Shown piece after piece: positions 1 through 64,000 of a stretch of DNA of 64,000 nucleotides. How positions within the stretch are numbered: position 1 is the stretch's first letter; each line of letters opens with the position of its first letter. The stretch comes from Escherichia phage JM10, in the sequence record PP400777. One strand, given 5' to 3'. A program made the position numbers and the translations under genes. A model generated the notes under the pieces. It was not told the DNA's origin. It did not search any database and saw only the letters and a list, made by a program, of their open reading frames with translations.

Positions 1-106
1 ATATATTGAGTGCCCTTGAGGTGGAGCTGTTCATCACGAGCAATGAACTTCATAATCTTGGCATTACCTTCCATAATTTCCATGTTCTTATGGAAGTTAA
101 AGGTAC
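1..106 (-). CDS. nrdB: Ribonucleotide reductase small subunit NrdB, exon 2 (5' part only; CDS continues beyond window start)
   Basis: Minus-strand frame reads (C)[34 protein letters not shown], the conserved R2 segment following FYVSFAC; an in-frame stop at about 135-137 shows it is not continuous with exon 1. Confidence 0.7.
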
Positions 107-1197
107 CGTTATGTTCGATTGAGCTCGCTAATTCTCAACCCGTTCTCTTATGAACTGCTACATATTACTATGCAGACCAGACTATATCACAATCCCAGAG
201 GGATTCTCCCCATTTCGAGTCGCTTGACCCTACGTCCGAAGACTAGTCGTTGAACCTTGCTTTGCAATTGTCGCCGTGCCATCGTTTATATGTTGATGGT
301 GATAAATCTTTCTTATCACAATATGGACAATTCAATTGAATTCTATTTGGATTTAATTTACATCTGTCATTATGTTTTAGATAAAATCCAGGACCTTTAC
401 CAATGTGACCGCAGAAATCACATGTGATTTCTTTTTGTGCAGGATGGGTTCCGTTCTTAACCATTTCTAATGTTTTTGCTGATGTTCTTTTCTTATGGTC
501 TTCTGATAAGAAATGATGTGAACCGTCATTTACCCGTTTTGATTGAGTTTCTGACTGCATTTTACCACCGCAAAATACATGAGTACCTTCTTTTATAGCT
601 GCAATATTGCGTTCTTTAACTTTTGCAATATGCTCAGCTTGTTGAAAATTATGTATACCTAATGCAACTCTATTTAAATTAGATTTACGCTGTATTTCAC
701 CGTCTAAAAGATGAAATGTACCATTTTCTATCTTAGATTTAATAGAGGCAATATTTTTAGCTCGTACTTCAGGGATATTAAAAATCTGGATTTCTCTAGA
801 TTTTGCGGCTTTAGAAGCTAATTCAGAAATTTCTTCAGGAGAATATTTCATTCTAAGCTTTATAGCATGACAAGCCTGGTAATCTTTTTGAGCTAAATGT
901 ATATCATAATGTTCCTGTATAGAAAGGCACATCAAATTATCTAAATCATTATTTTCACGGTTACCGTCTTTATGATGGATTTCGTATGTTCTTCCATCAG
1001 AATCTTTAGGTATAGGTCCGTTAGCATCTATCCAAATTTTTCTATAGTTCAATTGTGCATCCTCTTAAAAGTATAATCATATTTATATTATACTAATTAA
1101 AGGTGCAAGCAAAACCTTGGCTGCTAGTTTTCCTATAAAGGACTTTCCAGCAATTAAAGGAGTTTTCGATAAACGTTACCGTTTAAAGGCGCATTTT
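107..1197 (-). mobile_element. Group I intron in nrdB (about 1091 nt) carrying an HNH homing endonuclease ORF
   Basis: Exon 1 ORF ends FYVSFA then stop; exon 2 resumes the conserved R2 sequence 1.1 kb downstream; proposed junction (exon ends in U, intron ends in G) restores FYVSFA-C-TFNF; the nrdB intron is a known T-even feature. Confidence 0.65.
243..1052 (-). CDS. I-TevIII: Intron-encoded HNH homing endonuclease, full length (269 aa)
   Basis: HNH motif YEIHHKDGNRENNDLDNLMCLSIQEHYDIH; C-terminal CxxC zinc-finger-like region; located inside the nrdB intron. Confidence 0.7.
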   Translation of the reverse strand: MNYRKIWIDANGPIPKDSDGRTYEIHHKDGNRENNDLDNLMCLSIQEHYDIHLAQKDYQACHAIKLRMKYSPEEISELASKAAKSREIQIFNIPEVRAKNIASIKSKIENGTFHLLDGEIQRKSNLNRVALGIHNFQQAEHIAKVKERNIAAIKEGTHVFCGGKMQSETQSKRVNDGSHHFLSEDHKKRTSAKTLEMVKNGTHPAQKEITCDFCGHIGKGPGFYLKHNDRCKLNPNRIQLNCPYCDKKDLSPSTYKRWHGDNCKARFND

Positions 1198-1873
1198 ACG
1201 CAAAAGATACATAAAAACGAATAGCTTCTAAGGCATTAATAACGTGCAAACAGAGGTAAAGAGATTTCATTAAAGCACGTTTAGCTTCGGCTTCTTGTTT
1301 AATAGCTCGGTTTAAACGAAAGTCGGCATCAGGAGATTCTTTAGCTAGTTCTACAAATTCTTTAGCATTTTCCCAATGACGAGTCTTGACTAGAACATCA
1401 TCGTAATATTTACCTATTGATTCAGCTCGTTTCATGATTGCTTCGTCTAATACAATCTCATCAAATACCTTAGATGGATCTGTATAAAGATTTCGCATAA
1501 TATGAGTATATGAACGAGAGTGAATAGTTTCACTGAAAGTCCATGTAGCAACCCATGTATCTAATGAAGGGTCTGAAAGCAATGACATAAGTACCGCAGA
1601 TGGTGCTCTACCTTGGATAGAATCTAATAATGATTGATACTTAAGGTTGTTGGTAAAGATGTCCTGTTGGAACTGTGGAAGCTTATTGAACTGCGCAGAG
1701 TCCAACATCAAGTTTACCTCTTCTGGACGCCAGAAAAACGACAATTGCTTTTCAATAAGTTCTTCAAAAACTTTATGACGCTGAATATCATACCGTGCGA
1801 GGCCAAGACCAGAACCAAAGAACATCGGTTCATTCAAAACATCGACTTGTTGTGTGTTAAAAACTGTACTCAT
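1198..1873 (-). CDS. nrdB: Ribonucleotide reductase small subunit NrdB, exon 1
   Basis: 225-aa ORF with R2 di-iron motifs, ending in the conserved LEAIRFYVSFA followed by a stop inside the intron. Confidence 0.85.
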
Positions 1874-1926
1874 TATATTTTCTCACTTAGTTTAACTCAT
1901 CCATGAGTAAATTATAATCAAAAGTC

Positions 1927-4182
1927 TTAAAGCTTACAAGCAGAACAATCTTCAGCTTTTGGAGTTTCTAGTTCATAGTCGTCAGTACCAGAACCGTCGC
2001 GAGTATTATGATAGTAGAGGTTTTTACCGCCAAAGTACCAGAAGTAAAGCAAATCGTCAAGCATTACAGACATTGGCACTTTACCTTTCTCAAATACTGC
2101 AGGGTCATAGTAAGTATTAGCAGAAGCAGATTGGCACACCCATTTCAACATGATAGCAACTTGGGTCAAATAAGGTTTATTACCTTTCTTAGCAAGTTTC
2201 CACGCATAGTCGTAAAGACTCATGTTATGTTCGATATTAGGAACAACCTGTCGGAAGTTGCCTTCTTTAGATTCTTTAATACTTACTGGACCGCGTGGGG
2301 GCTCAATCCCGTTTGTAGAGTTTGATACTTGACTGCTTGACTCACAAGGCATGAGTGCAGACAACGTTGAGTTACGAATTCCATGTTCTTTGAGTTCAGC
2401 TCGAAGTTCTTCCCAGTCACAGACGTAGTTCGGGGCTGCGATTTGGTCAATCTTTTTATTGTACCAGTCGATAGGTAATTCGCCTCTAGACCATTTAGTG
2501 TCTGAATAATACTCGCAACATCCTTTTTCTTTGGCGAGTTTGATTGATGCTTTGATAAGGCCATATTGCAATCTCTCAAACAATTCATGAGTCAAATCGT
2601 TAGCGTCTTCATATGAAGCAAAGTTGCTTGCTAACCATGCAGCATAGTTCGTCACACCAACACCGAGGTTTCGACGCTTTTTAGCTTTTAAAGCTTCTGG
2701 AACCGGATAATCTTGATAGTCTAACAGGTTATCAAGTGCACGTACTTGTACTTCAGCAAGTTCATTAATTTTATCTTGGTCCTGCCAATCAAAGTTATCT
2801 AACACGAATGCAGACAACGTGCACAACCCGATTTCAGCATCAGGACTATTCACATCATTAGTTGGAATAGCGATTTCACAACATAAGTTACTCTGACGAA
2901 TTGGAGCTTTTTCACGAATAAATGGAGTGTAGTTGTTCGTGTTATCAACGAATTGCGGATAAATTCGAGCAGTACCAGAGCGTTCAGTCATGAACAATTC
3001 AAAGAGTTCTAGTGCTTTGATTCTTTTCTTTCTGATTGTTGGGTCTTTTTCAGCTTTCTCATAAAGCTCACGGAATTTATCTTGATCTTCAAAGAACGAG
3101 TAATACAGTTCGCCTGACATTTCGTGAGGGCTAAATAAAGTAATATAATCATTTTTACCAAGGCGTTCCATCATAAGGTCATTAATCTGAATTCCGTAGT
3201 CCATATGTCGAATACGGTTTTCATCCACGCCTTTGTTATTTTTCAGAACCAATAGGTTCTCTACTTCTAAGTGCCACATTGGATAATACGCTGTAGCAGC
3301 ACCACCACGAATACCGCCTTGAGAACAAGATTTTACTGCAGTTTGGAAATGTTTCCAGAATGGAATAACACCCGTATGTCGAACTTCACCCATACCGATC
3401 TTAGAACCTTCTGCACGAAGCATACCAACGTTGATGCCGATACCGGCTCGTTTAGAAATATATTCAATAATTGATGCTGAAGTTTTGTTAATAGATTTTA
3501 AGGAATCACCGGCTTCAATAACTACACAACTAGAGAACTGGCGAGTTGGAGTACGAGCACCTGCCATAATTGGGGTTGGCAATGAAACTTGATGAGTAGA
3601 AACGGCATCATAAAAACGAATAATATGTTTCAAACGGTCATGAGTTTCGTCTTGGTGTAAGGCCATGCCAATAGCCATGATAGCAAACTGTGGAGTTTCA
3701 TAAATCTTCCCAGTTGTTTTATCTTTAACTAGATATTTTTCTTTAAGCTGCATAGCACCAGCATAAGTCAGGTCAAAGTCTCGTTCATGTTTAATCTGTG
3801 AATCGAGATAAATGATTTCTTCTGCTGAATATTGAGACAACAACTCAGGATCGTATTTGCCTTCATTAACACAGTAAGAAATATGGTCGATAAAAGCAGG
3901 CGGTTCAAACTGCCCATATACATCTTTACGAAGTGCAAACATTAGCCCTTTGGCGGCGACATAATGATAATCAGGTTCTTCGACAGAAATCAAGTTAGCT
4001 GCAACTTTAATACAAATCTTCTGAATATCTTTGGTGCTCATCCCATCGACAAGATGGGTCTTAATTTCTTCGTATAATTCATATGGGTCGATTTGTGTTC
4101 CTTCACATTGCCAAGTTAAGACTTGAATAATTTTCTGTGCATCAAAATTTTGGGATACACCACTGCTCTTAGTTACTTGCAT
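1927..4182 (-). CDS. nrdA: Aerobic ribonucleotide reductase large subunit NrdA
   Basis: 751-aa ORF; class I RNR alpha motifs (ATP-cone N-terminus, NLCCEI active-site region, C-terminal CSACKL); T4 position upstream of nrdB. Confidence 0.93.
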   Translation of the reverse strand: MQVTKSSGVSQNFDAQKIIQVLTWQCEGTQIDPYELYEEIKTHLVDGMSTKDIQKICIKVAANLISVEEPDYHYVAAKGLMFALRKDVYGQFEPPAFIDHISYCVNEGKYDPELLSQYSAEEIIYLDSQIKHERDFDLTYAGAMQLKEKYLVKDKTTGKIYETPQFAIMAIGMALHQDETHDRLKHIIRFYDAVSTHQVSLPTPIMAGARTPTRQFSSCVVIEAGDSLKSINKTSASIIEYISKRAGIGINVGMLRAEGSKIGMGEVRHTGVIPFWKHFQTAVKSCSQGGIRGGAATAYYPMWHLEVENLLVLKNNKGVDENRIRHMDYGIQINDLMMERLGKNDYITLFSPHEMSGELYYSFFEDQDKFRELYEKAEKDPTIRKKRIKALELFELFMTERSGTARIYPQFVDNTNNYTPFIREKAPIRQSNLCCEIAIPTNDVNSPDAEIGLCTLSAFVLDNFDWQDQDKINELAEVQVRALDNLLDYQDYPVPEALKAKKRRNLGVGVTNYAAWLASNFASYEDANDLTHELFERLQYGLIKASIKLAKEKGCCEYYSDTKWSRGELPIDWYNKKIDQIAAPNYVCDWEELRAELKEHGIRNSTLSALMPCESSSQVSNSTNGIEPPRGPVSIKESKEGNFRQVVPNIEHNMSLYDYAWKLAKKGNKPYLTQVAIMLKWVCQSASANTYYDPAVFEKGKVPMSVMLDDLLYFWYFGGKNLYYHNTRDGSGTDDYELETPKAEDCSACKL

Positions 4183-4269
4183 ATATTCCTCAGTATAGGT
4201 TGATAGACATTACTCCAAACGGGATAGTATTTATCCCGTTAATTTATTATACACTTTTAAACTGAAGCG

Positions 4270-4524
4270 TTAATTATCCTCAGCAATAATTTCTTCATAT
4301 TCTTTAGGTGTCAAGACCGTGATATCGAAATAAACCAACGGTTCTTTTTCTATACCGAATCCACCACAGAATTCACGATATTCATAAATTCGTTCATGTG
4401 AATAACAAATGAATCGTTCACCTTTAACTGTGATTTCACTATTTGGTGAAGGGATATCCAGTTCACTTGGATTTTTCATTTCAAAAATTGTGGTGCCATA
4501 TGAATTAATAAAACGTAAAATCAT
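4270..4524 (-). CDS. Hypothetical small protein between td and nrdA
   Basis: 84-aa ORF, compact spacing with neighbours; no recognisable motif. Confidence 0.45.
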   Translation of the reverse strand: MILRFINSYGTTIFEMKNPSELDIPSPNSEITVKGERFICYSHERIYEYREFCGGFGIEKEPLVYFDITVLTPKEYEEIIAEDN

Positions 4525-4525
4525 T

Positions 4526-4837
4526 TTATACCGCCATTTTAGCTTTGATAGCTGGATGAGATTCGTAATTTTTAAGAACGAAATCAGAATGTGTCATCGT
4601 TCCAGTAACCCAGTCCATTTGGATTTTTGTAGGCCAATTCTCAAAATTACTAGGCCAATTAATTTCAAGAGAACACAACTCTTTAGGTTCACGACGAAGA
4701 ACTTCTTTGCATTGTTCTACATGATTGCTGTAGATATGTGTGTTGCCGCCTGAGAACACTAAATCACCTGGGATAAGGTTACACATCTTCGCTACAATAT
4801 GCGTCAAGGCAGCGTACGAGGCAATGTTGAACGGTAG
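4526..4837 (-). CDS. td: Thymidylate synthase, exon 2
   Basis: LPFNIASYAALTHIVAKMCNLIPGDLVFSGGNTHIY... continues TS after the exon 1 end ...VDVFLG; exon1+exon2 = 286 aa. Confidence 0.9.
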   Translation of the reverse strand, partial: LPFNIASYAALTHIVAKMCNLIPGDLVFSGGNTHIYSNHVEQCKEVLRREPKELCSLEINWPSNFENWPTKIQMDWVTGTMTHSDFVLKNYESHPAIKAKMAV

Positions 4838-5853
4838 CATTATGTTCAGATAAGGTCGTTAATCTTATCCCGGAATTATATCCAGCTGCATGTCACCATG
4901 CAGAGCAGACTATATCTCCAACTTGTTAAAGCAAGTTGTCTATCGTTTCGAGTCACTTGACCCTACTCCCTAAAGGGATAGTCGTTAGGCATTTATGTAG
5001 AACCAATTCCACTTATCAGATTTTACACGGTAAGTAACTAATCCTGATGAAATTTCAAAATGTCTAGCCGCATCGGCTGCACATTCAAAAATAATCCCAT
5101 CGCATGAAATCTTTTTGATGTTAGCTGGCTTTTTGCCTTTCATCTTTTCAGATAGTTTAGTTTTAGTTTTTTCTGAATGTTTGTGATTAAAGAACGGGTT
5201 ATTTTCACCTGAACGTTTTCGGCACTTTCCACAAGTATCGGCCGAAGATGGTATGCGAACACCGCATTTACAAAACTTGTGGTTTTCTGGATTCCATCGG
5301 CCATTTTTACTTCCGTGTTTACCATAAAGAGCTTTCCGACCGTCAGGACCAAGCTTAAGCATCTTAGCTTTAACAGTTTCAGCTCGTTTCTTAGCAATTT
5401 CTTCTTTTAATGGATGATTTGAAAGCACATCGCCAAAAGACGCATCAGCAATATTATATCCATTAATTTTAGAATTTAGCTCTTTAATCCAAAAATTTTC
5501 TCGTTCAATAATCAAATCTTTCTCATATGTAATTTCTTCCAGTACAGAGCATTCAAAAACATTACCATGTTTATTAAAAGACCTTTGAAATTTTATAGAA
5601 GAGTGAACACCGTTTTCAAGGTCTTTAAAATGTCTCTTCCATCTTTTCTCAAAATCTTTAGCACTTCCAACATACACTTTACCGTTTAAAGTGTTTTTAA
5701 TCTGATAAATTCCGCTTTTCATAAACACCTCTTTTTATATAGAAGTATTTATTAAAGGGTAGTCCTACAATTTAGCACGGGATTGTCTACTAGAGAGGTC
5801 CCCCGTTTAGATAGATTACAAGTATAAGTCACCTTATACCTAGGCCTAAATTA
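4838..5853 (-). mobile_element. Group I intron in td (1016 nt) with I-TevI ORF
   Basis: Intron begins UAAUUUAGGCCUAGGUAUAAGGUGACUUAUACUUGUAAUCUAUCUAAACGGG (T4 td intron-like 5' end), ends ...AAUG before CUACCG; length 1016 nt as in T4. Confidence 0.88.
4985..5722 (-). CDS. I-TevI: GIY-YIG homing endonuclease I-TevI (intron-encoded)
   Basis: MKSGIYQIKNTLNGKVYVGSAKDFEKRWKRH... GIY-YIG domain plus C-terminal zinc finger/NUMOD3-like DNA-binding region; listed ORF trimmed to the MKSG start. Confidence 0.92.
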   Translation of the reverse strand: MKSGIYQIKNTLNGKVYVGSAKDFEKRWKRHFKDLENGVHSSIKFQRSFNKHGNVFECSVLEEITYEKDLIIERENFWIKELNSKINGYNIADASFGDVLSNHPLKEEIAKKRAETVKAKMLKLGPDGRKALYGKHGSKNGRWNPENHKFCKCGVRIPSSADTCGKCRKRSGENNPFFNHKHSEKTKTKLSEKMKGKKPANIKKISCDGIIFECAADAARHFEISSGLVTYRVKSDKWNWFYINA

Positions 5854-7237
<1,384 letters not shown>

Positions 7238-7300
7238 TTTATTCTCCTCTTCACTTTTATTTTATAGGGCTACTATAACATAGCCCTATCTTGTTATAAA

Positions 7301-7693
7301 CTACTTTTTAAAGGTTTTTTGCAAAAGTTTGATGATTTCGTCGACGTTGGTTTCATCTACGATACAATTGATTTTTGTTACACCTAAAGCTATACCTTCG
7401 TTAGTAGATTGAGGCTTTACTAAATCTACCTCAATAAAGTATTTGAACTCGTCAGGATAAATCTCAAAATAAGTTTCAATTTCACCACCGGCAGAACATA
7501 CAGTACCATCTTCCATAGTTACACTTACTACGTTTGACGTATCGCTATCATAATCAGGTTCCATTCCGTTTACAACAAAACTAGGCCCGTGGAGTTCAAT
7601 CAATTTTAACATCTTAGCGTTATTATGTGGTGCTTCTTGAACAAAGTCATCTTTAAATAAAGGGTTAATGATATAAGATTTTCCGATTTCCAT
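7301..7693 (-). CDS. Hypothetical protein (130 aa)
   Basis: ORF with SD GAGGAAA upstream and an early-promoter-like GTTTAC about 55 nt upstream. Confidence 0.5.
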   Translation of the reverse strand: MEIGKSYIINPLFKDDFVQEAPHNNAKMLKLIELHGPSFVVNGMEPDYDSDTSNVVSVTMEDGTVCSAGGEIETYFEIYPDEFKYFIEVDLVKPQSTNEGIALGVTKINCIVDETNVDEIIKLLQKTFKK

Positions 7694-7778
7694 TTTGATT
7701 TCCTCATGTTGTTGATAGGTTTATACTAACACATCCAGGGAAGAAGTAAACAACTTTTTCGGCAATTTACAGATACTC

Positions 7779-7800
7779 AAAAGGGAGACCGAAGTCTCCC
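7779..7800 (-). terminator. Rho-independent terminator after gene 32
   Basis: Perfect hairpin GGGAGAC-UUCG-GUCUCCC (minus-strand RNA) followed by a U-run, 7 nt after the gene 32 stop. Confidence 0.8.
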
Positions 7801-7806
7801 AATTTA

Positions 7807-8706
7807 TTATAGACCAGCTAACAGGTCATCGAGGTCGCCATCGTCAGAAGACGAGGAACTCATGAAGTCATCTTCAGTTTTTGCAGAACCAAAGGCTTCC
7901 ATGTCTTTATCAAAATCGTCAAGGTCAGAAGCAACTTTATCTGCAACAGAAGCTGCGGCAGCTGCTGCACCACCAAGAGCGGCAGTACCAAGAACTTGAT
8001 TAAATTTAGTATTCAATTCTTCAAACGATTTGAACTTATCTTTAGAAGTCATTTCAGAAAGGTCAACCATTTGTTCGAACAATTCTTTCTGGAAAGATTC
8101 ATCATCAATGTTTGGAATCGCAGATTGATTCAGGAATTTAGATTCGTCGTAGTTACTGAAACCAGAAACCTGTTTAACTTTCAGCACAAAGTTAGCACCT
8201 TCCCATGGGCAAGTTACATCAACTGGAGTTTCACCCATTTCAGTATCGACTGCAATCATTGCATTGATTTTGTCCCAAATCTTTTTACCGAAACGATATT
8301 TAAATACTTTACCTTCATTATCTGGAGCTTGTGGGTCTTTAACAACCAGAATATTAGCCCAATAAGAAGTTTTACGTTTCAGTTGAGAATATTCAGTTTT
8401 GTTGGTATTGTACAGGTCATTTTTACTAATGTACTGACATACAGGACAAGAGTCATAATCGCCGTGTGTAGATGAACAGGTTTCAATATACCATTTACCA
8501 TTTTTCTTGAACCCGTGGTTAACAAGAATTGTAAACGGAAGTGCGTCATCTGTTTTTGCCGGCAGGAAACGAATTACCGCTTGACCATTACCGGATGCAT
8601 CGAGTTTCAGCTTCCATTCACCTTTATCTTCTGAAGAGAAACCTTTGTTACCATTCAGTTTAGCCATCTGAGCTGCGAGGTCTGCGGTACTTTTACGTTT
8701 AAACAT
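7807..8706 (-). CDS. 32: Single-stranded DNA-binding protein gp32
   Basis: [49 protein letters not shown]..., acidic C-terminal tail; 299 aa. Confidence 0.95.
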
Positions 8707-8800
8707 TTTATTTGCCTTTATTTAGATTATTTAATTTATTTACAGTTGGTTGCTACGACACTTATACCTCGTAGCTGGTATGATTTATTTATAAAGTAAT
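8707..8800 (-). promoter_or_regulatory. Gene 32 5' leader: hairpin/pseudoknot candidate plus A/U-rich unstructured operator
   Basis: Stem GCUACGA/UCGUAGC at about 8752-8775 followed (toward the ATG) by UAAAUAAAUUAAAUAAUCUAAAUAAAGG; matches the known architecture of the gp32 translational autoregulation site. Confidence 0.55.
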
Positions 8801-8822
8801 TTTAACACACAAGAAATAAAGC

Positions 8823-9476
8823 TTAATACTTACATGATTTGATTGTTTCTATGAACAATTTCTTAGCAGCATTTCCATCGATTTGAAGTATTTTTCGATA
8901 TGCCTTTAATTTAGTAGAATAATTTTGCCAGACTAAGTTATCGGTGAGTTCGTCGTGCTTATCTATAATATTCAAAAATGAGTCCAATAATAAGAAAGTC
9001 TCAAATGAAATTATATTGCTTTGTAGCAATTTGAATATGTAGCTCGACTGAACGTTATTATTATAATCAAATATCTCTTGAAGCGCACTAACTTCAACTT
9101 TCTTACTGAAATAGTAGATGTTACGTACGTCTTCAGCAAACGTCTCTTTAGCTTGTTTGAGACGTCCAATATATTCCCTATAGAAAACTAATGCATCAGC
9201 GTCTGATATCTCACCAATCCATGCGTCTTGGTTAGCAACTAAGTTGCTTATGAATATCAAGGTGAGTTCCTTCAATTTATATTTCTCTGCTAGTTTTTCA
9301 AAGAAATATTTATCTCGACGTTTTTGATACGCATTATCCGAAACACGCATGCACCAGTTATATTTGATTACGTCATACCGACCACCAAAGTGGTTTTTGC
9401 ACATCAAGTATAGTTTATATACTGATTTACCGTTAATATACCGTTCTCCGCCAGGAGGCATGCGTATTTTAATCAT
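8823..9476 (-). CDS. 59: Helicase loader gp59
   Basis: 217-aa ORF in T4 order between 32 and 33, same length as T4 gp59. Confidence 0.8.
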   Translation of the reverse strand: MIKIRMPPGGERYINGKSVYKLYLMCKNHFGGRYDVIKYNWCMRVSDNAYQKRRDKYFFEKLAEKYKLKELTLIFISNLVANQDAWIGEISDADALVFYREYIGRLKQAKETFAEDVRNIYYFSKKVEVSALQEIFDYNNNVQSSYIFKLLQSNIISFETFLLLDSFLNIIDKHDELTDNLVWQNYSTKLKAYRKILQIDGNAAKKLFIETIKSCKY

Positions 9477-9811
9477 AATAAGAAATCTAACGTATTAGTT
9501 TTTTCACCACGAGCAACTGATGGGCGAAGCATGTTTTCGTCAATTGCTTCGCTTGTAATTTTTTCAACAATTCCTGTAGGAATAAATTTAGCAAATTGTG
9601 TTTCTGGAATAGAATTTTCTTCCAAGAAAGCAGTTGTTGCTTCTAAATAAGACATACCAAATTGTTCAACCATGGATTCGATAATGAATCCGTTTTCTTG
9701 TCGGTCAAGCAATTTAGCGATATCATCTTTATCATGTTTTACTGCTAATTCTTGTTCAGATAAACCGGCCTCATCAACCGGTTTAATATCACTTAGTGAA
9801 AACTGTGTCAT
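9473..9811 (-). CDS. 33: Late transcription co-activator gp33
   Basis: 112-aa acidic ORF at the T4 gene 33 position. Confidence 0.8.
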   Translation of the reverse strand: MTQFSLSDIKPVDEAGLSEQELAVKHDKDDIAKLLDRQENGFIIESMVEQFGMSYLEATTAFLEENSIPETQFAKFIPTGIVEKITSEAIDENMLRPSVARGEKTNTLDFLL

Positions 9812-10058
9812 AAAGCTCGACTACCTCTTCGTTTTCAGCTTCAAATTGATCACGAGCGTCTTTATGATAAAGAACTAACAAACGATTAAACATTTTTCCA
9901 TCAACGCCAAGCTCTTCTTTAGCACGAGTACGAATGTCTTTAATCAGTTCATTATAACCAGAAATTTTAAGTTTGTTATCAGAAGCTTCCTTGACTAGTT
10001 TAGCCAGTTCTTCACCATGCACATCTTGATTAAATTCAACTGCTTCTTTCTTAGCCAT
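9789..10058 (-). CDS. dsbA: dsDNA-binding protein DsbA (late transcription enhancer)
   Basis: 89 aa from the internal ATG (listed ORF has a 6-codon extension overlapping gene 33); position between rnh and 33. Confidence 0.7.
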   Translation of the reverse strand: MAKKEAVEFNQDVHGEELAKLVKEASDNKLKISGYNELIKDIRTRAKEELGVDGKMFNRLLVLYHKDARDQFEAENEEVVELYDTVFTK

Positions 10059-10065
10059 GTTTACC

Positions 10066-10983
10066 TCAGAATTCATTAATTACACTTGTTAATTTAGAAA
10101 GACCAGATTTTACAAAGTATGAATAAATCTTGCCTTTAGGTTGTTGTTTATATGAGTTATAATACTCTATAATGGTTGAAGCAATATTATCAGGTATATA
10201 ATCAAAATCAATGAGAACCAAATTTTCTTGATACCGTTTATATTCTTCTGCACTTAATAATACTTCAGCTTGAGAACGGTCATTAGCAATTGCTTCAATA
10301 ATTGATGTTTTCATACTTGGAGTTCGTTCACCATCAACTCTGGTAAACCAGAAGTCACCACGAACTCGAACAGATGCAACGCCGTCTTTACGGTCACCTT
10401 TAAGAATTTTAGTCATGCAATCAATTTCAGCAGAACAGTTCTTAATTTTAACCCATTTTTTCTGTGGTGGCGACCACTGTTTAACGTTAGGATATTTGTG
10501 TAATTGTGTAAAGTCACCATCTGATGCAACAATACATACCTTATGACCAGCTAATGACAAATATTTAGTTAATACACCGATATGGTCATCCGCTTCATAC
10601 TTGTCAATATCCATTACAACGTATGGCATGTATTTCTTAATCTCATCAACAACTTGATGGAGTGCAGTAAAATATCCTTCCCAATCCCACTTTGAAGCTT
10701 CACGATCGGTTTTACGATTTTTCTTGTAATAGTAAGCAAAGTCACGACGCCAATAACCTGAAGTAGCATTATCCATACACAATACAAATTTTGTATAGCC
10801 TTGCTTACGGAACATCACTACGTTTTTACGAATTGAATTCAAGATTACATGGCGAACCATTGGTATCGTAATTTTATCGCCGTCTTCAAAGTTGTTTAAT
10901 GCGGCTGCCAATGCAATGTTACTAAAGTCGGCAAGTGCAATACCTTCTTTATAATCTTCATCCAACATCATTTCTAAATCCAT
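10066..10983 (-). CDS. rnh: RNase H / 5'-3' exonuclease (FEN-1 family)
   Basis: 305-aa ORF at the T4 rnh position, divergent from gene 34. Confidence 0.85.
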   Translation of the reverse strand: MDLEMMLDEDYKEGIALADFSNIALAAALNNFEDGDKITIPMVRHVILNSIRKNVVMFRKQGYTKFVLCMDNATSGYWRRDFAYYYKKNRKTDREASKWDWEGYFTALHQVVDEIKKYMPYVVMDIDKYEADDHIGVLTKYLSLAGHKVCIVASDGDFTQLHKYPNVKQWSPPQKKWVKIKNCSAEIDCMTKILKGDRKDGVASVRVRGDFWFTRVDGERTPSMKTSIIEAIANDRSQAEVLLSAEEYKRYQENLVLIDFDYIPDNIASTIIEYYNSYKQQPKGKIYSYFVKSGLSKLTSVINEF

Positions 10984-11048
10984 ATGAACCTCTTGTTCAG
11001 TTAGTCAACTTTTCTATAGTAACACACTCATTTGAAAGCGTAAACTGG

Positions 11049-11056
11049 TATAAATA
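11049..11056 (+). promoter_or_regulatory. T4-type late promoter (TATAAATA) for gene 34
   Basis: Exact TATAAATA about 30 nt upstream of the gene 34 ATG, with AAGGA Shine-Dalgarno. Confidence 0.7.
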
Positions 11057-11086
11057 AGTATTATTGAAACAATAAAGGAAAAACGA

Positions 11087-14000
11087 ATGGCCGACATCAA
11101 ACGTAAGTTCAGAGCCGAAGACGGTCTGGACGCCGGTGGCGACAAGATTGTTAACGTAGCATTAGCCGACCGTACAGTAGGTACTGATGGCGTAAACGTT
11201 GACTTCCTGGTACAAGAAAACACCGTTCAAGTATATGATTCTACGCGTGGATATAACAAAGGATTTGTTGTTCTTTATGACAACCGTTTATATCAAGCAA
11301 TAAATGATATCGTGTCTCCTTCCGGGGCATTTAACCTTTTACAATGGCGTGCAGTTCGTACTGATGCACAATGGATAACTGTCGCTTCTGGGACTTATCA
11401 ACTTTCTTCAGGTGAATCGATTTCGGTTAACACTGGTGCCGGCAATGATATGGTTTTCACGTTGCCGAATACGCCGGTTGATGGTGATACTGTTGTTTTG
11501 GCTGATATTGGTGGAAGAACCGGGACAGTTAAAGTACAGATTAACGCGTCTGTGCAGAGTATTTTAAACTTTAGAGGTGAACAAGTTCGTACAGTTTTAA
11601 TGACGCGCCCACGTTCACAACTATTGTTTGTGTTTAGTAATCGTTTGTGGCAGATGTATATTATCGATTATGGTAAAGAATCAATCACTGTTACACCTGC
11701 GACACCATATCAAGCACAAGCAAATGATTTTATCGTTCGTCGTTTTACTAGTGCAGCACCAATCAACATTACACTTCCACGTAATGCTAACAATGGTGAT
11801 ATAATCCACCTAGTTGATTTAGATAAATTAAACCCACTGTATCATACAATTGTTAAAACATTTGATGATACAACGTCTATCGGTGAAGTCGGGACTCATA
11901 TTGCCGAAGGCAGAAATGACTCTGACGCGTTTTTTGTTTTTGATGCTGCAAATAGTTTATGGCGTATACGGGAAGGCGACCAGAAATCGCGTCTTCGTAT
12001 TATCCGTGCGGATTCAAATATTCGTCCAAATGAAGAAGTTCTTATTTTTGGCACAAATAACGCTACAACCGGAACTATTAATCTTACGCTGCCTTCTGGA
12101 ATTTTGAGTGGTGACACTGTTAAAATTTCAATGAACTACATGCGTAAAGGCCAAACAGTAAAAATTAAAGCTGCCGAAGGTGATACAATTGCTTCTTCTG
12201 TTGCATTGCTTCAGTTCCCTAAACGTTCTGAATATCCACCTGATGCTCAATGGGTCTCTGTTACTGAACTAGAATTCAATGGCACTACTTCATATGTTCC
12301 TGTATTAGAATTAGCGTATATCGAAGACACCGTTGCTGGTACACGTTATTGGGTTGTTCAACAAAACGTCCCGACTGTAGAACGTGTTGATGCTGGAACT
12401 GATGCTACACGAGCTCGTTTAGGTGTTATTGCTCTTGCTACTCAAGCGCAAGCAAATGTTGATTTAGAGAATACTCCAGCTAAAGAAGTGGCTATTACTC
12501 CTGAAACGTTGGCAAATCGTACAGCAACTGAAACTCGACGCGGTATCGCTAAAATTGCTACAACAGCACAAGTTAATCAGGATTCTACTGCAACATTTGT
12601 GGATGATACTATCGTTACGCCTAAGAAATTAAATGAGCGTACAGCGACTGAAACTCGTCGCGGTTTAGCAGAAATAGCTACTCAAGCAGAGACTGATGCT
12701 GGGACTGATGATACAACTATTATCACTCCTAAGAAATTACAGGCACGTCAGGGTTCAGAAACTCTGTCTGGTATAGTTAAATATGTATCGACTGCTTCAG
12801 CTACTCCTGCTGCTACTCGTGGAACTGCAGGCACTAACGTTTATAATAAAGACACAACTACGTTAACTATTTCGCCTAAAGCTCTCGATCAGTATAAAGC
12901 GACTTCTACTCAACAGGGTGCTACTATTCTGGCTCTTGAAAGTGAAGTAATTGCTGGTCAATCCCAAGCAGGTTATTCTCACGCTGTAGTAACTCCTGAA
13001 ACACTACATAAGAAAACTTCTACTGATGGACGTATTGGTTTAATTGAAATTGCTACGCAAGAAGAAACTAATGCTGGGACTGATTATACACGTGCAGTAA
13101 CGCCTAAGACGTTAAATGATAGGAAAGCTACGGAAGGATTATCCGGCATAGCCGAACTTGCTACGCAAGTTGAATTTGATACTGGAACTGACGATACTCG
13201 TATCTCAACTCCACTGAAAATTAAAACTCATTTTGATTCTTCTGACCGTACCAGTGTTAATTCTGATTCCGGACTTATTGAAGAAGGAACCTTGTGGAAC
13301 CATTATACTCTTGATATTTCTAAAGCAAATGAAACACAACGTGGCACACTTCGCGTAGCGACCCAGGCAGAATCTAATACAGGAACTTTAGATGATGTTC
13401 TTATTACTCCTAAAAAGCTTTTAGGGACTAAGTCCACTGAAACGTCTGAAGGCGTAATTAAGGTTGCTACTCAGGCTGAAACTGTAACAGGAACTTCTGC
13501 TAATACTGCTGTATCTCCAAAAAATTTAAAATGGATTGCGCAGAGTGAACCTACCTGGGCAGCTACTACTGCGATAAGAGGTTTTGTTAAAACTTCATTC
13601 GGTTCTATTACATTTGTTGGCGACGATACTCAAGGTAGTACACAGGACCTGAATCTTTACGAGAAAAATAGTTATGCTATTTCTCCATATGAATTAAATC
13701 GCGTATTAGCAAATTATTTGCCATTGAAAGCTAAAGCTGTAGATAGTAATTTATTAGATGGACTAGATTCATCTCAGTTCATTCGTAGGGATATTGCACA
13801 GACGGTTAATGGTTCACTAACCTTAACCCAACAAACGAATCTGAGTGCCCCTCTTGTATCATCTAGTACTGCTACGTTTGGTGGTTCAGTTTCGGCAAAT
13901 AGTACATTAACTATTTCTAACTCTGGAACAGCAACTCGTCTGATTTTTGAAAAAGGACCTCAAACTGGAACTAACCCAGCGCAGACGATGACTATCAGAG

Positions 14001-14962
14001 TTTGGGGAAATCAGTTTGGCGGCGGATCAGATACATCACGTTCTACTGTATTTGAAGTTGGAGATGAAACATCTAATCACTTTTATTCTCAACGTAATAA
14101 AGCTGGGAATATAACGTTTAGCATTAACGGTACTGTGATGCCGATAAATGTTAACGCTTCAGGTTCTTTGAACGCTAACGGCGTTGCAACATTTGGTAGT
14201 TCAGTTACAGCCAATGGTGAATTCATTAGCAAGTCTGCAAATGCATTTAGAGTAATTAGTGGTGATTACGGATTCTTTATTCGTAATGATGCTGCTAATA
14301 CCTATTTTATGCTCACTGCATCAGGTGATCAGACCGGTGGTTTTAATGGATTACGCCCATTATTAATTAATAATCAATCCGGTCAGATTACAATTGGTGA
14401 AGGCTTAATCGTTGCCAAAGGTGCTACTATAAATTCAGGTGGTTTGACTGTTAACTCGAGAATTCGTTCTCATGGTACTAAAACATCTGATTTATATACC
14501 CGTGCACCAACATCTGATACTGTAGGATTCTGGTCAATAGATATTAACGATTCAGCCACTTATAACCAATTCCCTGGTTATTTTAAAATGGTTGAAAAAA
14601 CTAATGAAGTGACTGGACTTCCATACTTAGAACGTGGCGAAGAAGTTAAATCTCCTGGTACATTGACTCAGTTTGGTAATACACTTGATTCACTTTACCA
14701 AGATTGGATTACTTATCCAACAACTCCAGAAGCACGTACCACTCGCTGGACACGTACATGGCAGAAAACTAAAAATTCTTGGTCAAGTTTTGTTCAGGTA
14801 TTTGATGGAGGTAACCCTCCTCAACCATCTGATATTGGTGCTTTACCATCTGATAATGCTACAATGGGGAATCTTACTATTCGTGATTTCTTAAGGATTG
14901 GTAATGTCCGCATTATTCCAGACCCTGTGAATAAATCTGTTAAATTCGAGTGGATTGAATAA
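11087..14962 (+). CDS. 34: Long tail fibre proximal subunit gp34
   Basis: 1291-aa ORF; repeated TPxxL..R.ATE..RG.A.IATQ.E...GTDD motifs; first gene of the 34-38 late operon. Confidence 0.93.
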   Translation: MADIKRKFRAEDGLDAGGDKIVNVALADRTVGTDGVNVDFLVQENTVQVYDSTRGYNKGFVVLYDNRLYQAINDIVSPSGAFNLLQWRAVRTDAQWITVASGTYQLSSGESISVNTGAGNDMVFTLPNTPVDGDTVVLADIGGRTGTVKVQINASVQSILNFRGEQVRTVLMTRPRSQLLFVFSNRLWQMYIIDYGKESITVTPATPYQAQANDFIVRRFTSAAPINITLPRNANNGDIIHLVDLDKLNPLYHTIVKTFDDTTSIGEVGTHIAEGRNDSDAFFVFDAANSLWRIREGDQKSRLRIIRADSNIRPNEEVLIFGTNNATTGTINLTLPSGILSGDTVKISMNYMRKGQTVKIKAAEGDTIASSVALLQFPKRSEYPPDAQWVSVTELEFNGTTSYVPVLELAYIEDTVAGTRYWVVQQNVPTVERVDAGTDATRARLGVIALATQAQANVDLENTPAKEVAITPETLANRTATETRRGIAKIATTAQVNQDSTATFVDDTIVTPKKLNERTATETRRGLAEIATQAETDAGTDDTTIITPKKLQARQGSETLSGIVKYVSTASATPAATRGTAGTNVYNKDTTTLTISPKALDQYKATSTQQGATILALESEVIAGQSQAGYSHAVVTPETLHKKTSTDGRIGLIEIATQEETNAGTDYTRAVTPKTLNDRKATEGLSGIAELATQVEFDTGTDDTRISTPLKIKTHFDSSDRTSVNSDSGLIEEGTLWNHYTLDISKANETQRGTLRVATQAESNTGTLDDVLITPKKLLGTKSTETSEGVIKVATQAETVTGTSANTAVSPKNLKWIAQSEPTWAATTAIRGFVKTSFGSITFVGDDTQGSTQDLNLYEKNSYAISPYELNRVLANYLPLKAKAVDSNLLDGLDSSQFIRRDIAQTVNGSLTLTQQTNLSAPLVSSSTATFGGSVSANSTLTISNSGTATRLIFEKGPQTGTNPAQTMTIRVWGNQFGGGSDTSRSTVFEVGDETSNHFYSQRNKAGNITFSINGTVMPINVNASGSLNANGVATFGSSVTANGEFISKSANAFRVISGDYGFFIRNDAANTYFMLTASGDQTGGFNGLRPLLINNQSGQITIGEGLIVAKGATINSGGLTVNSRIRSHGTKTSDLYTRAPTSDTVGFWSIDINDSATYNQFPGYFKMVEKTNEVTGLPYLERGEEVKSPGTLTQFGNTLDSLYQDWITYPTTPEARTTRWTRTWQKTKNSWSSFVQVFDGGNPPQPSDIGALPSDNATMGNLTIRDFLRIGNVRIIPDPVNKSVKFEWIE

Positions 14963-14970
14963 GAGGTATT

Positions 14971-16098
14971 ATGGAAAAATTTATGGCTAAGTTTGGACAA
15001 GGATACGTCCAAACGCCATTTTTATCGGAAAGCAATTCAGTACGATTTAAATTAAGCATAGCGGGATCTTGCCCGCTATCAACATCTCCTGCTTATATTA
15101 AGTTCCAGGATAATCCACTTGGGTCCCAGGTTTTTTCTGTTGGATTAAACGTTCGTGTAATAAATCCTACAACAGGTGCAGTAGTTGAATCTAAGTCATA
15201 TAATTTCTCTACTGAAAACGACGCCACGTCAAGTGCATTTGTTACTTACATGGACACATATGCTTCAAATTTTATATTTGCTCTTGTTACTAACGCTAAA
15301 ACAAACTTTCCTCCTGAAGTTCTCGCATGGTTTACCAAAGCTGGGAGTTCTGCTATTCCATTAGCTCAACAAGTTTTAAATATAGTGGACATTTCTTATT
15401 CTGCATTTTATATTTCTGGTAAGAACGCTATAGCACTAGAACATATTAAGTATAGTAATAAGAAAACTTCAACCGACTATAGTACACCACTTGATGTTGT
15501 GTACGACACTATCGATGATATTGGTGCTACCGGCTTCCCTAGTCGTACGTACGAATCGACAGACACATTTTTATCTGCTGTTGGAGGTACTAATAACGAA
15601 ATTAAAAGGATGCCTACAACATCCCTTATTACACCTCTCGCTGGGTATAAATTGAAGCCTGGAGATTTCCTTTATATGAAATTCCAACTAATGGCAGATG
15701 CTGATTTGTTAGCACAAGGGACGACACGACTTTCTATTCGTTTCTTTAAATCTCCTTCTACTTCACCTATTTCATTTAAGGATATAAACTTTGATGGGGG
15801 TGCAGGTGAATGGAAGATATATGAAGACTACATAGAAATTCCTGCTGGTGCTGACGGGTTCACGATTTATTGTTATCGTACAGCTCCAGTCGGGCAAGGC
15901 GGATTAAGAAACGTTATATTCACTGAAGTGTCATGTAATGGAAGCGTTTCAAAACCTGCTGAGTTTGGTATAAATGGTATTCGTGTAAATTATGTTTCAG
16001 AATCTTTAAGTGCCCCAGACATAATGACATTACCTACTCAATCTTCAACTGATACTGGTAAGGTATTTGGACAAGAATTTAAAGAAGCATCAGAATAA
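14971..16098 (+). CDS. 35: Long tail fibre hinge connector gp35
   Basis: 375-aa ORF immediately after gene 34. Confidence 0.85.
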   Translation: MEKFMAKFGQGYVQTPFLSESNSVRFKLSIAGSCPLSTSPAYIKFQDNPLGSQVFSVGLNVRVINPTTGAVVESKSYNFSTENDATSSAFVTYMDTYASNFIFALVTNAKTNFPPEVLAWFTKAGSSAIPLAQQVLNIVDISYSAFYISGKNAIALEHIKYSNKKTSTDYSTPLDVVYDTIDDIGATGFPSRTYESTDTFLSAVGGTNNEIKRMPTTSLITPLAGYKLKPGDFLYMKFQLMADADLLAQGTTRLSIRFFKSPSTSPISFKDINFDGGAGEWKIYEDYIEIPAGADGFTIYCYRTAPVGQGGLRNVIFTEVSCNGSVSKPAEFGINGIRVNYVSESLSAPDIMTLPTQSSTDTGKVFGQEFKEASE

Positions 16099-16103
16099 AT
16101 TTA

Positions 16104-16128
16104 GGGAGACTTCGGTCTCCCATTTTTG
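16104..16128 (+). terminator. Rho-independent terminator after gene 35
   Basis: GGGAGAC-UUCG-GUCUCCC hairpin followed by AUUUUUG. Confidence 0.75.
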
Positions 16129-16136
16129 TATAAATA
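16129..16136 (+). promoter_or_regulatory. T4-type late promoter (TATAAATA) for gene 36
   Basis: Exact TATAAATA about 25 nt upstream of the gene 36 ATG, AAGGAG Shine-Dalgarno. Confidence 0.7.
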
Positions 16137-16160
16137 TGGTATACATATAAGGAGACAACT

Positions 16161-16823
16161 ATGGCCGATTTAAAAGCTGGTAGTACAACTGGCGGTGCTG
16201 TTATATGGCATCAAGGTAATTTCCCTTTAATGCCAGCAGGTGATGACGTCCTGTATAAAACGTTTAAACTCTATTCAGAATATAATAAACCACAAGCTGC
16301 TGATAACGATTTCGTTTCTAAAGCTAATGGTGGTACTTACGCTGCAACTGTTCGATTTAACGGAGGCGTACATGTTCCTACTGTAGGTAGTAGTCAACAG
16401 TGTGGTGTTTATCCAGGTAACGGTGATGCAGCTACTTTTGATATGGCAAATATTGACATCGTTTCGTGGAATGGTATTGGTTTTAAGTCATCACAAGGTT
16501 CAGCAGACCGAACTGTTGTTATTAACGCTCGTACCGGTGATATTAATACGAAAGGCGTTGTATCTGCTTCAGGACAAGTAAGAAGCGATATGACTGCTCC
16601 GGTTGCAGCAAATGATCTCACAAGAAAAGATTATGTTGATGGACGAATAAATATTGTTACGGATAACGCAAATTCCCGTGTATTGCGTAAAGGCGATACA
16701 ATGACTGGTACTTTAACAGCACCAAACTTTTTCTCACAGAATCCGGCGTCTGAGGCTAATCATGTTCCTCGTTTCGACCAGATTGTAATTAAAGATTCTG
16801 TTCAAGATTTCGGCTATTATTAA
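16161..16823 (+). CDS. 36: Long tail fibre distal connector gp36
   Basis: 220-aa ORF in the T4 position. Confidence 0.85.
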
Positions 16824-16831
16824 GAGGACTT

Positions 16832-19800
16832 ATGGCTACTTTAAAACAAATACAATTTAAAAGAAGCAAAACCGCAGGTGCACGTCCTGCTGCTTCAGTA
16901 TTAGCCGAAGGTGAATTGGCTATAAACTTAAAAGATAGAACAATTTTTACTAAAGATGATACAGGAAATATCATTGATCTAGGTATTGCTAAAGGCGGTC
17001 AAATTGATGGAAATGTAACTATTGATGGAACTTTACGCGTCAATGGACCAATAAACAACTTTGGAAATTTTTCTACAAGTGGTACTATTACGGCAAGTAA
17101 TATTGTTTCTGCTACAGTATTCAGATCAACATCCGGTTCATTTTATACAAGAGCAATAAATGATACTGCAAAGGCCCATCTTTGGTTTGAAAATACAAAT
17201 GGCTCAGAACGTGGCGTTTTATATTCAAACCCGCAGTCTGAAAATGAAGGCGTAATTACAATGCGTGTTCGTCAAGGAACCGCTGCGGAAGCTCAAAATT
17301 CAGAATTTCATTTCATTTCTACTGATGGCGGTATCTTCCAGGCACGCAAATTAACTGCTTTAACTTCTATTAGTACACCAACTATTAGTGTTAATTTAAT
17401 TAATCATGATTCTAAATCATTTGGACAATATGATTCACAATCTTTGGTTAACTATGTTTATCCTGGAACTGGTGAAACGAATGGTGTAAACTATCTTCGT
17501 AAAGTTTGCGCTACGTCCGGTGGTACAATTTATCATGAAATTGTTACTGCACAAAAAGGCCTGTCTGATGAAGTTTCTTGGTGGACTGGTAATACACCAT
17601 TATTTAAACTATATGGTATTCGTAGCGACGGCAGACTGATTATCCGCAATAGCCTGGCCATCGGTACTGTGACGGGAGGGTTTCCGTCAAGCGATTATGG
17701 CAATGTTGAGGCACTAGGAAATATATTTCTTGCTTTAGGTGATAACGGGACAGGTTTACGCTATCGAAAAACCGGGGTATTTGATTTCGTTGGTTCTGGA
17801 CTATCTGTCGCATCTATTACACCTGACAGTTTCCGTAGTACTCGTAAAGGTATATTTGGTCGTTCCGAGGACCAAGGCGCAACTTGGATAATGCCTGGGA
17901 CCAACGCCGCGTTTTTAACGGTTCAAACACAGGCTGATGAAAACACTGCTGGAGACGGTCAAACCCATATTGGATATAATTCTGGCGGGAAAATGTCCCA
18001 CTATTTCCGTGGTAAAGGCCAAACTAATATTAATACTCAAGAAGGCATGGAAGTTAACCCGGGTATTTTGAAATTGGTAACTGGCTCTAATAACGTACAG
18101 TTTTATGCTAACGGAACAGTATCTTCAATACAAAGAATTAAATTTGATAATGGATTAGTTCTTACTGGTGCTAGACCCGATGGTATTCAACTTGATGCTC
18201 CTACAACAACAGATGGCACTAAAACTATATTGTGGGCCGGCGGTACTCGTGAGGGTCAGAATAAAAGTTATGTATCTATTAAAGCATGGGGTAATTCATT
18301 TAACGCATCTGGCGATCGTAATCGTGAAACGGTTTTTGAAGTAGCTGATGGACAAGGATATTATTTCTACGCTCAACGTACTAATCCTGCGTCAGGTCAA
18401 ACAGTAGGTCCGGTTAACTTTAAATTTAACGGAACTGTCGAAACAGGCCATATCATAGGCCTTGGTAATATAAGTGCCTCCGGTACAGGTTCTTTTGGTG
18501 GCAATGTTACTATGTCTAACGGTTTGTTTGTCCAAGGTGGTTCTTCTATTACTGGACAAGTTAAAATCGGCGGAACAGCTGATGCATTAAGAATTTGGAA
18601 TGCTGAATACGGGGCTATTTTCCGTCGTTCTGAAGATAAACTTTATATTATTCCAACTCCACAAAATGCTGGTGAATCAGGTGGTATTTCTAATTTACGT
18701 CCATTTACCATGACTCTTAGTACTGGTAAAATGGAATTTAAACATGATGTTGGACTTGGTGATAACGGCTCCGGTGGAAGCATATTATTTGTAGATAACA
18801 CTAACAAAGCCACTACTAATAACGGTCGTTTATACGTTAATATGACAAGTGATGCTATAGTGCTTAATGCTCCTACACAAGAAACATCTAACTTTATCCA
18901 AGGACGCAAAGCTAACGTCACTAAATGGTATGTTGGTATTGGCGACAGTGGTGATTCTGTTCGTATGCATAGCTATGCATATTCCCACGGCTTGGTATTA
19001 AGTGCTAACTCCGTTGATATTACTAAACCGTTAAAAGTTGGTAATGCTCAATTCGGTACTGATGGTAATATCACCGGTGGTTCTGGTAACTTTGCCAACT
19101 TGAACACCACAATAAATAACCTTAAGACGGATATCGTCTCAAGTTATCCAATTGGCGCTCCGATTCCTTGGCCAACGGATACTCCTCCTGACGGTTACGC
19201 TATTATGGAAGGTCAGACTTTTGATAAGTCTGCATACCCAAAATTGGCTATGGCTTACCCATCTGGCGCTCTGCCTGATATGCGTGGTCAAACTATCAAG
19301 GGTAAACCATCTGGGCGTGCTGTATTAAGTACAGAAGCCGATGGTGTTAAGTCACATAGCCATAGTGCAAGTGCATCAAGCACAGATTTGGGTACTAAAA
19401 ACACATCAAGTTTTGATTATGGTACTAAAACCTCTTCAAGCTTTGATTATGGTACGAAGACTAGCAATACAACAGGTAACCATAACCATACAGTAAGCGG
19501 TACTACTGGTGCAGCAGGTAACCACCAGCACTCACAAACCGGTCCAAGGGGTCCTAATAATCAACCAACAGGAATATTTCCTAATGGATCTACTCTAATT
19601 AGTGGAACCCAGGTTGTTGGTTTTGGCCTAAGCAACGGTGTCGTGCCTGGTTCAAGCCAATATATTGCAAAGTCATCGACAGAAGGTAACCATACACACT
19701 CTTGGTCTGGTACTACTAGCTCTACGGGTAACCATGCTCATACTGTAGGTATTGGTGCTCACACTCACACGGTAGGTATTGGTGCTCATTCTCATACTGT

Positions 19801-19903
19801 TGCAATTGGTTCCCATGGACATACAATAACTGTAAATGCCACAGGAAATACAGAAAACACAGTTAAAAACGTTGCTTTTAACTATATCGTTCGTTTAGCA
19901 TAA
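16832..19903 (+). CDS. 37: Long tail fibre distal subunit gp37 (receptor-binding)
   Basis: 1023-aa ORF; C-terminal Gly/Ser-rich variable region with repeated HxH boxes ([40 protein letters not shown]), typical of T4-type gp37 tips. Confidence 0.93.
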
Positions 19904-19933
19904 GGAGAAGGGACTTCTGTCCCTTTTTATAAT
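19902..19933 (+). promoter_or_regulatory. Structured (split) ribosome-binding site of gene 38
   Basis: AAGGAG lies about 27 nt upstream of the ATG with hairpin AGGGAC-UUCU-GUCCCU between; folding would bring the SD to normal spacing, as described for T4 gene 38. Confidence 0.6.
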
Positions 19934-20485
19934 ATGAAACTCTATCACTATTATTTTGACACTAAAGAATTTTACAAAGAAGAAAATTATAAACCATTAA
20001 AAGGCGTAGGATTTCCGGCTCATTCGACACCAAAAAAACCTTTAGACCCTAAAGAAGGCTATGCTGTTGTATTTGATGAACGCGAACAAGAATGGGTATA
20101 TGTTGAAGACCATCGTGGAAAAACAGTATGGACTTATGATAAGCAAAAAATTGTTATTGACACTCCAGGTGCTCTTCAAAATGTTACTACAGAAGAACCC
20201 GGTGAATTTGACATTTGGACCGACGACGGGTGGAAGGAAGATGAAGCATATAAACGCGTAGTTCAACGTGATAAGAAAATTCATGAACTCTATAAATTAT
20301 TCAGTGTTTTAAGTTCTCTTATCGACGCAGAGGTTGCTAATAGAGAAGAAAAACGAAAATTTAAAGAGCTCAAAAAATTCTTTGCCCTTTTAGAAAAACA
20401 TGAACATCTTGGCGGCGAATTCCCTAAATTCCCTGACCTTGAAAATAAATCTATTATCAAAGCGATTATAAATATCTTTAAGTAA
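19934..20485 (+). CDS. 38: Tail fibre assembly chaperone gp38
   Basis: 183-aa ORF following gene 37, same length as T4 gp38. Confidence 0.8.
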   Translation: MKLYHYYFDTKEFYKEENYKPLKGVGFPAHSTPKKPLDPKEGYAVVFDEREQEWVYVEDHRGKTVWTYDKQKIVIDTPGALQNVTTEEPGEFDIWTDDGWKEDEAYKRVVQRDKKIHELYKLFSVLSSLIDAEVANREEKRKFKELKKFFALLEKHEHLGGEFPKFPDLENKSIIKAIINIFK

Positions 20486-20494
20486 GGAGGTATT

Positions 20495-21154
20495 ATGGCA
20501 ACACCAAAAGTGTCATTTTCGCCTGGTGATATTCTATTTGGGTTGCTAGATCGTATTTTCAAAGATAACGCTACTGGAAAGGTTTTAATGTCCCGAGTAG
20601 CGGTAATTATTCTTTTGTTCCTAATGGCACTAATATGGTACAAAGGAAGTATTTTGCTGGATTATTATGTAAGAGCTAAGTATGATACTTATACTGAAAT
20701 AATCCAAAAAGAACGAGCTTTACGTTTTGAATCTGCGGCTCTAGAACAACTGCAAATAGTTCATATCTCATCTGGTGCAGATTTTAGTGCTGTGTATTCT
20801 TTCAGACCTAAAAACTTAAATTATTTTGTCGACCTTATAGCTTATGAAGGCAAACTACCTAGCACAATTTCTGAAAAGTCCCTTGGCGGATTCCCAGTGG
20901 ATAAAACGGCCAATGAATATATAATTCATTTAAGTGGCCGTCATTTCTCATCTAAATCAGAATTTGCATTTTTGCCTACAAAATCTAAGACTGCCGAACT
21001 TTCTTATATGTATAGTTGTCCATACTTTAATTTGGATAACATCTATGCTGGAACTGTGACGATGTATTGGTATAAGGGGAGTAATATACTTGAGGAAGAT
21101 CGCTTAGCGGCTATATGCAACCAAGCGATCCGAATACTAGGAAGGGCTAAATAA
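20495..21154 (+). CDS. t: Holin T
   Basis: MATPKVSFSPGDILFGLLDRIFKDNATGKVLMSRVAVIILLF... single N-terminal TM segment and large periplasmic domain; 219 aa. Confidence 0.93.
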   Translation: MATPKVSFSPGDILFGLLDRIFKDNATGKVLMSRVAVIILLFLMALIWYKGSILLDYYVRAKYDTYTEIIQKERALRFESAALEQLQIVHISSGADFSAVYSFRPKNLNYFVDLIAYEGKLPSTISEKSLGGFPVDKTANEYIIHLSGRHFSSKSEFAFLPTKSKTAELSYMYSCPYFNLDNIYAGTVTMYWYKGSNILEEDRLAAICNQAIRILGRAK

Positions 21155-21427
21155 TTAGTTGTTAGAATACATCGCTAAATGACGATAAATATTTTCAAAA
21201 CCTTCATTGAATTCACTAATCAGTGTTTTCTTTTCTTCGGCAGTTAAATTTGTAATTAGTTTTCTGAACGAATTCTGATTTAGCTGCCGACCATCTTTTT
21301 TAATTCCAATCTCATTCAAGAATCCGATGAAACTTGCTCGGTCTTCAACAATATCTTCCCTAGAGAATTTAATCAAAATAGAAGCAATAGTAATAATTTC
21401 ACGTACGATTTCAATGTCTTTATTCAT
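21155..21427 (-). CDS. asiA: Anti-sigma70 factor AsiA
   Basis: MNKDIEIVREIITIASILIKFSREDIVEDRASFIGFLNEIG...; 90 aa. Confidence 0.9.
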   Translation of the reverse strand: MNKDIEIVREIITIASILIKFSREDIVEDRASFIGFLNEIGIKKDGRQLNQNSFRKLITNLTAEEKKTLISEFNEGFENIYRHLAMYSNN

Positions 21428-21473
21428 AACGTTTTATTCATTCCACTTAATTGATAGGAGTATAGTACCATTA

Positions 21474-21689
21474 TCAGTGTTGATTGTAAACGGCTTTTTC
21501 TACGCTTTTAACGTAATTGGTATAGTCTTCCTGTTCGTACGAGTGTAAGGCCAAGAACAGAGCTAATAGTTCATTATAGACTAAAGCCTCACGCTCACGT
21601 TCGGCCTCTACTACGTTCTGAAGATTATGGCTCATATTGTTCCTTATAACTATCAATGTAGTCCTGTATGTCAAAGAATGACATTTCAT
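21474..21689 (-). CDS. Hypothetical small protein
   Basis: ORF in the asiA-motA early cluster; true start may be the internal ATG at about 21635. Confidence 0.4.
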   Translation of the reverse strand: MKCHSLTYRTTLIVIRNNMSHNLQNVVEAEREREALVYNELLALFLALHSYEQEDYTNYVKSVEKAVYNQH

Positions 21690-21924
21690 ATTCTAGGACA
21701 TTAAGAGCCTGTTCTTCAGTGTAGTCAGAACCAAATACGATAGTGATTTCACCGGGTTTAGAATGACTGAAATCAACACTAAACTCAATTCGAGAACAGA
21801 CTTCATCTTCCATATCTACGATAACACTACGACACACTTCTCGGTTAACCTGATAAAGCTCTGCAAGTTCTTCACATCGAATAACAAGTTCAGTGGCAGG
21901 ATTTTCTTTGATTTTAGTAAGCAT
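21625..21924 (-). CDS. Hypothetical highly acidic protein (about 99 aa)
   Basis: Listed 128-aa ORF trimmed to the internal ATG; D/E-rich (EELAELYQ, DMEDEV, DYTEEQ, DYIDSYKEQYEP); the composition resembles DNA-mimic anti-restriction proteins (T4 Arn lies in this region) but I cannot confirm homology. Confidence 0.4.
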   Translation of the reverse strand: MLTKIKENPATELVIRCEELAELYQVNREVCRSVIVDMEDEVCSRIEFSVDFSHSKPGEITIVFGSDYTEEQALNVLEYEMSFFDIQDYIDSYKEQYEP

Positions 21925-22007
21925 AGTCTTTACCCTTATGTTTTTGTTTGCGTTTAGATTGAAGTTCTGATTTCTTCTTGTCCTTATGGACAGAAGCCTT
22001 ATTGAAA

Positions 22008-22223
22008 TCATGTTTTGCTACAAGATTGTTCATAATGATTTATAACCTCGTTTAAACATTTGTCTGTGAAAGAAAACTTTTTAGCCACAGAACATTCGAT
22101 AATGTGTTCTTTCAAATCTTTAGAGACAGTATAATCCATCTCAGTAATAAAGTGGCGAATTAAAGCTTTATTCTTATCATTAACAGAATTAAAATAATCT
22201 GCTTTAGAATCAATTATTCTCAT
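22008..22223 (-). CDS. Hypothetical small protein
   Basis: 71-aa ORF overlapping neighbours by a few nt (operon-style packing). Confidence 0.45.
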   Translation of the reverse strand: MRIIDSKADYFNSVNDKNKALIRHFITEMDYTVSKDLKEHIIECSVAKKFSFTDKCLNEVINHYEQSCSKT

Positions 22224-22491
22224 CGTATAATTTCCTTAATTGATATTGAAACGAGCTAATAATTTCTTCGTTCATTTTAATATACATGTCGCGCAAGAAA
22301 GGTTTTAACCCATCACGAATAATTGCTAACGTATCACCTTTACATAAATTAACCAAATAAGGATGGTCTAAAGCATCCCAACCAGGCTGATTAGCATACA
22401 TACCATAGTTTTCTTCCATCATATGATTAAGACGTTTGATATCTTGGATACGTGATTCAATAGCATCTTTCTGGAGTTGTTTAATATTCAT
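22210..22491 (-). CDS. Hypothetical protein (93 aa)
   Basis: ORF in the compact early gene cluster. Confidence 0.45.
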   Translation of the reverse strand: MNIKQLQKDAIESRIQDIKRLNHMMEENYGMYANQPGWDALDHPYLVNLCKGDTLAIIRDGLKPFLRDMYIKMNEEIISSFQYQLRKLYDENN

Positions 22492-22952
22492 TAGTAAAGG
22501 TCCTCAGAGTAAAGTTCTTTTTCATTACCACCACGTTCAATACGTACTTGGCCAGCGTAAGTTGCAATAATCATTGCTTCTTCACGTGTCCAATAATTAC
22601 TATATTGGTCAATAAACCCTTGGTCATCATCACAAACTTGTTGAGTAACTAATTGAGGTTTAACTACATCTAAAACTTCTGCCATATCTTTAGAATAATG
22701 ACGAACTCCAGGAATAATAAGAGTTCGTCCATCTTTTAATTTAAAACGGTTGGCTGCACAGACAATTCGTCGTTGATACTTTTGGTTTTCATCCCAATAC
22801 AAAGTCTGCCAACAGATTTCAGGAACTTCATCTAAAACATTTTGTTCTGTATATTCACCGCCGTAAGAAGCTAATTTAGCAGCCAGACTTTCCGGAGTCT
22901 CACGCGACAAAGCTTTATCTAACAGAGCTAAACGTTCTTTAAAAGTTTTCAT
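22491..22952 (-). CDS. Hypothetical protein (153 aa)
   Basis: ORF in the compact early gene cluster. Confidence 0.5.
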
Positions 22953-23278
22953 TTAAACCATCCTTTAATACGTTGCCAAATAGATTTTTGTGCTTGTTTA
23001 TTTACACCAATCGAACGAATAACCGGTTGTGACTGCTGATATTCTTTATAATCTTCTTTATAGATTTCGTAAGCGGCATCAACAAATGAACTGATCGCTG
23101 CCATGTAGTTTTTACGAAGGCCAAATGGCGCGTCATTATTTTCACGAATAACCGTATATTGGCCTGCTTTAATCTTTACAATTGTCCCTAAATAAGCCCC
23201 GTGGTACCAAATATCCCATCCTTCCTGAGTAGGTTCTGCACATTTACGAAGTTCGTTAATAATATTCAGCTTATTCAT
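22949..23278 (-). CDS. Hypothetical protein (109 aa)
   Basis: ORF with ATGA-type overlap to the downstream gene. Confidence 0.5.
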
Positions 23279-23288
23279 TATGTATTCC

Positions 23289-23921
23289 TCACAGTACGTT
23301 AGTTACAAGGGTAATGATTTCTTTGGACACATTAGGGAAGTCAATGTAAGTATATTTACCACCGATCTTAATCTTAACATCGTTTTCAAGAGAAGTAAAC
23401 AGCTTTGATTCAGTTTCTGACATGTTGTATGCAAAGATTCTAAGAGAACCATCTCGACGAATTTCGATCTGACGAATACCTAGAACTCGTTTTGCAAATC
23501 GAACTTCCAAGTTACTACGGTTTTCACCAATTTCTTTAACTTCAACTTTATCTTTAATATTTTCAAAAACAAAGTTTGCTAATTCATGCATTTCAGGAGT
23601 AACTCCACGTGCTTTTCTAGTGTTACGTTTCTGAAGAAGTTCCGGAGCATTTTCTTGGGCAAAGAGGTCTGCAGCTTTTTGGATAATATCCATTGCTTCG
23701 CCTGTTGCTACAAGTCCATCACCGGATTTTTCGACTAAACCTTTCTTAATCAATACACCAATGTTAGAGTTAACAACCGATGCATTGTATTCCGCTTCCA
23801 GAGCTTCACGGACATTGGCAGCAGTGGTGAAGTTGTTCTTAATGATATAAACCATTATTGCAGCAGTTTTTTCATTCAGAGCGTTTTCAGAAGCTTTGAT
23901 GATGTAAGTAACTTTAGACAT
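23289..23921 (-). CDS. motA: Middle transcription activator MotA
   Basis: MSKVTYIIKAS... NSNIGVLIKKGLVEKSGDGL... ; 210 aa; position upstream of asiA cluster and downstream of 52. Confidence 0.85.
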   Translation of the reverse strand: MSKVTYIIKASENALNEKTAAIMVYIIKNNFTTAANVREALEAEYNASVVNSNIGVLIKKGLVEKSGDGLVATGEAMDIIQKAADLFAQENAPELLQKRNTRKARGVTPEMHELANFVFENIKDKVEVKEIGENRSNLEVRFAKRVLGIRQIEIRRDGSLRIFAYNMSETESKLFTSLENDVKIKIGGKYTYIDFPNVSKEIITLVTNVL

Positions 23922-23989
23922 TTCATTTCTCCAATTTAGTTGTTTTGTTTTGATAGGTCTATAATATCATGTTTGAAGCACATGTAAAC
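23922..23989 (-). promoter_or_regulatory. Early promoter upstream of motA
   Basis: Minus strand GTTTAC - 17 nt - TATTAT, then GGAG Shine-Dalgarno before the ATG. Confidence 0.6.
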
Positions 23990-24002
23990 TGTTTTGTGAG
24001 AA

Positions 24003-24029
24003 AAATGCACAAAAGGGAGCTTCGGCTCC
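24003..24029 (-). terminator. Terminator-like hairpin after gene 52
   Basis: GGGAGC-CGAA-GCUCCC hairpin followed by UUUUGUGCAUUUUU on the minus-strand transcript. Confidence 0.6.
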
Positions 24030-24106
24030 CTAATCATGTTTGTCCAACCAATACAGCCAAATCACTAGTGCAGCTATTGCACCGAGAAATCCTAAGGCTA
24101 GGGCAC

Positions 24107-25432
24107 TCAAAGTGCCTCCAAGTCTTTAGTGTACTCTGTCACAACATCAGTAGACTTCCAATACTCATTTTCTTCTTTCTTAGCTTTAGCTTCTTCTGCT
24201 AGTTTACGTGCTTCATCGGAAGTGATATGGAAGATGTTAAGACCTACCAGTTTATCGACATGTTCTTTATACATTTCGATTTGTGCTAGCTCTTCAGTCA
24301 AAGCTTTACGGGTCTTGCCTTGAATCACAATTTCACCGTTGATAACTTTTTTGATGAAGTGTGCCTTAGCAAAAGCCAGTTTAAATGCTTTTTCAGATTC
24401 AAGGATTTTATTGTCAATACGTTTCTGAACGTAAGTCTTACGGACTTCAACAAAATCTTTGATTAAGTCCACTACGTTATCGTAGACCGCTAATTTACCC
24501 TTTTCATTAATCACTGCGATGTTTTGTGAACGACGTTCGATGAGACTAAAATCTTTCATGATTTTTTCATGACGTAGCTCTTCATCATCAGGAAGCGAGT
24601 ACTCTTTACGGAACTTCACCTTAAACCCAAAGCCGTGTTCACCACAATCATCTTCCCATGAGATTAGACCTTTGTCTTCCAACGGGTCGAGAACCTTACT
24701 CACATACGTTTCACGGTCGAATTTATATGGGATTTCAGTTATCTGCATTTGAGTGCGAGATGTGAACTTATACGTTCCGTGAATCTCATAACGCCCATCA
24801 ACTTCATGTACTTCACCACGGAATTCCGGGAATTCAACTTTTGGCTTAGTGACATTTTTACCTTGAAGAGCTTGTAATACAGCCTTTTTGACTGATTTAA
24901 AACTATGAGGCAGAATATTTGTTGCGTAACCGGTTGCAATACCAGAGACGCCATTCAAAAGAACTGTCGGAATAATAGGAAGATAGAATTTTGGTGGAAT
25001 GTGTTCTTTATCTTCATGAGCTGGAGCATATTCAGTATCTTTATATACGTTATAGAAATTTTTACTTACACGAGCAAAAATATAACGAGATGCTGCAGCT
25101 TTTTGAACTGTTCGAGAACCAAAGTTGCCTTGGCCATCTAACAGTGGATAGTTGTTGTTCCATGTGTTAGCCATCAATGCACCTGCATCTTGTGCAGAAG
25201 ATTCTCCATGATGATAACCTAAATCTGCAACACCGCCTGCAATTGACGCAAGTTTATGAAATTTTTCTTTATTACCACGAGCCAAATCTAACGCACGATG
25301 AACCACAAAACGTTGAACCGGCTTAAATCCATCAATCATGTTTGGGATTGCACGGTTTTCAACGGTGTACATAGCATATGCTAAGGCTTCGTTATCAATA
25401 ATACTTTTTAGATTACGAGAATTCAATTGCAT
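24107..25432 (-). CDS. 52: DNA topoisomerase II medium subunit gp52 (GyrA-like)
   Basis: 441-aa ORF; T4 gp52 size and position. Confidence 0.88.
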   Translation of the reverse strand: MQLNSRNLKSIIDNEALAYAMYTVENRAIPNMIDGFKPVQRFVVHRALDLARGNKEKFHKLASIAGGVADLGYHHGESSAQDAGALMANTWNNNYPLLDGQGNFGSRTVQKAAASRYIFARVSKNFYNVYKDTEYAPAHEDKEHIPPKFYLPIIPTVLLNGVSGIATGYATNILPHSFKSVKKAVLQALQGKNVTKPKVEFPEFRGEVHEVDGRYEIHGTYKFTSRTQMQITEIPYKFDRETYVSKVLDPLEDKGLISWEDDCGEHGFGFKVKFRKEYSLPDDEELRHEKIMKDFSLIERRSQNIAVINEKGKLAVYDNVVDLIKDFVEVRKTYVQKRIDNKILESEKAFKLAFAKAHFIKKVINGEIVIQGKTRKALTEELAQIEMYKEHVDKLVGLNIFHITSDEARKLAEEAKAKKEENEYWKSTDVVTEYTKDLEAL

Positions 25433-25436
25433 ATTT

Positions 25437-25577
25437 TCACCATATTAATGAACGAATAACCATTATAACATCTGAAATGAAAAGCACTACTTGGATTAGT
25501 CCAAACATCACACCGTAGTACAGAACCGTAAGCAACGACAAGAGCCCGAAGGCTCCTGCTAAGATTTTCTTAATCAT
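25437..25577 (-). CDS. Small hydrophobic protein (46 aa), not in ORF track
   Basis: MIKKILAGAFGLLSLLTVLYYGVMFGLIQVVLFISDVIMVIRSLIW; between ndd and 52 where T4 carries small genes such as ac and stp; start overlaps the stop of the next small ORF (TAATG). Confidence 0.45.
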   Translation of the reverse strand: MIKKILAGAFGLLSLLTVLYYGVMFGLIQVVLFISDVIMVIRSLIW

Positions 25578-25723
25578 TACTCGCCTTTTAACACATTAAG
25601 AAGAGCTAAGACCGCTAAGGTACCTTGTGATACCGCCTGTTGAAATACTGTTGTTTCGCCTGTAACTAAAGTGCTAACGAATAAAAACGACCAACACAGC
25701 AATGCAATAATCCATGCTACCAT
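25577..25723 (-). CDS. Small hydrophobic protein (48 aa), not in ORF track
   Basis: MVAWIIALLCWSFLFVSTLVTGETTVFQQAVSQGTLAVLALLNVLKGE; translationally coupled to the downstream small ORF. Confidence 0.45.
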   Translation of the reverse strand: MVAWIIALLCWSFLFVSTLVTGETTVFQQAVSQGTLAVLALLNVLKGE

Positions 25724-25775
25724 TTTAATTACCTCAAAAATAAATTAAAGGCCCAACTTAATAGGCCCGTATAAA

Positions 25776-26222
25776 TTAGTAACTCTGAAGAATGAATTTG
25801 AAGTTATCAGCCAGAAGACGGTTCATTTCAGTGAGTGTTTGATATTCTGATGTATGATTGCGAGTGAATGCCAGAGCCAATTGTCCTTTACCATAACCAG
25901 TGGTCAGTGGTTTCATGTTCTTAGCTGCAACAAAGATTACATCATATTCAATATTGTTAGTGCCCATAGTACGGGCTAGTTGCGAACGGCCTTGACGAAT
26001 GTGAGAAAGAATTGCATCCAACCCTTGTTTAGAACGTTGACGTCCTACAAAGAATCGTGCTGCTACTTGTCGCCAGTCAGATGAACCTTTAACAAAGAAG
26101 TAAAAACCTTCACGAGAACGAAACTCTTTAGAAACTTCAGAACCGTATTCGCCATTACGAACTACTGCAACAACTTCACCGCCAACTGCCAGAAGGTCTT
26201 TACGAGTTAAATATTTGGACAT
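25776..26222 (-). CDS. ndd: Nucleoid disruption protein Ndd
   Basis: ...[92 protein letters not shown]; 148 aa. Confidence 0.85.
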
Positions 26223-26298
26223 GCTAATTTCCTCAATTGATTAATGTTTTTGTAATCCATGAGAGCATTATACTCTGCTCTCAAGAGTTTGTACAATT

Positions 26299-26520
26299 TT
26301 ATTCGGCCATATCAGAACGTTCAAAAAGCTCTTCAACAGTTAAACATTCAGTGTCATCTTCAATAAAGAATCGAGTCCAACACGTTGGGGCGATACAGTT
26401 ATGAGTTTGTCCGGCGATAGAAGCTACACGAATAAGCTGCTGACCATTATTCAGAACAAATTTTTCACCAATTTCAACATCTTTAAAAAGCTTAGCCATT
26501 TTGTATTCCTCATGTTTCAA
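26299..26520 (-). CDS. Hypothetical small protein (73 aa)
   Basis: ORF between ndd and the rIIB-proximal genes. Confidence 0.45.
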   Translation of the reverse strand: MKHEEYKMAKLFKDVEIGEKFVLNNGQQLIRVASIAGQTHNCIAPTCWTRFFIEDDTECLTVEELFERSDMAE

Positions 26521-26569
26521 TAGGACTACTATATCATAGTCCTACTTAGTTGTAAACACTTTTATGAAA

Positions 26570-27046
26570 TTAAAGATGAAGATACCACCCGTTGTAGTTG
26601 CTCTTGCGGATGATTTTCTTTAGGTCTTCATGGTCTCCCACGAACTTTATAGAATAAGAGAAGACGTCAGGTGAGGTTTCTTTGACATTCAATATAATAA
26701 TACAGTCAGCGACTCGATGATTAAGGAAGGGCCCTATGTTGATTCCGTTGCCACCCGGATAATCACCACTGTATCCTGTGGTAACCGAAATCCATTTAGA
26801 ATCTATCTGGTGTGTCTTGACTTCTACACGAATTCCACAATACTTGGGATGGGCTAACACGTCCCATGCATACGTGTACGGGTCTTCTACGTCTTCAATA
26901 CCTTTGTTAACATATCCGTCTAGCCAATTTGCTACTACATACTCTGCAAAGACCGCAACCTTACAACGTCGAACAACGTCTTCTTTTATTTGACCTGGAT
27001 CTTGTTTCAACGAGTACCGAGCAGTATCAGCAATCTTCACCTTCAT
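26570..27046 (-). CDS. Hypothetical protein (about 158 aa; occupies the position of T4 denB)
   Basis: Listed 206-aa ORF overlaps the upstream gene by 128 nt; trimmed to the internal ATG (MKVKIADT...). Assignment as endonuclease IV is by position only. Confidence 0.4.
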   Translation of the reverse strand: MKVKIADTARYSLKQDPGQIKEDVVRRCKVAVFAEYVVANWLDGYVNKGIEDVEDPYTYAWDVLAHPKYCGIRVEVKTHQIDSKWISVTTGYSGDYPGGNGINIGPFLNHRVADCIIILNVKETSPDVFSYSIKFVGDHEDLKKIIRKSNYNGWYLHL

Positions 27047-27062
27047 TTCACTAGTCAAAAAC

Positions 27063-27350
27063 TCATTCGACAGGATAAATGTCGGAAGACTCTTCAGCCT
27101 CAACAGCCCCAAGTTCGTCTTTATCATAGATACCTCTGATGTGTAGTTCGCCAAAATAAATGCGGTCACCTTCTTCAAGATATTCTGCATCTACCGGCGG
27201 GATTTCAATAACAACTTCGTCACATTCTAACCAGCCATAGTGTGCATCGCCAGGATGTTTTACCAATTTAGCACAATAAACTGATTTACACTTATGATGA
27301 CCACGAAGATTAGCAATTTTGGATTCTGATACGTCAAATGGATGAATCAT
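27063..27350 (-). CDS. Hypothetical protein (95 aa)
   Basis: ORF immediately downstream of the rIIB terminator; contains HxC...C...C pattern. Confidence 0.45.
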   Translation of the reverse strand: MIHPFDVSESKIANLRGHHKCKSVYCAKLVKHPGDAHYGWLECDEVVIEIPPVDAEYLEEGDRIYFGELHIRGIYDKDELGAVEAEESSDIYPVE

Positions 27351-27360
27351 AATTACCCCT

Positions 27361-27386
27361 AAAGAAAAAAGGGGACCGAAGTCCCC
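27361..27386 (-). terminator. Rho-independent terminator after rIIB
   Basis: GGGGAC-UUCG-GUCCCC hairpin followed by UUUUUUCUUU on the minus-strand transcript. Confidence 0.75.
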
Positions 27387-27391
27387 AATTA

Positions 27392-28318
27392 TTATTCTGC
27401 AAATAATTCAGTAACGTCTGAAATTACTTCGTAACGACAAGTACGCATCTTAGCATCGCCATAGTCAACTGGGATAGATACAACATCACGTGGATGAACT
27501 TTAACCTTAACAACTTTATCTGAGCTAGAACCAAAGTGGCGAATATAAGATTTAGCACAAACGTGGAGACCGCGAGAACAGGTTTGAGTATCATCGTCGT
27601 TAACTCGAGTACGAGGCATTGAAACAACTTTACCTGGGGAGTTATCAAATGTACCACTATAGCAGTCTAAATAGTCCTTACGAACTACTTTCCACGCATA
27701 GAAATGACCATCTTCAGTGATTTCAATATCATTTGCAACCAAGAAGTCGAATAAACGTTGTACAGCTTTTTCGCTCGGGTTTTCTAACAGGTTTTCAAGG
27801 AATGGCAGATAGAATTTAAAGTCTTCACCTTTTTCCATAGAATCAATAATACGATTAACCAGGCCAGAACGAATCTCTATACCTTGATAAAATAAACTAC
27901 CACCTTCAATAACAACATTACCGTCAACAAACTTACTAATAGCTTTCTTGATGTTAATAAGTTCGACAGCTTTACTAAGGTTTCCTGCGACCAGATTAGC
28001 TTTAATTTCTTCAAAATTTGCATGACTTGATGGAGTCGCATTGTATGCTACGCGTCCTTCAATAATTGAAATAAATTTAGATGACGCGTTCCATACGATT
28101 TCAGGACGATGGCCGCCGATAATAGGTTCATCATTTTCTGGAACTTCTTCAACTTTCGAAGTCTCATCTTCGGCTTTAAAATTCTTAACAATCTTACGAA
28201 GAGTATCTGTTGAAATGTCGAAGTAATCAGCAATTTCCCGACGGGTCCATTGACCTGATTCAACCAGTCTGTAAGCTTCTAACTGTTCTTCTTGGGACAA
28301 GCATTTGATATTGTACAT
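27392..28318 (-). CDS. rIIB: rIIB protein
   Basis: MYNIKCLSQEEQLEAYRLVESGQWTRREIADYF...; 308 aa; directly downstream of rIIA. Confidence 0.9.
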   Translation of the reverse strand: MYNIKCLSQEEQLEAYRLVESGQWTRREIADYFDISTDTLRKIVKNFKAEDETSKVEEVPENDEPIIGGHRPEIVWNASSKFISIIEGRVAYNATPSSHANFEEIKANLVAGNLSKAVELINIKKAISKFVDGNVVIEGGSLFYQGIEIRSGLVNRIIDSMEKGEDFKFYLPFLENLLENPSEKAVQRLFDFLVANDIEITEDGHFYAWKVVRKDYLDCYSGTFDNSPGKVVSMPRTRVNDDDTQTCSRGLHVCAKSYIRHFGSSSDKVVKVKVHPRDVVSIPVDYGDAKMRTCRYEVISDVTELFAE

Positions 28319-28327
28319 AATGTTTCC

Positions 28328-30541
28328 TTATTTGGCCGCTTCCACGGCCTTCATGAATTTAACGATTTGAGCGACCTGTTCTTTGGAAAGAGCACCACGT
28401 CGTCCCATGTATTCTGACACAATATGATAATTGGTTTCGAATTCAATAACCATTTTATCATCATTATCGTAAGCATTATCTTTAAGCTTATCGAAAATTT
28501 TAGCACACAATTCTAACTTCTTATTCAGGTCTGTATTAGTAGCACCTGCGAATCGATTCCATCCCCAGCGATTATTTACTGTGGAGAGTTTTGCAAAATC
28601 TTTACTGATTTCTTTGTTCTTAGAGCTAAAATACTTACTAAGGAAGTTAAGCTCTTCATTACGAGTAATATGATTCAAATAAGGCTGTGCTCTACGACTT
28701 GGTGATACATACTCATCATAATCCACTTTATCAATTAGCGTAATATAGTCATTAATTGATTTTTCGAACAAGCATTCTACTTCACCAAGTTTACGAACTT
28801 TCTTAGCAATCTGTGGACGGACTACAGTGAACTCTTTAATATCTGACAAATCAGCAATACGGGTCAAGAAATTAGAGTCATAGTTCAACCAACCTTTATC
28901 TGCGTCAAGACATTCAGCATTAGAACGATTACGAACTATAGCATAACCTTGGATTTCACCAGCTTCACTCGCTGGAATAAAGAGATCTTCCGATACCCAA
29001 ACATCGTTTTCATTCTTAAAGAACCGATGAGCACTTGGGGATTTAGGACGAGGCTGGGATGAACGTTCTTTAACTTCAATCCACGGTTTAACTAATGCAA
29101 GAATTTCAGATGTCTTATAAAATTTAAGGCTATCACCAGCGAAAATAACCTTTAATCGTTCCAGAAGTTTCATTGCAACTTCATCTTCCGGGTTAATGAA
29201 TAATACGCTACTACCCCATCCGGAAGGAACCTTATCAACGAGTGTTGATGCATCGGTGGAAGTCAAAGCATCGTTCAGAGCACGCATCATTGGTACGCGG
29301 CCTTTCACATCGTCAATAACGATATCAATATGCTTACGACTAATACCTAGCAGGCTATTAATTGAAATAGTTGCAGACGAGCTTCCGCTTTCACGAATAC
29401 GACGAAGTCGTGGGTCTGAAACTATATCATATACAACGCCAAGGTTGCACCATTCAGGTCCCATTTTAAAACGTTTGTACAACTCAGAATAAGTTAGTTG
29501 TTCTTTAGAGTATTTCAGTGATTCGATATTAGAACCGGCTTTTTCCATATATTTACGAGCAGAGTAACCAAGAGAATCGATTTCACGGAATACATGACGT
29601 GGATATTTACAATCAATCCATTTCTTAGAATCTTCAGCGAACAATTTAGCATCGATTTCTGCAACGCGTTTATGGATATTTGCTACTGTACGTTTATCAA
29701 ATGACAATGCTTCACGAGACGGGGCTACATCTAGTTCACCCATAGGGAATTTAATATAAGCTGTAGTGCATCGCGTCATCATCCATGTTTGTTCTTTAAT
29801 AACACTTCCAATTGGATATACAATACCACCATAAACAGCCATGATATTACCACGTTCACCCCATGGAGCTTCCTTGGCTAAATAAACATCATCGAATTCC
29901 GGGAAGTATTTGATATCTTTAACACCACGAACTTCTGCAATATTGCCGAGAGGACGCATAACATAAGCAATTTCGGATGCGAACTTTTCAAAATCTTCTG
30001 GGTTAACAGGCACAACTACTTCTACACCCGTACGGTCATCAGGGCCCATCTTATCTACAAAGGTTGGCTTAATTTGTGGACCCGTGTCATCTTGGTAGAT
30101 TACGTAACCACGAACTTCACCGTTGTGATAAGACGTAAGGTTAAACGTATCGGTATATGCTAGTGGAGCTTTAGAGCCGAGTCCGAATCCACCAATAAAA
30201 TCGTTACTCGATGTTTTAGTTGAAGCAAAATATGAGTTATAAATTCCTGGTTCTTCATCATTACCACGAATAGTGAAATCACTCATACCAGGACCAAAGT
30301 CTCGAACTACAAAACGTGGGTCTAAACGACCTGGAGCCTGAACAATAAACTTATCAGTGCAACCATTAAGAATTTGTCCATCGATACAGTTTGTGATTAA
30401 TTCACGTACACAAGCCAATTCTTTGTTTGTATAAAGGTCATTAGACAAAATCTTATAAACTTTGCTATTGCCTTGAATAGTGAATGCTGTGCTCTTACCG
30501 CCTGAACCAATAATCGTTTCTTTAGCCGTTTCAATAATCAT
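28328..30541 (-). CDS. rIIA: rIIA protein (GHKL/HSP90-like ATPase domain)
   Basis: MIIETAKETIIGSGGKSTAFTIQGNSKVYKILSNDLYTNKELACVRELITNCIDG...; 737 aa. Confidence 0.93.
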   Translation of the reverse strand: MIIETAKETIIGSGGKSTAFTIQGNSKVYKILSNDLYTNKELACVRELITNCIDGQILNGCTDKFIVQAPGRLDPRFVVRDFGPGMSDFTIRGNDEEPGIYNSYFASTKTSSNDFIGGFGLGSKAPLAYTDTFNLTSYHNGEVRGYVIYQDDTGPQIKPTFVDKMGPDDRTGVEVVVPVNPEDFEKFASEIAYVMRPLGNIAEVRGVKDIKYFPEFDDVYLAKEAPWGERGNIMAVYGGIVYPIGSVIKEQTWMMTRCTTAYIKFPMGELDVAPSREALSFDKRTVANIHKRVAEIDAKLFAEDSKKWIDCKYPRHVFREIDSLGYSARKYMEKAGSNIESLKYSKEQLTYSELYKRFKMGPEWCNLGVVYDIVSDPRLRRIRESGSSSATISINSLLGISRKHIDIVIDDVKGRVPMMRALNDALTSTDASTLVDKVPSGWGSSVLFINPEDEVAMKLLERLKVIFAGDSLKFYKTSEILALVKPWIEVKERSSQPRPKSPSAHRFFKNENDVWVSEDLFIPASEAGEIQGYAIVRNRSNAECLDADKGWLNYDSNFLTRIADLSDIKEFTVVRPQIAKKVRKLGEVECLFEKSINDYITLIDKVDYDEYVSPSRRAQPYLNHITRNEELNFLSKYFSSKNKEISKDFAKLSTVNNRWGWNRFAGATNTDLNKKLELCAKIFDKLKDNAYDNDDKMVIEFETNYHIVSEYMGRRGALSKEQVAQIVKFMKAVEAAK

Positions 30542-30553
30542 ATTTTTCTCTCA

Positions 30554-30754
30554 TCACAAGTTACGTTTAAAAATTTCTGCTACTTCAAGAAGTTCTTCTT
30601 TAGTAGCTGTATCGGTTTGTATTTTATATCGAATTTCTTTAAAGCGTTCTTTAAAGGACTCTGCTGACTCGATATCAAAAAATCTTTGGATAAGCCGGAA
30701 TTCCCGGAGCACTGCTTTATCAAAAAGTTCCAAGTCCACGTTATATGTTCTCAT
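30554..30754 (-). CDS. Hypothetical small protein (rIIA.1 position)
   Basis: 66-aa ORF immediately upstream of rIIA. Confidence 0.5.
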   Translation of the reverse strand: MRTYNVDLELFDKAVLREFRLIQRFFDIESAESFKERFKEIRYKIQTDTATKEELLEVAEIFKRNL

Positions 30755-30846
30755 AATATTCTCTTCAGTAGATTCCTAGGGCACTATTACTAAAGACCAT
30801 ATAATCTATCATCTTATGTGTAATAGTGCCTCAGGCGATTCAGGAT

Positions 30847-31947
30847 TTACGCTGTGAAGATTTTATCCCACATCGCAACAACTGCATCTCGGTTATACTT
30901 CTTCCATACTGCTTCAGCACGTTTAACTCGAGCTTCGTATGTGTCAGTGAATTCTAATACAGCTTTTGTGTAAAGCGCAACTACTTCTTTCTTAGGAGTA
31001 GAGGAATCAATTTCTACACGCACAGTATCTGGGTCGTATTCGAATGTCGCATGAGGATAATCCTTAAAAACTAACTGGATTACAGGGACACCTTTAGAGA
31101 TGGCTTCAATAGAACTATTCTCTACCGTACCTGTGTCAGGACACGTATTAATAAGTGCTTTAGCTGTTTTAAGACGTTCCATGATTTCACTGTGTGGAGC
31201 ATCAATAATAACAGGATATTTAGCTGGTGGGGCCCATTTGCTTGGACAATAACCAATACCATTTTCGCCTAGTGCTTTAATTGCTTCGAGAGCAACATCA
31301 GTACGACGCATTTTAGTGTCATAACGTTGTGCACTAATAATCAGATCAGTCGCCGGAAGAACTTCAGGTTTCTCATTCAAACAAATAACCGGATAATCTT
31401 CGGCTTCAAACAACGGATTTGCTCGCCAATAATCATAATCAATTTTGTCAGTCAGACCTGAAGTCATATAACAATATTTGCGTTCAAATTCACGGAAGGC
31501 TTTAGTAGGAGCATAACTCTTACCACCGTTCTTATGAATTTGAATAGTCTGGTCCCAAATTTGAACAATGCCACGAGATACCGGTTCAAATGGTGTTGCC
31601 ATAAAATTCTTATGAACTTTAGAGAGACCTGCGTCTTTAATTGCCTGAACGGTTAGTTTAGTCGGTTCCATAGTAACAACAAAATCGTATTCATGGATGC
31701 CGGCTAGTTCAACAATCTTACGAGCCATAGTATAACTCATACCTAGACTGAATTTTGTCAGATGACCAACAGGATGATGATTAACCTTCCAATCACCAAA
31801 TGTGTCATTATCAAAACCGATATAATCAATATCAGCACCGATGGACACAAGATATTTCAACACATTTAAATGTACTGCTTCAAGACCACCTTGTACACGG
31901 TCAGGATTAAATGGGACTGCGCGAGATGGGATAAACATAACTTTCAT
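30847..31947 (-). CDS. GT-B fold (GT4-like) glycosyltransferase; candidate DNA hmC sugar transferase
   Basis: 366-aa ORF; C-terminal motif TGTVENSSIEAISKGVPVIQ resembles the E-x-F-G...EA-M/I-A/S-x-G-x-PVI nucleotide-sugar binding motif of retaining GT-B enzymes; sits where T4 has gene 60/mobA. Confidence 0.65.
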   Translation of the reverse strand: MKVMFIPSRAVPFNPDRVQGGLEAVHLNVLKYLVSIGADIDYIGFDNDTFGDWKVNHHPVGHLTKFSLGMSYTMARKIVELAGIHEYDFVVTMEPTKLTVQAIKDAGLSKVHKNFMATPFEPVSRGIVQIWDQTIQIHKNGGKSYAPTKAFREFERKYCYMTSGLTDKIDYDYWRANPLFEAEDYPVICLNEKPEVLPATDLIISAQRYDTKMRRTDVALEAIKALGENGIGYCPSKWAPPAKYPVIIDAPHSEIMERLKTAKALINTCPDTGTVENSSIEAISKGVPVIQLVFKDYPHATFEYDPDTVRVEIDSSTPKKEVVALYTKAVLEFTDTYEARVKRAEAVWKKYNRDAVVAMWDKIFTA

Positions 31948-31959
31948 AATTAAGCCTTA

Positions 31960-31991
31960 TTAAAATTAAAATGAAGCTCCCGAAGGAGCTT
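31960..31991 (-). terminator. Terminator-like hairpin at the end of gene 39
   Basis: AAGCUCC-UUCG-GGAGCUU hairpin overlapping the stop codon, followed by CAUUUUAAUUUUAAU. Confidence 0.55.
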
Positions 31992-33810
31992 AGGACATCC
32001 ATTCTTTACGAAGTTCTGAATCATCACCCATCAACATTTCAAAGAGTTCTTTCCAATTTTCAGGAAGTTTAACTACGTCGTACACAGGGTTCTGAATCAT
32101 TTCACGATATTCTGACTTTTCAAGGGAGCCCAATCCCTTGATGTATCGAATACTATGCTTAGGCAGTGTATCTTTAACTTCTTCATACTCAGCTACAGTA
32201 TAAAACCATTTTTGAGTTTTGCCAATTTGTGCAATAATTACAGGCGTTTTAACAAAGCGAATACGTCCTTGTTCGAACAATTCAGGCCAATTACTAAAGA
32301 AAGCAAGCAAAGCCGGATAAATACTTCCAAGACCGTCATGATCGGCATCGGTCATAATTGCAATATTACGATAGTTCGTATTCTCTGCCTTTTCACCAAG
32401 AATAAGACCTGTGATAGCACAGATATCAAAGAGCTCTTTGTTCTTCATCATATCAGCATATGACATACCCCAGCTATTCATCACCTTACCACGTAACGGG
32501 AATCCGCCGTGTAGTTCACGGTCACGAACATCAATGAGATAACCAATTGCAGAATCACCTTCTGTTAAGAACAATGTCGTATCTGCATCTTTACCACATT
32601 GGTTAGCTTTAATATGCTTATGAACCTTAGCTTTAGTTGCCTTTTTAGCTGCTTTAGTTTCTGCAGCCTTTTCTGCCGCCAATTTACGAGCTAATGCTGC
32701 TTCAATTATAGGCATTAAAACTGCTTCAGAATTCAAAATATTTTTTGCCAATTTTTTTGTATCTAATTTAATATGCGTCCGAATTTCGCCATAAGGACTT
32801 GTTAAACGCTCTTTTGTTTGGGAATCAAAACGAAGGTTCTTCATTCCACGAACGAACATTAAGAGAGTGAGACATTCCTTGATGCGCGCTTTAGTCACGT
32901 CGATTTTATATTTGCGTTTAATAGCCGGAATTAATTCTTCGCAAATGTCGTCCATCACACATTCAATGTGATGACCACCGTTTTTGGTATGGATGTTATT
33001 CACATAAGTTAAATGACGGAAGCCATCTGGTGACCGTCCAATGGCAATAGAGCATCCGTCTTGTTCTTGAATGATGGTCTCTTCATCAAATTGTTTAGCA
33101 AACTTCTTAAAGTTACCTTGAATCTTTTTGCCATTAAATTTAAATTCAATACCAGGATAAACAACCGCCAATGTTTGGAGACGGTCTATAGTAATATCTT
33201 GGTATATTTTTTCAAATTGATTCATTTCAAAATGTGAGAAATCAGGAATAAACTCGACCTTAGTACCGTTGTTTTTAGACGGCTTAGATTTCCAAGAAAT
33301 ATTATCAGCGTTATTAGAACAATTAACGGTCAATTCATTTTTACCATCTGAAGTAGTGCCAACAAAAGAGACAGAAAAAATATTTGTTAATGAAGAACCG
33401 ACACCGTTTTGTCCACCCGTAACACGTTCTTTGTCGTCACCAAAGTTGCCACCGGCTTTTGTACGTGTCCACGCCGCAACTGGTCCTGGAATTTCTTCTC
33501 CTTCAGGAGTAATAACTGTTTCTTGAGGAATACCTCGACCATTATCTTCAACAGTCACTTTATTAGAATTTAAATCAATACTAACGGAAATTTTATTAGC
33601 ATATTTGAAATTGGTTCGAATAGCTTCGTCTACTGAGTTGTCAATAATTTCATCAATTAATTTGAGAACACCTGCAACATATTTAACCTTTTTAAATTCA
33701 CCGAATAGGAAACGTTCTTGTTCTTCATTGGCAACACTTCCAATATACATGCCAGGACGCTTCAAACAATGCTCTTTATCAGATAGCATTTCAATTTTAT
33801 TATCAATCAT
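31990..33810 (-). CDS. 39: DNA topoisomerase II large subunit, uninterrupted gp39+gp60 fusion (GyrB-like)
   Basis: Start taken at ATG (MIDNKIEMLSDKEHCLKRPGMYIGS; the listed ORF begins 5 codons earlier at a TTG); about 606 aa, i.e. includes the segment that T4 encodes separately as gene 60. Confidence 0.88.
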   Translation of the reverse strand: MIDNKIEMLSDKEHCLKRPGMYIGSVANEEQERFLFGEFKKVKYVAGVLKLIDEIIDNSVDEAIRTNFKYANKISVSIDLNSNKVTVEDNGRGIPQETVITPEGEEIPGPVAAWTRTKAGGNFGDDKERVTGGQNGVGSSLTNIFSVSFVGTTSDGKNELTVNCSNNADNISWKSKPSKNNGTKVEFIPDFSHFEMNQFEKIYQDITIDRLQTLAVVYPGIEFKFNGKKIQGNFKKFAKQFDEETIIQEQDGCSIAIGRSPDGFRHLTYVNNIHTKNGGHHIECVMDDICEELIPAIKRKYKIDVTKARIKECLTLLMFVRGMKNLRFDSQTKERLTSPYGEIRTHIKLDTKKLAKNILNSEAVLMPIIEAALARKLAAEKAAETKAAKKATKAKVHKHIKANQCGKDADTTLFLTEGDSAIGYLIDVRDRELHGGFPLRGKVMNSWGMSYADMMKNKELFDICAITGLILGEKAENTNYRNIAIMTDADHDGLGSIYPALLAFFSNWPELFEQGRIRFVKTPVIIAQIGKTQKWFYTVAEYEEVKDTLPKHSIRYIKGLGSLEKSEYREMIQNPVYDVVKLPENWKELFEMLMGDDSELRKEWMS

Positions 33811-34486
33811 TAGATTTTCTCTCAAATTGCATGACTATATTTTTGTATGAACCTTCCGGAAATCCACGTTTAATGCTTTCTTTAGCAAATTTCCCAACCT
33901 TTGGTTTATCCAATTCTAACCATAATTTATATAAAGCAGATTCATATTCCCATACAGGACTTTTACGATTTTTAAGCCCACACTTTATAAGTGCTTCCTT
34001 TGTATGTTTCTTATTATAAAATGGATTGTTTTTGCCACTCATTGCTTTAGAATGTTCCGGGCGCTTAATTCCATACATCGGATTAAGATCGCCTTTCTTG
34101 ATAACGGATTGTAGTTCAATAGTTTCTTCAGAGTGATTGTGTCCATAAAATGGATTTAACTCTTTTGAAACATCCATACCAAAGCACCCATCGACTGTGG
34201 CATAAGACATGTTGAAAAATTTTTCAGATTTAACCACATTATGCAATTTCTGGTAATACAACTCACAAAACGTCGCTTCTTCCCGTGTATCAAATTCGCC
34301 AATAATACATGAATCAAATAAATGAGGATTATCTTTTATCTCTTTATCATAAATTTGTTTATATTTTTTCGACTTTACCGTACCATGATAGTGATTGTTT
34401 GTATGTTTATCAAGATAAGTAGACCCTATATAAAACGGTGGCAACTTATCGCCTGTGTATATTGTTAAGTATGTTATGTATTTCAT
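33803..34486 (-). CDS. GIY-YIG family homing endonuclease-like protein with NUMOD3 repeats (seg-like)
   Basis: N-terminal YITYLTIYTGDKLPPFYIGS (GIY-YIG-like) and repeated NPFYGHNHSEET / NPMYGIKRPEHSKAMSGKNNPFYNKKHTKEA NUMOD3-type motifs. Confidence 0.65.
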   Translation of the reverse strand: MKYITYLTIYTGDKLPPFYIGSTYLDKHTNNHYHGTVKSKKYKQIYDKEIKDNPHLFDSCIIGEFDTREEATFCELYYQKLHNVVKSEKFFNMSYATVDGCFGMDVSKELNPFYGHNHSEETIELQSVIKKGDLNPMYGIKRPEHSKAMSGKNNPFYNKKHTKEALIKCGLKNRKSPVWEYESALYKLWLELDKPKVGKFAKESIKRGFPEGSYKNIVMQFERKSND

Positions 34487-34513
34487 AAAGGTATTCTATC
34501 ATCCGAAATCTAA

Positions 34514-34535
34514 AGCAAAAAGGGCCGAAGCCCTT
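34514..34535 (-). terminator. Terminator-like hairpin
   Basis: AAGGGC-UUCG-GCCCUU followed by UUUUGCUUU on the minus-strand transcript, overlapping the stop of the 141-aa ORF. Confidence 0.6.
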
Positions 34536-34959
34536 ATTTAAATTTAATTTTCTGAAGTGCATCAATTGCAGCCAAACGTCCTTGTTCACTTTTAACTGTA
34601 ATGACCACATCGCCTGATACGATCACCGAACCATCAACAAATTCTATAGAGCCTTTTTTGAAATCGACAGCTGTATCTGGTTCCTGAACTTCTTCAAAGA
34701 ATTTAAATTCTGCACCATAAAGCAGAATATCACCTTGCATACTATGAATAGTTCGGCCATAATCGCCTACGGCTTCTACAGCAATAACCGAAACACCGTA
34801 ACCAATCATCTCTTCCACAATAAAATCTTTGGACAATAAAGTAGTATGCAGATTAGTATTAAGACGTTTACCAGTCGTATTAAGAATTCTCAAGAAATTA
34901 TCTTCCTGTCCTTTGATAATACGATATTTCTTACCAACTTCAAAACCTTTAAAAGCCAT
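34534..34959 (-). CDS. Hypothetical protein (141 aa)
   Basis: ORF upstream of the seg-like gene; position and size are compatible with T4 goF but I cannot confirm. Confidence 0.5.
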   Translation of the reverse strand: MAFKGFEVGKKYRIIKGQEDNFLRILNTTGKRLNTNLHTTLLSKDFIVEEMIGYGVSVIAVEAVGDYGRTIHSMQGDILLYGAEFKFFEEVQEPDTAVDFKKGSIEFVDGSVIVSGDVVITVKSEQGRLAAIDALQKIKFK

Positions 34960-34961
34960 AA

Positions 34962-35141
34962 TTAACCCTTCTTAAGTAAGTCGTAAAAACCACCATTCAC
35001 ATGTTTAGGAGCAGAAACCCGACGAGTAGACAGATGATGACATTCAGGGCAAACATCGTTTTCTCGTTCAGAAATTCTTTTAATTTTTTCATATTCATGA
35101 CCACAATCTTCAGATTGACATTTATAGTCGTATAACGGCAT
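34962..35141 (-). CDS. Small zinc-ribbon protein (59 aa), not in ORF track
   Basis: [59 protein letters not shown]: C-x4-C ... C-x2-C zinc ribbon (FmdB-like); start overlaps upstream stop (TAATG). Confidence 0.55.
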   Translation of the reverse strand: MPLYDYKCQSEDCGHEYEKIKRISERENDVCPECHHLSTRRVSAPKHVNGGFYDLLKKG

Positions 35142-35554
35142 TATTGTTCCTTAAAATGTGCTTTCAACATTTGATACAAAGACCATGCCTGGTCGTTATT
35201 TTCGATAGTAATTGTCATCACCGGAAATTCAGACAATTCGTCAAGTTCACCAGAATCTTGCTCTTCGGACGCTTGATACGGATTTCCCACTTCGTCAAAG
35301 AACTCTGCTTCATTCGTGGAGAGCCAGATAAAGTTTTCATCAAGAATATCACCGCCTGTTGCGTATCCAACCGTGCCAGTAGATGTCACAATTTTAGTAG
35401 GACGACCAAGATGGTCAACATCTAATACTTTAAATGGTTCCATGCCAAGACGTCGTGCATAAATCCCATTATCAGTGTGGCCTTTAATAAACTCTTCTTG
35501 GGCACGTTTATCTTTAAATTGGTACCATGAGTTAACGCGGAATTTATTAGCCAT
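35141..35554 (-). CDS. Hypothetical acidic protein
   Basis: Listed 143-aa ORF trimmed to the ATG overlapping the upstream stop. Confidence 0.45.
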
Positions 35555-35781
35555 TAGTAAGTTTCCTTCCAATAAGTTGTACCGTTTTCAGTGATTTCAC
35601 GGAAGATACCATAGATAGGCATTTCATCACCGAGTTTTTCGTAAACGTAAACCACTTCAGTGTAGCATAAAAATTCAGTCCAGTTTTTCTGTACAACAAC
35701 TAAATCAGGATTAAACAGAACATCTTCAAACTCATCGATGTTTGAATCAGTAGTTACGTTTTTAATGATTTGACGTTTCAT
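35554..35781 (-). CDS. Hypothetical small protein (about 75 aa)
   Basis: Listed ORF N-terminus runs through the promoter/hairpin; trimmed to the ATG preceded by AAGAGGAG. Confidence 0.45.
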
Positions 35782-35838
35782 AATATTCTCCTCTTGTTTT
35801 GATATGTCTATAGTATCATAGACCATAGTTGTTGTACA

Positions 35839-36363
35839 TCATTTTAGCAAAATAAAATCAACTTGTTCCGCCAATGAACGTCTGAACATTAATTGACAAC
35901 TTCCGAGGATGAAATCAGGTGCTTCATAGACCGCGATGTAGTATCCTTTAGCTTTCAAGAGTTCAACATCCACCTGGTCATCAAACCATGCATAAACCGC
36001 GTCAACACTTTCAAATCCAAAATAGAACCCTTTAGCCCAATCTTCACTCAATTCAAATGTGTGCTCAATTCTATAGTATCTTAAGATATTTTGTTCAAGG
36101 AGTTTGTCTTCATTTACTGTAGGACGATTAGGGACATTATAGTTGTCGCCGTGATGGTAGAAGTTACCTGAGAGTATTCCATGCTTATCAAGGAACTCCC
36201 ATGTTTCTTCAGAGTTGTCGGTGCCCGACCAACCGTATGGCGAACGAGGTTCTTTATTCCAAGAGGTTTCCCAAATTCTGACGGCTTTACCATCTTCGAT
36301 AGCAATTCCTGGTAATGATTCACGTTGAGTACAAAAACTACGTTCTACGCGGTAAACTAACAT
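35839..36363 (-). CDS. Hypothetical protein (174 aa)
   Basis: ORF with GGAGAA Shine-Dalgarno and early promoter cassette upstream. Confidence 0.5.
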   Translation of the reverse strand: MLVYRVERSFCTQRESLPGIAIEDGKAVRIWETSWNKEPRSPYGWSGTDNSEETWEFLDKHGILSGNFYHHGDNYNVPNRPTVNEDKLLEQNILRYYRIEHTFELSEDWAKGFYFGFESVDAVYAWFDDQVDVELLKAKGYYIAVYEAPDFILGSCQLMFRRSLAEQVDFILLK

Positions 36364-36418
36364 ATTATTCTCCTCTGGTTGATATAGTTATATTACCAAA
36401 ACCAGAGGAGAAGTAAAC
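36364..36418 (-). promoter_or_regulatory. Early promoter with anti-Shine-Dalgarno inverted repeat
   Basis: Minus strand GTTTAC-UUCUCCUCUGGUUUUGG-TAATAT..AACCAGAGGAG..ATG: the 11-nt arm CUCCUCUGGUU in the spacer is complementary to AACCAGAGGAG containing the SD. Confidence 0.6.
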
Positions 36419-36422
36419 AACT

Positions 36423-36842
36423 TTATGCGAAAGCAGCTGGGCTATATTTTTTAATTTGGAATTCAGGAACTACCATGAACTGTCCAGCGAAAACGATGTT
36501 ATAAAGCTTAACACCATCTTCTACCCAACGGTCGCTAATAAATCCAGCGATTTGCTTAGTTTTCCACGGTGTTCCATCAGTTGCCGCAGCAATAGTGAAT
36601 TCATGGTCTTTTTCAACAGAAACTGATCTGCATAGTCCCCATTTGAACGCTTTTTCTTCTGGTTCAATGAACTGGCTTGAGACGTAGCCAATATTACCAT
36701 TAGCATCACGAACTTTAACTTGGTTATGACCAAAAACCGGATCACTCACAGAAAGAACTTCAACCAACTTACCGGCAACTTTAGAGCGAGAAGCAACAGA
36801 TACATATACGTAATCACCTGTAGAGAGATTTACAATATTCAT
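36423..36842 (-). CDS. Paralog family member 1 (139 aa), unknown function
   Basis: Shares C-terminal motif ...SDRWVEDGVKLYNIVFAGQFMVVPE with the next two genes. Confidence 0.55.
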   Translation of the reverse strand: MNIVNLSTGDYVYVSVASRSKVAGKLVEVLSVSDPVFGHNQVKVRDANGNIGYVSSQFIEPEEKAFKWGLCRSVSVEKDHEFTIAAATDGTPWKTKQIAGFISDRWVEDGVKLYNIVFAGQFMVVPEFQIKKYSPAAFA

Positions 36843-36851
36843 AATAATTCC

Positions 36852-37307
36852 TTAAGCTTTACGAGGAGACACATAGCGAGTGATTTCAGATTCTTTAACA
36901 ACTCGGAAGTCACCTAAGAATACGATATTGTATAACTTTTCACCATCTTCAACCCATTGGTCACTAATGAAGCCACACATAGTATCAGTTTTGCTTGGAT
37001 AGCCGTATTCATCGATGAAGTCAAATTCTTTATCAGTCTGGAATTCAACACCTTTACACAAGGCCCATTTGAACTGTACATTAGGCTCAGTAGAAGCAAA
37101 AGCACCACTCACACGAGTTTCCAGGAATTTAGGACTTACGTAAGCGTACTGAGTATCCTGATGTCCAAAACTAGGAATGATTCGAACTTTAACTTCTTTA
37201 ATACGTCCCATGCCATTAGTACGAAGTCCTACTACTTCAACCAGCTTTCCTGCAGCTTTAGAACGAGACGCTGTCGATACACGTTTAATTTCACCAATAT
37301 TAATCAT
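36852..37307 (-). CDS. Paralog family member 2 (about 151 aa), unknown function
   Basis: ...FISDQWVEDGEKLYNIVFLGDFRVVKE; listed N-terminal 21 codons overlap the promoter repeat and were trimmed. Confidence 0.55.
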   Translation of the reverse strand: MINIGEIKRVSTASRSKAAGKLVEVVGLRTNGMGRIKEVKVRIIPSFGHQDTQYAYVSPKFLETRVSGAFASTEPNVQFKWALCKGVEFQTDKEFDFIDEYGYPSKTDTMCGFISDQWVEDGEKLYNIVFLGDFRVVKESEITRYVSPRKA

Positions 37308-37337
37308 ATTTTTTCTCTCTTTGTTTAAGTTGAATTC

Positions 37338-37368
37338 ATTATACTCCATCCATCCTTGGATGTAAAAC
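37338..37368 (-). promoter_or_regulatory. Conserved 30-nt early promoter repeat (copy 1)
   Basis: Plus ATTATACTCCATCCATCCTTGGATGTAAAAC = minus GTTTTACATCCAAGGATGGATGGAGTATAAT (-35 / -10). Confidence 0.6.
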
Positions 37369-37369
37369 A

Positions 37370-37864
37370 TTAATTAAGAATATTAACTACTGCACTACGT
37401 GGAACAACACTAAAATCACCAGCATGAACAACGTTAATAAGTTCAACACCATCTTCAATCCACTGATCAGTTACCCATCCACTCACTGGACCTGCGAACG
37501 GACGTCGAATTGAAACAGCTTTACACAACAAATCAGTAGGCTCAATAGGCTTAATCAGAGTACCGTACATACAAGCGATATCCATATCAATACAGATGTC
37601 TTTAACGGGTTCTACTTCTTCAATAAACAGTTCAAAGTCGGTGCTTGGAAGGGCGGTAGTAGAAATTGTACCGTATGAATTTTTAATTTCTAAGAATAAC
37701 CAAGGGCCTTCCGTTTGTTTGATGAAGTTAACAATAGTGAAACTATTACCTTGAGTGGCACCTAAAATTTCACAAAACTTTTCATAAGCTCGCACTGAAG
37801 CACCGTACCAGTTGATTTGTTTTTCGTCTTTCAGGATGTAAGTAGCCGTAGTATTGATATTCAT
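37370..37864 (-). CDS. Paralog family member 3 (about 164 aa), unknown function
   Basis: ...VTDQWIEDGVELINVVHAGDFSVVPRSAV; listed N-terminus starts at a TTG within the promoter; trimmed to ATG (MNINTTATY). Confidence 0.55.
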   Translation of the reverse strand: MNINTTATYILKDEKQINWYGASVRAYEKFCEILGATQGNSFTIVNFIKQTEGPWLFLEIKNSYGTISTTALPSTDFELFIEEVEPVKDICIDMDIACMYGTLIKPIEPTDLLCKAVSIRRPFAGPVSGWVTDQWIEDGVELINVVHAGDFSVVPRSAVVNILN

Positions 37865-37894
37865 AATGTTTTCCTGTTTGGTTAAGATAGAAAG

Positions 37895-37924
37895 ATTATA
37901 CTCCAACCATCCTTGGATGTAAAC
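37895..37924 (-). promoter_or_regulatory. Conserved 30-nt early promoter repeat (copy 2)
   Basis: Plus ATTATACTCCAACCATCCTTGGATGTAAAC = minus GTTTACATCCAAGGATGGTTGGAGTATAAT; abuts the dexA stop. Confidence 0.6.
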
Positions 37925-37929
37925 TGGTT

Positions 37930-38607
37930 TTATCGCTGTTTTACACTTAACGGGTCAGGATTCTCAGGGACATCTTCAAGGCCAAGCGCATAACGCTGAG
38001 CATATTTTAACATCAAAATATCTTTAGCACAATCATGAATACTATCATGGGCAACGAATCCTTTTAGCGTACCCATCGGTAATGGACACATACTTAATCC
38101 TCGTGTCAACGAGTAAGCTTCGATTGCCGTACGAATATCGCGTTGAGCCCAGAATTTAACCGGTTCTAATTTATCAGTATCAATCTCTGGTTCAAGAACA
38201 CCTTCATCACGATAGAGGTCACGAATCAAATCGACCAATATTGGGAAGTCAAAGCTCATACCACGGCACCACATCTGTGATTTCCATTGGTCAACTTTAT
38301 TAGCTCGGCAATAGTCTAAAAAGATTTTAATGCCTTCAAGCGTAGTGACATCATCTTCAGACGGAGCCAGGTTTTTACGCGCTTCAGCCGATTGTTCTTT
38401 CCACCATTTCATAGTGGATTTAGCGAAAACTCGCTTCCCTTTCTGAGAAGCTAAATTAAATTTAATTCGCTTACCTCGTTGAACAAGTTCTTCAAATGAT
38501 TCAACAACTTCAGGGTCGGAATTATATGCAATAACCGCAAGGTCAATAACAGCCGCTTTTGATGTATTGCCGAATGTTTCAAAATCTATAATAACATCAG
38601 TGCTCAT
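37930..38607 (-). CDS. dexA: Exonuclease A (DEDD 3'-5' exonuclease)
   Basis: MSTDVIIDFETFGNTSKAAVIDLAVIAY... DEDDh-type motifs; 225 aa; adjacent to dda. Confidence 0.8.
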   Translation of the reverse strand: MSTDVIIDFETFGNTSKAAVIDLAVIAYNSDPEVVESFEELVQRGKRIKFNLASQKGKRVFAKSTMKWWKEQSAEARKNLAPSEDDVTTLEGIKIFLDYCRANKVDQWKSQMWCRGMSFDFPILVDLIRDLYRDEGVLEPEIDTDKLEPVKFWAQRDIRTAIEAYSLTRGLSMCPLPMGTLKGFVAHDSIHDCAKDILMLKYAQRYALGLEDVPENPDPLSVKQR

Positions 38608-38616
38608 AATTTTCTC

Positions 38617-39930
38617 TCAAATAAAATGGACGTCAAACCGACCACGAGTTGTGCCGACATACAATAACTGTTTAGCTAATTCTGAATCGGCATAATGGAT
38701 ACACGGCGTATAAACAAAGGCCGTGTCAACAGACATACCCTGGGCCTTATGGAAGGTTGATACTGGTAGTGCCTTCACCTTAGTGAACATACGTTTAGCA
38801 TCCCAGAATTCGCTCCATGGAGCTTTACCACCTTTATTCCAGAATTTGTATGTTTCTGCGGTCTTAGCCAAAAACAAATTGAATTTATAAAGCTCTTCTT
38901 CAGAAGAAATAACCTTTATATCTTCGCGGATGTATTCTTCATCATCCCCGTATGTTTCTACTGTAAGATTCCAGTATCGTATCATATATTCGCCTGAAAC
39001 ACCGCGTGCTTTAACGAATGTAGACGTTTCTACAGCGTCTCGAATACGAACGAATTGCCCGTTATTGAAAAGCATTTCGGTCATATTTTTACCATCTAGC
39101 TTATATGTCTTAGTAAATGGCTCTTGTAGAACAATGACCTCGTCTTTAATAAATGGTTTTTCTGTTTCAAGAAGTTTTCGGCGAATAATTGAATTTAACT
39201 TGTCCACCGACTTATTTGTGAATGCCATCATTCGATTTTCGAAAAGGTCTTCAGGAGTTTTAACGATGTTAAAATAGTTCATCATATACGATTTAAGGTC
39301 TGTATATCCGTGAACACCGTGTCCATCAACTACTTTATCGTAAATCCATTTGCCATTACGAATATCAGTCGCAACATCAATAATTGGTGCATTGCTACGT
39401 TTAACTTCTGTAAGGTCGCATTGCACAAAGTCTTTGTGAGTGAAGAAAGGACTTAGATACGCAGTTGATTCGCCTGGGTCTACCGGACGAATCTGGCATC
39501 GGTCGCCGATTCCAATTACTGTACACCATTTAGGGATACTAGCTAACATTATTTTAAACAGAGAACGGTCGCACATTGACGCTTCATCAAATAACAGTAC
39601 ACGACACAAGGCTAAGTCGGGAACCTTTTTCTGTTCAAACAATACGTTTTCTTCGTATGTAGTTGGGTTGATTTTAAGAATGCTATGAATAGTCGATGCT
39701 TCTTGACCCGCAAGTTTGCTTAGAACCTTTTTAGCAGCATGTGTAGGGGCTGCTAAAATAATACCTGATTCTCCGGCAGAAATAAGAGCTTCAACGATGA
39801 ATCTAGTAAGGGTTGTTTTACCTGTACCAGCGGGCCCATTAATAGTTACGTGATGTTTCTTTTCTTTAATAGCGTTCATAACAACGTTGAAGGCGTTTTT
39901 CTGGCCTTCAGTCAAATCATCAAATGTCAT
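38617..39930 (-). CDS. dda: Dda DNA helicase (SF1B)
   Basis: Walker A INGPAGTGKTT, helicase motifs; 437 aa. Confidence 0.9.
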   Translation of the reverse strand: MTFDDLTEGQKNAFNVVMNAIKEKKHHVTINGPAGTGKTTLTRFIVEALISAGESGIILAAPTHAAKKVLSKLAGQEASTIHSILKINPTTYEENVLFEQKKVPDLALCRVLLFDEASMCDRSLFKIMLASIPKWCTVIGIGDRCQIRPVDPGESTAYLSPFFTHKDFVQCDLTEVKRSNAPIIDVATDIRNGKWIYDKVVDGHGVHGYTDLKSYMMNYFNIVKTPEDLFENRMMAFTNKSVDKLNSIIRRKLLETEKPFIKDEVIVLQEPFTKTYKLDGKNMTEMLFNNGQFVRIRDAVETSTFVKARGVSGEYMIRYWNLTVETYGDDEEYIREDIKVISSEEELYKFNLFLAKTAETYKFWNKGGKAPWSEFWDAKRMFTKVKALPVSTFHKAQGMSVDTAFVYTPCIHYADSELAKQLLYVGTTRGRFDVHFI

Positions 39931-40238
39931 CGTAAAGTCCCTGCAATTGGAATACTAACAATACGGCCTGTGTCCAGAATTCGTTGATACAATCTTTGCG
40001 TCTCCGCATCTAGTTTAATGTGTTTCATTTCAAGCTTATTAAACCAGAACTTACGCGGAGTTTCGACCATTCTTAGAACTCCCATTTTTAAATCTGTTTT
40101 ATACTGCGTTTTCAAAGTATCGAAAACTTTATCTGCAATATCCTTTCTAAAAAATACTGCAGGACGATGCTCATCAAGTGGAACCGGGACAGTAAATCCT
40201 TCCATATCTCGATAAACTATTGCATATACATAAACCAT
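39927..40238 (-). CDS. Hypothetical protein (103 aa, dda.1 position)
   Basis: ORF overlapping the dda start by 4 nt. Confidence 0.5.
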   Translation of the reverse strand: MVYVYAIVYRDMEGFTVPVPLDEHRPAVFFRKDIADKVFDTLKTQYKTDLKMGVLRMVETPRKFWFNKLEMKHIKLDAETQRLYQRILDTGRIVSIPIAGTLR

Positions 40239-40240
40239 AA

Positions 40241-40987
40241 TTAACCTTTAATCAGTTGGAATAATGATGCGCTAAGTGGTAAGCCACGTTTCAATTTTAA
40301 TTTACCAATGAAACCAATCTTTTCAAAACGTTGCAGACCTTGGATAACTTTATCATATGTATCGAAAAGCGATTCAGCGTCAGTTAATTTAGTTTTAGTT
40401 TTCCAGTCAGAGCCTTTAAGAAGAACGTTGAGTTTAGTAAGTTCATGGCCTTCTGCTTGATGTGAGCCATTAATGCGTGCTTTCAAAGCAACAATTCTAA
40501 GTTTAGATTCGTTAGATAAAGGTTGATTTTTCATCATGTTCGCCATATGCTTAACACGATTTTCACGTTTTGCTCGGATTTTTAAAATAGTACCATAAAC
40601 ATTTTTAATTTGGGCCCATTTCTTCTCGTCGAGATTAAGTTTCTCTACTTTACGGGCAGAAGGATTAGCGATACGTCTTGCAATGGCATCACGTTTCACA
40701 ATAAGTTCTTCTAATGTTAAATCAGAACGAGCCGTGTTATATTTTTTCTTAACTGGGATAACATTACCTTTAATGTAGCCTATATCGTTATTAAAACGTT
40801 CTAAGGATAATTTCTCACCTTCAACAGAGTTATTGAAAGATTCGCCTGAGTAAGCGCAGACCTTTTGATCAAGAATGTTTTTAAGGTAATTAAAGTCTAA
40901 GTTAAAATCCTTAGAGCGTCTCTTCGCAGAAGCTCTGGTGTGGTCAAGACGACGATTGATTTTGTTAATTTTATTATTTGATAACAT
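40241..40987 (-). CDS. Hypothetical basic protein (248 aa; T4 srd position)
   Basis: K/R-rich ORF; assignment as Srd is positional only. Confidence 0.45.
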   Translation of the reverse strand: MLSNNKINKINRRLDHTRASAKRRSKDFNLDFNYLKNILDQKVCAYSGESFNNSVEGEKLSLERFNNDIGYIKGNVIPVKKKYNTARSDLTLEELIVKRDAIARRIANPSARKVEKLNLDEKKWAQIKNVYGTILKIRAKRENRVKHMANMMKNQPLSNESKLRIVALKARINGSHQAEGHELTKLNVLLKGSDWKTKTKLTDAESLFDTYDKVIQGLQRFEKIGFIGKLKLKRGLPLSASLFQLIKG

Positions 40988-41139
40988 AATATTTTCCTCT
41001 GTCTTACGGACGTTAGGTCATTTAGCTGATAAGCTTATAGTATCATGCCCTCAGGTAGTGTACACTCTTTTTTCATAAAATGCTTTAATTTTTTATGTGT
41101 TATAATGGTTCTGAGTTCCATCCGGTTATTCCAATTCAG

Positions 41140-41748
41140 TCAGTAACTGACAATAGACAGATTCCAGATTGTATAACGTCCATCTTGAATAATAGAATCT
41201 ACACGCAGTGTAGTCCCTATAGGGAGCATAAATTCACATTCGTCGGATATAAGTCTAGCATTAGACCGTCTTGTAGCTTCAGGGAAAGCTCCATTGAACT
41301 CACAAGATGGCGCAGCCAGAATCATGTTAAGCATATGTTCACGGAAGTTGAAAGCAAATGGTGCATCTTTGATGCAGAACATATTAAATGTTCCGTAAAA
41401 ATTATACGAAGCAAAGTTACGTGCTACACCGAACACTGGACTGAAGCTCATTACTCTGTCAAATTTAATAATACTACCAATGCCTTTATCATCAAGTGTG
41501 GCCATAGTTTTCTTAGAGATTCCACGATACATTGTCTCAGGAACAGAAGACGTCCAATTTCTACGAACGATTGAACTTAACTCCTGTTGAATACAGTCTG
41601 GCTTGTTTTCCATACACTGCCACAGTACACTTTGTTCAATGTCGCTGAATTGACTATCAATTTCGTACTGCAATACATCTTGATATTCGGGGTTTTGAGC
41701 ACGACGAACCATTTCTTCAATTTCACACTCGTTATACGGCATAAACAT
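41140..41748 (-). CDS. modA: ADP-ribosyltransferase, ModA-like
   Basis: R-S-E ART signature candidates: MYRGIS, FSP, SDECEF; 202 aa; tandem with a second ART. Confidence 0.65.
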   Translation of the reverse strand: MFMPYNECEIEEMVRRAQNPEYQDVLQYEIDSQFSDIEQSVLWQCMENKPDCIQQELSSIVRRNWTSSVPETMYRGISKKTMATLDDKGIGSIIKFDRVMSFSPVFGVARNFASYNFYGTFNMFCIKDAPFAFNFREHMLNMILAAPSCEFNGAFPEATRRSNARLISDECEFMLPIGTTLRVDSIIQDGRYTIWNLSIVSY

Positions 41749-41805
41749 TTAGGTTTCTCCTGTGGTTGATAAAGGTATAGTATCATCATCGGAAGAGTTT
41801 GTACA

Positions 41806-42387
41806 CTAAAAATTCAACATTTTCAAATGAATGATTTTGTATAATCGAGATAAAGGGTCATATTCTAAGTCTTCAATTTCCACAATCTCAAATCTAGAGA
41901 TACCTGAGACCATGTACTCTTGTTCAGATTCAATCATATCTAGGACGTCAACACGCGTTTCTTCCATAACATGCTTAGGGTTCTTTCCGGCGAGTACAAT
42001 GTTAATCATGTTTTGGTAGTAATCAAAAATGAATGGAGCATTCCTGAGACTAAGAATAGTGTACGTCTGATATTCCCATCTCCCAGAGAATTGACGAGCT
42101 GTACTGAAATCAGTTGTGAACGATGTTACTCGTCCAGGAGACCAATGGCATCCAACAGAAAGAAGGGAAAGACGTTCTACTTCTTCTGGAGTTACACCAC
42201 GGTAGAGTTCTACTGGTACTGTAGAAGTCATATGCTTACGAACAAGATGGTCTAATCCATAGTGGAAATCCGGGTCTTCCTTAGAATCGGTGCAAGCCCA
42301 GAGAATGTTTTGTTCTTGGCGGGTGAATTTGCTATCAATCAGATTTGTTAGGTATTCACGTTCTTGAAGTTCAGATTGACATGTCAT
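41806..42387 (-). CDS. modB: ADP-ribosyltransferase, ModB-like
   Basis: LYRGV, TSFTTD, ESEQEY motifs; paralogous to the adjacent ART; 193 aa. Confidence 0.6.
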   Translation of the reverse strand: MTCQSELQEREYLTNLIDSKFTRQEQNILWACTDSKEDPDFHYGLDHLVRKHMTSTVPVELYRGVTPEEVERLSLLSVGCHWSPGRVTSFTTDFSTARQFSGRWEYQTYTILSLRNAPFIFDYYQNMINIVLAGKNPKHVMEETRVDVLDMIESEQEYMVSGISRFEIVEIEDLEYDPLSRLYKIIHLKMLNF

Positions 42388-42443
42388 GATAGACCTCCAT
42401 TTAAAGATAAGCCTATCATAACACGAGAGGAGGGAATGTAAAC
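42388..42443 (-). promoter_or_regulatory. Early promoter with anti-SD element
   Basis: Minus GTTTAC-AUUCCCUCCUCUCGUGU-TATGAT ... AUGGAGGUCUAUC-ATG; CCCUCC in the spacer is complementary to the GGAGG Shine-Dalgarno. Confidence 0.55.
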
Positions 42444-42603
42444 TACTTTTTAAGCTTTCCTACTAAAGGTCCATCAGGGCCAGGTTGTTCTAACATGAAT
42501 AAGGACGCTTTAAAAAGCAATGTCAACCCTTTCACCATTCGATACCATGTCTCAAAGTCTTTTTCCTTGATTTCTAGTAAGAATTTCTCTTTCAATTTCT
42601 CTT

Positions 42604-42792
42604 TCATTTCCATGGACTCCATGGTGGAGGGTCGTCATAATAAGATGCAAGGTCTTTCAGGGCTTCAACAGGTAAACTAAAGCCGTGACGTTGTATAATA
42701 CTATCTAGTTCATCAACAAGTTCACTACGATGCACTTTAGGAGCCTCAACTTCAGGCTCGCCAAACATACTCATAAGGTCCATATTATTCAC
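42604..42792 (-). CDS. Hypothetical small acidic protein (62 aa)
   Basis: ORF overlapping the upstream gene by 8 nt. Confidence 0.45.
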   Translation of the reverse strand: MNNMDLMSMFGEPEVEAPKVHRSELVDELDSIIQRHGFSLPVEALKDLASYYDDPPPWSPWK

Positions 42793-43249
42793 CTAAATAA
42801 AAACTAGGCTGCTCGGAGAATGTTTCTAGCGCTACACCTTTTGTCTTAAAAAATTTCCAAATAGCTCGTTGCAAATGGATTAAATCTGCTAATGATGTAA
42901 TAAAGTATTTTTTGGCAAAATACTTATGGTCTCGCTTTTCAAACAAGTCTAAACGCTTTTCAGGATTCACATAAACGGCATTTTCCGTAGATTCATAACC
43001 TAAGTCCTTTATGCCTTCTTCAAGACTAAACGGAGAATTTTTAGAACGAGTAATAGCTCCAACTCGCTCTACACGAATTTTGTAACCTTTAGGAATCTGC
43101 AATTTGCAGAATTCTTCTACGATATATTGCGGATTATTTAGACTTTTGTTAATGAGAATAGCTATTTCTAGTGGAGTCTTATCTTCTACTGGTATATGTT
43201 TAAATGACTTGGCTTCAAGCAAATACATTTTAAATAACATAGCATCCAT
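42785..43249 (-). CDS. Hypothetical protein (154 aa)
   Basis: ORF in early cluster. Confidence 0.5.
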   Translation of the reverse strand: MDAMLFKMYLLEAKSFKHIPVEDKTPLEIAILINKSLNNPQYIVEEFCKLQIPKGYKIRVERVGAITRSKNSPFSLEEGIKDLGYESTENAVYVNPEKRLDLFEKRDHKYFAKKYFITSLADLIHLQRAIWKFFKTKGVALETFSEQPSFYLGE

Positions 43250-43424
43250 TATAATTTCCTCGATGGTTCACCCATATAAAGTTTTACAATACGTTCGCCT
43301 TCATCTTCGACGAGCTTCTCTTCATGTTTCTGGAGTTCTTTGACCATTTTCTCTTCAAAAACATCTAACCAATCTTCTGGTTCGACTCCATCATTCCAAC
43401 TTTTAAACCATTTTACTATTCTGT

Positions 43425-43748
43425 TCATTCACAGCTCCCTGAGCTTGAACCACAATCAGAATAACTTGACCCAGAATCACCAGGCCAAGACGATACGTAT
43501 GAATGATTATAACTTGAAGAGCTTGAAGCATTAACCTGTTTTGTTTTTGGACGAATAACTTCTTCCATCATGCCGTCACCAATGTATTCCCAACTTTTTT
43601 CGTGTGTATCAGGAATAGGCATCATACCTTCGCCTGGTTTAACAGCAAACAACTTCTTCAGCATCGTAAGCATTAATTGTTCCTCGAACAAAACGAACAC
43701 CACCGTCATCCCAACGGATTTCGGCATTAAATTTGACGTCTTCACCAT
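43425..43748 (-). CDS. Hypothetical protein with Ser-rich C-terminal tail
   Basis: C-terminus ASSSSSYNHSYVSSWPGDSGSSYSDCGSSSGSCE; N-terminus overlaps the next ORF in another frame, true start uncertain. Confidence 0.4.
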   Translation of the reverse strand: MVKTSNLMPKSVGMTVVFVLFEEQLMLTMLKKLFAVKPGEGMMPIPDTHEKSWEYIGDGMMEEVIRPKTKQVNASSSSSYNHSYVSSWPGDSGSSYSDCGSSSGSCE

Positions 43749-43935
43749 CCATCATGAATGAGTGTACGACTACATCATCATAATATCCAAGACCGTATTT
43801 CAACGAAACTTCTTGAGCAATCAAAGCACCTAATGTGTTATTAGGTTTAATCCAACGATTTAACATATTGTTCTCCTCTTGAGTAAGTAAAAATATCTTA
43901 ACACAGTTTTTAGTTGTTGTAAACTGTAGAAACAA
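43639..43935 (-). CDS. Hypothetical protein (75-98 aa)
   Basis: ORF upstream of and overlapping 43425..43748; start ambiguous. Confidence 0.4.
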   Translation of the reverse strand: MFLQFTTTKNCVKIFLLTQEENNMLNRWIKPNNTLGALIAQEVSLKYGLGYYDDVVVHSFMMDGEDVKFNAEIRWDDGGVRFVRGTINAYDAEEVVCC

Positions 43936-43963
43936 AAAAAAAAAGGAATCCTTCGGGATTCCT
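43933..43963 (-). terminator. Rho-independent terminator after soc
   Basis: AGGAAUCC-CGAA-GGAUUCCU hairpin followed by an 11-nt U-run on the minus-strand transcript. Confidence 0.8.
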
Positions 43964-43971
43964 TAAATTAT

Positions 43972-44208
43972 TTAACCACTTACTGGTGTAGGGGTAAACA
44001 TTGCAGCGTTCTTAGTTTTCCAGTCAGCTGCATCAGAAACTACAGTAGAATATGCAGCCTTTTCAGAAGGAAAGGTCTGATAATGAGAATCTGCAATCCG
44101 ATGTTCGTTTGAATAAATTTCAAACGGTACAGAAACTTCCATACCTTTAACTTCTTTGCCTTCACCAGCCGGATGTGTAAAGGTTTTGATATTAACGTAA
44201 CCACCCAT
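43972..44208 (-). CDS. soc: Small outer capsid protein Soc
   Basis: ...YVNIKTF...HYQTFPSEKAAYSTV...; 78 aa. Confidence 0.85.
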   Translation of the reverse strand: MGGYVNIKTFTHPAGEGKEVKGMEVSVPFEIYSNEHRIADSHYQTFPSEKAAYSTVVSDAADWKTKNAAMFTPTPVSG

Positions 44209-44253
44209 AATTAACTCCTTTGTTGTTTAATTACAGGTGTATTTATAACTTAA

Positions 44254-44775
44254 TCAGTAACCATTATCCTGGCGTTCAAAGTTGTGTTGGTTTTTCAAGT
44301 AGTAAAGTTTAAAGATTTCTTCAGCGGAAAGACCCAGACCTTGGAACATATTCAGAACAAAGTGGAGGATATCAATCATTTCGAATTTAATTTCAAGCTG
44401 GTCTTCAGGAGACAGTTCATCGATACGACGATTTCGATATTCAGCATGTTGTGCTTTCCATGGCTTCCATACACTGCTGGCGGCTTTTTCACCATTGCTC
44501 ATACCACCAAGTGAAGTCAGCAGTTCACGGAATTCATCATCAATATAATCTTTCTGATTACGCAGCCAATCAACAACATCGCCAGCAGTGGCCAATTCAT
44601 CAGGATGTTTGTTATGTTCAGGCTTGTCATTTGCCAGACGAACCTGTAAAGATTTCTGCATATCAAGCATTACCTGCAGTGGGTCTTTATCTTCGTGAAT
44701 CAGAGCATTAAAATAAGCTTCTTCTGCTTTATCAACACCAGAAATAAGTTGGGAACATTCGTTAAAGTGTGCCAT
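44254..44775 (-). CDS. 56: dCTPase-dUTPase gp56 (MazG-like NTP pyrophosphohydrolase)
   Basis: MAHFNEC... start (listed ORF has 5 extra codons); ...EIKFEMIDILHFVLNMFQGLG...LYYLKNQHNFERQDNGY. Confidence 0.85.
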   Translation of the reverse strand: MAHFNECSQLISGVDKAEEAYFNALIHEDKDPLQVMLDMQKSLQVRLANDKPEHNKHPDELATAGDVVDWLRNQKDYIDDEFRELLTSLGGMSNGEKAASSVWKPWKAQHAEYRNRRIDELSPEDQLEIKFEMIDILHFVLNMFQGLGLSAEEIFKLYYLKNQHNFERQDNGY

Positions 44776-44864
44776 TATTTTTCCTTTCAATTCAGTATAA
44801 GAGAGTTAATTCTAACATTAATTTTATAAAGCGTAATAAATAATAAGGTAACTAAGGAGATATT

Positions 44865-45062
44865 ATGTTTAAACTTCCATCGTTAATCAACGCTATTAAA
44901 GGCAATAAAAAGAAAACTGCTATCGCTGCAATAGTTGTAGGTGGCATTATTTCATGGAACTTCGGGATTGCACCATTGTTAGTTGCCCATGGTGTTATGG
45001 TTCCTTCTGTTCCATTGGATACTGTAGTTGACCTAGCTTTTGCTGTTATAGGGCTGGTCTAA
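44865..45062 (+). CDS. Small membrane protein (65 aa), plus strand
   Basis: Strong AAGGAG SD 7 nt upstream of the ATG; two hydrophobic segments; only plus-strand gene in an otherwise minus-strand early region; convergent 4-nt overlap with gene 61. Confidence 0.5.
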   Translation: MFKLPSLINAIKGNKKKTAIAAIVVGGIISWNFGIAPLLVAHGVMVPSVPLDTVVDLAFAVIGLV

Positions 45063-46081
45063 ATTTTAGAATACTGAGATAATCTCATTTTAGCATGCAA
45101 CCCACTTGAAATATTCTGTTTCATATATTCTAAAATTTCTTGTGGTGTTGCATTTTCTTTCATTACCATATCATTCACATCCTTTGATCTCCATGGAGCT
45201 CGATCCCAGAACATGACACGTTCGCCCGCATCAACTAATCGCTTCATGCGAGCTATAGTATCTGGATGCCTAGGTTCATTATCCATTACCCATACCCGAC
45301 GTTCTTTAAATGGTACCACATCTAAATCTATTGAGCCGCCTGTAATAGCGATTGCATTGGGTATGAATAAACTATCAATAGGGCCTTCCATTACCCAGAC
45401 GTCCCCTTCCTTAACACGTTCAACACCATAAATTTTTGTTGCAGACTCAAACGCTTTAATAGTGATATATTTCTGAGGAGCATCTTTACGAAGTGCACGT
45501 CCTTGGAATGACTCGGCCTTCCCATCTTTATTAAAAATAGGAATCACTAAACGTGGTTCAGGAATCTCTTTCTTATATGTGCCAGGTTGAATCTTGTTGA
45601 CCAATTTAGGCCATTCTAATGTGAACCATAATCTGTTCCATGATTCTTTAGGAATACACCGAGACTTAACATATTTCACAATAGGATGCTCTTCAGGCAA
45701 CTTGTCTAGACGAGAACAAGACGGCAAAGAATTTATAGTCTTTTTCTCCGGTTCTGGTTTATGTTCAGGAACCTTTTCAATTTTTGGTTCCATTCTAGCT
45801 TTTTCTTTACGAACTTCCATTAGATATTCGCGATAAAGCTCTTCATCATACTCCTTTAAGTATCCGGAAATTGTATTGTGGTATTGACAGTTATAGCAAT
45901 GTACATTACCAGGAGTACCGCCATAATACCATCCGCGAGCTTTCATTGCATCTGTCTGGGAGTCGCCACAAACTGGACATCGAAATGTTAATTTAAATGT
46001 GCTTGAATTATTGATTTGTCTAAAACGAGGTAGGTGAGAAAACGCACGATAAGCAAATTCATTATCTATCCATTCAGCCAT
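45059..46081 (-). CDS. 61: DNA primase gp61
   Basis: MAEWIDNEFAYRAFSHLPRFRQINNSSTFKLTFRCPVCGDS... zinc ribbon plus TOPRIM; 340 aa. Confidence 0.93.
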   Translation of the reverse strand: MAEWIDNEFAYRAFSHLPRFRQINNSSTFKLTFRCPVCGDSQTDAMKARGWYYGGTPGNVHCYNCQYHNTISGYLKEYDEELYREYLMEVRKEKARMEPKIEKVPEHKPEPEKKTINSLPSCSRLDKLPEEHPIVKYVKSRCIPKESWNRLWFTLEWPKLVNKIQPGTYKKEIPEPRLVIPIFNKDGKAESFQGRALRKDAPQKYITIKAFESATKIYGVERVKEGDVWVMEGPIDSLFIPNAIAITGGSIDLDVVPFKERRVWVMDNEPRHPDTIARMKRLVDAGERVMFWDRAPWRSKDVNDMVMKENATPQEILEYMKQNISSGLHAKMRLSQYSKI

Positions 46082-46120
46082 AGTATTCTCCAGAGGCCTT
46101 AAATTAATAAGGCCATCTTA

Positions 46121-46615
46121 TCACAACTTATTAATATTTACTTTAATTCGCTTTCTTTTCTTGGAATGAATTTGTTCGGGGCCTTTATTTACGACTGCAC
46201 CTGTAGTTGTTCCTGATGCAATAGCTTGAGGGCTGCCACCTGAATCGCCAGCAACCATATCCTCAAATAAAGGGAGCTCTTTAAATATTTCTTTCTGTTG
46301 TTCTTCCGTAATGTTATAGCGTGAAGCTACAGCACTCCAGGCAGACATCATTGAGGCCATTCCATTAAGACCTGGAACAGTGCTCATCATTCGCTTCATT
46401 GAACGAACTGAAGCATGAAAAGGTGTATACGCCGCTTTCTCTTCGGGAGTGGAAGGGCGTTTAAGAACACTTCCACGTTCATCGATGATTTTGGCTTCAT
46501 ATGCTTTCCATTCGGTAAAAGGTTTTTGCATTAGTCGAATAAACTTATATGCGTAAACAGAATCTATTGCAGTGTTAATAATACCCATAGGTACCTCCTG
46601 AGTATATTTAATCAA
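46121..46615 (-). CDS. Hypothetical protein (164 aa)
   Basis: ORF in the 61-41 intergenic cluster. Confidence 0.5.
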   Translation of the reverse strand: MIKYTQEVPMGIINTAIDSVYAYKFIRLMQKPFTEWKAYEAKIIDERGSVLKRPSTPEEKAAYTPFHASVRSMKRMMSTVPGLNGMASMMSAWSAVASRYNITEEQQKEIFKELPLFEDMVAGDSGGSPQAIASGTTTGAVVNKGPEQIHSKKRKRIKVNINKL

Positions 46616-46805
46616 TTACAAAGATTGCTTTGTCGCCATTTATATCTGTGACTTCATATGTAGTGCCTTCATACTGTGGAATATTCCAAATTACACCATC
46701 ATTAGCTTTTACGCTAATATGGTATTGGTGTTTTGAAACAACTTCATAATCTTCAAAACTTGTAAAAACACTAATTTTAGAACCAGTGCAAATTGCAGTA
46801 GTCAT
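46608..46805 (-). CDS. Hypothetical small protein (65 aa)
   Basis: ORF with 8-nt overlap to the downstream gene. Confidence 0.45.
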   Translation of the reverse strand: MTTAICTGSKISVFTSFEDYEVVSKHQYHISVKANDGVIWNIPQYEGTTYEVTDINGDKAIFVID

Positions 46806-46806
46806 T

Positions 46807-47466
46807 TTAACCTCGATTCATAAATGCATTAAATATTTGGTCATCAACAGAAATTTCTAATTCGACTTCAATTGCTTCAGCCTTTTCTTCAAGTGGTAAT
46901 TCGTATCCACACACTACAATTTTTTCATCGATATCAAAATATACAGAAGCAATACGATTAATGTTATTTTCAGTTAAGTCTAAATCAACATCAACATCTT
47001 TTTGACCTACACTTAAAGGATAACTAATACGGGTTATTTTATTATCTTTAACAAAGAGACCACCAACATACTCTGTACTACGTTTGAAGTTTACACGTTT
47101 CCGAAATGAAAGATATGAGGCATCTTTACCATGAGCCCTGCTCATAGGACATAATGAATAGCTAGAATAAGAGATGTCAAATCCTACACCTTCAATATGA
47201 GCCAACGCGCCATGATTAAACCAATTATAATCATATGCCAAATCCATTATATTGTAATATGTGAAAGGCACAGGATTAACATCATATGTTGTACCTTTAA
47301 AATCTGCCCAGGCAACGATTTCGTTATCTTTAACAATTACAAAAATTACACCAATATGGTATCCGTTATTATTTTCATTCGGCGTTATATTATAACATTG
47401 CGCATTAGGAAATTTACCATATTTAAATGGCGCATTTTTGTGCATATAATAAATCATATTATTCAC
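46807..47466 (-). CDS. Hypothetical protein (219 aa)
   Basis: ORF in the 61-41 cluster. Confidence 0.5.
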   Translation of the reverse strand: MNNMIYYMHKNAPFKYGKFPNAQCYNITPNENNNGYHIGVIFVIVKDNEIVAWADFKGTTYDVNPVPFTYYNIMDLAYDYNWFNHGALAHIEGVGFDISYSSYSLCPMSRAHGKDASYLSFRKRVNFKRSTEYVGGLFVKDNKITRISYPLSVGQKDVDVDLDLTENNINRIASVYFDIDEKIVVCGYELPLEEKAEAIEVELEISVDDQIFNAFMNRG

Positions 47467-47752
47467 CTGTGATTTCGGTTACGATATCTTTGTTATCGAA
47501 ATTAGGGTCACAATACAAAACATAGTTGTACTGCATGATACCGCCAGACTTAAGTTGTTCAACAACTTTATTAACCATATTAGGACGGTCTCGTTTAGTG
47601 ATGTTCATGATATCAGAGAAGATTTGTTGTTCAACATCTTCTTGATTTGCAGTCATTGACCACTCACAGAGGTCTTTATCATAACCTGCCGTAACTGGAG
47701 CCGGTGCACATGATACTGCAAGTAAGATTGCTGCCAATGATAACTTTTTCAT
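47459..47752 (-). CDS. sp: Spackle periplasmic protein (superinfection exclusion, lysozyme inhibitor)
   Basis: Signal peptide MKKLSLAAILLAVSCAPAPVTA then GYDKDLCEWSMTANQEDVEQQ...QLKSGGIMQYNYVLYCD; 97 aa. Confidence 0.8.
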   Translation of the reverse strand: MKKLSLAAILLAVSCAPAPVTAGYDKDLCEWSMTANQEDVEQQIFSDIMNITKRDRPNMVNKVVEQLKSGGIMQYNYVLYCDPNFDNKDIVTEITGE

Positions 47753-47811
47753 TTTAACTCCTTAGTTGATTTGATAGGACTACTATACTATAGTCCATCT
47801 ATAATGTAAAC
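47753..47811 (-). promoter_or_regulatory. Early promoter upstream of sp
   Basis: Minus GTTTAC - 18 nt - TATAGT, inverted repeat GGACUA/UAGUCC flanking the -10, AAGGAG SD. Confidence 0.55.
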
Positions 47812-47815
47812 AAGT

Positions 47816-48064
47816 TTATTCTTTTTCGCGAATAATAATTACTTGTTGAGGCTGCTGAGCAGATTTCTTTTCGGCAACGATAGACCAAATTAAAGTTCCA
47901 ATCCAACCAATCATCGTCCAGTTAAAGAGTAAAGATACAAAGAAGATTGCTGTTGTGCTTTTTGTGCCACGAATAAGTGCGATTACCCAAGGCAACATGT
48001 AAATGATGATTGAACCAATACCTGCGATTAAAACTGCTACTGAACTAGCTACGAATAATTCCAT
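47816..48064 (-). CDS. Small inner-membrane protein (82 aa), possible superinfection-immunity-type protein
   Basis: Two hydrophobic helices (LIAGIGSIIIYMLPWVIALI; IFFVSLLFNWTMIGWIGTLIWSIV); adjacent to sp. Confidence 0.5.
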   Translation of the reverse strand: MELFVASSVAVLIAGIGSIIIYMLPWVIALIRGTKSTTAIFFVSLLFNWTMIGWIGTLIWSIVAEKKSAQQPQQVIIIREKE

Positions 48065-48125
48065 GTTAATTTCCTCTTGATTTGTTATGTTTATAGTATC
48101 TTATTTTAACTTTGGTGTAAACCAA

Positions 48126-48494
48126 TTAATTAAATTTGTTTAAACGTTCAATACACTGGACGTAGTTATTCGCGATTTGTTTCTGGGTAGGCTCTTTACC
48201 AGTTGTTTCAACATAGCGAATGAATGCGATTTCAGTAGCCTGTAAGCAATGTTCTTTAACGCGTTGTTCTTTTGACAATGCTACAGTATCAGAGTCACGA
48301 TAACGTTGAGCATGGGCATCAGCTTGAATCATTCGATTACCTACAGTAACCGGGTCTTCCACTTCAACTTTAGGTTGTTCATATTGTTTAACATTCGGAT
48401 TGTAAATCAGTTGGCCAACGTTATTAGGAATAAAGCCATGGGCACCACATCCGGTTAATCCGAACACCATTGCTAAAGCGATTAATTTTTTCAT
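48126..48494 (-). CDS. Putative lipoprotein (122 aa)
   Basis: Signal peptide with lipobox MKKLIALAMVFGLTGC. Confidence 0.55.
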   Translation of the reverse strand: MKKLIALAMVFGLTGCGAHGFIPNNVGQLIYNPNVKQYEQPKVEVEDPVTVGNRMIQADAHAQRYRDSDTVALSKEQRVKEHCLQATEIAFIRYVETTGKEPTQKQIANNYVQCIERLNKFN

Positions 48495-48554
48495 TTCAAT
48501 TTCCTCTGTAGTTGATAGAAAGATAGTAACACAGTATGTGGTGCTTGTAAACAG

Positions 48555-48767
48555 CTATTTTAAACTTTTGCGAAATTTGCGTTTTTCTTGACGAATCTGT
48601 CGTTTAGTAGGACGTACAGCAAATTTAACGAAGTCTACTTTGCCGTGTGGAAACTTTTCAGATGCTTCACAGTCCATCATTAGTTCCCATCCTTCCAGAA
48701 TAAGAGCTTTCCATTGTGTAGTTGATGCAAATTCATATGTTGATGGTTTAAACACAGTTGAATACAT
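48555..48767 (-). CDS. Hypothetical basic small protein
   Basis: Listed ORF trimmed to the ATG just after the dmd stop; K/R-rich C-terminus. Confidence 0.4.
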   Translation of the reverse strand: MYSTVFKPSTYEFASTTQWKALILEGWELMMDCEASEKFPHGKVDFVKFAVRPTKRQIRQEKRKFRKSLK

Positions 48768-48768
48768 A

Positions 48769-48960
48769 TTATCCTCTGAAATCAGCTTCAAAAACTTTCT
48801 CGTCATTAATAAATGCTTTAACTAATGTTTTGTTCACTTCAGCAAGTTGTACCGTAACCCACTCGATTTCTTCGCGATCACCTGATAACATCATATCTTT
48901 AGTGAACATCTCACCGCTTTTAAACCAACCGATAAAAGTAACTTTAGTTAATTTGCTCAT
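48769..48960 (-). CDS. dmd: Dmd antitoxin (inhibitor of host RnlA/LsoA RNase toxins)
   Basis: MSKLTKVTFIGWFKSGEMFTKDMMLSGDREEIEWVTVQLAEVNKTLVKAFINDEKVFEADFRG; 63 aa. Confidence 0.75.
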   Translation of the reverse strand: MSKLTKVTFIGWFKSGEMFTKDMMLSGDREEIEWVTVQLAEVNKTLVKAFINDEKVFEADFRG

Positions 48961-49274
48961 ATTTCCTCACAGAATGCCCATTCAGCATGATAAACTGTAG
49001 CACCTTTAGTATCATTCATTTGAACTACATCTACCGGAGAAATTACTCGATAGAGACGTGGTTCACCTCCATAAGAGCGTGCTGCTCGTCCTGCATAAAT
49101 CTTTGCTAAACCGATATCTTCAGTAAAGAATACACGATCCAAGTTTTTCTTACGTCCAGTTTCAGACAGAACTCCTGTTTCTTCAGGAGGACAAAGCATG
49201 TTTTCGATGTTAGCTGAACTACTTGAGCCGTGATAAAAAATCTTAAATTCTGCTTTACAATCGATGGTTTTCAT
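48957..49274 (-). CDS. Hypothetical protein (105 aa)
   Basis: ORF with ATGA overlap to dmd; preceded by a promoter/hairpin cassette. Confidence 0.5.
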   Translation of the reverse strand: MKTIDCKAEFKIFYHGSSSSANIENMLCPPEETGVLSETGRKKNLDRVFFTEDIGLAKIYAGRAARSYGGEPRLYRVISPVDVVQMNDTKGATVYHAEWAFCEEI

Positions 49275-49329
49275 TTTGTTCTCCAGTAGTTGATAGGTCT
49301 ATAATAACACAACTACTGGAGAAGTAAAC
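49275..49329 (-). promoter_or_regulatory. Early promoter with 12-bp anti-SD inverted repeat
   Basis: Minus GTTTAC-UUCUCCAGUAGUUGUGU-TATTAT-AGACCUAUCAACUACUGGAGAACAAA-ATG; arm CUCCAGUAGUUG in the spacer pairs with CAACUACUGGAG carrying the SD. Confidence 0.65.
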
Positions 49330-49704
49330 TTAAAAACGTAATTTAGATATATCTGCGTTGATTTCGTTTTGGTTTGCGTCGTATGCAATTAAACGAACCG
49401 CTTTAGATGGGTCATTCAATGCATAGAAATGATGGAACATTGCTCGAACGATATCACCATTTACGAGTTCTACCTGGATAGGAGAACCTTTTTCGAGTTG
49501 GAAATGTTCATAAGCTTTGATGGTTCGTAGATAATCAAGTTTTTGATTTCCGGCTCCAACAATTTGTACGATACGTTTGCCAATGTTTTCCATACGAGAT
49601 ACAATAGTTTTAGGAGCAAGAATAACGTAGGTTGCCAGCGGAGAAACTACTTCAACAGTTGTGTTTTCGGTGATTGCAGTAAAAATTGCTTGAGACATAT
49701 TCAT
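49330..49704 (-). CDS. Hypothetical protein (124 aa)
   Basis: ORF downstream of gene 41 with its own promoter cassette. Confidence 0.5.
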   Translation of the reverse strand: MNMSQAIFTAITENTTVEVVSPLATYVILAPKTIVSRMENIGKRIVQIVGAGNQKLDYLRTIKAYEHFQLEKGSPIQVELVNGDIVRAMFHHFYALNDPSKAVRLIAYDANQNEINADISKLRF

Positions 49705-49763
49705 AATGTTTTCCTCTTGGTTGGTGTAAGTACATCATATCATGCCTAGAGGAAGATGTAAAC
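49705..49763 (-). promoter_or_regulatory. Early promoter with anti-SD element
   Basis: Minus GTTTAC-AUCUUCCUCUAGGCAUGA-TATGAT ... CCAAGAGGAAAACAUU-ATG; UUCCUCU complementary to the SD AGAGGAA. Confidence 0.6.
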
Positions 49764-49787
49764 CCCGAAAGGAGACCGAAGTCTCCT
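49764..49787 (-). terminator. Terminator-like hairpin after gene 41
   Basis: GGAGAC-UUCG-GUCUCC hairpin 6 nt after the gene 41 stop; U-run is weak on the minus strand (UUUCGGGG) and strong on the plus strand (UUUUUAUU). Confidence 0.55.
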
Positions 49788-49792
49788 TTTTA

Positions 49793-51235
49793 TTAAAATT
49801 TTAGCTCATTGGCTAAGCTATCTAGGTCAGCCCGTGTTGCTTTGGCTTTACCTACGCGTTCCGTACGATTCACCTCTGCCTGACGCATCTGAGCACCTGC
49901 GTTTTCATTTACTGTGTTAGGTGTGTTCATGCCTTCTTGCTCAATCTCAATCCATTTCTGGTTGCCTTTACGTACACCCATCAGGAATTTATTCCACTTA
50001 TTCTTATCACCGTATCGTGATTTGATTTGTTTGATAAGTTGTTGTTCAGCTTGTGCAAGTTCTTCGGTTTCAATTACAGCCAACATGAAATCTGCCGTTG
50101 CTGGTAAACCTGCTGATTCTGCGATATCACTCATGTTCATGTCTGAAGCATCCCATGCTGCACGTCCTACTTGAGCTGCGGTCCATAGAACTGTTTCAGA
50201 TTCTACTGCTAATGCACGAAGTTCTTCTGCGATAGCTTTAACTAAGGTGTAGCTATTTTCAGTGTAAACTCTGATACGACAAGACCCACAAATACCTAAG
50301 TAATCAACCATGATTACAGATGGCACAAAGTTCTTCTTAAGTTTTAACTCATTAAGCAATGCACGAAATGTATTAGCGTTAGCTCCACCAGTAGGATACT
50401 GTTTAACTACTAAACGTCCTAATGTGGATTTTGAACGCCATTTTTCCATCTTGGCTTTATATTCAGCATAAGATACGTTACCATCATCGATATCATCGAG
50501 TGATACGTCAAGCATGTTTGCATCTATACGCTTAGCACAAACTTCTTCAGCCATTTCCATGGAAATATAAAGAACATTATGACCTGTTTGAAGATAATCT
50601 GCAGCAAGTGAACAAAGGCCTAAAGATTTACCAACGTTAACACCGGCCATTAAAACATTTAGTGTACCTGTTTCAGCACCACCTTTAGTGATTTTATTCA
50701 AAATGTTTAATTTGAACGGGACCTTACGTGCTTTATTTAGATAAGAAAGCCAGCGTGCTTCATAGTCTTCCATCCAGTCATGTCCAACATAACTATCGAA
50801 CGAAATTGAAAGTGCTTGACGCATAATATCAGGAATAGCTCCTACGTCAGGCATTTTCTTGTTACGTTGTTCTGGAGGTAGTTCAGCATTAGACTGAATC
50901 TCAATGATTTTGGACGTAGCATTATACATCGCTTTTTGCTGGACATATTTCTCAGTTTCTTTAACCAACCATTCGTGGTCTTCAGGAGTATCAGCCAATT
51001 TTTCAATTAGGTCTGAAGTTCCTTTATATTCGGCTTCAGTTAAAGAACTGTTATCTAAAGCCACCTTTAACGCATTGATAGATGGCATTGCATTATATTC
51101 GTTAACGTGGCTCTTTATAATTTTAAAGACATTTTTTGCCGGTCCACGCTCAAAGTAATCAGAATCCATATAAGGCCAGACCTTAGAAAAATAAGCCTGA
51201 TCATATACGAGATGAGACAAAATAATTTCTACCAC
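49793..51235 (-). CDS. 41: Replicative DNA helicase gp41 (DnaB-like)
   Basis: 480-aa ORF; RecA-fold hexameric helicase motifs (GVNVGKS Walker A); T4 position between 61 cluster and uvsX. Confidence 0.92.
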   Translation of the reverse strand: MVEIILSHLVYDQAYFSKVWPYMDSDYFERGPAKNVFKIIKSHVNEYNAMPSINALKVALDNSSLTEAEYKGTSDLIEKLADTPEDHEWLVKETEKYVQQKAMYNATSKIIEIQSNAELPPEQRNKKMPDVGAIPDIMRQALSISFDSYVGHDWMEDYEARWLSYLNKARKVPFKLNILNKITKGGAETGTLNVLMAGVNVGKSLGLCSLAADYLQTGHNVLYISMEMAEEVCAKRIDANMLDVSLDDIDDGNVSYAEYKAKMEKWRSKSTLGRLVVKQYPTGGANANTFRALLNELKLKKNFVPSVIMVDYLGICGSCRIRVYTENSYTLVKAIAEELRALAVESETVLWTAAQVGRAAWDASDMNMSDIAESAGLPATADFMLAVIETEELAQAEQQLIKQIKSRYGDKNKWNKFLMGVRKGNQKWIEIEQEGMNTPNTVNENAGAQMRQAEVNRTERVGKAKATRADLDSLANELKF

Positions 51236-51244
51236 GATAACTCC

Positions 51245-51607
51245 TTAAAAGAATTTAAATTTTTTCTTGGTTCGTTCATTAAAAGCTTGTTGTACTTGCA
51301 TTGTAACACATTTTTCAACATGTGGTGCAAGTTCTGCTTTTCTGTCCTGGTCAAGAACTGCAAAGTCCATTACGATTTTACCATCAACCCAGTCTAGTTT
51401 TGTAATATAGACTATATGATGAGAACCGTCTTCAAGTGTAATCAGAATCTCTTGAATGACATTTTCCATTGCTGAACGGATAATTTTAAGAGATTCATTA
51501 AACACTCGTTCTTTGCGAATGTCTTCCCCTTCCGAAGAAGGGGATTCATCAACGATTTCTAGATTTAAATCATCGAGATTATTCATCGAAATCTTCCATT
51601 TCGTCAA
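51245..51607 (-). CDS. 40: Head vertex assembly protein gp40 (positional)
   Basis: 120-aa ORF between uvsX and 41; start may be the ATG at 51586 because the listed start overlaps the uvsX end by 29 nt. Confidence 0.55.
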   Translation of the reverse strand: MTKWKISMNNLDDLNLEIVDESPSSEGEDIRKERVFNESLKIIRSAMENVIQEILITLEDGSHHIVYITKLDWVDGKIVMDFAVLDQDRKAELAPHVEKCVTMQVQQAFNERTKKKFKFF

Positions 51608-52751
51608 GGTCGTTTTCTATATCTGCTGCAGACGGAGCATCAGAAGTTTTAACCGGAACTTTAGTTGTTGCTTTGCAATTAATAAGGTCGTTAACAGCGT
51701 CATCAACTTCTTTAATAGAAGAGATAGCACCTAGTTTATATTTAGTTTCAATTGCATCTCGGAAAGGCTTATGTTTAAACAACGGCCCCCAGAATTCTAC
51801 ACAATCAGTAGCTTTAGCACGCCATGATTTTTCTTCACGAATCATTTCACCTGTTTCTTCGTCAAGGAATTCACGAGCATACCACCCGGCTTTAGGCTTA
51901 ACTACAAAACCAATTTCAGTTGCCATTTCTAACAAGCCACTGAATGGGTCAATACCGCCATCAAAATTAACCGTGATCGGGAAAGTAGATTTTTCTTTAA
52001 CAGTACGAGATTTTTCAGCTTTCAACGTGAAGTCATAACCGGTCAATTCTGTACCTTCTTTAACCTGACGTTTAGAGATAAAAAATACCGTGTTGGCAGA
52101 ATAAAGAATACCTGTACCACCGCCCATAATCTCTTTAGGATACAATCCGCCGATTTCCATTGCGGTATGGTTAATTGCAACACACGGAATATCTTTAATA
52201 GTCAGATACGGGGTCACAATACGGAAAAGAGATTTAAGTGCCTTAGCACGAGACATATCACCTACAACTTTCTCGTTCAACGCATCTTCGGTTTCTTTCT
52301 TAGATGCAGTATTACCGATTGAATCGATAAAGATAATAACTTTATCACCACGTTCAATCGCGTCAAGCTGATTAGTCATATCGACTTTAAGTTGTTCGAC
52401 AGATTGAATCGGAGTATGAACTACACGGTCTAAATCAACACCCATTGAACGAAAATAAGATTCTGAAGCACCGAATTCTGAGTCATAAAACAAACAGATT
52501 GCATCTTTATATTTCTTCATATACGCTGCAACCATAGTTAGTCCAAACAATGTTTTAAAATGTTTAGAAGGTGCAGCAAAAATAGTCAAGCCTGATTGCA
52601 ATCCTGCATTCAGAGCACCGCCTAGTGCAATATTCAACATCGGAATACGAGTAGGGACTTCATCACGATTATTAAACAGCTTAGACTTAGTCAAGTCTGC
52701 AGTCATTTTAGAAGTAGAAGCTTTAATCAGACGAGATTTTAAATCAGACAT
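51579..52751 (-). CDS. uvsX: Recombinase UvsX (RecA homolog)
   Basis: 390-aa ORF; RecA-like ATPase core; acidic C-terminus. Confidence 0.92.
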   Translation of the reverse strand: MSDLKSRLIKASTSKMTADLTKSKLFNNRDEVPTRIPMLNIALGGALNAGLQSGLTIFAAPSKHFKTLFGLTMVAAYMKKYKDAICLFYDSEFGASESYFRSMGVDLDRVVHTPIQSVEQLKVDMTNQLDAIERGDKVIIFIDSIGNTASKKETEDALNEKVVGDMSRAKALKSLFRIVTPYLTIKDIPCVAINHTAMEIGGLYPKEIMGGGTGILYSANTVFFISKRQVKEGTELTGYDFTLKAEKSRTVKEKSTFPITVNFDGGIDPFSGLLEMATEIGFVVKPKAGWYAREFLDEETGEMIREEKSWRAKATDCVEFWGPLFKHKPFRDAIETKYKLGAISSIKEVDDAVNDLINCKATTKVPVKTSDAPSAADIENDLDEMEDFDE

Positions 52752-52850
52752 TGTATTTTTTCCATAGGCATCATTATATTTTACTCATGTTTAAAAGATA
52801 AGACGATTATATACTAAGGGTTATACAGCATTTAAAACTTTAAATGGCTC

Positions 52851-53399
52851 TTAACGAGCCCATTTGATGATTTCTGTAATCAAATCATTACGTTCGCTTG
52901 CATTAAATCCTATAACTTTGTTAGCACCATCATGATTAAGTAATTGATACGTTTGGATTTTGTTATGAATTGCAAACTCTTCAAAATGTGAAATGACTGT
53001 ATTAAAACCGAATGAAGACAAAGTAATAAGATCGTCTTCAAAACTTTCAGTCATTTCGTTACGTGTTAAAATAATTGTGAACACATCATGGTTTTGGCAA
53101 AGACGAACATAATCCTGTTCATAAACGTCAAGAACCGAGTCCGCATCTTGTCGAATACGTCCATAAACCCAGTTACTAATATATCCACGGTCTAATAGAT
53201 AAATCTTAGTAGGGTCTAAATAATTCAACATCGTTTCGAAACAGCCAACTTCATTTCGAGACTTAACATCGAAACGTCCATCAACTGTTCGTTTAGGGAA
53301 ATCAATCTTTACATATCTTTCACTAATTTCCATTATGTCATTAATGAAAGTTGTTTTACCAGCATTATCCGGGCCATCTACTAAAATAATTTTAGCCAT
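52851..53399 (-). CDS. P-loop nucleotide kinase (thymidylate-kinase-like)
   Basis: Walker A VDGPDNAGKTT near the N-terminus and a DRGYISNWVYG segment resembling the DRY..S..AYQ motif of dTMP kinases; 182 aa; occupies the T4 beta-glucosyltransferase locus. Confidence 0.55.
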   Translation of the reverse strand: MAKIILVDGPDNAGKTTFINDIMEISERYVKIDFPKRTVDGRFDVKSRNEVGCFETMLNYLDPTKIYLLDRGYISNWVYGRIRQDADSVLDVYEQDYVRLCQNHDVFTIILTRNEMTESFEDDLITLSSFGFNTVISHFEEFAIHNKIQTYQLLNHDGANKVIGFNASERNDLITEIIKWAR

Positions 53400-53400
53400 T

Positions 53401-54300
53401 TTATTCCTCGATTACGACATCTTCGTATTTAGGTATATTATACGGTGAAGAAATTAAAGCGTTAAAGTAGATGAACTCACCAAGACCTGGATGGAATACT
53501 TCTTCAGGATTTTCGAAATATTGAATCTTCGGACGTCCTTTAAGAATTTGATAGTACTCAGTTTTAGTTGGTTTAAAAATTCGAATCAACGCTTCTTCAG
53601 GATACTTATTTCTGTCGAAGCTATTATTTGGATCGGTTATATAAAGCGGTTGGCCTAATTGAATTGCACATTCAACCACTTGTTCAAAACGATAGCACGG
53701 GTCACTAATTCGAAATGGATGAAAAATACCATCTAGATGAATAGGAGCCAAATCACCTACAAGACGCTGCATGATGGAAGGACGTATAACTTTCTGCGTT
53801 ACGATAATCTTATTACCATCTGCACCTGCGTTAACCAGCACTTCTTTTTGACGTTCATTCAACACAGTAGTTTGAAGTGAACGATTAACCGACAACATAT
53901 CAGTTTTTAAGAATTCGTCAATATAAAAACGTGGTTTATTAGGGTCTGCAGTGATATTGAAATTGAATTCCACATCAAAAGCGCCGTCATATCCGGTGAT
54001 ATCTGTGATTAGAAAATCACAATCATAATAAGCAATTAATGAATCAACCACAAATTCATTTTCAGACCAGAAATATTTACGAGTGTTATACGCGTTATCT
54101 TTATACCATAATGGAACAAACTTAAATTCTGGGAAAAGACGTTCGCATTCTTTAATATCGGATGCATTACGTGGATATGTAATCACATCGCCTGGATTAG
54201 CACGGTGCAAATGAAGTTGGAAGTTGCCATCCTTAAGGATAGCATACTGTCCAGTTTCATAAGACCGCATACTCAAAATAGGTACGCGGAAAATAGCCAT
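53401..54300 (-). CDS. Hypothetical protein (299 aa) at the beta-glucosyltransferase locus; possible DNA-modification enzyme
   Basis: No recognisable catalytic motif by eye; ATGA-overlapped with gene 42; not similar to what I recall of T4 Bgt. Confidence 0.45.
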   Translation of the reverse strand: MAIFRVPILSMRSYETGQYAILKDGNFQLHLHRANPGDVITYPRNASDIKECERLFPEFKFVPLWYKDNAYNTRKYFWSENEFVVDSLIAYYDCDFLITDITGYDGAFDVEFNFNITADPNKPRFYIDEFLKTDMLSVNRSLQTTVLNERQKEVLVNAGADGNKIIVTQKVIRPSIMQRLVGDLAPIHLDGIFHPFRISDPCYRFEQVVECAIQLGQPLYITDPNNSFDRNKYPEEALIRIFKPTKTEYYQILKGRPKIQYFENPEEVFHPGLGEFIYFNALISSPYNIPKYEDVVIEE

Positions 54301-55016
54301 TAGTCAAGGAATCCTTTAACATAATCAAAATCACGTTCAAACACATGGGCACTTACCATGGTATGAGTATAATCACCAACTTCTACACCACATTCGTTAG
54401 CGATATAATGAAGTAATTTTCCTTGGAGATAAAAATCCAACTGCATAACAACAGCACAGTTCTGAGAACGCATATGACAGTGGGTATAAAGCTTACCATC
54501 ACGAATATAATAAGTCACTGAGTCAGTACATGGATATTCAAGCGTTTCGTCTGAATCAAGCAAAGCCTGATCAGAACTTTCTAGAATTTGGAACACAACT
54601 CTTCGAGAGTTAGGCTTCTCTTTAAGTTCTTTTAGAAGAGTTGGTAATTGGGCCGCAATGCGAGGACCATAGAAAGTGTTGAAGTTCGCCGGCAAAACAT
54701 CTGATTTTGGTTTAGAAATAAATTTAGCGACATTAGGATATGCCTTAAACGCTTCTTCTGCGTTGGTACCACCAGAAATCATAAACTTCCAGAAGTCTTC
54801 GGCATATTCATAAGAGATGCGGTTAATACGTGGGTCGGTCATTTTGAATGATGATGGAGTGTCAACAACTACTGTCATAGACCCAATTTCATTACAACGT
54901 CCAATACGAGAATCAGTTACGAATTCCGGGTTTTCTAAAATTTCACGATTGACTGCTTTAAATGCGGTTTGAAAATCTGCGGCTTTGATATATTTCATTG
55001 TGTTATGTTTTCCCAT
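54300..55016 (-). CDS. 42: dCMP hydroxymethylase gp42 (thymidylate-synthase fold)
   Basis: TS-family active-site pattern ...YPCTDSVTYYIRDGKLYTHCHMRSQNCAVVMQLDF (Cys nucleophile and RS.N segment); position between uvsX and 43 as in T4. Confidence 0.7.
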   Translation of the reverse strand: MGKHNTMKYIKAADFQTAFKAVNREILENPEFVTDSRIGRCNEIGSMTVVVDTPSSFKMTDPRINRISYEYAEDFWKFMISGGTNAEEAFKAYPNVAKFISKPKSDVLPANFNTFYGPRIAAQLPTLLKELKEKPNSRRVVFQILESSDQALLDSDETLEYPCTDSVTYYIRDGKLYTHCHMRSQNCAVVMQLDFYLQGKLLHYIANECGVEVGDYTHTMVSAHVFERDFDYVKGFLD

Positions 55017-55058
55017 GTTTACCTCAATACAATTTATTATATACTCAATTCGTAAAGC

Positions 55059-55298
55059 TTATTTGAATTTCTTGACAATGTTGATATAACGTAAAGCTTC
55101 AGCATCGATACTTCCAAGAACACTATGAAGAAATGCATCAGCGTAGTATTCCAATTGAACAGGTTCTTTAATCACTTTAGCCGCTTTAGTTTCAAACAGG
55201 CCCATCAGGGCCTGTTTAAGAATTTGTTCATTAGTGTTCAGTTTCATAGTCAAAATCTCTTCATTAAGTTGGTGGTTAAAAGTTTTTCTAGAAATCAT
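55059..55298 (-). CDS. Hypothetical small protein (79 aa)
   Basis: ORF with ATGA overlap to the Cys-rich gene upstream. Confidence 0.45.
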   Translation of the reverse strand: MISRKTFNHQLNEEILTMKLNTNEQILKQALMGLFETKAAKVIKEPVQLEYYADAFLHSVLGSIDAEALRYINIVKKFK

Positions 55299-56455
55299 TC
55301 CGGGTACCTCAAAGCGTCATCAGAGTTAGTTATATCAATAATAGATATAGAGTTTTCTGCTAACCCGTTTTTAGATAATTGACGTTTATAATATCTTTCA
55401 CAATATGTACACGTCGTCCCGCAGATTTCATTAGCACAATCGAAATCTGGATGTCTGAACCACCTTTTTTCTAAAAAGCCATCTAACAAAGAGGTTTCAA
55501 TATTTACTGTATGTGAAAACTCAGTTTCGTTTTCAAGAGTGAAAATAGTCTCTAAAGGCTTCCACAGTTCTAACAAATTACCTTCAAACTTTTCAGAAGC
55601 GTATGCTTCAAGAACTTTCAAAATGTAGTCTGTACTACCTGTACGTCCTGAAACTTTGAATTGAGTGATACCAATATCATTATAAAGTTTCAAATCTTGA
55701 GGACGAACAAAACGAGTTCTCAACCAGTTAAATGGGTCTGTATCACGAGCTTTAATACAGTGCTGCATAGGATATCCGTTTAAGGATTTAGCATCATCAG
55801 CTGTAACATCAGTACTATGGAAAATATAGCAAGAGTCACGATAGCTACAATGTGTTGTATACCCTTTACCAGCATTAGAACAGAACTCATTTACAAGAAC
55901 TTCAAATATTATATTGTTCTTATTGCAAAACTCTGCTGCACGCTTCAGGAAAGAAACTGAACGGTTCTTATGAATTCCACAGCAGACCTTTTTGATATTA
56001 TATTGGTCATGCAAGTATTTGATTTGAGTTACAGCATCGACATGTAGAATTGTTGAAACTTCAATCTCAATGTCTTTATTGACTTCACGAACAATTTCCA
56101 TAACAACAGGGTTAGCGATAGTAATACGCCATACGCCTATTGACCAAAGATACTGAACATAATCCTGAATAGCTTTCTTCTTCCACTCAACTAGTTCTCT
56201 TTTTGAACCAGGATTTATCGTGTTGAGTGTATAGTTAAAGCAAATACCTAATTCGTTACAACGTTTAACGTAATCTTCTAACATCTTTTTGTCAACGTCA
56301 GGAAGCCTAAAATCAGGTCTGGCTGCTACAAAAGCCATTTCTCTTGTAGAGCCGTATACTTCGTTTATCAAGCTATTAGGATAAGTTTTATTGAGCTCTA
56401 CGATTTTATCAAGAAGAGCTAAATCAAAATTCGTTCCGATTTTAAAAGTATTCAT
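55295..56455 (-). CDS. Cys-rich protein of unknown function (386 aa), part of the sugar-nucleotide module
   Basis: 13 Cys including clusters VCCGIH, EFCSNAGKGYTTHCSYRDSC and a C-terminal CANEICGTTCTYC (C-x4-C-x3-C-x2-C); a metal or Fe-S site is possible. Confidence 0.5.
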   Translation of the reverse strand: MNTFKIGTNFDLALLDKIVELNKTYPNSLINEVYGSTREMAFVAARPDFRLPDVDKKMLEDYVKRCNELGICFNYTLNTINPGSKRELVEWKKKAIQDYVQYLWSIGVWRITIANPVVMEIVREVNKDIEIEVSTILHVDAVTQIKYLHDQYNIKKVCCGIHKNRSVSFLKRAAEFCNKNNIIFEVLVNEFCSNAGKGYTTHCSYRDSCYIFHSTDVTADDAKSLNGYPMQHCIKARDTDPFNWLRTRFVRPQDLKLYNDIGITQFKVSGRTGSTDYILKVLEAYASEKFEGNLLELWKPLETIFTLENETEFSHTVNIETSLLDGFLEKRWFRHPDFDCANEICGTTCTYCERYYKRQLSKNGLAENSISIIDITNSDDALRYPE

Positions 56456-56511
56456 TTTTTTGCATCTCGCGTTAATTGATGCGATGGTTTTTGCAGGTCT
56501 TACTTAAATTA

Positions 56512-56898
56512 TTATAGATTAGGTTTATATGATTTAAATGTTTCGAATTCGCCTTTATTCATAAGAGCTTTGAATTCGTCAGGACGCATAGCTTTGTCGT
56601 CGATAATCCAATCATATACTGGTTTATGTGTTAGCAAATTATGGTACTTCAAGCCAATGTTTGCCAAGTTCTGAATCAGACTTGGGAGAATGTCAATTGC
56701 TATACGTCCAGGACCTACTGACTTCATACCGCGAGCAGTGTAAAGCGTTATTGTATGCCCTGCATCATACAGAGCATTAATGGCAGACACCATTTCGACG
56801 TCTGGTTTGAAGTTCACGTAATCACGATTGTTATTCCACTCTGTTATACAATCATCGACATCAAAACAAAGATTAAGCATGTTTTCTACACGGTGCAT
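56512..56898 (-). CDS. HAD-superfamily phosphatase (small, about 128 aa)
   Basis: Motif I-like FDVDDCIT near the N-terminus, motif II TLYTARG, motif IV-like IIDDKAMRPDE; start taken at the ATG overlapping the upstream stop (TAATG) with GGGAA SD. Confidence 0.6.
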   Translation of the reverse strand: MHRVENMLNLCFDVDDCITEWNNNRDYVNFKPDVEMVSAINALYDAGHTITLYTARGMKSVGPGRIAIDILPSLIQNLANIGLKYHNLLTHKPVYDWIIDDKAMRPDEFKALMNKGEFETFKSYKPNL

Positions 56899-58583
56899 TA
56901 GATTCGTTCCCATTGATGAGTGATATCGCCACCGATTGGACGATAGGAAACACCAGTTTCTTTATCAGTTAGTACCCATTTACCAGGATTTTTTGTAATC
57001 AGAGTAGCCGTTACAGGTTCTGCTACGTCATAACTAATAGAGCCGTCCTGAAGTACACGGCCCATGTTACGTAATTGCTTAGTCAGAAGTTCCATACCTT
57101 TATAATATGCGGCTACCGCTTTAAGTGGATTATTCTTGAAATAACCACCTAATGCAATCCAGATAATTGCCACTGCCAAATGATGATACTCGTTAAACGA
57201 ACTCATCTTTCCATATTTGTAAACTAATGGATTGATGTTAATAGTCACATTACAAGTTGTTTCATCAATAGTAAACTGTCCCCAGGTCGGATTAGCATTG
57301 AATTCATCATAACCTGAAACAGCATAAAGCACTTTAGCTTCATCATACAATTTTGGCCCGTAAATCTTGGTTTCGCCAAAATATCCACGAGGGTCGATAA
57401 ACTTGACTTCGCCGTTATCAGTAATCATAGTATTACTGAAGTTCGGGTCACCGTGAATAACAGAGTACTGCCCCTGAGAACGGTTATGATAACGAATAAG
57501 GTGTTCTAAAGCTTGTTTCAGCATTGGCTTCAGACGTCCAATCTTAGTGTAGTTCACATGTGTGATTTTACCAAATGAATCAATCAATGGTTGAATGCTT
57601 TCACAACGATCAATAACTTTCGTATAGAATTCTTTAGTGAAATCACGACGAACAGTTTCAGGACTTACAAAATAAGTGTCTGTGCTGAATTTCAGTGCAT
57701 CTAAAATTGCATCAACAATTTGTGGACGAGCAAGACTTGATTTGGATTTAATATATTCAAATGCCGGCTTACCTTTAATGCGTTCCATTTCAAAGTTATT
57801 TTCATTAACAGAAACTAACTGAGGAACTGAATCTGATTTCACTTTAAGATACCATGAAATCTCATCTTTCTGAAGAGCTCGACCTTGTTCAGTTAATGCG
57901 AATTTAGTTACAGTTTCTTCACCAATTTCAACTGCATTAAAACTACGATTAAGTTCACGAACTTCATGAGCTTTTTCAAGTTTAGGCATATCACCTAAAT
58001 CAATTATATTCATAAGCTCTGATTTATTGAATGCGCCGCTGTAAAGGAATTCTACAAAATCACGTCCTTTGCAGTATTCATGAATTTCCTCATCGGTAGA
58101 ACCCATATAGAATTCCCAGTCTTTGAACTGATAAATTCCTACAACATTACCACCTGTTGAACCTACGTTAGTGATATTTTCACCGTCGAAATTATAGCGA
58201 CATTCGTCACCCTTAACATAGATTGCGTTGACATTCCAAGACCATGAACCAAAATCAGGAATAATATCGCACCAGTTAACAATTACGTTATGGCCATCTA
58301 AATCTTTGTGTAATTTAGCAAGAGCATAAGCAGATCCGTATGCTTCATCAACTGTACGAATAGTCACATTGAACCCTTCTTGCTCACAATAAGCTCGAAC
58401 AGTTTCAGCAAATTTTGAATGAACTACTACAATAATTTCATCTGCGCCAAGGTCAGAATAAATTGTATACAAATTGCTCAGAATAGTGTCTTGTTTATAG
58501 TTAACAAGCACCTTAGGAATATGATGCGTTATTGGATACAAACGAGTTGCCAGTCCAGCACCAAGAATAACAGCTTTTTTCAT
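56898..58583 (-). CDS. Bifunctional sugar-1-phosphate nucleotidyltransferase (RmlA/GalU-like) / APH-fold sugar 1-kinase
   Basis: N-terminus MKKAVILGAGLATRLYPITHHIPKVLV matches the G-x-G-T-R-L signature of sugar-1-P nucleotidyltransferases; C-terminal VIHGDPNFSNTMITDNGEVKFIDPRGYFGE matches the HGD...N / D-x-E motifs of aminoglycoside/choline/anomeric-sugar kinases; 561 aa. Confidence 0.7.
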   Translation of the reverse strand: MKKAVILGAGLATRLYPITHHIPKVLVNYKQDTILSNLYTIYSDLGADEIIVVVHSKFAETVRAYCEQEGFNVTIRTVDEAYGSAYALAKLHKDLDGHNVIVNWCDIIPDFGSWSWNVNAIYVKGDECRYNFDGENITNVGSTGGNVVGIYQFKDWEFYMGSTDEEIHEYCKGRDFVEFLYSGAFNKSELMNIIDLGDMPKLEKAHEVRELNRSFNAVEIGEETVTKFALTEQGRALQKDEISWYLKVKSDSVPQLVSVNENNFEMERIKGKPAFEYIKSKSSLARPQIVDAILDALKFSTDTYFVSPETVRRDFTKEFYTKVIDRCESIQPLIDSFGKITHVNYTKIGRLKPMLKQALEHLIRYHNRSQGQYSVIHGDPNFSNTMITDNGEVKFIDPRGYFGETKIYGPKLYDEAKVLYAVSGYDEFNANPTWGQFTIDETTCNVTININPLVYKYGKMSSFNEYHHLAVAIIWIALGGYFKNNPLKAVAAYYKGMELLTKQLRNMGRVLQDGSISYDVAEPVTATLITKNPGKWVLTDKETGVSYRPIGGDITHQWERI

Positions 58584-58624
58584 GTTGTGGTCCTCATTGG
58601 TAAGTAGGAGTATTGTACACTATT

Positions 58625-58768
58625 CTAGTTAAAGCATTCATACTTCGCTTGTAGTCCAATCATAATCCATCCGATTATAAGAGTCGGAACCATTACTGGA
58701 GCCGTTAAGCTCCAGTAGATAGTCATGACAAGCATCAATAGTAAAAGTCCTATTGTTATTGCTTTCAT
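58625..58768 (-). CDS. Small membrane protein (47 aa), not in ORF track
   Basis: MKAITIGLLLLMLVMTIYWSLTAPVMVPTLIIGWIMIGLQAKYECFN; start overlaps the SIS gene stop (ATGA). Confidence 0.45.
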   Translation of the reverse strand: MKAITIGLLLLMLVMTIYWSLTAPVMVPTLIIGWIMIGLQAKYECFN

Positions 58769-59400
58769 TGCTCGCCTCGTAACATGGCACCTAGTGCACC
58801 GCCTGGATGGAACTTAAGGAAGTCATTAGAGGTAAATCCACGTTCAGACGAAAGGTTGATAGCAAACGTATCGATAAGCGCTAACAACAATGTAGTGGAC
58901 ATAGTCGGAGCCAGAGAATTCTCATCAACCTCTACTGCGATGCCTGTACAGAACGTATAATCAAAAAGAGCTTCGTATTCTTGTGGAATGTCAGGGTTAC
59001 AATGTAACAGAATCTGTTTAACCTGAGGACGAATCATACGAAGATGTTTAGCAACACCTATCATTTCTTCAGTCTTACCAGAACGACTGATGTGAACTAA
59101 TACATCATTAGGTGCAATAAATCCTGCGTCACCATGAGAATAATGCCCGGTGTTCAAATACATGCTAGGAATACCGAGTGAAGCAAAAGTCTCGGAAGCT
59201 TTAGTTGCGATATTAGCATTCTTACCAACACCTGTAATAATTACTCGGCTTTCATAATTACTAAGTCCCGGGCGTCGAAGAGTTTCTAGAATAGCATTAT
59301 AACGAGCAGGGTTTTGACTAATTACTTTGGCCATAGCGGCCAAAGAAGAAGCTTGTTTTATGATTGCGTCAATAGCGATAGTAATAGGAGTAGTTTTCAT
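58765..59400 (-). CDS. Arabinose-5-phosphate isomerase-like SIS-domain protein (KdsD/KpsF N-terminal domain, no CBS pair)
   Basis: SRVIITGVGKNANIATKASETFASLGIPSMYLNTGHYSHGDAGFIAPNDVLVHISRSGKTEEM and ...LAPTMSTT...FHPGGALG align motif-by-motif with the KdsD SIS domain as I recall it (GKVVVMGMGKSGHIG..ATFASTGTPSFF..HGDLGM..DVVIAISNSGESSE ... APTSSTT ... SHPGGALG); 211 aa. Confidence 0.75.
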   Translation of the reverse strand: MKTTPITIAIDAIIKQASSLAAMAKVISQNPARYNAILETLRRPGLSNYESRVIITGVGKNANIATKASETFASLGIPSMYLNTGHYSHGDAGFIAPNDVLVHISRSGKTEEMIGVAKHLRMIRPQVKQILLHCNPDIPQEYEALFDYTFCTGIAVEVDENSLAPTMSTTLLLALIDTFAINLSSERGFTSNDFLKFHPGGALGAMLRGEQ

Positions 59401-59440
59401 ATTTCTCTCATTTAATTAGTTTACCGTCCATGACATTATA

Positions 59441-62152
59441 TCAAAAATCGAACATATCGAACAGAGATGCTTTCTTCTCGTAATCGAGTTTCGCTGCTGA
59501 TGTGAATCCTTCAAGTGGTTTAATAAATGTCTTCTCAAGGAGAACAGTGTAGTCCATCCAATGAAGTACGTCGTCTTTAATTAAATCTGTGATTTCAGTG
59601 CCAGAAGGCCATGCGATACATTTATCACCGAATGGGTTTCCTTCACGTAAAGGCAGAACATATACTTTTTCACCTTCTACAACTTGCGGTGCATCGATAT
59701 TACCTTTGATAGCCCGGTTATACGTCAGAATTCCACGAATATGGAACGGGCATTTGGGACCAGGGAATCCACCGACATCATATTTAGCAATGTTATTCGC
59801 AGAAGATACCGACGCGATGCTAATATAATTCAATTGACGGAATTCTTTTTCAAACTCTTTAAAATATTCTTGTAATGATTCTTCACCTTCTTGAAGCATA
59901 CGACGAATACATTCTTTAAGAGCTTTCTGTACTGCTTTAGGGGTCGAAGATTTCTGAGTCTCTAGACCCATGATTTTGAGTTTAGGCTCAGCGTAACGAG
60001 TGCCTTCCATATCCCACACGTTTAATGCATAACGTTTCTTACCAGTCCAGAATCCACCAATACCTTTAGAACCGAGCGGAGGACCAGCGATAGCTTCTCG
60101 GTCCATGAACATTAAGTGTTGTTTATTGTTCATGTATTCACACATTTCACGGAAACCTCTATCAATAGCAGGTTCCATACGTTCACGAGCGAACTTATCT
60201 AAGAAGTCTACCCAATGGTTGGTATCACGGAATTTAGATTCACCAACCTTATCGATAATTTTATCAGCAGATACGTAAATAGAGTCTGTATCACCATAAA
60301 GAACGAAAGCTTCACCTTCTGTACCACAAACTTCATTCAGATATTCATTAACTTTACGTTCAATCCACTGTAAAGCCATTTGCCCGAATGTTGTGATTGC
60401 AGTAGCATTACGCAAATCATAATAACGGAACCAAACGTTTCCAAGTGCACCATAAAGCGAGTTGATGAGCAATTTACGGTTAATCTGTGCAGTCATACCT
60501 GCAACTTCAGTACGTTGAGCTCTAAACAACATTTCATTAAGAGATTTAGCAGACAACTTTTTAATCTTTTCTTTAATCTCAACGCTGAAGTCGAAACGAT
60601 AATCAACATCTAACGGTTCGTCAACAGAAAGATTAGGATTATGCAATGCCTCTTTAATTATTTCACCATTACGTTGAGCTGCAAGCATGTAACCTTTATG
60701 TTCTTTACGTTGATTAAAGACCTTAGTGATTTCAGTTGGAACTACACCATCACGGTCTTTATAATACATCATGCCGTTAGGAGAACAACTGTACACATCT
60801 GAAGGACGTTCAGCGATTGCGTTAATATAATCATGCAGTGGAGCTACTTTAAACGTTCCTGCTATTGTTTCCGGGCTAATATTCACTTGGCGAATAATAC
60901 TTGGATACAGAGATGTAAGGTCGAAACTCATTACATATTTGTATCGATTTGGAATAGGTTCCTTAACAAAAGCGCCAGGATAAGGTTGAACTGGGTGAGA
61001 ACGACCTTGTGGAATCACCTTGTTCTGTTCTTTAAGGCTATTAAAAATAATAGCATCCCATGTTTTAATTGGGCTAAACACAGATTGAATCTGTATCTTA
61101 GCATAATAACCCATGTCCAAACTCAAGTTGATGAACTGACGCTTAGCATCAATTTGCAATACACGATACACGTCGATAATGTTATAAGAAATATATCGTT
61201 GGTGATTGCTTTCACGAAGCTTAGAAATAGGGCCGTCATATTTCAGTTTACCAACGTTCAATTCAAATTCTGAAATGTAATCCAGAGAATACGACGGTTG
61301 ATTGGTAAAAGAGAATTTTTTGTAAAGGTCAATGTAATCAAGAACAGAGATACCGAACAATGTAATGATTTCACGAGAACCATACATGTTTTCGATAACT
61401 TTAACACGAGTTTTACGATGTGGTGATAAACGTTTCGCAGTAGATTCGCCAAAAATATTCTTGATTCGGTTATACACATATGGAATATCAAATGACTCAA
61501 CGTTCCATCCAGTCAAAATGACAGGAGTTTTCTGTTGCCAGAAGTTGAGATATTCCATCAACAATTCTTTTTCGTTATCGAACGGCATATAAATGATTTT
61601 ATCAATAATTTCGGATGGAACTTCATCACCGCCTTGTTCTTGAAGCTTAGCCGCAATTTCGATAGACCATTCTTCTACATTACCATACGGAGAATTCAAT
61701 AGATCAAATACGTAGAACCTGTCGTCAATTGAGTCATAATGGGTGATAGCATCAATCGGATGTTTTGCTTGTGACGGCTCAGGGAACCCATCCGGAGATG
61801 TTACTTCGATGTCGAAGTTAGCCACACGAATTTTTGTATGGTCGTATTTGATTTCATAGTTATAAGTGTCAGACAAATACGCCAATTTGAAATCGTCCAT
61901 GCCAAGTGCTTCAAGTCCGATATCTTCCATGCGTTTAATCCATTGGGAGGCATCACGCATATTAGCGAACAACTTACGAGTACACGGCTTACCGTAGATA
62001 TCGAAATATTTCGTAGCCTGACTTTCTGGACAATGAGCAAACAGTGATGGTTTATATTCTACTTCACGAGTACGTTCACGGCCATTAGAATCGATGTAAC
62101 GTTCAAAAATTGAATCACCAATCTGTTCAACCGTTAAGTAAAATTCTTTCAT
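59441..62152 (-). CDS. 43: DNA polymerase gp43 (family B)
   Basis: 903 aa; exo motifs FDIEV and YNIIDV, pol motifs SLYPSII and YGDTDS; N-terminal sequence matches what I recall of the RB69 polymerase. Confidence 0.97.
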   Translation of the reverse strand: MKEFYLTVEQIGDSIFERYIDSNGRERTREVEYKPSLFAHCPESQATKYFDIYGKPCTRKLFANMRDASQWIKRMEDIGLEALGMDDFKLAYLSDTYNYEIKYDHTKIRVANFDIEVTSPDGFPEPSQAKHPIDAITHYDSIDDRFYVFDLLNSPYGNVEEWSIEIAAKLQEQGGDEVPSEIIDKIIYMPFDNEKELLMEYLNFWQQKTPVILTGWNVESFDIPYVYNRIKNIFGESTAKRLSPHRKTRVKVIENMYGSREIITLFGISVLDYIDLYKKFSFTNQPSYSLDYISEFELNVGKLKYDGPISKLRESNHQRYISYNIIDVYRVLQIDAKRQFINLSLDMGYYAKIQIQSVFSPIKTWDAIIFNSLKEQNKVIPQGRSHPVQPYPGAFVKEPIPNRYKYVMSFDLTSLYPSIIRQVNISPETIAGTFKVAPLHDYINAIAERPSDVYSCSPNGMMYYKDRDGVVPTEITKVFNQRKEHKGYMLAAQRNGEIIKEALHNPNLSVDEPLDVDYRFDFSVEIKEKIKKLSAKSLNEMLFRAQRTEVAGMTAQINRKLLINSLYGALGNVWFRYYDLRNATAITTFGQMALQWIERKVNEYLNEVCGTEGEAFVLYGDTDSIYVSADKIIDKVGESKFRDTNHWVDFLDKFARERMEPAIDRGFREMCEYMNNKQHLMFMDREAIAGPPLGSKGIGGFWTGKKRYALNVWDMEGTRYAEPKLKIMGLETQKSSTPKAVQKALKECIRRMLQEGEESLQEYFKEFEKEFRQLNYISIASVSSANNIAKYDVGGFPGPKCPFHIRGILTYNRAIKGNIDAPQVVEGEKVYVLPLREGNPFGDKCIAWPSGTEITDLIKDDVLHWMDYTVLLEKTFIKPLEGFTSAAKLDYEKKASLFDMFDF

Positions 62153-62211
62153 TTAATTTCCTTTAGACGAGTTATTGTCTTTTGTTTGTTGATGAACTTA
62201 TTATACTCCAA

Positions 62212-62229
62212 ATGGGACCGAAGTCCCAT
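62212..62229 (-). terminator. Hairpin between regA and gene 43 (attenuator/terminator-like)
   Basis: AUGGGAC-UUCG-GUCCCAU followed by UUGGAGUAUAAU on the minus-strand transcript; short U-run only. Confidence 0.45.
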
Positions 62230-62233
62230 TGCT

Positions 62234-62611
62234 TTAATTACCAATTGTATATTTTGCTTTCAAAGTCCAGTCATCTTTCTGTTTAAAAGAGATAACACGG
62301 AAGTTATTAGTAAGGCCAAACAGATCTTCACGAGCAGAGTCTTCAATAACAATCAATCCCCAGTCTTCAAGCAACTGGGCAATCGAATCACGTCGCTTAT
62401 AGTCTTCACCGTCAATATCAACCTGACGTCCATCCATACGCAACATTTCTTTAAAGTGGACGATGTAGTATTTACCTTGCTTTTGGAGGATATGACAGGA
62501 CTGATAAAGAACTTTATCCTTGTTATTAGCGATGCCCATACGGGTCAAAGTCTCTTTGACTTTCAGAAAATCTTCGGGGTTCTTCAATTTAATTTCAATC
62601 ATTTTTACCAT
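62234..62611 (-). CDS. regA: Translational repressor RegA
   Basis: 125-aa ORF between gene 62 and gene 43 as in T4; [56 protein letters not shown]... Confidence 0.85.
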
Positions 62612-63168
62612 TCCAATGCTAATTTTTTAAATTGTTTTTGTTCTTTCACATTTTTTGTAACTTCTTTGAGAAACTCATCAGTGACCATGGCCTTCAGTTC
62701 TTTAAGGACTATTGACAACTTGTTATTTTTTTCAAGGAGCCGCTTATACTCAGTAGCATCATTCATGTTGATTGTGTAATGTTTCATCAACAGTTTGATA
62801 ACTAGTAACTCTGAAGTGTCTTCGACTAGTTTAGCCCATTTAGAGAATCGACGACCACGAGGAATTGCCGCCATCATATAGTTGAAGTGTGCTTCATCAC
62901 TTAATTCGGAACCGACTAAGTTCATCATGTAAACAGCTGGCATACATTCTGGGAACTGGGATAATGAGTTCTCAACCATAAATTTTGAGTAGTCGACCTG
63001 AGCAATTGACATAGATTTCTTTTCATTAATAGCATTAATGATTTTAAAGAATTCATTCTCAGGTTTTTCTTTAAACATGTCAGCACATTTTTGAATCGCA
63101 TCAGCGTCATTAGACTTCCATGCAATTTGGTGCTCGTTAAGCTGGACGTCATCATCGAATAAGTTCAT
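62605..63168 (-). CDS. 62: Clamp loader small subunit gp62
   Basis: 187-aa ORF downstream of gene 44 with overlap to regA. Confidence 0.8.
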
Positions 63169-63169
63169 A

Positions 63170-64000
63170 TTATTTCCAAGTCAGTTCGCAGGTCAGTTGA
63201 AGAAGCATATACATAACATGTAATTCAATATTACTTGCTAGTCCATGAAACTTATTGTTTTCGCCTGCAATTTCATAAAGCGAAATAATACTTTTACCAG
63301 GTGCAACTTGGTCATAACATTCTGAAACTAATTTATCGATGAACCATGAATAATCTGCGGCATATTTTGGAGCTAATGCACGAAGCTGTTTGATATCTTT
63401 GTTCTTCATTGCTTCGATAACATCAGAGACTGTGCCACGGTCATTAGTTACGATAGACAAAATACCCGCATCAAGAACACCTTTAGACGAGTACTGGTCT
63501 AATTGACCAATTGTACGACGAAAGTCCGGGAAGTTCTTTTTAACCAGAGCTGCAACAACTTTCATATCAGCGATTTCGATATTTTCGTTCTTACAGATTT
63601 CAACCATGCGATGAATCATTTTCTTCATCATTGAGATTTTATCTTCTTCGGTTGGACGTCCGAATTCGATAACTCGACAACGACTGCGTAACGGTTCGAT
63701 AATTCCATCGATGTTGTTGGCAGTAATAATAATAGAACAGTTACTAGAGAATTCTTCCATGAATGTACGAAGGTGCCGTTGTGATTCAGCAAGGCCACTA
63801 CGGTCAAATTCATCGATAACGATAACTTTCGGCTTGCCTTCCATTGAGACTGAACGAGCGAATGCAGTTAACGGACCACGCACAAAATCAATCTTACAAT
63901 CAGAACCGTTGACGAACATCATTTCGGCATTGATATCATTACATAATGCTTTTGCTACGGTTGTTTTACCTGTACCAGGAGAAGGAGAGTGCAAAATAAT
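63170..64000 (-). CDS. 44: Clamp loader ATPase gp44 (AAA+), 3' part; N-terminus lies beyond the window end
   Basis: Walker [13 protein letters not shown] motif (EPLRSRC); ORF still open at position 64000. Confidence 0.88.

What the first reader, a model, noticed from the sequence alone, without database searches (positions are those of the whole stretch)
56898..58583. Single-polypeptide fusion of a sugar-1-phosphate nucleotidyltransferase with an APH-fold anomeric kinase
The N-terminal 25 residues carry the canonical G-x-G-T-R-L-x-P-x-T nucleotidyltransferase signature (AVILGAGLATRLYPIT), and the C-terminal third carries the HGDxxxxN catalytic loop and the IDxxG..E motif of the aminoglycoside-phosphotransferase/choline-kinase fold (VIHGDPNFSNTMITDNGEVKFIDPRGYFGE). 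A fusion of this kind would make a salvage-type two-step activation (sugar -> sugar-1-P -> NDP-sugar) in one enzyme. It is analogous in logic to AmgK/MurU or LicA/LicC, but unusual in a phage and apparently dedicated to the DNA-modification sugar.
Basis: partly seen in the sequence, partly recalled or inferred. Interest (0 to 1): 0.8.

Follow-up and report, generated by a model that had tools for sequence, protein, structure and literature searches.

The report
Phage UDP-arabinose kinase/nucleotidyltransferase fusion (AfhE)
This RB69-type phage gene really does encode one protein that joins a sugar-phosphate nucleotidyltransferase to an APH-type kinase, but it is the already published enzyme that makes UDP-arabinose for decorating phage DNA, and it starts from arabinose-5-phosphate rather than from free sugar.

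Summary

The gene is not new. The protein is 99.1% identical to RB69 ORF53_52c, which Thomas 2018 described as a single 561-aa protein. Lee 2026 modelled it as a nucleotidyltransferase plus kinase, and it is the counterpart of HY126 AfhE, characterised biochemically by He 2026.

As reported for AfhE, the kinase phosphorylates D-arabinose-5-phosphate at C1. A separate HAD phosphatase, encoded by the next and translationally coupled gene, removes the 5-phosphate. The N-terminal domain then makes UDP-arabinofuranose. This is a de novo route from ribulose-5-phosphate, and its logic matches the GmhA/HldE/GmhB heptose pathway rather than AmgK/MurU salvage. The gene is also not rare: 373 phage records carry it.

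Side lead: the neighbouring U32-family gene, which sits next to a chorismate mutase in related phages, may be an oxygen-independent cytosine hydroxylase.

The parts
56898..58583 (-). Whole gene: 561-aa bifunctional enzyme (RB69 ORF53_52c / gp52:53 orthologue; AfhE-type), stop codon included
   Evidence: ORF list. 99.1% protein identity to RB69 and 100% to phage vB_EcoM_G2285. phrog_4098 hit over the full length, E 1e-294.
57969..58583 (-). N-terminal nucleotidyltransferase domain, residues 1-205 (Araf-1-P + UTP -> UDP-Araf)
57066..57968 (-). APH/choline-kinase-fold kinase domain, residues 206-506 (Ara-5-P + ATP -> Ara-1,5-P2, by homology to AfhE)
56901..57065 (-). C-terminal ~55-residue tail (residues 507-561), small beta elements, function unknown
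   Evidence: Model pLDDT 77-84 with strands 546-549 and 558-560. Present in 28/46 homologues (the T4-like phage group) and absent from the 18 distant ones and from the giant-virus fusions.
58591..58595 (-). Shine-Dalgarno GAGGA, 8 nt upstream of the ATG
   Evidence: Read directly from the sequence.
58612..58636 (-). T4 middle-promoter-like site (MotA box TGCTTTA, 12 nt, TACAAT) directly upstream of the gene
   Evidence: Pattern search: 15 matches in the window against 3.8 expected, with 0/100 shuffles reaching 15. Function is inferred from knowledge of T4.
56512..56898 (-). HAD-type phosphatase (AfhF-type; RB69 gp51), 128-aa form whose ATG overlaps the upstream stop (TAATG)
   Evidence: Junction sequence. 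100% identical to PDB 9iqw over residues 6-133. TIGR01689 capsule-biosynthesis phosphatase, 1xpj E 5e-10. The same overlapping adjacency is seen in 5 genera.
58765..59400 (-). SIS-domain arabinose-5-phosphate isomerase (RB69 gp55): Ru5P -> Ara5P, which feeds the kinase
   Evidence: Pfam SIS E 1e-9. NCBIfam KpsF/GutQ 110 bits and KdsD 105 bits. phrog_5670.
53401..54300 (-). 299-aa putative first arabinosyltransferase (RB69 gp46:47), consumer of UDP-Araf
   Evidence: Synteny with RB69p046/047. Assignment taken from Lee 2026 Table 1. No Pfam hit here.
54300..55016 (-). ThyA-homologue 5-hydroxy-dCMP synthase (RB69 gp48), which makes the acceptor base
   Evidence: Pfam Thymidylat_synt E 2e-15. About 97.5% identical to PDB 9iqc/9ir2/9iqu. 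Activity shown for RB69 gp48 in Lee 2026.

Best explanation
The gene encodes the Mosigvirus version of the published bifunctional enzyme RB69 ORF53_52c (gp52:53) / HY126 AfhE. It is the core of a four-step, phage-encoded de novo route to UDP-D-arabinofuranose, the donor used to arabinosylate 5-hydroxycytosine in phage DNA. Step 1: the SIS isomerase (58765-59400) converts host ribulose-5-P to D-arabinose-5-P. Step 2: the C-terminal APH-fold kinase domain phosphorylates C1 with ATP to give arabinose-1,5-bisphosphate. Step 3: the small HAD phosphatase encoded by the next, translationally coupled gene (56512-56898) removes the 5-phosphate. Step 4: the N-terminal nucleotidyltransferase domain condenses Araf-1-P with UTP to give UDP-Araf. 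The fusion therefore joins steps 2 and 4, as HldE does in ADP-heptose synthesis. Shown here: gene integrity, both folds, conservation of the catalytic residues, near-identity to RB69, synteny and gene coupling. Taken from the literature for a close relative and inferred for this window: the substrates (Ara5P, UTP) and the order of steps.
Against: I could not read the primary biochemical paper (He 2026) or Mahler 2025; the substrate assignment rests on one secondary account. Table 1 of that same paper still lists the older scheme (HAD: Ara5P -> Ara; kinase: Ara -> Ara1P). I could not obtain the HY126 AfhE sequence, so its identity to this protein is inferred from neighbouring genes. The tool does not give the source organism of the 9iq* PDB entries. 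Pfam APH is not hit by this protein itself, which gives only sub-threshold kinase hits. No coordinates were available to inspect a 5-phosphate pocket.
Confidence: 0.85

Rival explanations
1. One reading: a salvage enzyme in which the kinase phosphorylates free D- (or L-) arabinose at C1 and the fused nucleotidyltransferase immediately activates it. The HAD phosphatase would act earlier, producing free arabinose from Ara5P.
Against: The text of Lee 2026, updated after He 2026, states Ara5P kinase activity and a bisphosphate phosphatase. A phage-encoded Ara5P isomerase sits 2 genes upstream, so the input is a phosphosugar. Releasing an uncharged free pentose would waste the intermediate. The isomerase/kinase/HAD/NT set exactly mirrors the heptose bisphosphate pathway (established knowledge).
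Confidence: 0.1
2. The architecture is as described but the nucleotide is different: the N-terminal domain makes CDP-, GDP-, dTDP- or ADP-arabinose rather than UDP-arabinose.
For: The best sequence-level PDB relatives are a CTP-using enzyme (LicC, E 2e-5) and a GTP-using one (HddC, profile E 3.7e-14). Lee 2026 says only 'NDP-arabinose, potentially UDP-arabinose' in one place.
Against: AfhE is reported as a UDP-D-arabinose pyrophosphorylase. UDP-Araf supports arabinosyl transfer by the DLP3 enzymes.
Confidence: 0.04
3. The C-terminal domain is a degenerate or regulatory pseudokinase, or phosphorylates something other than the sugar, and the protein is effectively only a nucleotidyltransferase (as the GenBank labels 'GlmU' or 'nucleotidyl transferase' imply).
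For: This protein alone gives no significant Pfam kinase hit. Many database annotations name only the N-terminal domain.
Against: K227, E241, D379, N384 and D397 are invariant in 46/46 homologues. The kinase fold is confidently modelled. GlmU models score about 22 bits against cut-offs of 367-505 and cover only residues 3-106. Kinase activity is reported for AfhE.
Confidence: 0.01

Closest known systems
RB69 ORF53_52c (gp52:53) / phage HY126 AfhE / Acinetobacter phage DLP3 gp82
   Same: Same protein family and, for RB69, essentially the same protein: 99.1% identity, the same 561-aa length, and the same neighbours (SIS isomerase, HAD phosphatase, U32, ThyA-like 5hodCMP synthase, glycosyltransferase). 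The same fold hits are reported (4y7t/1jyk for the NTD, 3ham for the CTD).
   Different: Five amino-acid differences from RB69. Identity to AfhE itself was not measured. DLP-type Acinetobacter homologues are about 56% identical.
HldE (RfaE) with GmhA and GmhB: ADP-L-glycero-D-manno-heptose pathway of E. coli
   Same: Identical pathway logic (established knowledge): SIS isomerase -> anomeric kinase acting on a sugar phosphate -> HAD phosphatase removing the distal phosphate from the bisphosphate -> nucleotidyltransferase. The kinase and nucleotidyltransferase, which catalyse non-consecutive steps, are fused in one polypeptide. The GDP-heptose transferase HddC is the best PDB profile hit of the NTD.
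   Different: A pentose instead of a heptose. The kinase here is APH/choline-kinase fold, not ribokinase/PfkB. The transferase here is RmlA/LicC-type (PF00483), not the cytidylyltransferase-like domain of HldE. The domain order is reversed. No PfkB or CTP_transf_like hit was found.
AmgK / MurU (MurNAc salvage) and LicA / LicC (choline activation)
   Different: Those are separate proteins acting consecutively on an unphosphorylated substrate. The MurU equivalog model scores 24.8 bits against a cut-off of 250. No phosphatase step intervenes.
FKP (L-fucokinase/GDP-fucose pyrophosphorylase) and the Leishmania arabino/fucokinase-pyrophosphorylases
   Same: A single polypeptide with a nucleotidyltransferase and an anomeric sugar kinase; some make an NDP-D-arabinose (my own knowledge).
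   Different: Their kinase is GHMP fold. They use free sugar, run consecutive steps, and make GDP-pyranose products.

Membership tests
AfhE / RB69 ORF53_52c family (bifunctional Ara5P 1-kinase / UDP-Araf pyrophosphorylase) | Near-full-length homology to RB69 ORF53_52c | tested here: met
   99.1% protein identity over 561 aa; 97.9% nt with one gap at the known RB69 sequencing error.
AfhE / RB69 ORF53_52c family (bifunctional Ara5P 1-kinase / UDP-Araf pyrophosphorylase) | N-terminal nucleotidyltransferase plus C-terminal kinase fold in one chain | tested here: met
AfhE / RB69 ORF53_52c family (bifunctional Ara5P 1-kinase / UDP-Araf pyrophosphorylase) | Genomic association with an Ara5P isomerase, an AfhF-type HAD phosphatase, a 5hodCMP synthase and a DNA arabinosyltransferase | tested here: met
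   All are present on the same strand between gene 43 and uvsX. The HAD protein is 100% identical to PDB 9iqw.
AfhE / RB69 ORF53_52c family (bifunctional Ara5P 1-kinase / UDP-Araf pyrophosphorylase) | Direct sequence identity to HY126 AfhE | not tested
   The HY126 sequence and the He 2026 paper were not available. Near-identity is inferred from the 9iq* entries.
AfhE / RB69 ORF53_52c family (bifunctional Ara5P 1-kinase / UDP-Araf pyrophosphorylase) | Ara5P kinase and UDP-Araf pyrophosphorylase activities | not testable with these tools
   Reported for AfhE only through Lee 2026 section 27.
Sugar-1-phosphate nucleotidyltransferase (Pfam PF00483) | Score above the Pfam gathering threshold, plus the signature G-x-G-x-R...P-K and acidic metal/sugar-phosphate residues | tested here: met
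APH / choline-kinase phosphotransferase family (Pfam PF01636) | Pfam model hit for this protein itself | tested here: not met
   No PF01636 hit at E<0.01. Only sub-threshold hits: Fructosamin_kin 17.1 (cut-off 22.4), EcKL 16.2, RIO1 16.1. However, 12/46 homologues hit PF01636, best 6e-10.
APH / choline-kinase phosphotransferase family (Pfam PF01636) | Bilobal kinase fold with beta3 Lys, alphaC Glu, HGDxxxxN catalytic loop and the IDxxG metal-binding Asp | tested here: met
GlmU (the label in several GenBank records) | Left-handed beta-helix acetyltransferase C-terminal domain; equivalog score | tested here: not met
   GlmU models score 16-23 bits against cut-offs of 367-611 and cover only residues 3-106. 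The C-terminal domain is a kinase.
HldE-type heptose kinase/adenylyltransferase | PfkB/ribokinase kinase domain plus a cytidylyltransferase-like domain | tested here: not met
   No PfkB or CTP_transf_like hit. The resemblance is in pathway logic only.
MurU / AmgK salvage pair | MurU equivalog score; free-sugar substrate | tested here: not met
   NF045761 scores 24.8 bits against a cut-off of 250. The substrate reported for the family is Ara5P.

The most novel reading that the evidence does not exclude
The fused enzyme and its translationally coupled HAD partner could work as a closed three-reaction relay (kinase -> phosphatase -> nucleotidyltransferase) that never releases arabinose-1,5-bisphosphate. 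The T4-like-phage-specific 55-residue C-terminal tail would be the docking element. The same relay may have been welded into a single 912-955-aa HAD-SIS-NT-kinase polypeptide in giant viruses of eukaryotes, which would mean nucleotide-activated D-arabinofuranose is made well beyond phage DNA modification.
Probability: 0.2. Interest if true: 0.45.

Novelty: already known. Interest (0 to 1): 0.15.

Why it matters
The enzyme supplies UDP-arabinofuranose, a nucleotide sugar that E. coli does not make. Without it, Mosigvirus-type phages cannot arabinosylate their 5-hydroxycytosine DNA, and the homologue in phage Thanatos is essential. That modification governs sensitivity to restriction, CRISPR and type IV defence systems, so it matters for phage therapy and for enzymatic synthesis of UDP-Araf. 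The gene, its two-domain architecture and its activities have already been published, however. The value of this check is mainly corrective: the gene is on the minus strand, the route is not salvage, the gene is not rare, and the database labels 'GlmU' and 'phosphoheptose isomerase' are wrong. It also produced the side leads listed below.

Tried and rejected
(1) Pfam on the protein alone gave only sub-threshold kinase hits, so I needed homologues and fold comparison.

(3) A sequence search of the PDB found no structure of this protein.

(4) The primary papers He 2026 and Mahler 2025 are not held. No supplements are held for Lee 2026. A search for 'AfhE' or 'HY126' finds only Lee 2026. HY126 is in the taxonomy as unclassified Caudoviricetes, and I did not see it among the listed phage hits.

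(5) I rejected the 'GlmU' annotation.

(6) I rejected the 'phosphoheptose isomerase' / 'polynucleotide kinase' labels for the downstream gene: it is a small HAD phosphatase.

(7) I tested whether the window's 79-aa ORF 55059-55298 is the chorismate mutase found at that position in related phages. It has no Pfam hit and no BLASTP similarity, so this is unresolved.

(8) The HAD domain of the giant-virus fusion is beta-phosphoglucomutase-like and not detectably homologous to the phage HAD.

(9) I could not inspect the model coordinates for a 5-phosphate-binding pocket, because model files are not exposed to scripts.

Full report
**Observation.** The coordinates 56898-58583 delimit exactly one ORF of 561 codons, but it lies on the minus strand; the plus-strand translation is full of stops. 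The first quoted peptide, AVILGAGLATRLYPIT, is residues 4-19 and is followed by the conserved Pro-Lys (K24). The second, VIHGDPNFSNTMITDNGEVKFIDPRGYFGE, is residues 375-404. A GAGGA Shine-Dalgarno sequence sits 8 nt upstream of the ATG. A T4 middle-promoter-like site (TGCTTTA-N12-TACAAT, 58612-58636) lies just upstream of that; this pattern occurs 15 times in the window against 3.8 expected. The window is a Mosigvirus (RB69-like) genome. The gene is 98.6% identical in DNA to many such phages. Its protein is 100% identical to that of vB_EcoM_G2285 and 99.1% identical to RB69.

**What is already published.**
- Thomas et al. 2018 (PMC6024577) showed that RB69 ORF053c and ORF052c are one 561-residue protein split by a sequencing error. 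They expressed it and proposed a role in UDP-arabinose synthesis. The window lacks that extra base.
- Lee et al. 2026 (PMC13326640) showed that RB69 and DLP3 DNA carry arabinosylated 5-hydroxycytosine, not hmC. They modelled gp52:53 as an N-terminal nucleotidyltransferase (4y7t, 1jyk) plus a C-terminal kinase (3ham). They equated it with AfhE of E. coli phage HY126, which He et al. [quoted passage not shown] AfhF is reported as a Mg-dependent HAD phosphatase that converts Ara-1,5-bisphosphate to Ara-1-P.
- I could not read He 2026 or Mahler 2025.
- The PDB holds a 134-residue 'capsule biosynthesis protein' (9iqw) that is 100% identical to the window's HAD protein, and 'thymidylate synthase' entries (9iqc, 9ir2, 9iqu) about 97.5% identical to the window's ThyA homologue. 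I infer that these are the HY126 structures and that HY126 is nearly identical to this window. The tool does not name the organism, so this remains an inference.

**Mechanism.** The best-supported scheme has four steps.
1. Host ribulose-5-P is converted to Ara5P by the SIS isomerase at 58765-59400, which has KpsF/GutQ/KdsD-type hits.
2. The kinase domain converts Ara5P to Ara-1,5-P2.
3. The HAD phosphatase converts Ara-1,5-P2 to Araf-1-P.
4. The N-terminal domain converts Araf-1-P to UDP-Araf.

UDP-Araf is the donor that works with the DLP3 arabinosyltransferases. The fused domains therefore catalyse steps 2 and 4, not consecutive steps.

The phosphatase gene starts at the last base of the fusion gene's stop codon (TAATG). 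The same overlapping adjacency is found in Kanagawavirus, Winklervirus, Dhakavirus and Lazarusvirus phages, which argues for co-translation of the three activities. Independent support for the pathway comes from natural fusion proteins of 912-955 residues that carry HAD, SIS, nucleotidyltransferase and kinase in one chain. The Shewanella phage Thanatos homologue (54% identity) is essential for propagation and does not use xylose-1-P.

I cannot exclude it computationally and give it about 0.1.

**Comparison with known systems.** In logic this is a pentose copy of the ADP/GDP-heptose pathway: GmhA isomerase, HldE or HddA kinase, GmhB phosphatase, and the HldE or HddC transferase (established knowledge). 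That includes the fusion of the two non-consecutive activities in HldE. The parts differ, though: the kinase is APH-fold rather than PfkB or GHMP, and the transferase is LicC/MurU/HddC-like. AmgK/MurU and LicA/LicC share the folds but not the fusion, the phosphosugar substrate or the phosphatase step, and the MurU and GlmU equivalog models fall far below their cut-offs. The gene is common in phages: tblastn finds it in 373 records. Verdict: already known, with low interest as a discovery.

**Side observations.**
- A roughly 55-residue C-terminal tail is confined to the T4-like phage group.
- The four-domain fusion P0084 lies among two Rpb2 genes, Rpb10, a MutS+HNH gene and TFIIB. This is a giant-virus context. 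A similar fusion occurs in a Ceratiomyxa transcriptome.
- The most interesting lead concerns the gene two positions downstream (55295-56455), a Peptidase_U32 family member. U32 proteins RlhA, TrhP and UbiU/V carry out O2-independent, prephenate-dependent hydroxylations, including 5-hydroxycytidine in rRNA (PMC5727448, PMC6599085, PMC10990095).
- In 48 related phages a Pfam-verified chorismate mutase, the enzyme that makes prephenate, sits between the U32 gene and the ThyA-like 5hodCMP synthase.
- More distant homologues of this U32 subfamily (49-58% identity) lie next to dCMP deaminase, dUTPase/DCD, thymidylate kinase, a TAGT-type DNA glycosyltransferase and UDP-galactopyranose mutase. None of the six contexts examined has a ThyA homologue within 10 kb.
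- This fits a base hydroxylase that could supply 5-hydroxycytosine without oxygen, whereas the published flavin enzyme needs O2. Lee 2026 lists this protein as a 'sugar or heterocycle reductase' and does not draw the connection. I found no paper in the library that does, but I could not check He 2026.
- The gene is accessory: Dhakavirus and Acinetobacter phage clusters lack it.

Noticed in passing
window 55295-56455 (-); related loci L003 4983-6394, L004 4992-6502, L005-L012: The Peptidase_U32-family gene (RB69 gp50) sits between the HAD phosphatase and the 5hodCMP synthase. U32 proteins (RlhA, TrhP, UbiU/V) are O2-independent, prephenate-dependent hydroxylases, and RlhA is needed for 5-hydroxycytidine in rRNA. 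In 48 related phage records a Pfam-verified chorismate mutase (the prephenate maker) lies directly beside it. Distant homologues sit next to dCMP deaminase, dUTPase/DCD, thymidylate kinase, TAGT and GLF, with no ThyA homologue nearby. Hypothesis: an oxygen-independent route to 5-hydroxycytosine. I found no statement of this in the readable literature.
   Followed up: partly
window 55059-55298 (-): This 79-aa ORF (RB69ORF049c) occupies the slot that holds a 79-114-aa chorismate mutase in Kanagawavirus and Winklervirus phages. It shows no Pfam hit and no BLASTP similarity to those proteins. It is either an unrelated replacement or a very diverged version.
   Followed up: partly
P0084 / L015 10001-12781; also P0088, P0089, P0091, P0093, P0096, P0108: Single polypeptides of 912-955 aa fuse a bPGM-like HAD domain, a SIS domain, the nucleotidyltransferase and the kinase. 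P0084 lies in a giant-virus-like context (two Rpb2 genes, Rpb10, MutS+HNH, TFIIB). P0091 comes from a Ceratiomyxa fruticulosa transcriptome. This suggests NDP-arabinose synthesis in Nucleocytoviricota.
   Followed up: partly
P0106, P0107, P0110, P0111, P0117 (about 777-790 aa): A second fusion type: the nucleotidyltransferase-kinase followed by a C-terminal cupin domain that one source annotates as 'mannose-6-phosphate isomerase-like'. It comes from very AT-rich sequences, and the cupin might replace the SIS isomerase.
   Followed up: no
window 56901-57065 (-), residues 507-561 of the protein: A C-terminal ~55-residue extension with short beta strands (pLDDT 77-84) is present in all 28 T4-like-phage homologues aligned and absent from the 18 distant homologues and from the fusions. 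Its role is unknown; it could be a docking or oligomerisation element.
   Followed up: partly
window 56896-56900 (-) and L003, L004, L013, L014: The stop codon of the fusion gene overlaps the start of the HAD phosphatase gene (TAATG). The same overlapping arrangement is conserved in five Straboviridae genera.
   Followed up: yes
window-wide; e.g. 58612-58636 (-), 57306-57331 (-), 59162-59185 (-): T4 MotA-type middle-promoter pattern TGCTTNA-N11-13-TANNNT: 15 matches against 3.8 expected. One lies directly upstream of the fusion gene, and two lie inside the coding sequences of the fusion gene and the SIS gene.
   Followed up: partly
Public annotations of the orthologues: Database names are misleading. 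The fusion is labelled 'bifunctional protein GlmU', 'mannose-1-phosphate guanyltransferase' or hypothetical. The HAD phosphatase is labelled 'phosphoheptose isomerase', 'capsule biosynthesis protein' or 'polynucleotide kinase'. The RB69 RefSeq record still splits both this gene and the arabinosyltransferase gene (p046/p047) at sequencing errors.
   Followed up: yes
L013 (Dhakavirus JS98) 5440-10175: The Dhakavirus cluster has the fusion gene, the HAD phosphatase, thymidylate kinase, the ThyA homologue and the glycosyltransferase. It has no U32 gene and no annotated SIS isomerase, with an uncharacterised 166-aa ORF in that position, so it presumably relies on host KdsD/GutQ for Ara5P.
   Followed up: no

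Follow-up and report, generated by a model that had tools for sequence, protein, structure and literature searches.

The window, a stretch of 64,000 nucleotides from Escherichia phage JM10 (sequence record PP400777), represents an RB69-like T-even phage of the Mosigvirus group, with regA, 62, 44, 43 (DNA polymerase), uvsX and 41 among the nearby genes. On its minus strand, a short open reading frame (called the small ORF here) of 47 codons plus stop occupies positions 58625..58768, starts with ATG and translates into MKAITIGLLLLMLVMTIYWSLTAPVMVPTLIIGWIMIGLQAKYECFN. The upstream neighbour (58765..59400, minus strand) encodes a SIS-domain arabinose-5-phosphate isomerase (API) of 211 amino acids, which matches the Pfam SIS family and is homologous to gp55 of RB69, its role being taken from PMC13326640. 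The downstream neighbour (56898..58583, minus strand) encodes a bifunctional nucleotidyltransferase/kinase (NTPK) of 561 amino acids with Pfam NTP_transferase and kinase-like regions, homologous to gp52:53 of RB69 (PMC6024577, PMC13326640); its start at 58583 lies 41 nucleotides past the stop codon of the small ORF. The plus-strand letters TCAT at 58765-58768 correspond to ATGA on the minus strand, in which the ATG of the small ORF (58768-58766) and the TGA of the API gene (58767-58765) overlap. Inside the API gene, 6 nucleotides 5' of this ATG, a GAGG Shine-Dalgarno-like motif is found (58775..58778, minus strand).

The coordinates and sequence of the 47-codon frame between the SIS and nucleotidyltransferase-kinase genes are thus those given in the original prediction, and the overlap of its ATG with the SIS stop can be read directly from the sequence. 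The same prediction described the ORF as unlisted; this holds for the list of ORFs used there, which had a cut-off of 60 amino acids, but not for the GenBank records of close relatives, which already give the ORF as a CDS. When 601 bases around the small ORF were searched, 153 phage records matched at 90% identity or more, the top match being Escherichia phage HY126 with 99.0%.

Conservation of the small ORF

At the local base composition, a frame of 47 codons remains open by chance with a probability of about 0.03 per frame, and spurious ORFs of 30-60 amino acids occur in the region by the dozen, so that the open frame is by itself weak evidence for a gene. The comparison was therefore based on a set of 30 T4-like loci including this window, with 24 distinct sequences, taken from GenBank phages and IMG/VR contigs and spanning Mosigvirus, Tequatrovirus, Gaprivervirus, Tegunavirus, Kanagawavirus, Winklervirus, Mosugukvirus and VR5-like phages. 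The small ORF is intact in all 30 loci, with a length of 45-49 amino acids; conservation in related phages, the lack of which would have counted against the ORF according to the original prediction, was accordingly found throughout the set. Its frame is open in each of the 24 distinct sequences, while any one of the other five frames is open in none to three of them.

The variation within the frame also follows the pattern expected of codons, decreasing in the order third, first and second position, with entropies of 0.80, 0.42 and 1.17 bits at positions 1, 2 and 3, respectively. For moderately diverged pairs (pS 0.1-0.35), Nei-Gojobori dN/dS values of approximately 0.05-0.23 were obtained. 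Ten residues, M1, K2, Y18, P24, M26, P28, T29, W34, Q40 and C45, are invariant in an alignment of eight sequences from six genera, from which two 46-residue forms lacking K2 (L019 and L022) were left out. The product from the window shares 43-64% identity with its counterparts from other genera, somewhat less than the two enzymes on either side do (API 66-75%, NTPK 65-73%). A chance ORF is ruled out by this conservation, the openness specific to one frame and the low dN/dS, and the small ORF is, by these comparative measures, a genuine protein-coding gene under purifying selection.

Relationship to gene 42.1 of T4

The protein encoded by the small ORF matched phrog_3610, a family listed as of unknown function, with an E-value of 1e-26, its residues 1-47 aligning with positions 1-47 of the 47-position profile. 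Database proteins 94-98% identical to it carry the precomputed Pfam assignment PF26865 (Phage_T4_Y02C); a Pfam search of the protein itself returned no domain in the local Pfam copy, which probably lacks PF26865. The homologue in T4 is an intact ORF of 49 amino acids at 26227..26376 (minus strand), situated between imm and gene 42, which also matches phrog_3610. The two proteins aligned by BLASTP with an E-value of 6e-14 and 57% identity over 30 residues, and tblastn of the small ORF against T4 gave 52% identity over 46 residues. The T4 reference record NC_000866 contains no annotation of this 49-residue ORF. Its ATG overlaps the stop codon of imm as ATGA, and its own stop lies 7 nucleotides ahead of the ATG of gene 42.

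Several related phages carry the gene in their records under various names. It is annotated as a hypothetical protein in HY126 (XAN60480.1) and F2 (YP_010068829.1). The RB69 record gives it as RB69ORF054c, for which a shorter start is used and the note reads 'similar to T4 42-imm intercistronic region', whereas the VR7 record names its homologue 42.1, 'similar to bacteriophage T4 gp42.1'. The small ORF is thus already catalogued as a gene in related phages and its novelty is low. A literature search on the T4 42.1/Y02C family and on T4 small proteins found no study of it, and ORF054c receives no mention in the two papers on RB69 arabinosylation (PMC6024577, PMC13326640).

With tblastn, homologues were found in 774 phage records, nearly all of them from phages of enterobacterial hosts. 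An exhaustive HMMER search of 1.84 billion representative proteins yielded four matches and no bacterial relative, and a word-indexed protein search found three near-identical relatives. One of the four HMMER matches, a 481-residue protein with nine short matched stretches, was judged to be a spurious hydrophobic match. On the strength of these matches, the small ORF is the RB69-group orthologue of T-even 42.1 (T4 Y02C; PF26865; phrog_3610; RB69ORF054c; VR7 gp42.1), and the 42.1 family is, as far as the searched databases extend, restricted to T4-like phages.

The orthologues of the window and of T4 share Y18, the P-x-M-x-P-T motif, W34, Q40 and C45 as well as the length class of 45-49 residues. 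Both genes are located downstream of gene 43, overlap the upstream gene by ATGA and contain what appears to be a middle promoter serving the gene that follows. They differ in their upstream partner, which is the isomerase gene in the window and imm in T4, and in the gene that follows, i.e. NTPK after 41 nucleotides in the window and gene 42 after 7 nucleotides in T4. Furthermore, the embedded promoter is situated at the 3' end of the ORF in the window but in its 5' half in T4.

Gene order downstream of the DNA polymerase gene

In all 30 loci the small ORF lies in the interval downstream of gene 43, although the arrangement of this interval varies between the lineages. Gene 43 is followed in T4 by imm.1, imm, the small ORF and gene 42, and in VR7 by imm, the small ORF, imm.1 and uvsX. 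The VR5-like phages have imm, the small ORF, imm.1, NTPK, HAD and a 42-like gene in this order. In X20, PEi26 and PM2 the order is imm.1, API, small ORF, NTPK, HAD, U32 and a 42-like gene, and in TG1 and Mosigvirus, including the window, API directly follows gene 43 and precedes the small ORF and NTPK. All 30 loci share the ATGA junction, with imm as well as with API in the upstream position, and these two genes are unrelated to each other. Judged from this alignment of gene orders, the isomerase gene of the arabinosylating lineages occupies the exact slot of T4 imm, and the small ORF follows that slot.

A member of the imm.1 family flanks the small ORF in most of the other genera. To this family, phrog_1754, belong Imm.1 of both T4 and the window, VR7 ORF049 and, in PEi26, X20 and PM2, the gene upstream of API, and a lipoprotein-type signal is present at the start of the four sequences read (VR7, X20, T4 and the window). 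Gene 42.1 belongs to a recurring trio of envelope-type genes consisting of the imm.1 lipoprotein gene, imm and 42.1 itself.

Relation to Imm

In the original prediction, the small ORF was considered a possible remnant or analogue of a superinfection-immunity function, on the ground that the corresponding interval of T4 encodes the small membrane protein Imm. The gene order of T4 bears out that the interval between genes 43 and 42 holds imm, and the synteny with this interval is real in so far as API occupies the imm slot with the small ORF next to it; the small ORF itself, however, is not Imm. The genuine imm of the window is a full-length gene at 47816..48064 (minus strand), 10 kb away from the small ORF, and its product shares 65% identity with T4 Imm (E 2.5e-31). 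Together with imm.1 (48126..48494, minus strand; phrog_1754, with a lipoprotein-type signal) it adjoins sp (spackle), as is the case in RB69. The comparison with T4 Imm that had been recommended gave no significant similarity (E 0.08 over 17 residues in a single pairwise BLASTP), the small ORF matching phrog_3610 and showing no match to phrog_1039, the Imm family, at E ≤ 0.1. T4, moreover, carries both genes side by side. Since a true imm is present elsewhere in the window and the small ORF belongs to another family, its reading as a remnant of imm is excluded.

An Imm-like function, in which the small ORF product would keep a superinfecting phage from injecting its DNA, could still be imagined, because the two proteins have several properties in common. 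T4 Imm, like the small ORF product, is small and very hydrophobic, and it is made early by the phage and resides in the inner membrane. Imm is also the ancestral neighbour of 42.1, with which it is translationally overlapped in T4-, VR7- and VR5-type genomes. When the Imm motifs (Y-x-L-P-W ... A-L-x-R-G ... L-L-x-x-W-x-x-I-G-W) were sought in the small-ORF alignment, the tripeptide I-G-W was the only element common to both. On the other hand, Imm is longer (82-83 residues as against 47) and far more widespread, occurring also in non-T4 phages that lack the small ORF, and the two genes are found independently of each other. Thus, imm occurs without the small ORF in L039 and L040, in which it runs directly into gene 42, and in L048, a VR5-type locus that has lost the small ORF only. 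Conversely, among 20 IMG/VR contigs with the small ORF, 9, including TG1, PM2 and X20- and PEi-like contigs, gave no Imm match in a scan with two peptide patterns, in which the lack of imm means that none was detected. For TG1 and X20 the check covered the two canonical imm positions, and imm was found at neither. The persistence of the small ORF where imm is undetected weakens a specific link to Imm, and the presence/absence pattern of the two genes rules out an obligate Imm partnership. Taken as a whole, the proposal that the small ORF is a degenerate imm, or that its product functions in the manner of Imm, is regarded as improbable.

Independence from the sugar pathway

The position of the small ORF within a block of sugar genes raises the question of whether it is a part of the arabinosylation module, for instance by anchoring the isomerase and the nucleotidyltransferase-kinase to the membrane or by serving them as a scaffold. 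Its place and its overlap between API and the NTPK gene are indeed kept in five genera, and in those genomes the small ORF is presumably expressed from the same operon-like array as the two enzymes. In the current model for RB69 the modification is arabinosylated 5-hydroxycytosine, and the pathway described needs only gp51, gp52:53 and gp55, which were assigned to NDP-arabinose synthesis, gp54 being given no role; AfhE and AfhF of HY126 were reported to make UDP-arabinose (PMC13326640). No enzymatic domain was detected in the small ORF by the Pfam search. The gene is, furthermore, present in T4-type and VR7-type loci that have none of API, NTPK, HAD and U32. T4 glucosylates its DNA and possesses the small ORF, and VR7 has retained it in an interval devoid of gene 42 and of the sugar genes, the genus of the latter phage, Gaprivervirus, being reported to possess none of the enzymes known for non-canonical bases. 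In the VR5-type phages, imm.1 even separates the small ORF from the NTPK gene.

A role in the arabinosylation module is in view of these occurrences very improbable. The small ORF is tied neither to imm nor to gene 42 and the sugar genes, as it occurs with and without each of them; although situated inside a sugar gene block, it is neither a sugar-pathway enzyme nor an obligate partner of Imm.

Putative embedded middle promoter and possible translational coupling

The 3' end of the small ORF coincides with a site resembling a MotA-type middle promoter (58612..58636, minus strand), with the elements TGCTTTA and TACAAT separated by 12 bp and a predicted transcription start near 58605. The final codons TGC TTT AAC (Cys45-Phe46-Asn47) make up the putative MotA box, and TACAAT lies in the spacer between the two genes. 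The consensus derived from 58 middle promoters of T4 is (a/t)(a/t)(a/t)TGCTTtA, followed after 12 +/- 1 bp by a TAtaaT -10 element (PMC2988021). The site of the window, gaaTGCTTTA-12 bp-TACAAT, matches this consensus, the -10 element conforming to TAnnnT; in box, spacer and -10 element it is the same as the MotA/AsiA middle promoters of T4, the difference being that the box of the window doubles as codons for Cys-Phe-Asn. The window contains 15 sites with the composite MotA/-10 pattern, as compared with 1.9 expected, and 11 of the 15 are on the transcribed minus strand. A scan of 58300..59600 for sigma-70 promoters and terminators detected no promoter on the minus strand and no terminators. 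A spacer RNA hairpin, which is strong in TG1 and PEi26, is absent from the window and was thus discarded as a part of the locus.

The pattern TGCTT(T/C)A-12-TACAAT recurs at the same position of the ORF throughout the RB69-type loci, with PM2 (TGaTATAAT at this place) as the sole exception. Loci in which the small ORF is directly adjoined by the next gene lack the pattern, Cys45 being encoded by TGT in all but one of those sequences, and it is also absent in the VR7 and VR5 types. In T4, the start of the middle promoter P42 has been mapped to position 26320 (PMC2988021, Table 1), which falls within the 49-residue ORF, 7 nucleotides downstream of TGCTTTT-12 bp-TATAAT. The promoter elements cover nucleotides 26-50 of the ORF in T4, whereas they begin at nucleotide 133 in the RB69 type. 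In both the T4 and the RB69-type lineages the small ORF hence appears to host a middle promoter for the gene after it, the promoter of the window being assigned by its match to the consensus. The full small ORF is predicted to be translatable only from transcripts that start upstream.

It could be argued from this arrangement that the peptide is unimportant and that the region is kept as a promoter, or as a spacer that holds ribosomes for coupling or against polarity. A MotA-type promoter lies within the ORF in T4, where it is mapped, as well as in the RB69-type phages, the ATGA overlap is invariant, and the gene is dispensable in some lineages. The amino acid sequence, however, is kept throughout, although the promoter differs in position or is missing altogether, and this conservation of the peptide regardless of where the promoter sits argues against a promoter as the only reason for it. 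The codon-position variation and the dN/dS values far below 1 likewise speak for selection on the protein. The invariant residues Y18, P24, M26, P28, T29, W34 and Q40 are outside the promoter elements, and even Cys45, which overlaps the box in the window, is preserved as TGT in most sequences without a MotA box. A role solely in cis is consequently unlikely to account for the small ORF.

With respect to translation, the strength of the Shine-Dalgarno sequence varies among the relatives, while ATGA is constant in the 30 loci, a combination that fits coupling to the upstream cistron by termination and reinitiation. Overlaps of this type occur frequently in these compact genomes, and the overlap alone is for this reason no proof of functional coupling. 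The small ORF may be produced early or in the middle period of infection as the last cistron of a message extending from gene 43 through API, and its translation would then proceed by reinitiation at the ATGA overlap, helped by the GAGG motif.

Protein features and predicted membrane topology

The original prediction of a membrane-type protein is supported by composition, since 64% of the residues of the small-ORF product are apolar and its GRAVY value amounts to 1.36 (overall range of values 1.36-1.57). Two apolar runs, at approximately residues 3-19 and 25-40, are parted by Y-W-S-L-T-A-P, and the invariant prolines 24 and 28 belong to the presumed turn motif P-x-M-x-P-T. Charged residues are confined to the ends: the N-terminal end contributes K2, and the conserved tail Q-A-K-Y-E-C-F-N contributes K42 and E44. 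The AF2 model, calculated from an alignment of four near-identical sequences, consists of one continuous helix with pLDDT 90 and pTM 0.46, which supports the helical character of the protein, though not a hairpin. As the apolar stretch of 37 residues is too long for one membrane span, we infer that the product is a helical hairpin of 45-49 residues in the inner membrane with its turn at P-x-M-x-P-T. By the positive-inside rule, the N-terminal lysine and the C-terminal tail Q-x-K-Y-x-C-F-N probably face the cytoplasm.

Possible function

Natural losses of the small ORF in L039, L040 and L048 indicate that it is dispensable. Its composition, its presumed early or middle expression and its persistent linkage to the genes of the Imm.1 lipoprotein and Imm point to the cell envelope. 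On balance, we judge it slightly better than even that the small ORF is a 42.1 orthologue encoding an accessory envelope protein, with the form of an inner-membrane hairpin and with translation coupled by reinitiation. Its more precise assignment as an accessory, dispensable inner-membrane factor, acting in superinfection exclusion, in membrane protection or as a modulator of a larger membrane protein, is tentative and may be called possible rather than probable.

Bacteria possess small inner-membrane regulators of fewer than 50 amino acids, such as AcrZ, MgrB and MgtS, which bind larger membrane proteins and most of which have a single transmembrane segment. The small ORF product resembles them in its size class, its hydrophobic helical character and the lack of an enzymatic domain, but differs in having two apolar segments, in being encoded by a phage and in showing no homology to them. 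It might accordingly regulate a host inner-membrane protein, e.g. a transporter, protease, sensor kinase or secretion component, instead of acting in superinfection exclusion. Apart from size and composition, such a role would agree with the conserved polar residues Q40, K42 and C45, which could form a specific interface, and with the family being largely confined to phages of enterobacterial hosts. The search of 1.84 billion representative proteins, however, revealed no homology to any bacterial small protein, and the neighbourhood points to phage envelope genes and not to a host pathway; regulation of a host protein is thus doubtful.

A more specific form of the accessory envelope function would make 42.1 the third component, beside Imm.1 and Imm, of a T-even envelope-defence cassette located downstream of the DNA polymerase gene. 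From its place at the inner membrane, 42.1 would in such a cassette counter the DNA of incoming phages or protect the membrane of the infected cell, and it would have been retained even where a sugar-pathway gene replaced imm. This proposal is speculative, and we consider it rather unlikely as it stands.

The present analysis corrects the misreading of the small ORF as a relic of imm, the actual imm being elsewhere in the window, and presents 42.1 as a conserved small gene of membrane type which is found in hundreds of T-even genomes and is missing from the T4 reference NC_000866. The locus also illustrates how a sugar-pathway gene has apparently been slotted into the position of imm with the ATGA junction preserved. 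For the engineering of these phages it is relevant that a deletion of the small ORF would remove the predicted middle promoter of the downstream gene. Should 42.1 indeed encode a factor of the envelope or of superinfection, the classic T4 system would gain a component, and if the three genes do form a defence cassette, this would provide a function for a gene missing from the T4 reference annotation.

The small ORF (58625–58768, minus strand) has an intact counterpart in T4, a 49-aa ORF on the minus strand (26227–26376 of NC_000866, corresponding to 2228–2377 of the T4 locus L003), which is unannotated in that reference record though it is the eponym of the Pfam family PF26865 (Phage_T4_Y02C). 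The middle promoter P42 of T4, mapped with its start at 26320, is located inside this 49-aa ORF. In the window, a MotA-type middle-promoter-like site (TGCTTTA-12 bp-TACAAT; 58612–58636, minus strand) is found at the 3′ end of the small ORF, whose three final codons make up the MotA box; the predicted start lies at about 58605, and the ATG of the nucleotidyltransferase-kinase gene follows 22 nt further on. The MotA-type site is kept, at an unchanged position within the ORF, in TG1, PEi26, X20 and several IMG/VR contigs. The spacer 3′ of the small ORF also holds, in TG1 (L006, 5133–5191; z −6.0) and PEi26 (L007, 5121–5182; z −3.0), a strong RNA/DNA hairpin, ATGGTAC-N7-GTACCAT, overlapping the −10 element; X20 has a weak hairpin here, and the spacer in the window has none (z +0.5).

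The genes imm.1, imm and sp (spackle) of the window are 10 kb away from the small ORF (47459–48494, minus strand), where envelope-targeted genes are gathered into one cluster, whereas in T4 imm.1 and imm are found between genes 43 and 42. ‘Hypothetical’ genes belonging to the Imm.1 family (phrog_1754) adjoin the small ORF or the arabinose-5-phosphate isomerase gene in VR7 (L004, 4153–4656), PEi26 (L007, 3870–4379), X20 (L008, 3914–4333) and PM2 (L009, 3825–4352). The Imm.1-family members whose sequences were read directly, those of VR7, X20, T4 and the window, carry the lipoprotein signal L-x-G-C at their N-terminus, and Imm.1 appears to be a lipoprotein; the label ‘iduronate sulfatase’ given to it in the T4 record looks wrong.

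Two genes that are whole in the window are divided in the RB69 GenBank record (L005), i.e. the 561-aa gene at 56898–58583 (ORF052c/053c, 11095–12781) and the 299-aa gene at 53401–54300 (ORF046c/047c, 7598–8498), both splits being reported as RB69 sequencing errors (PMC6024577, PMC13326640). The product of the gene 42-like gene of the thymidylate-synthase family (54300–55016, minus strand) shares only about 25% identity with that of T4 gene 42. Since its RB69 homolog is reported to yield 5-hydroxy-dCMP, not 5-hydroxymethyl-dCMP (PMC13326640), the name hmC ‘sugar module’ for this gene block of the window is outdated.

The small ORF is missing from three otherwise syntenic T4-like genomes: in L039 and L040, imm occupies 1501–1746 and gene 42 starts from 1746, and in L048 imm ends at 1707, with an imm.1-like gene from 1720. 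These natural losses show that the small ORF is dispensable, and the three genomes may serve as natural controls.
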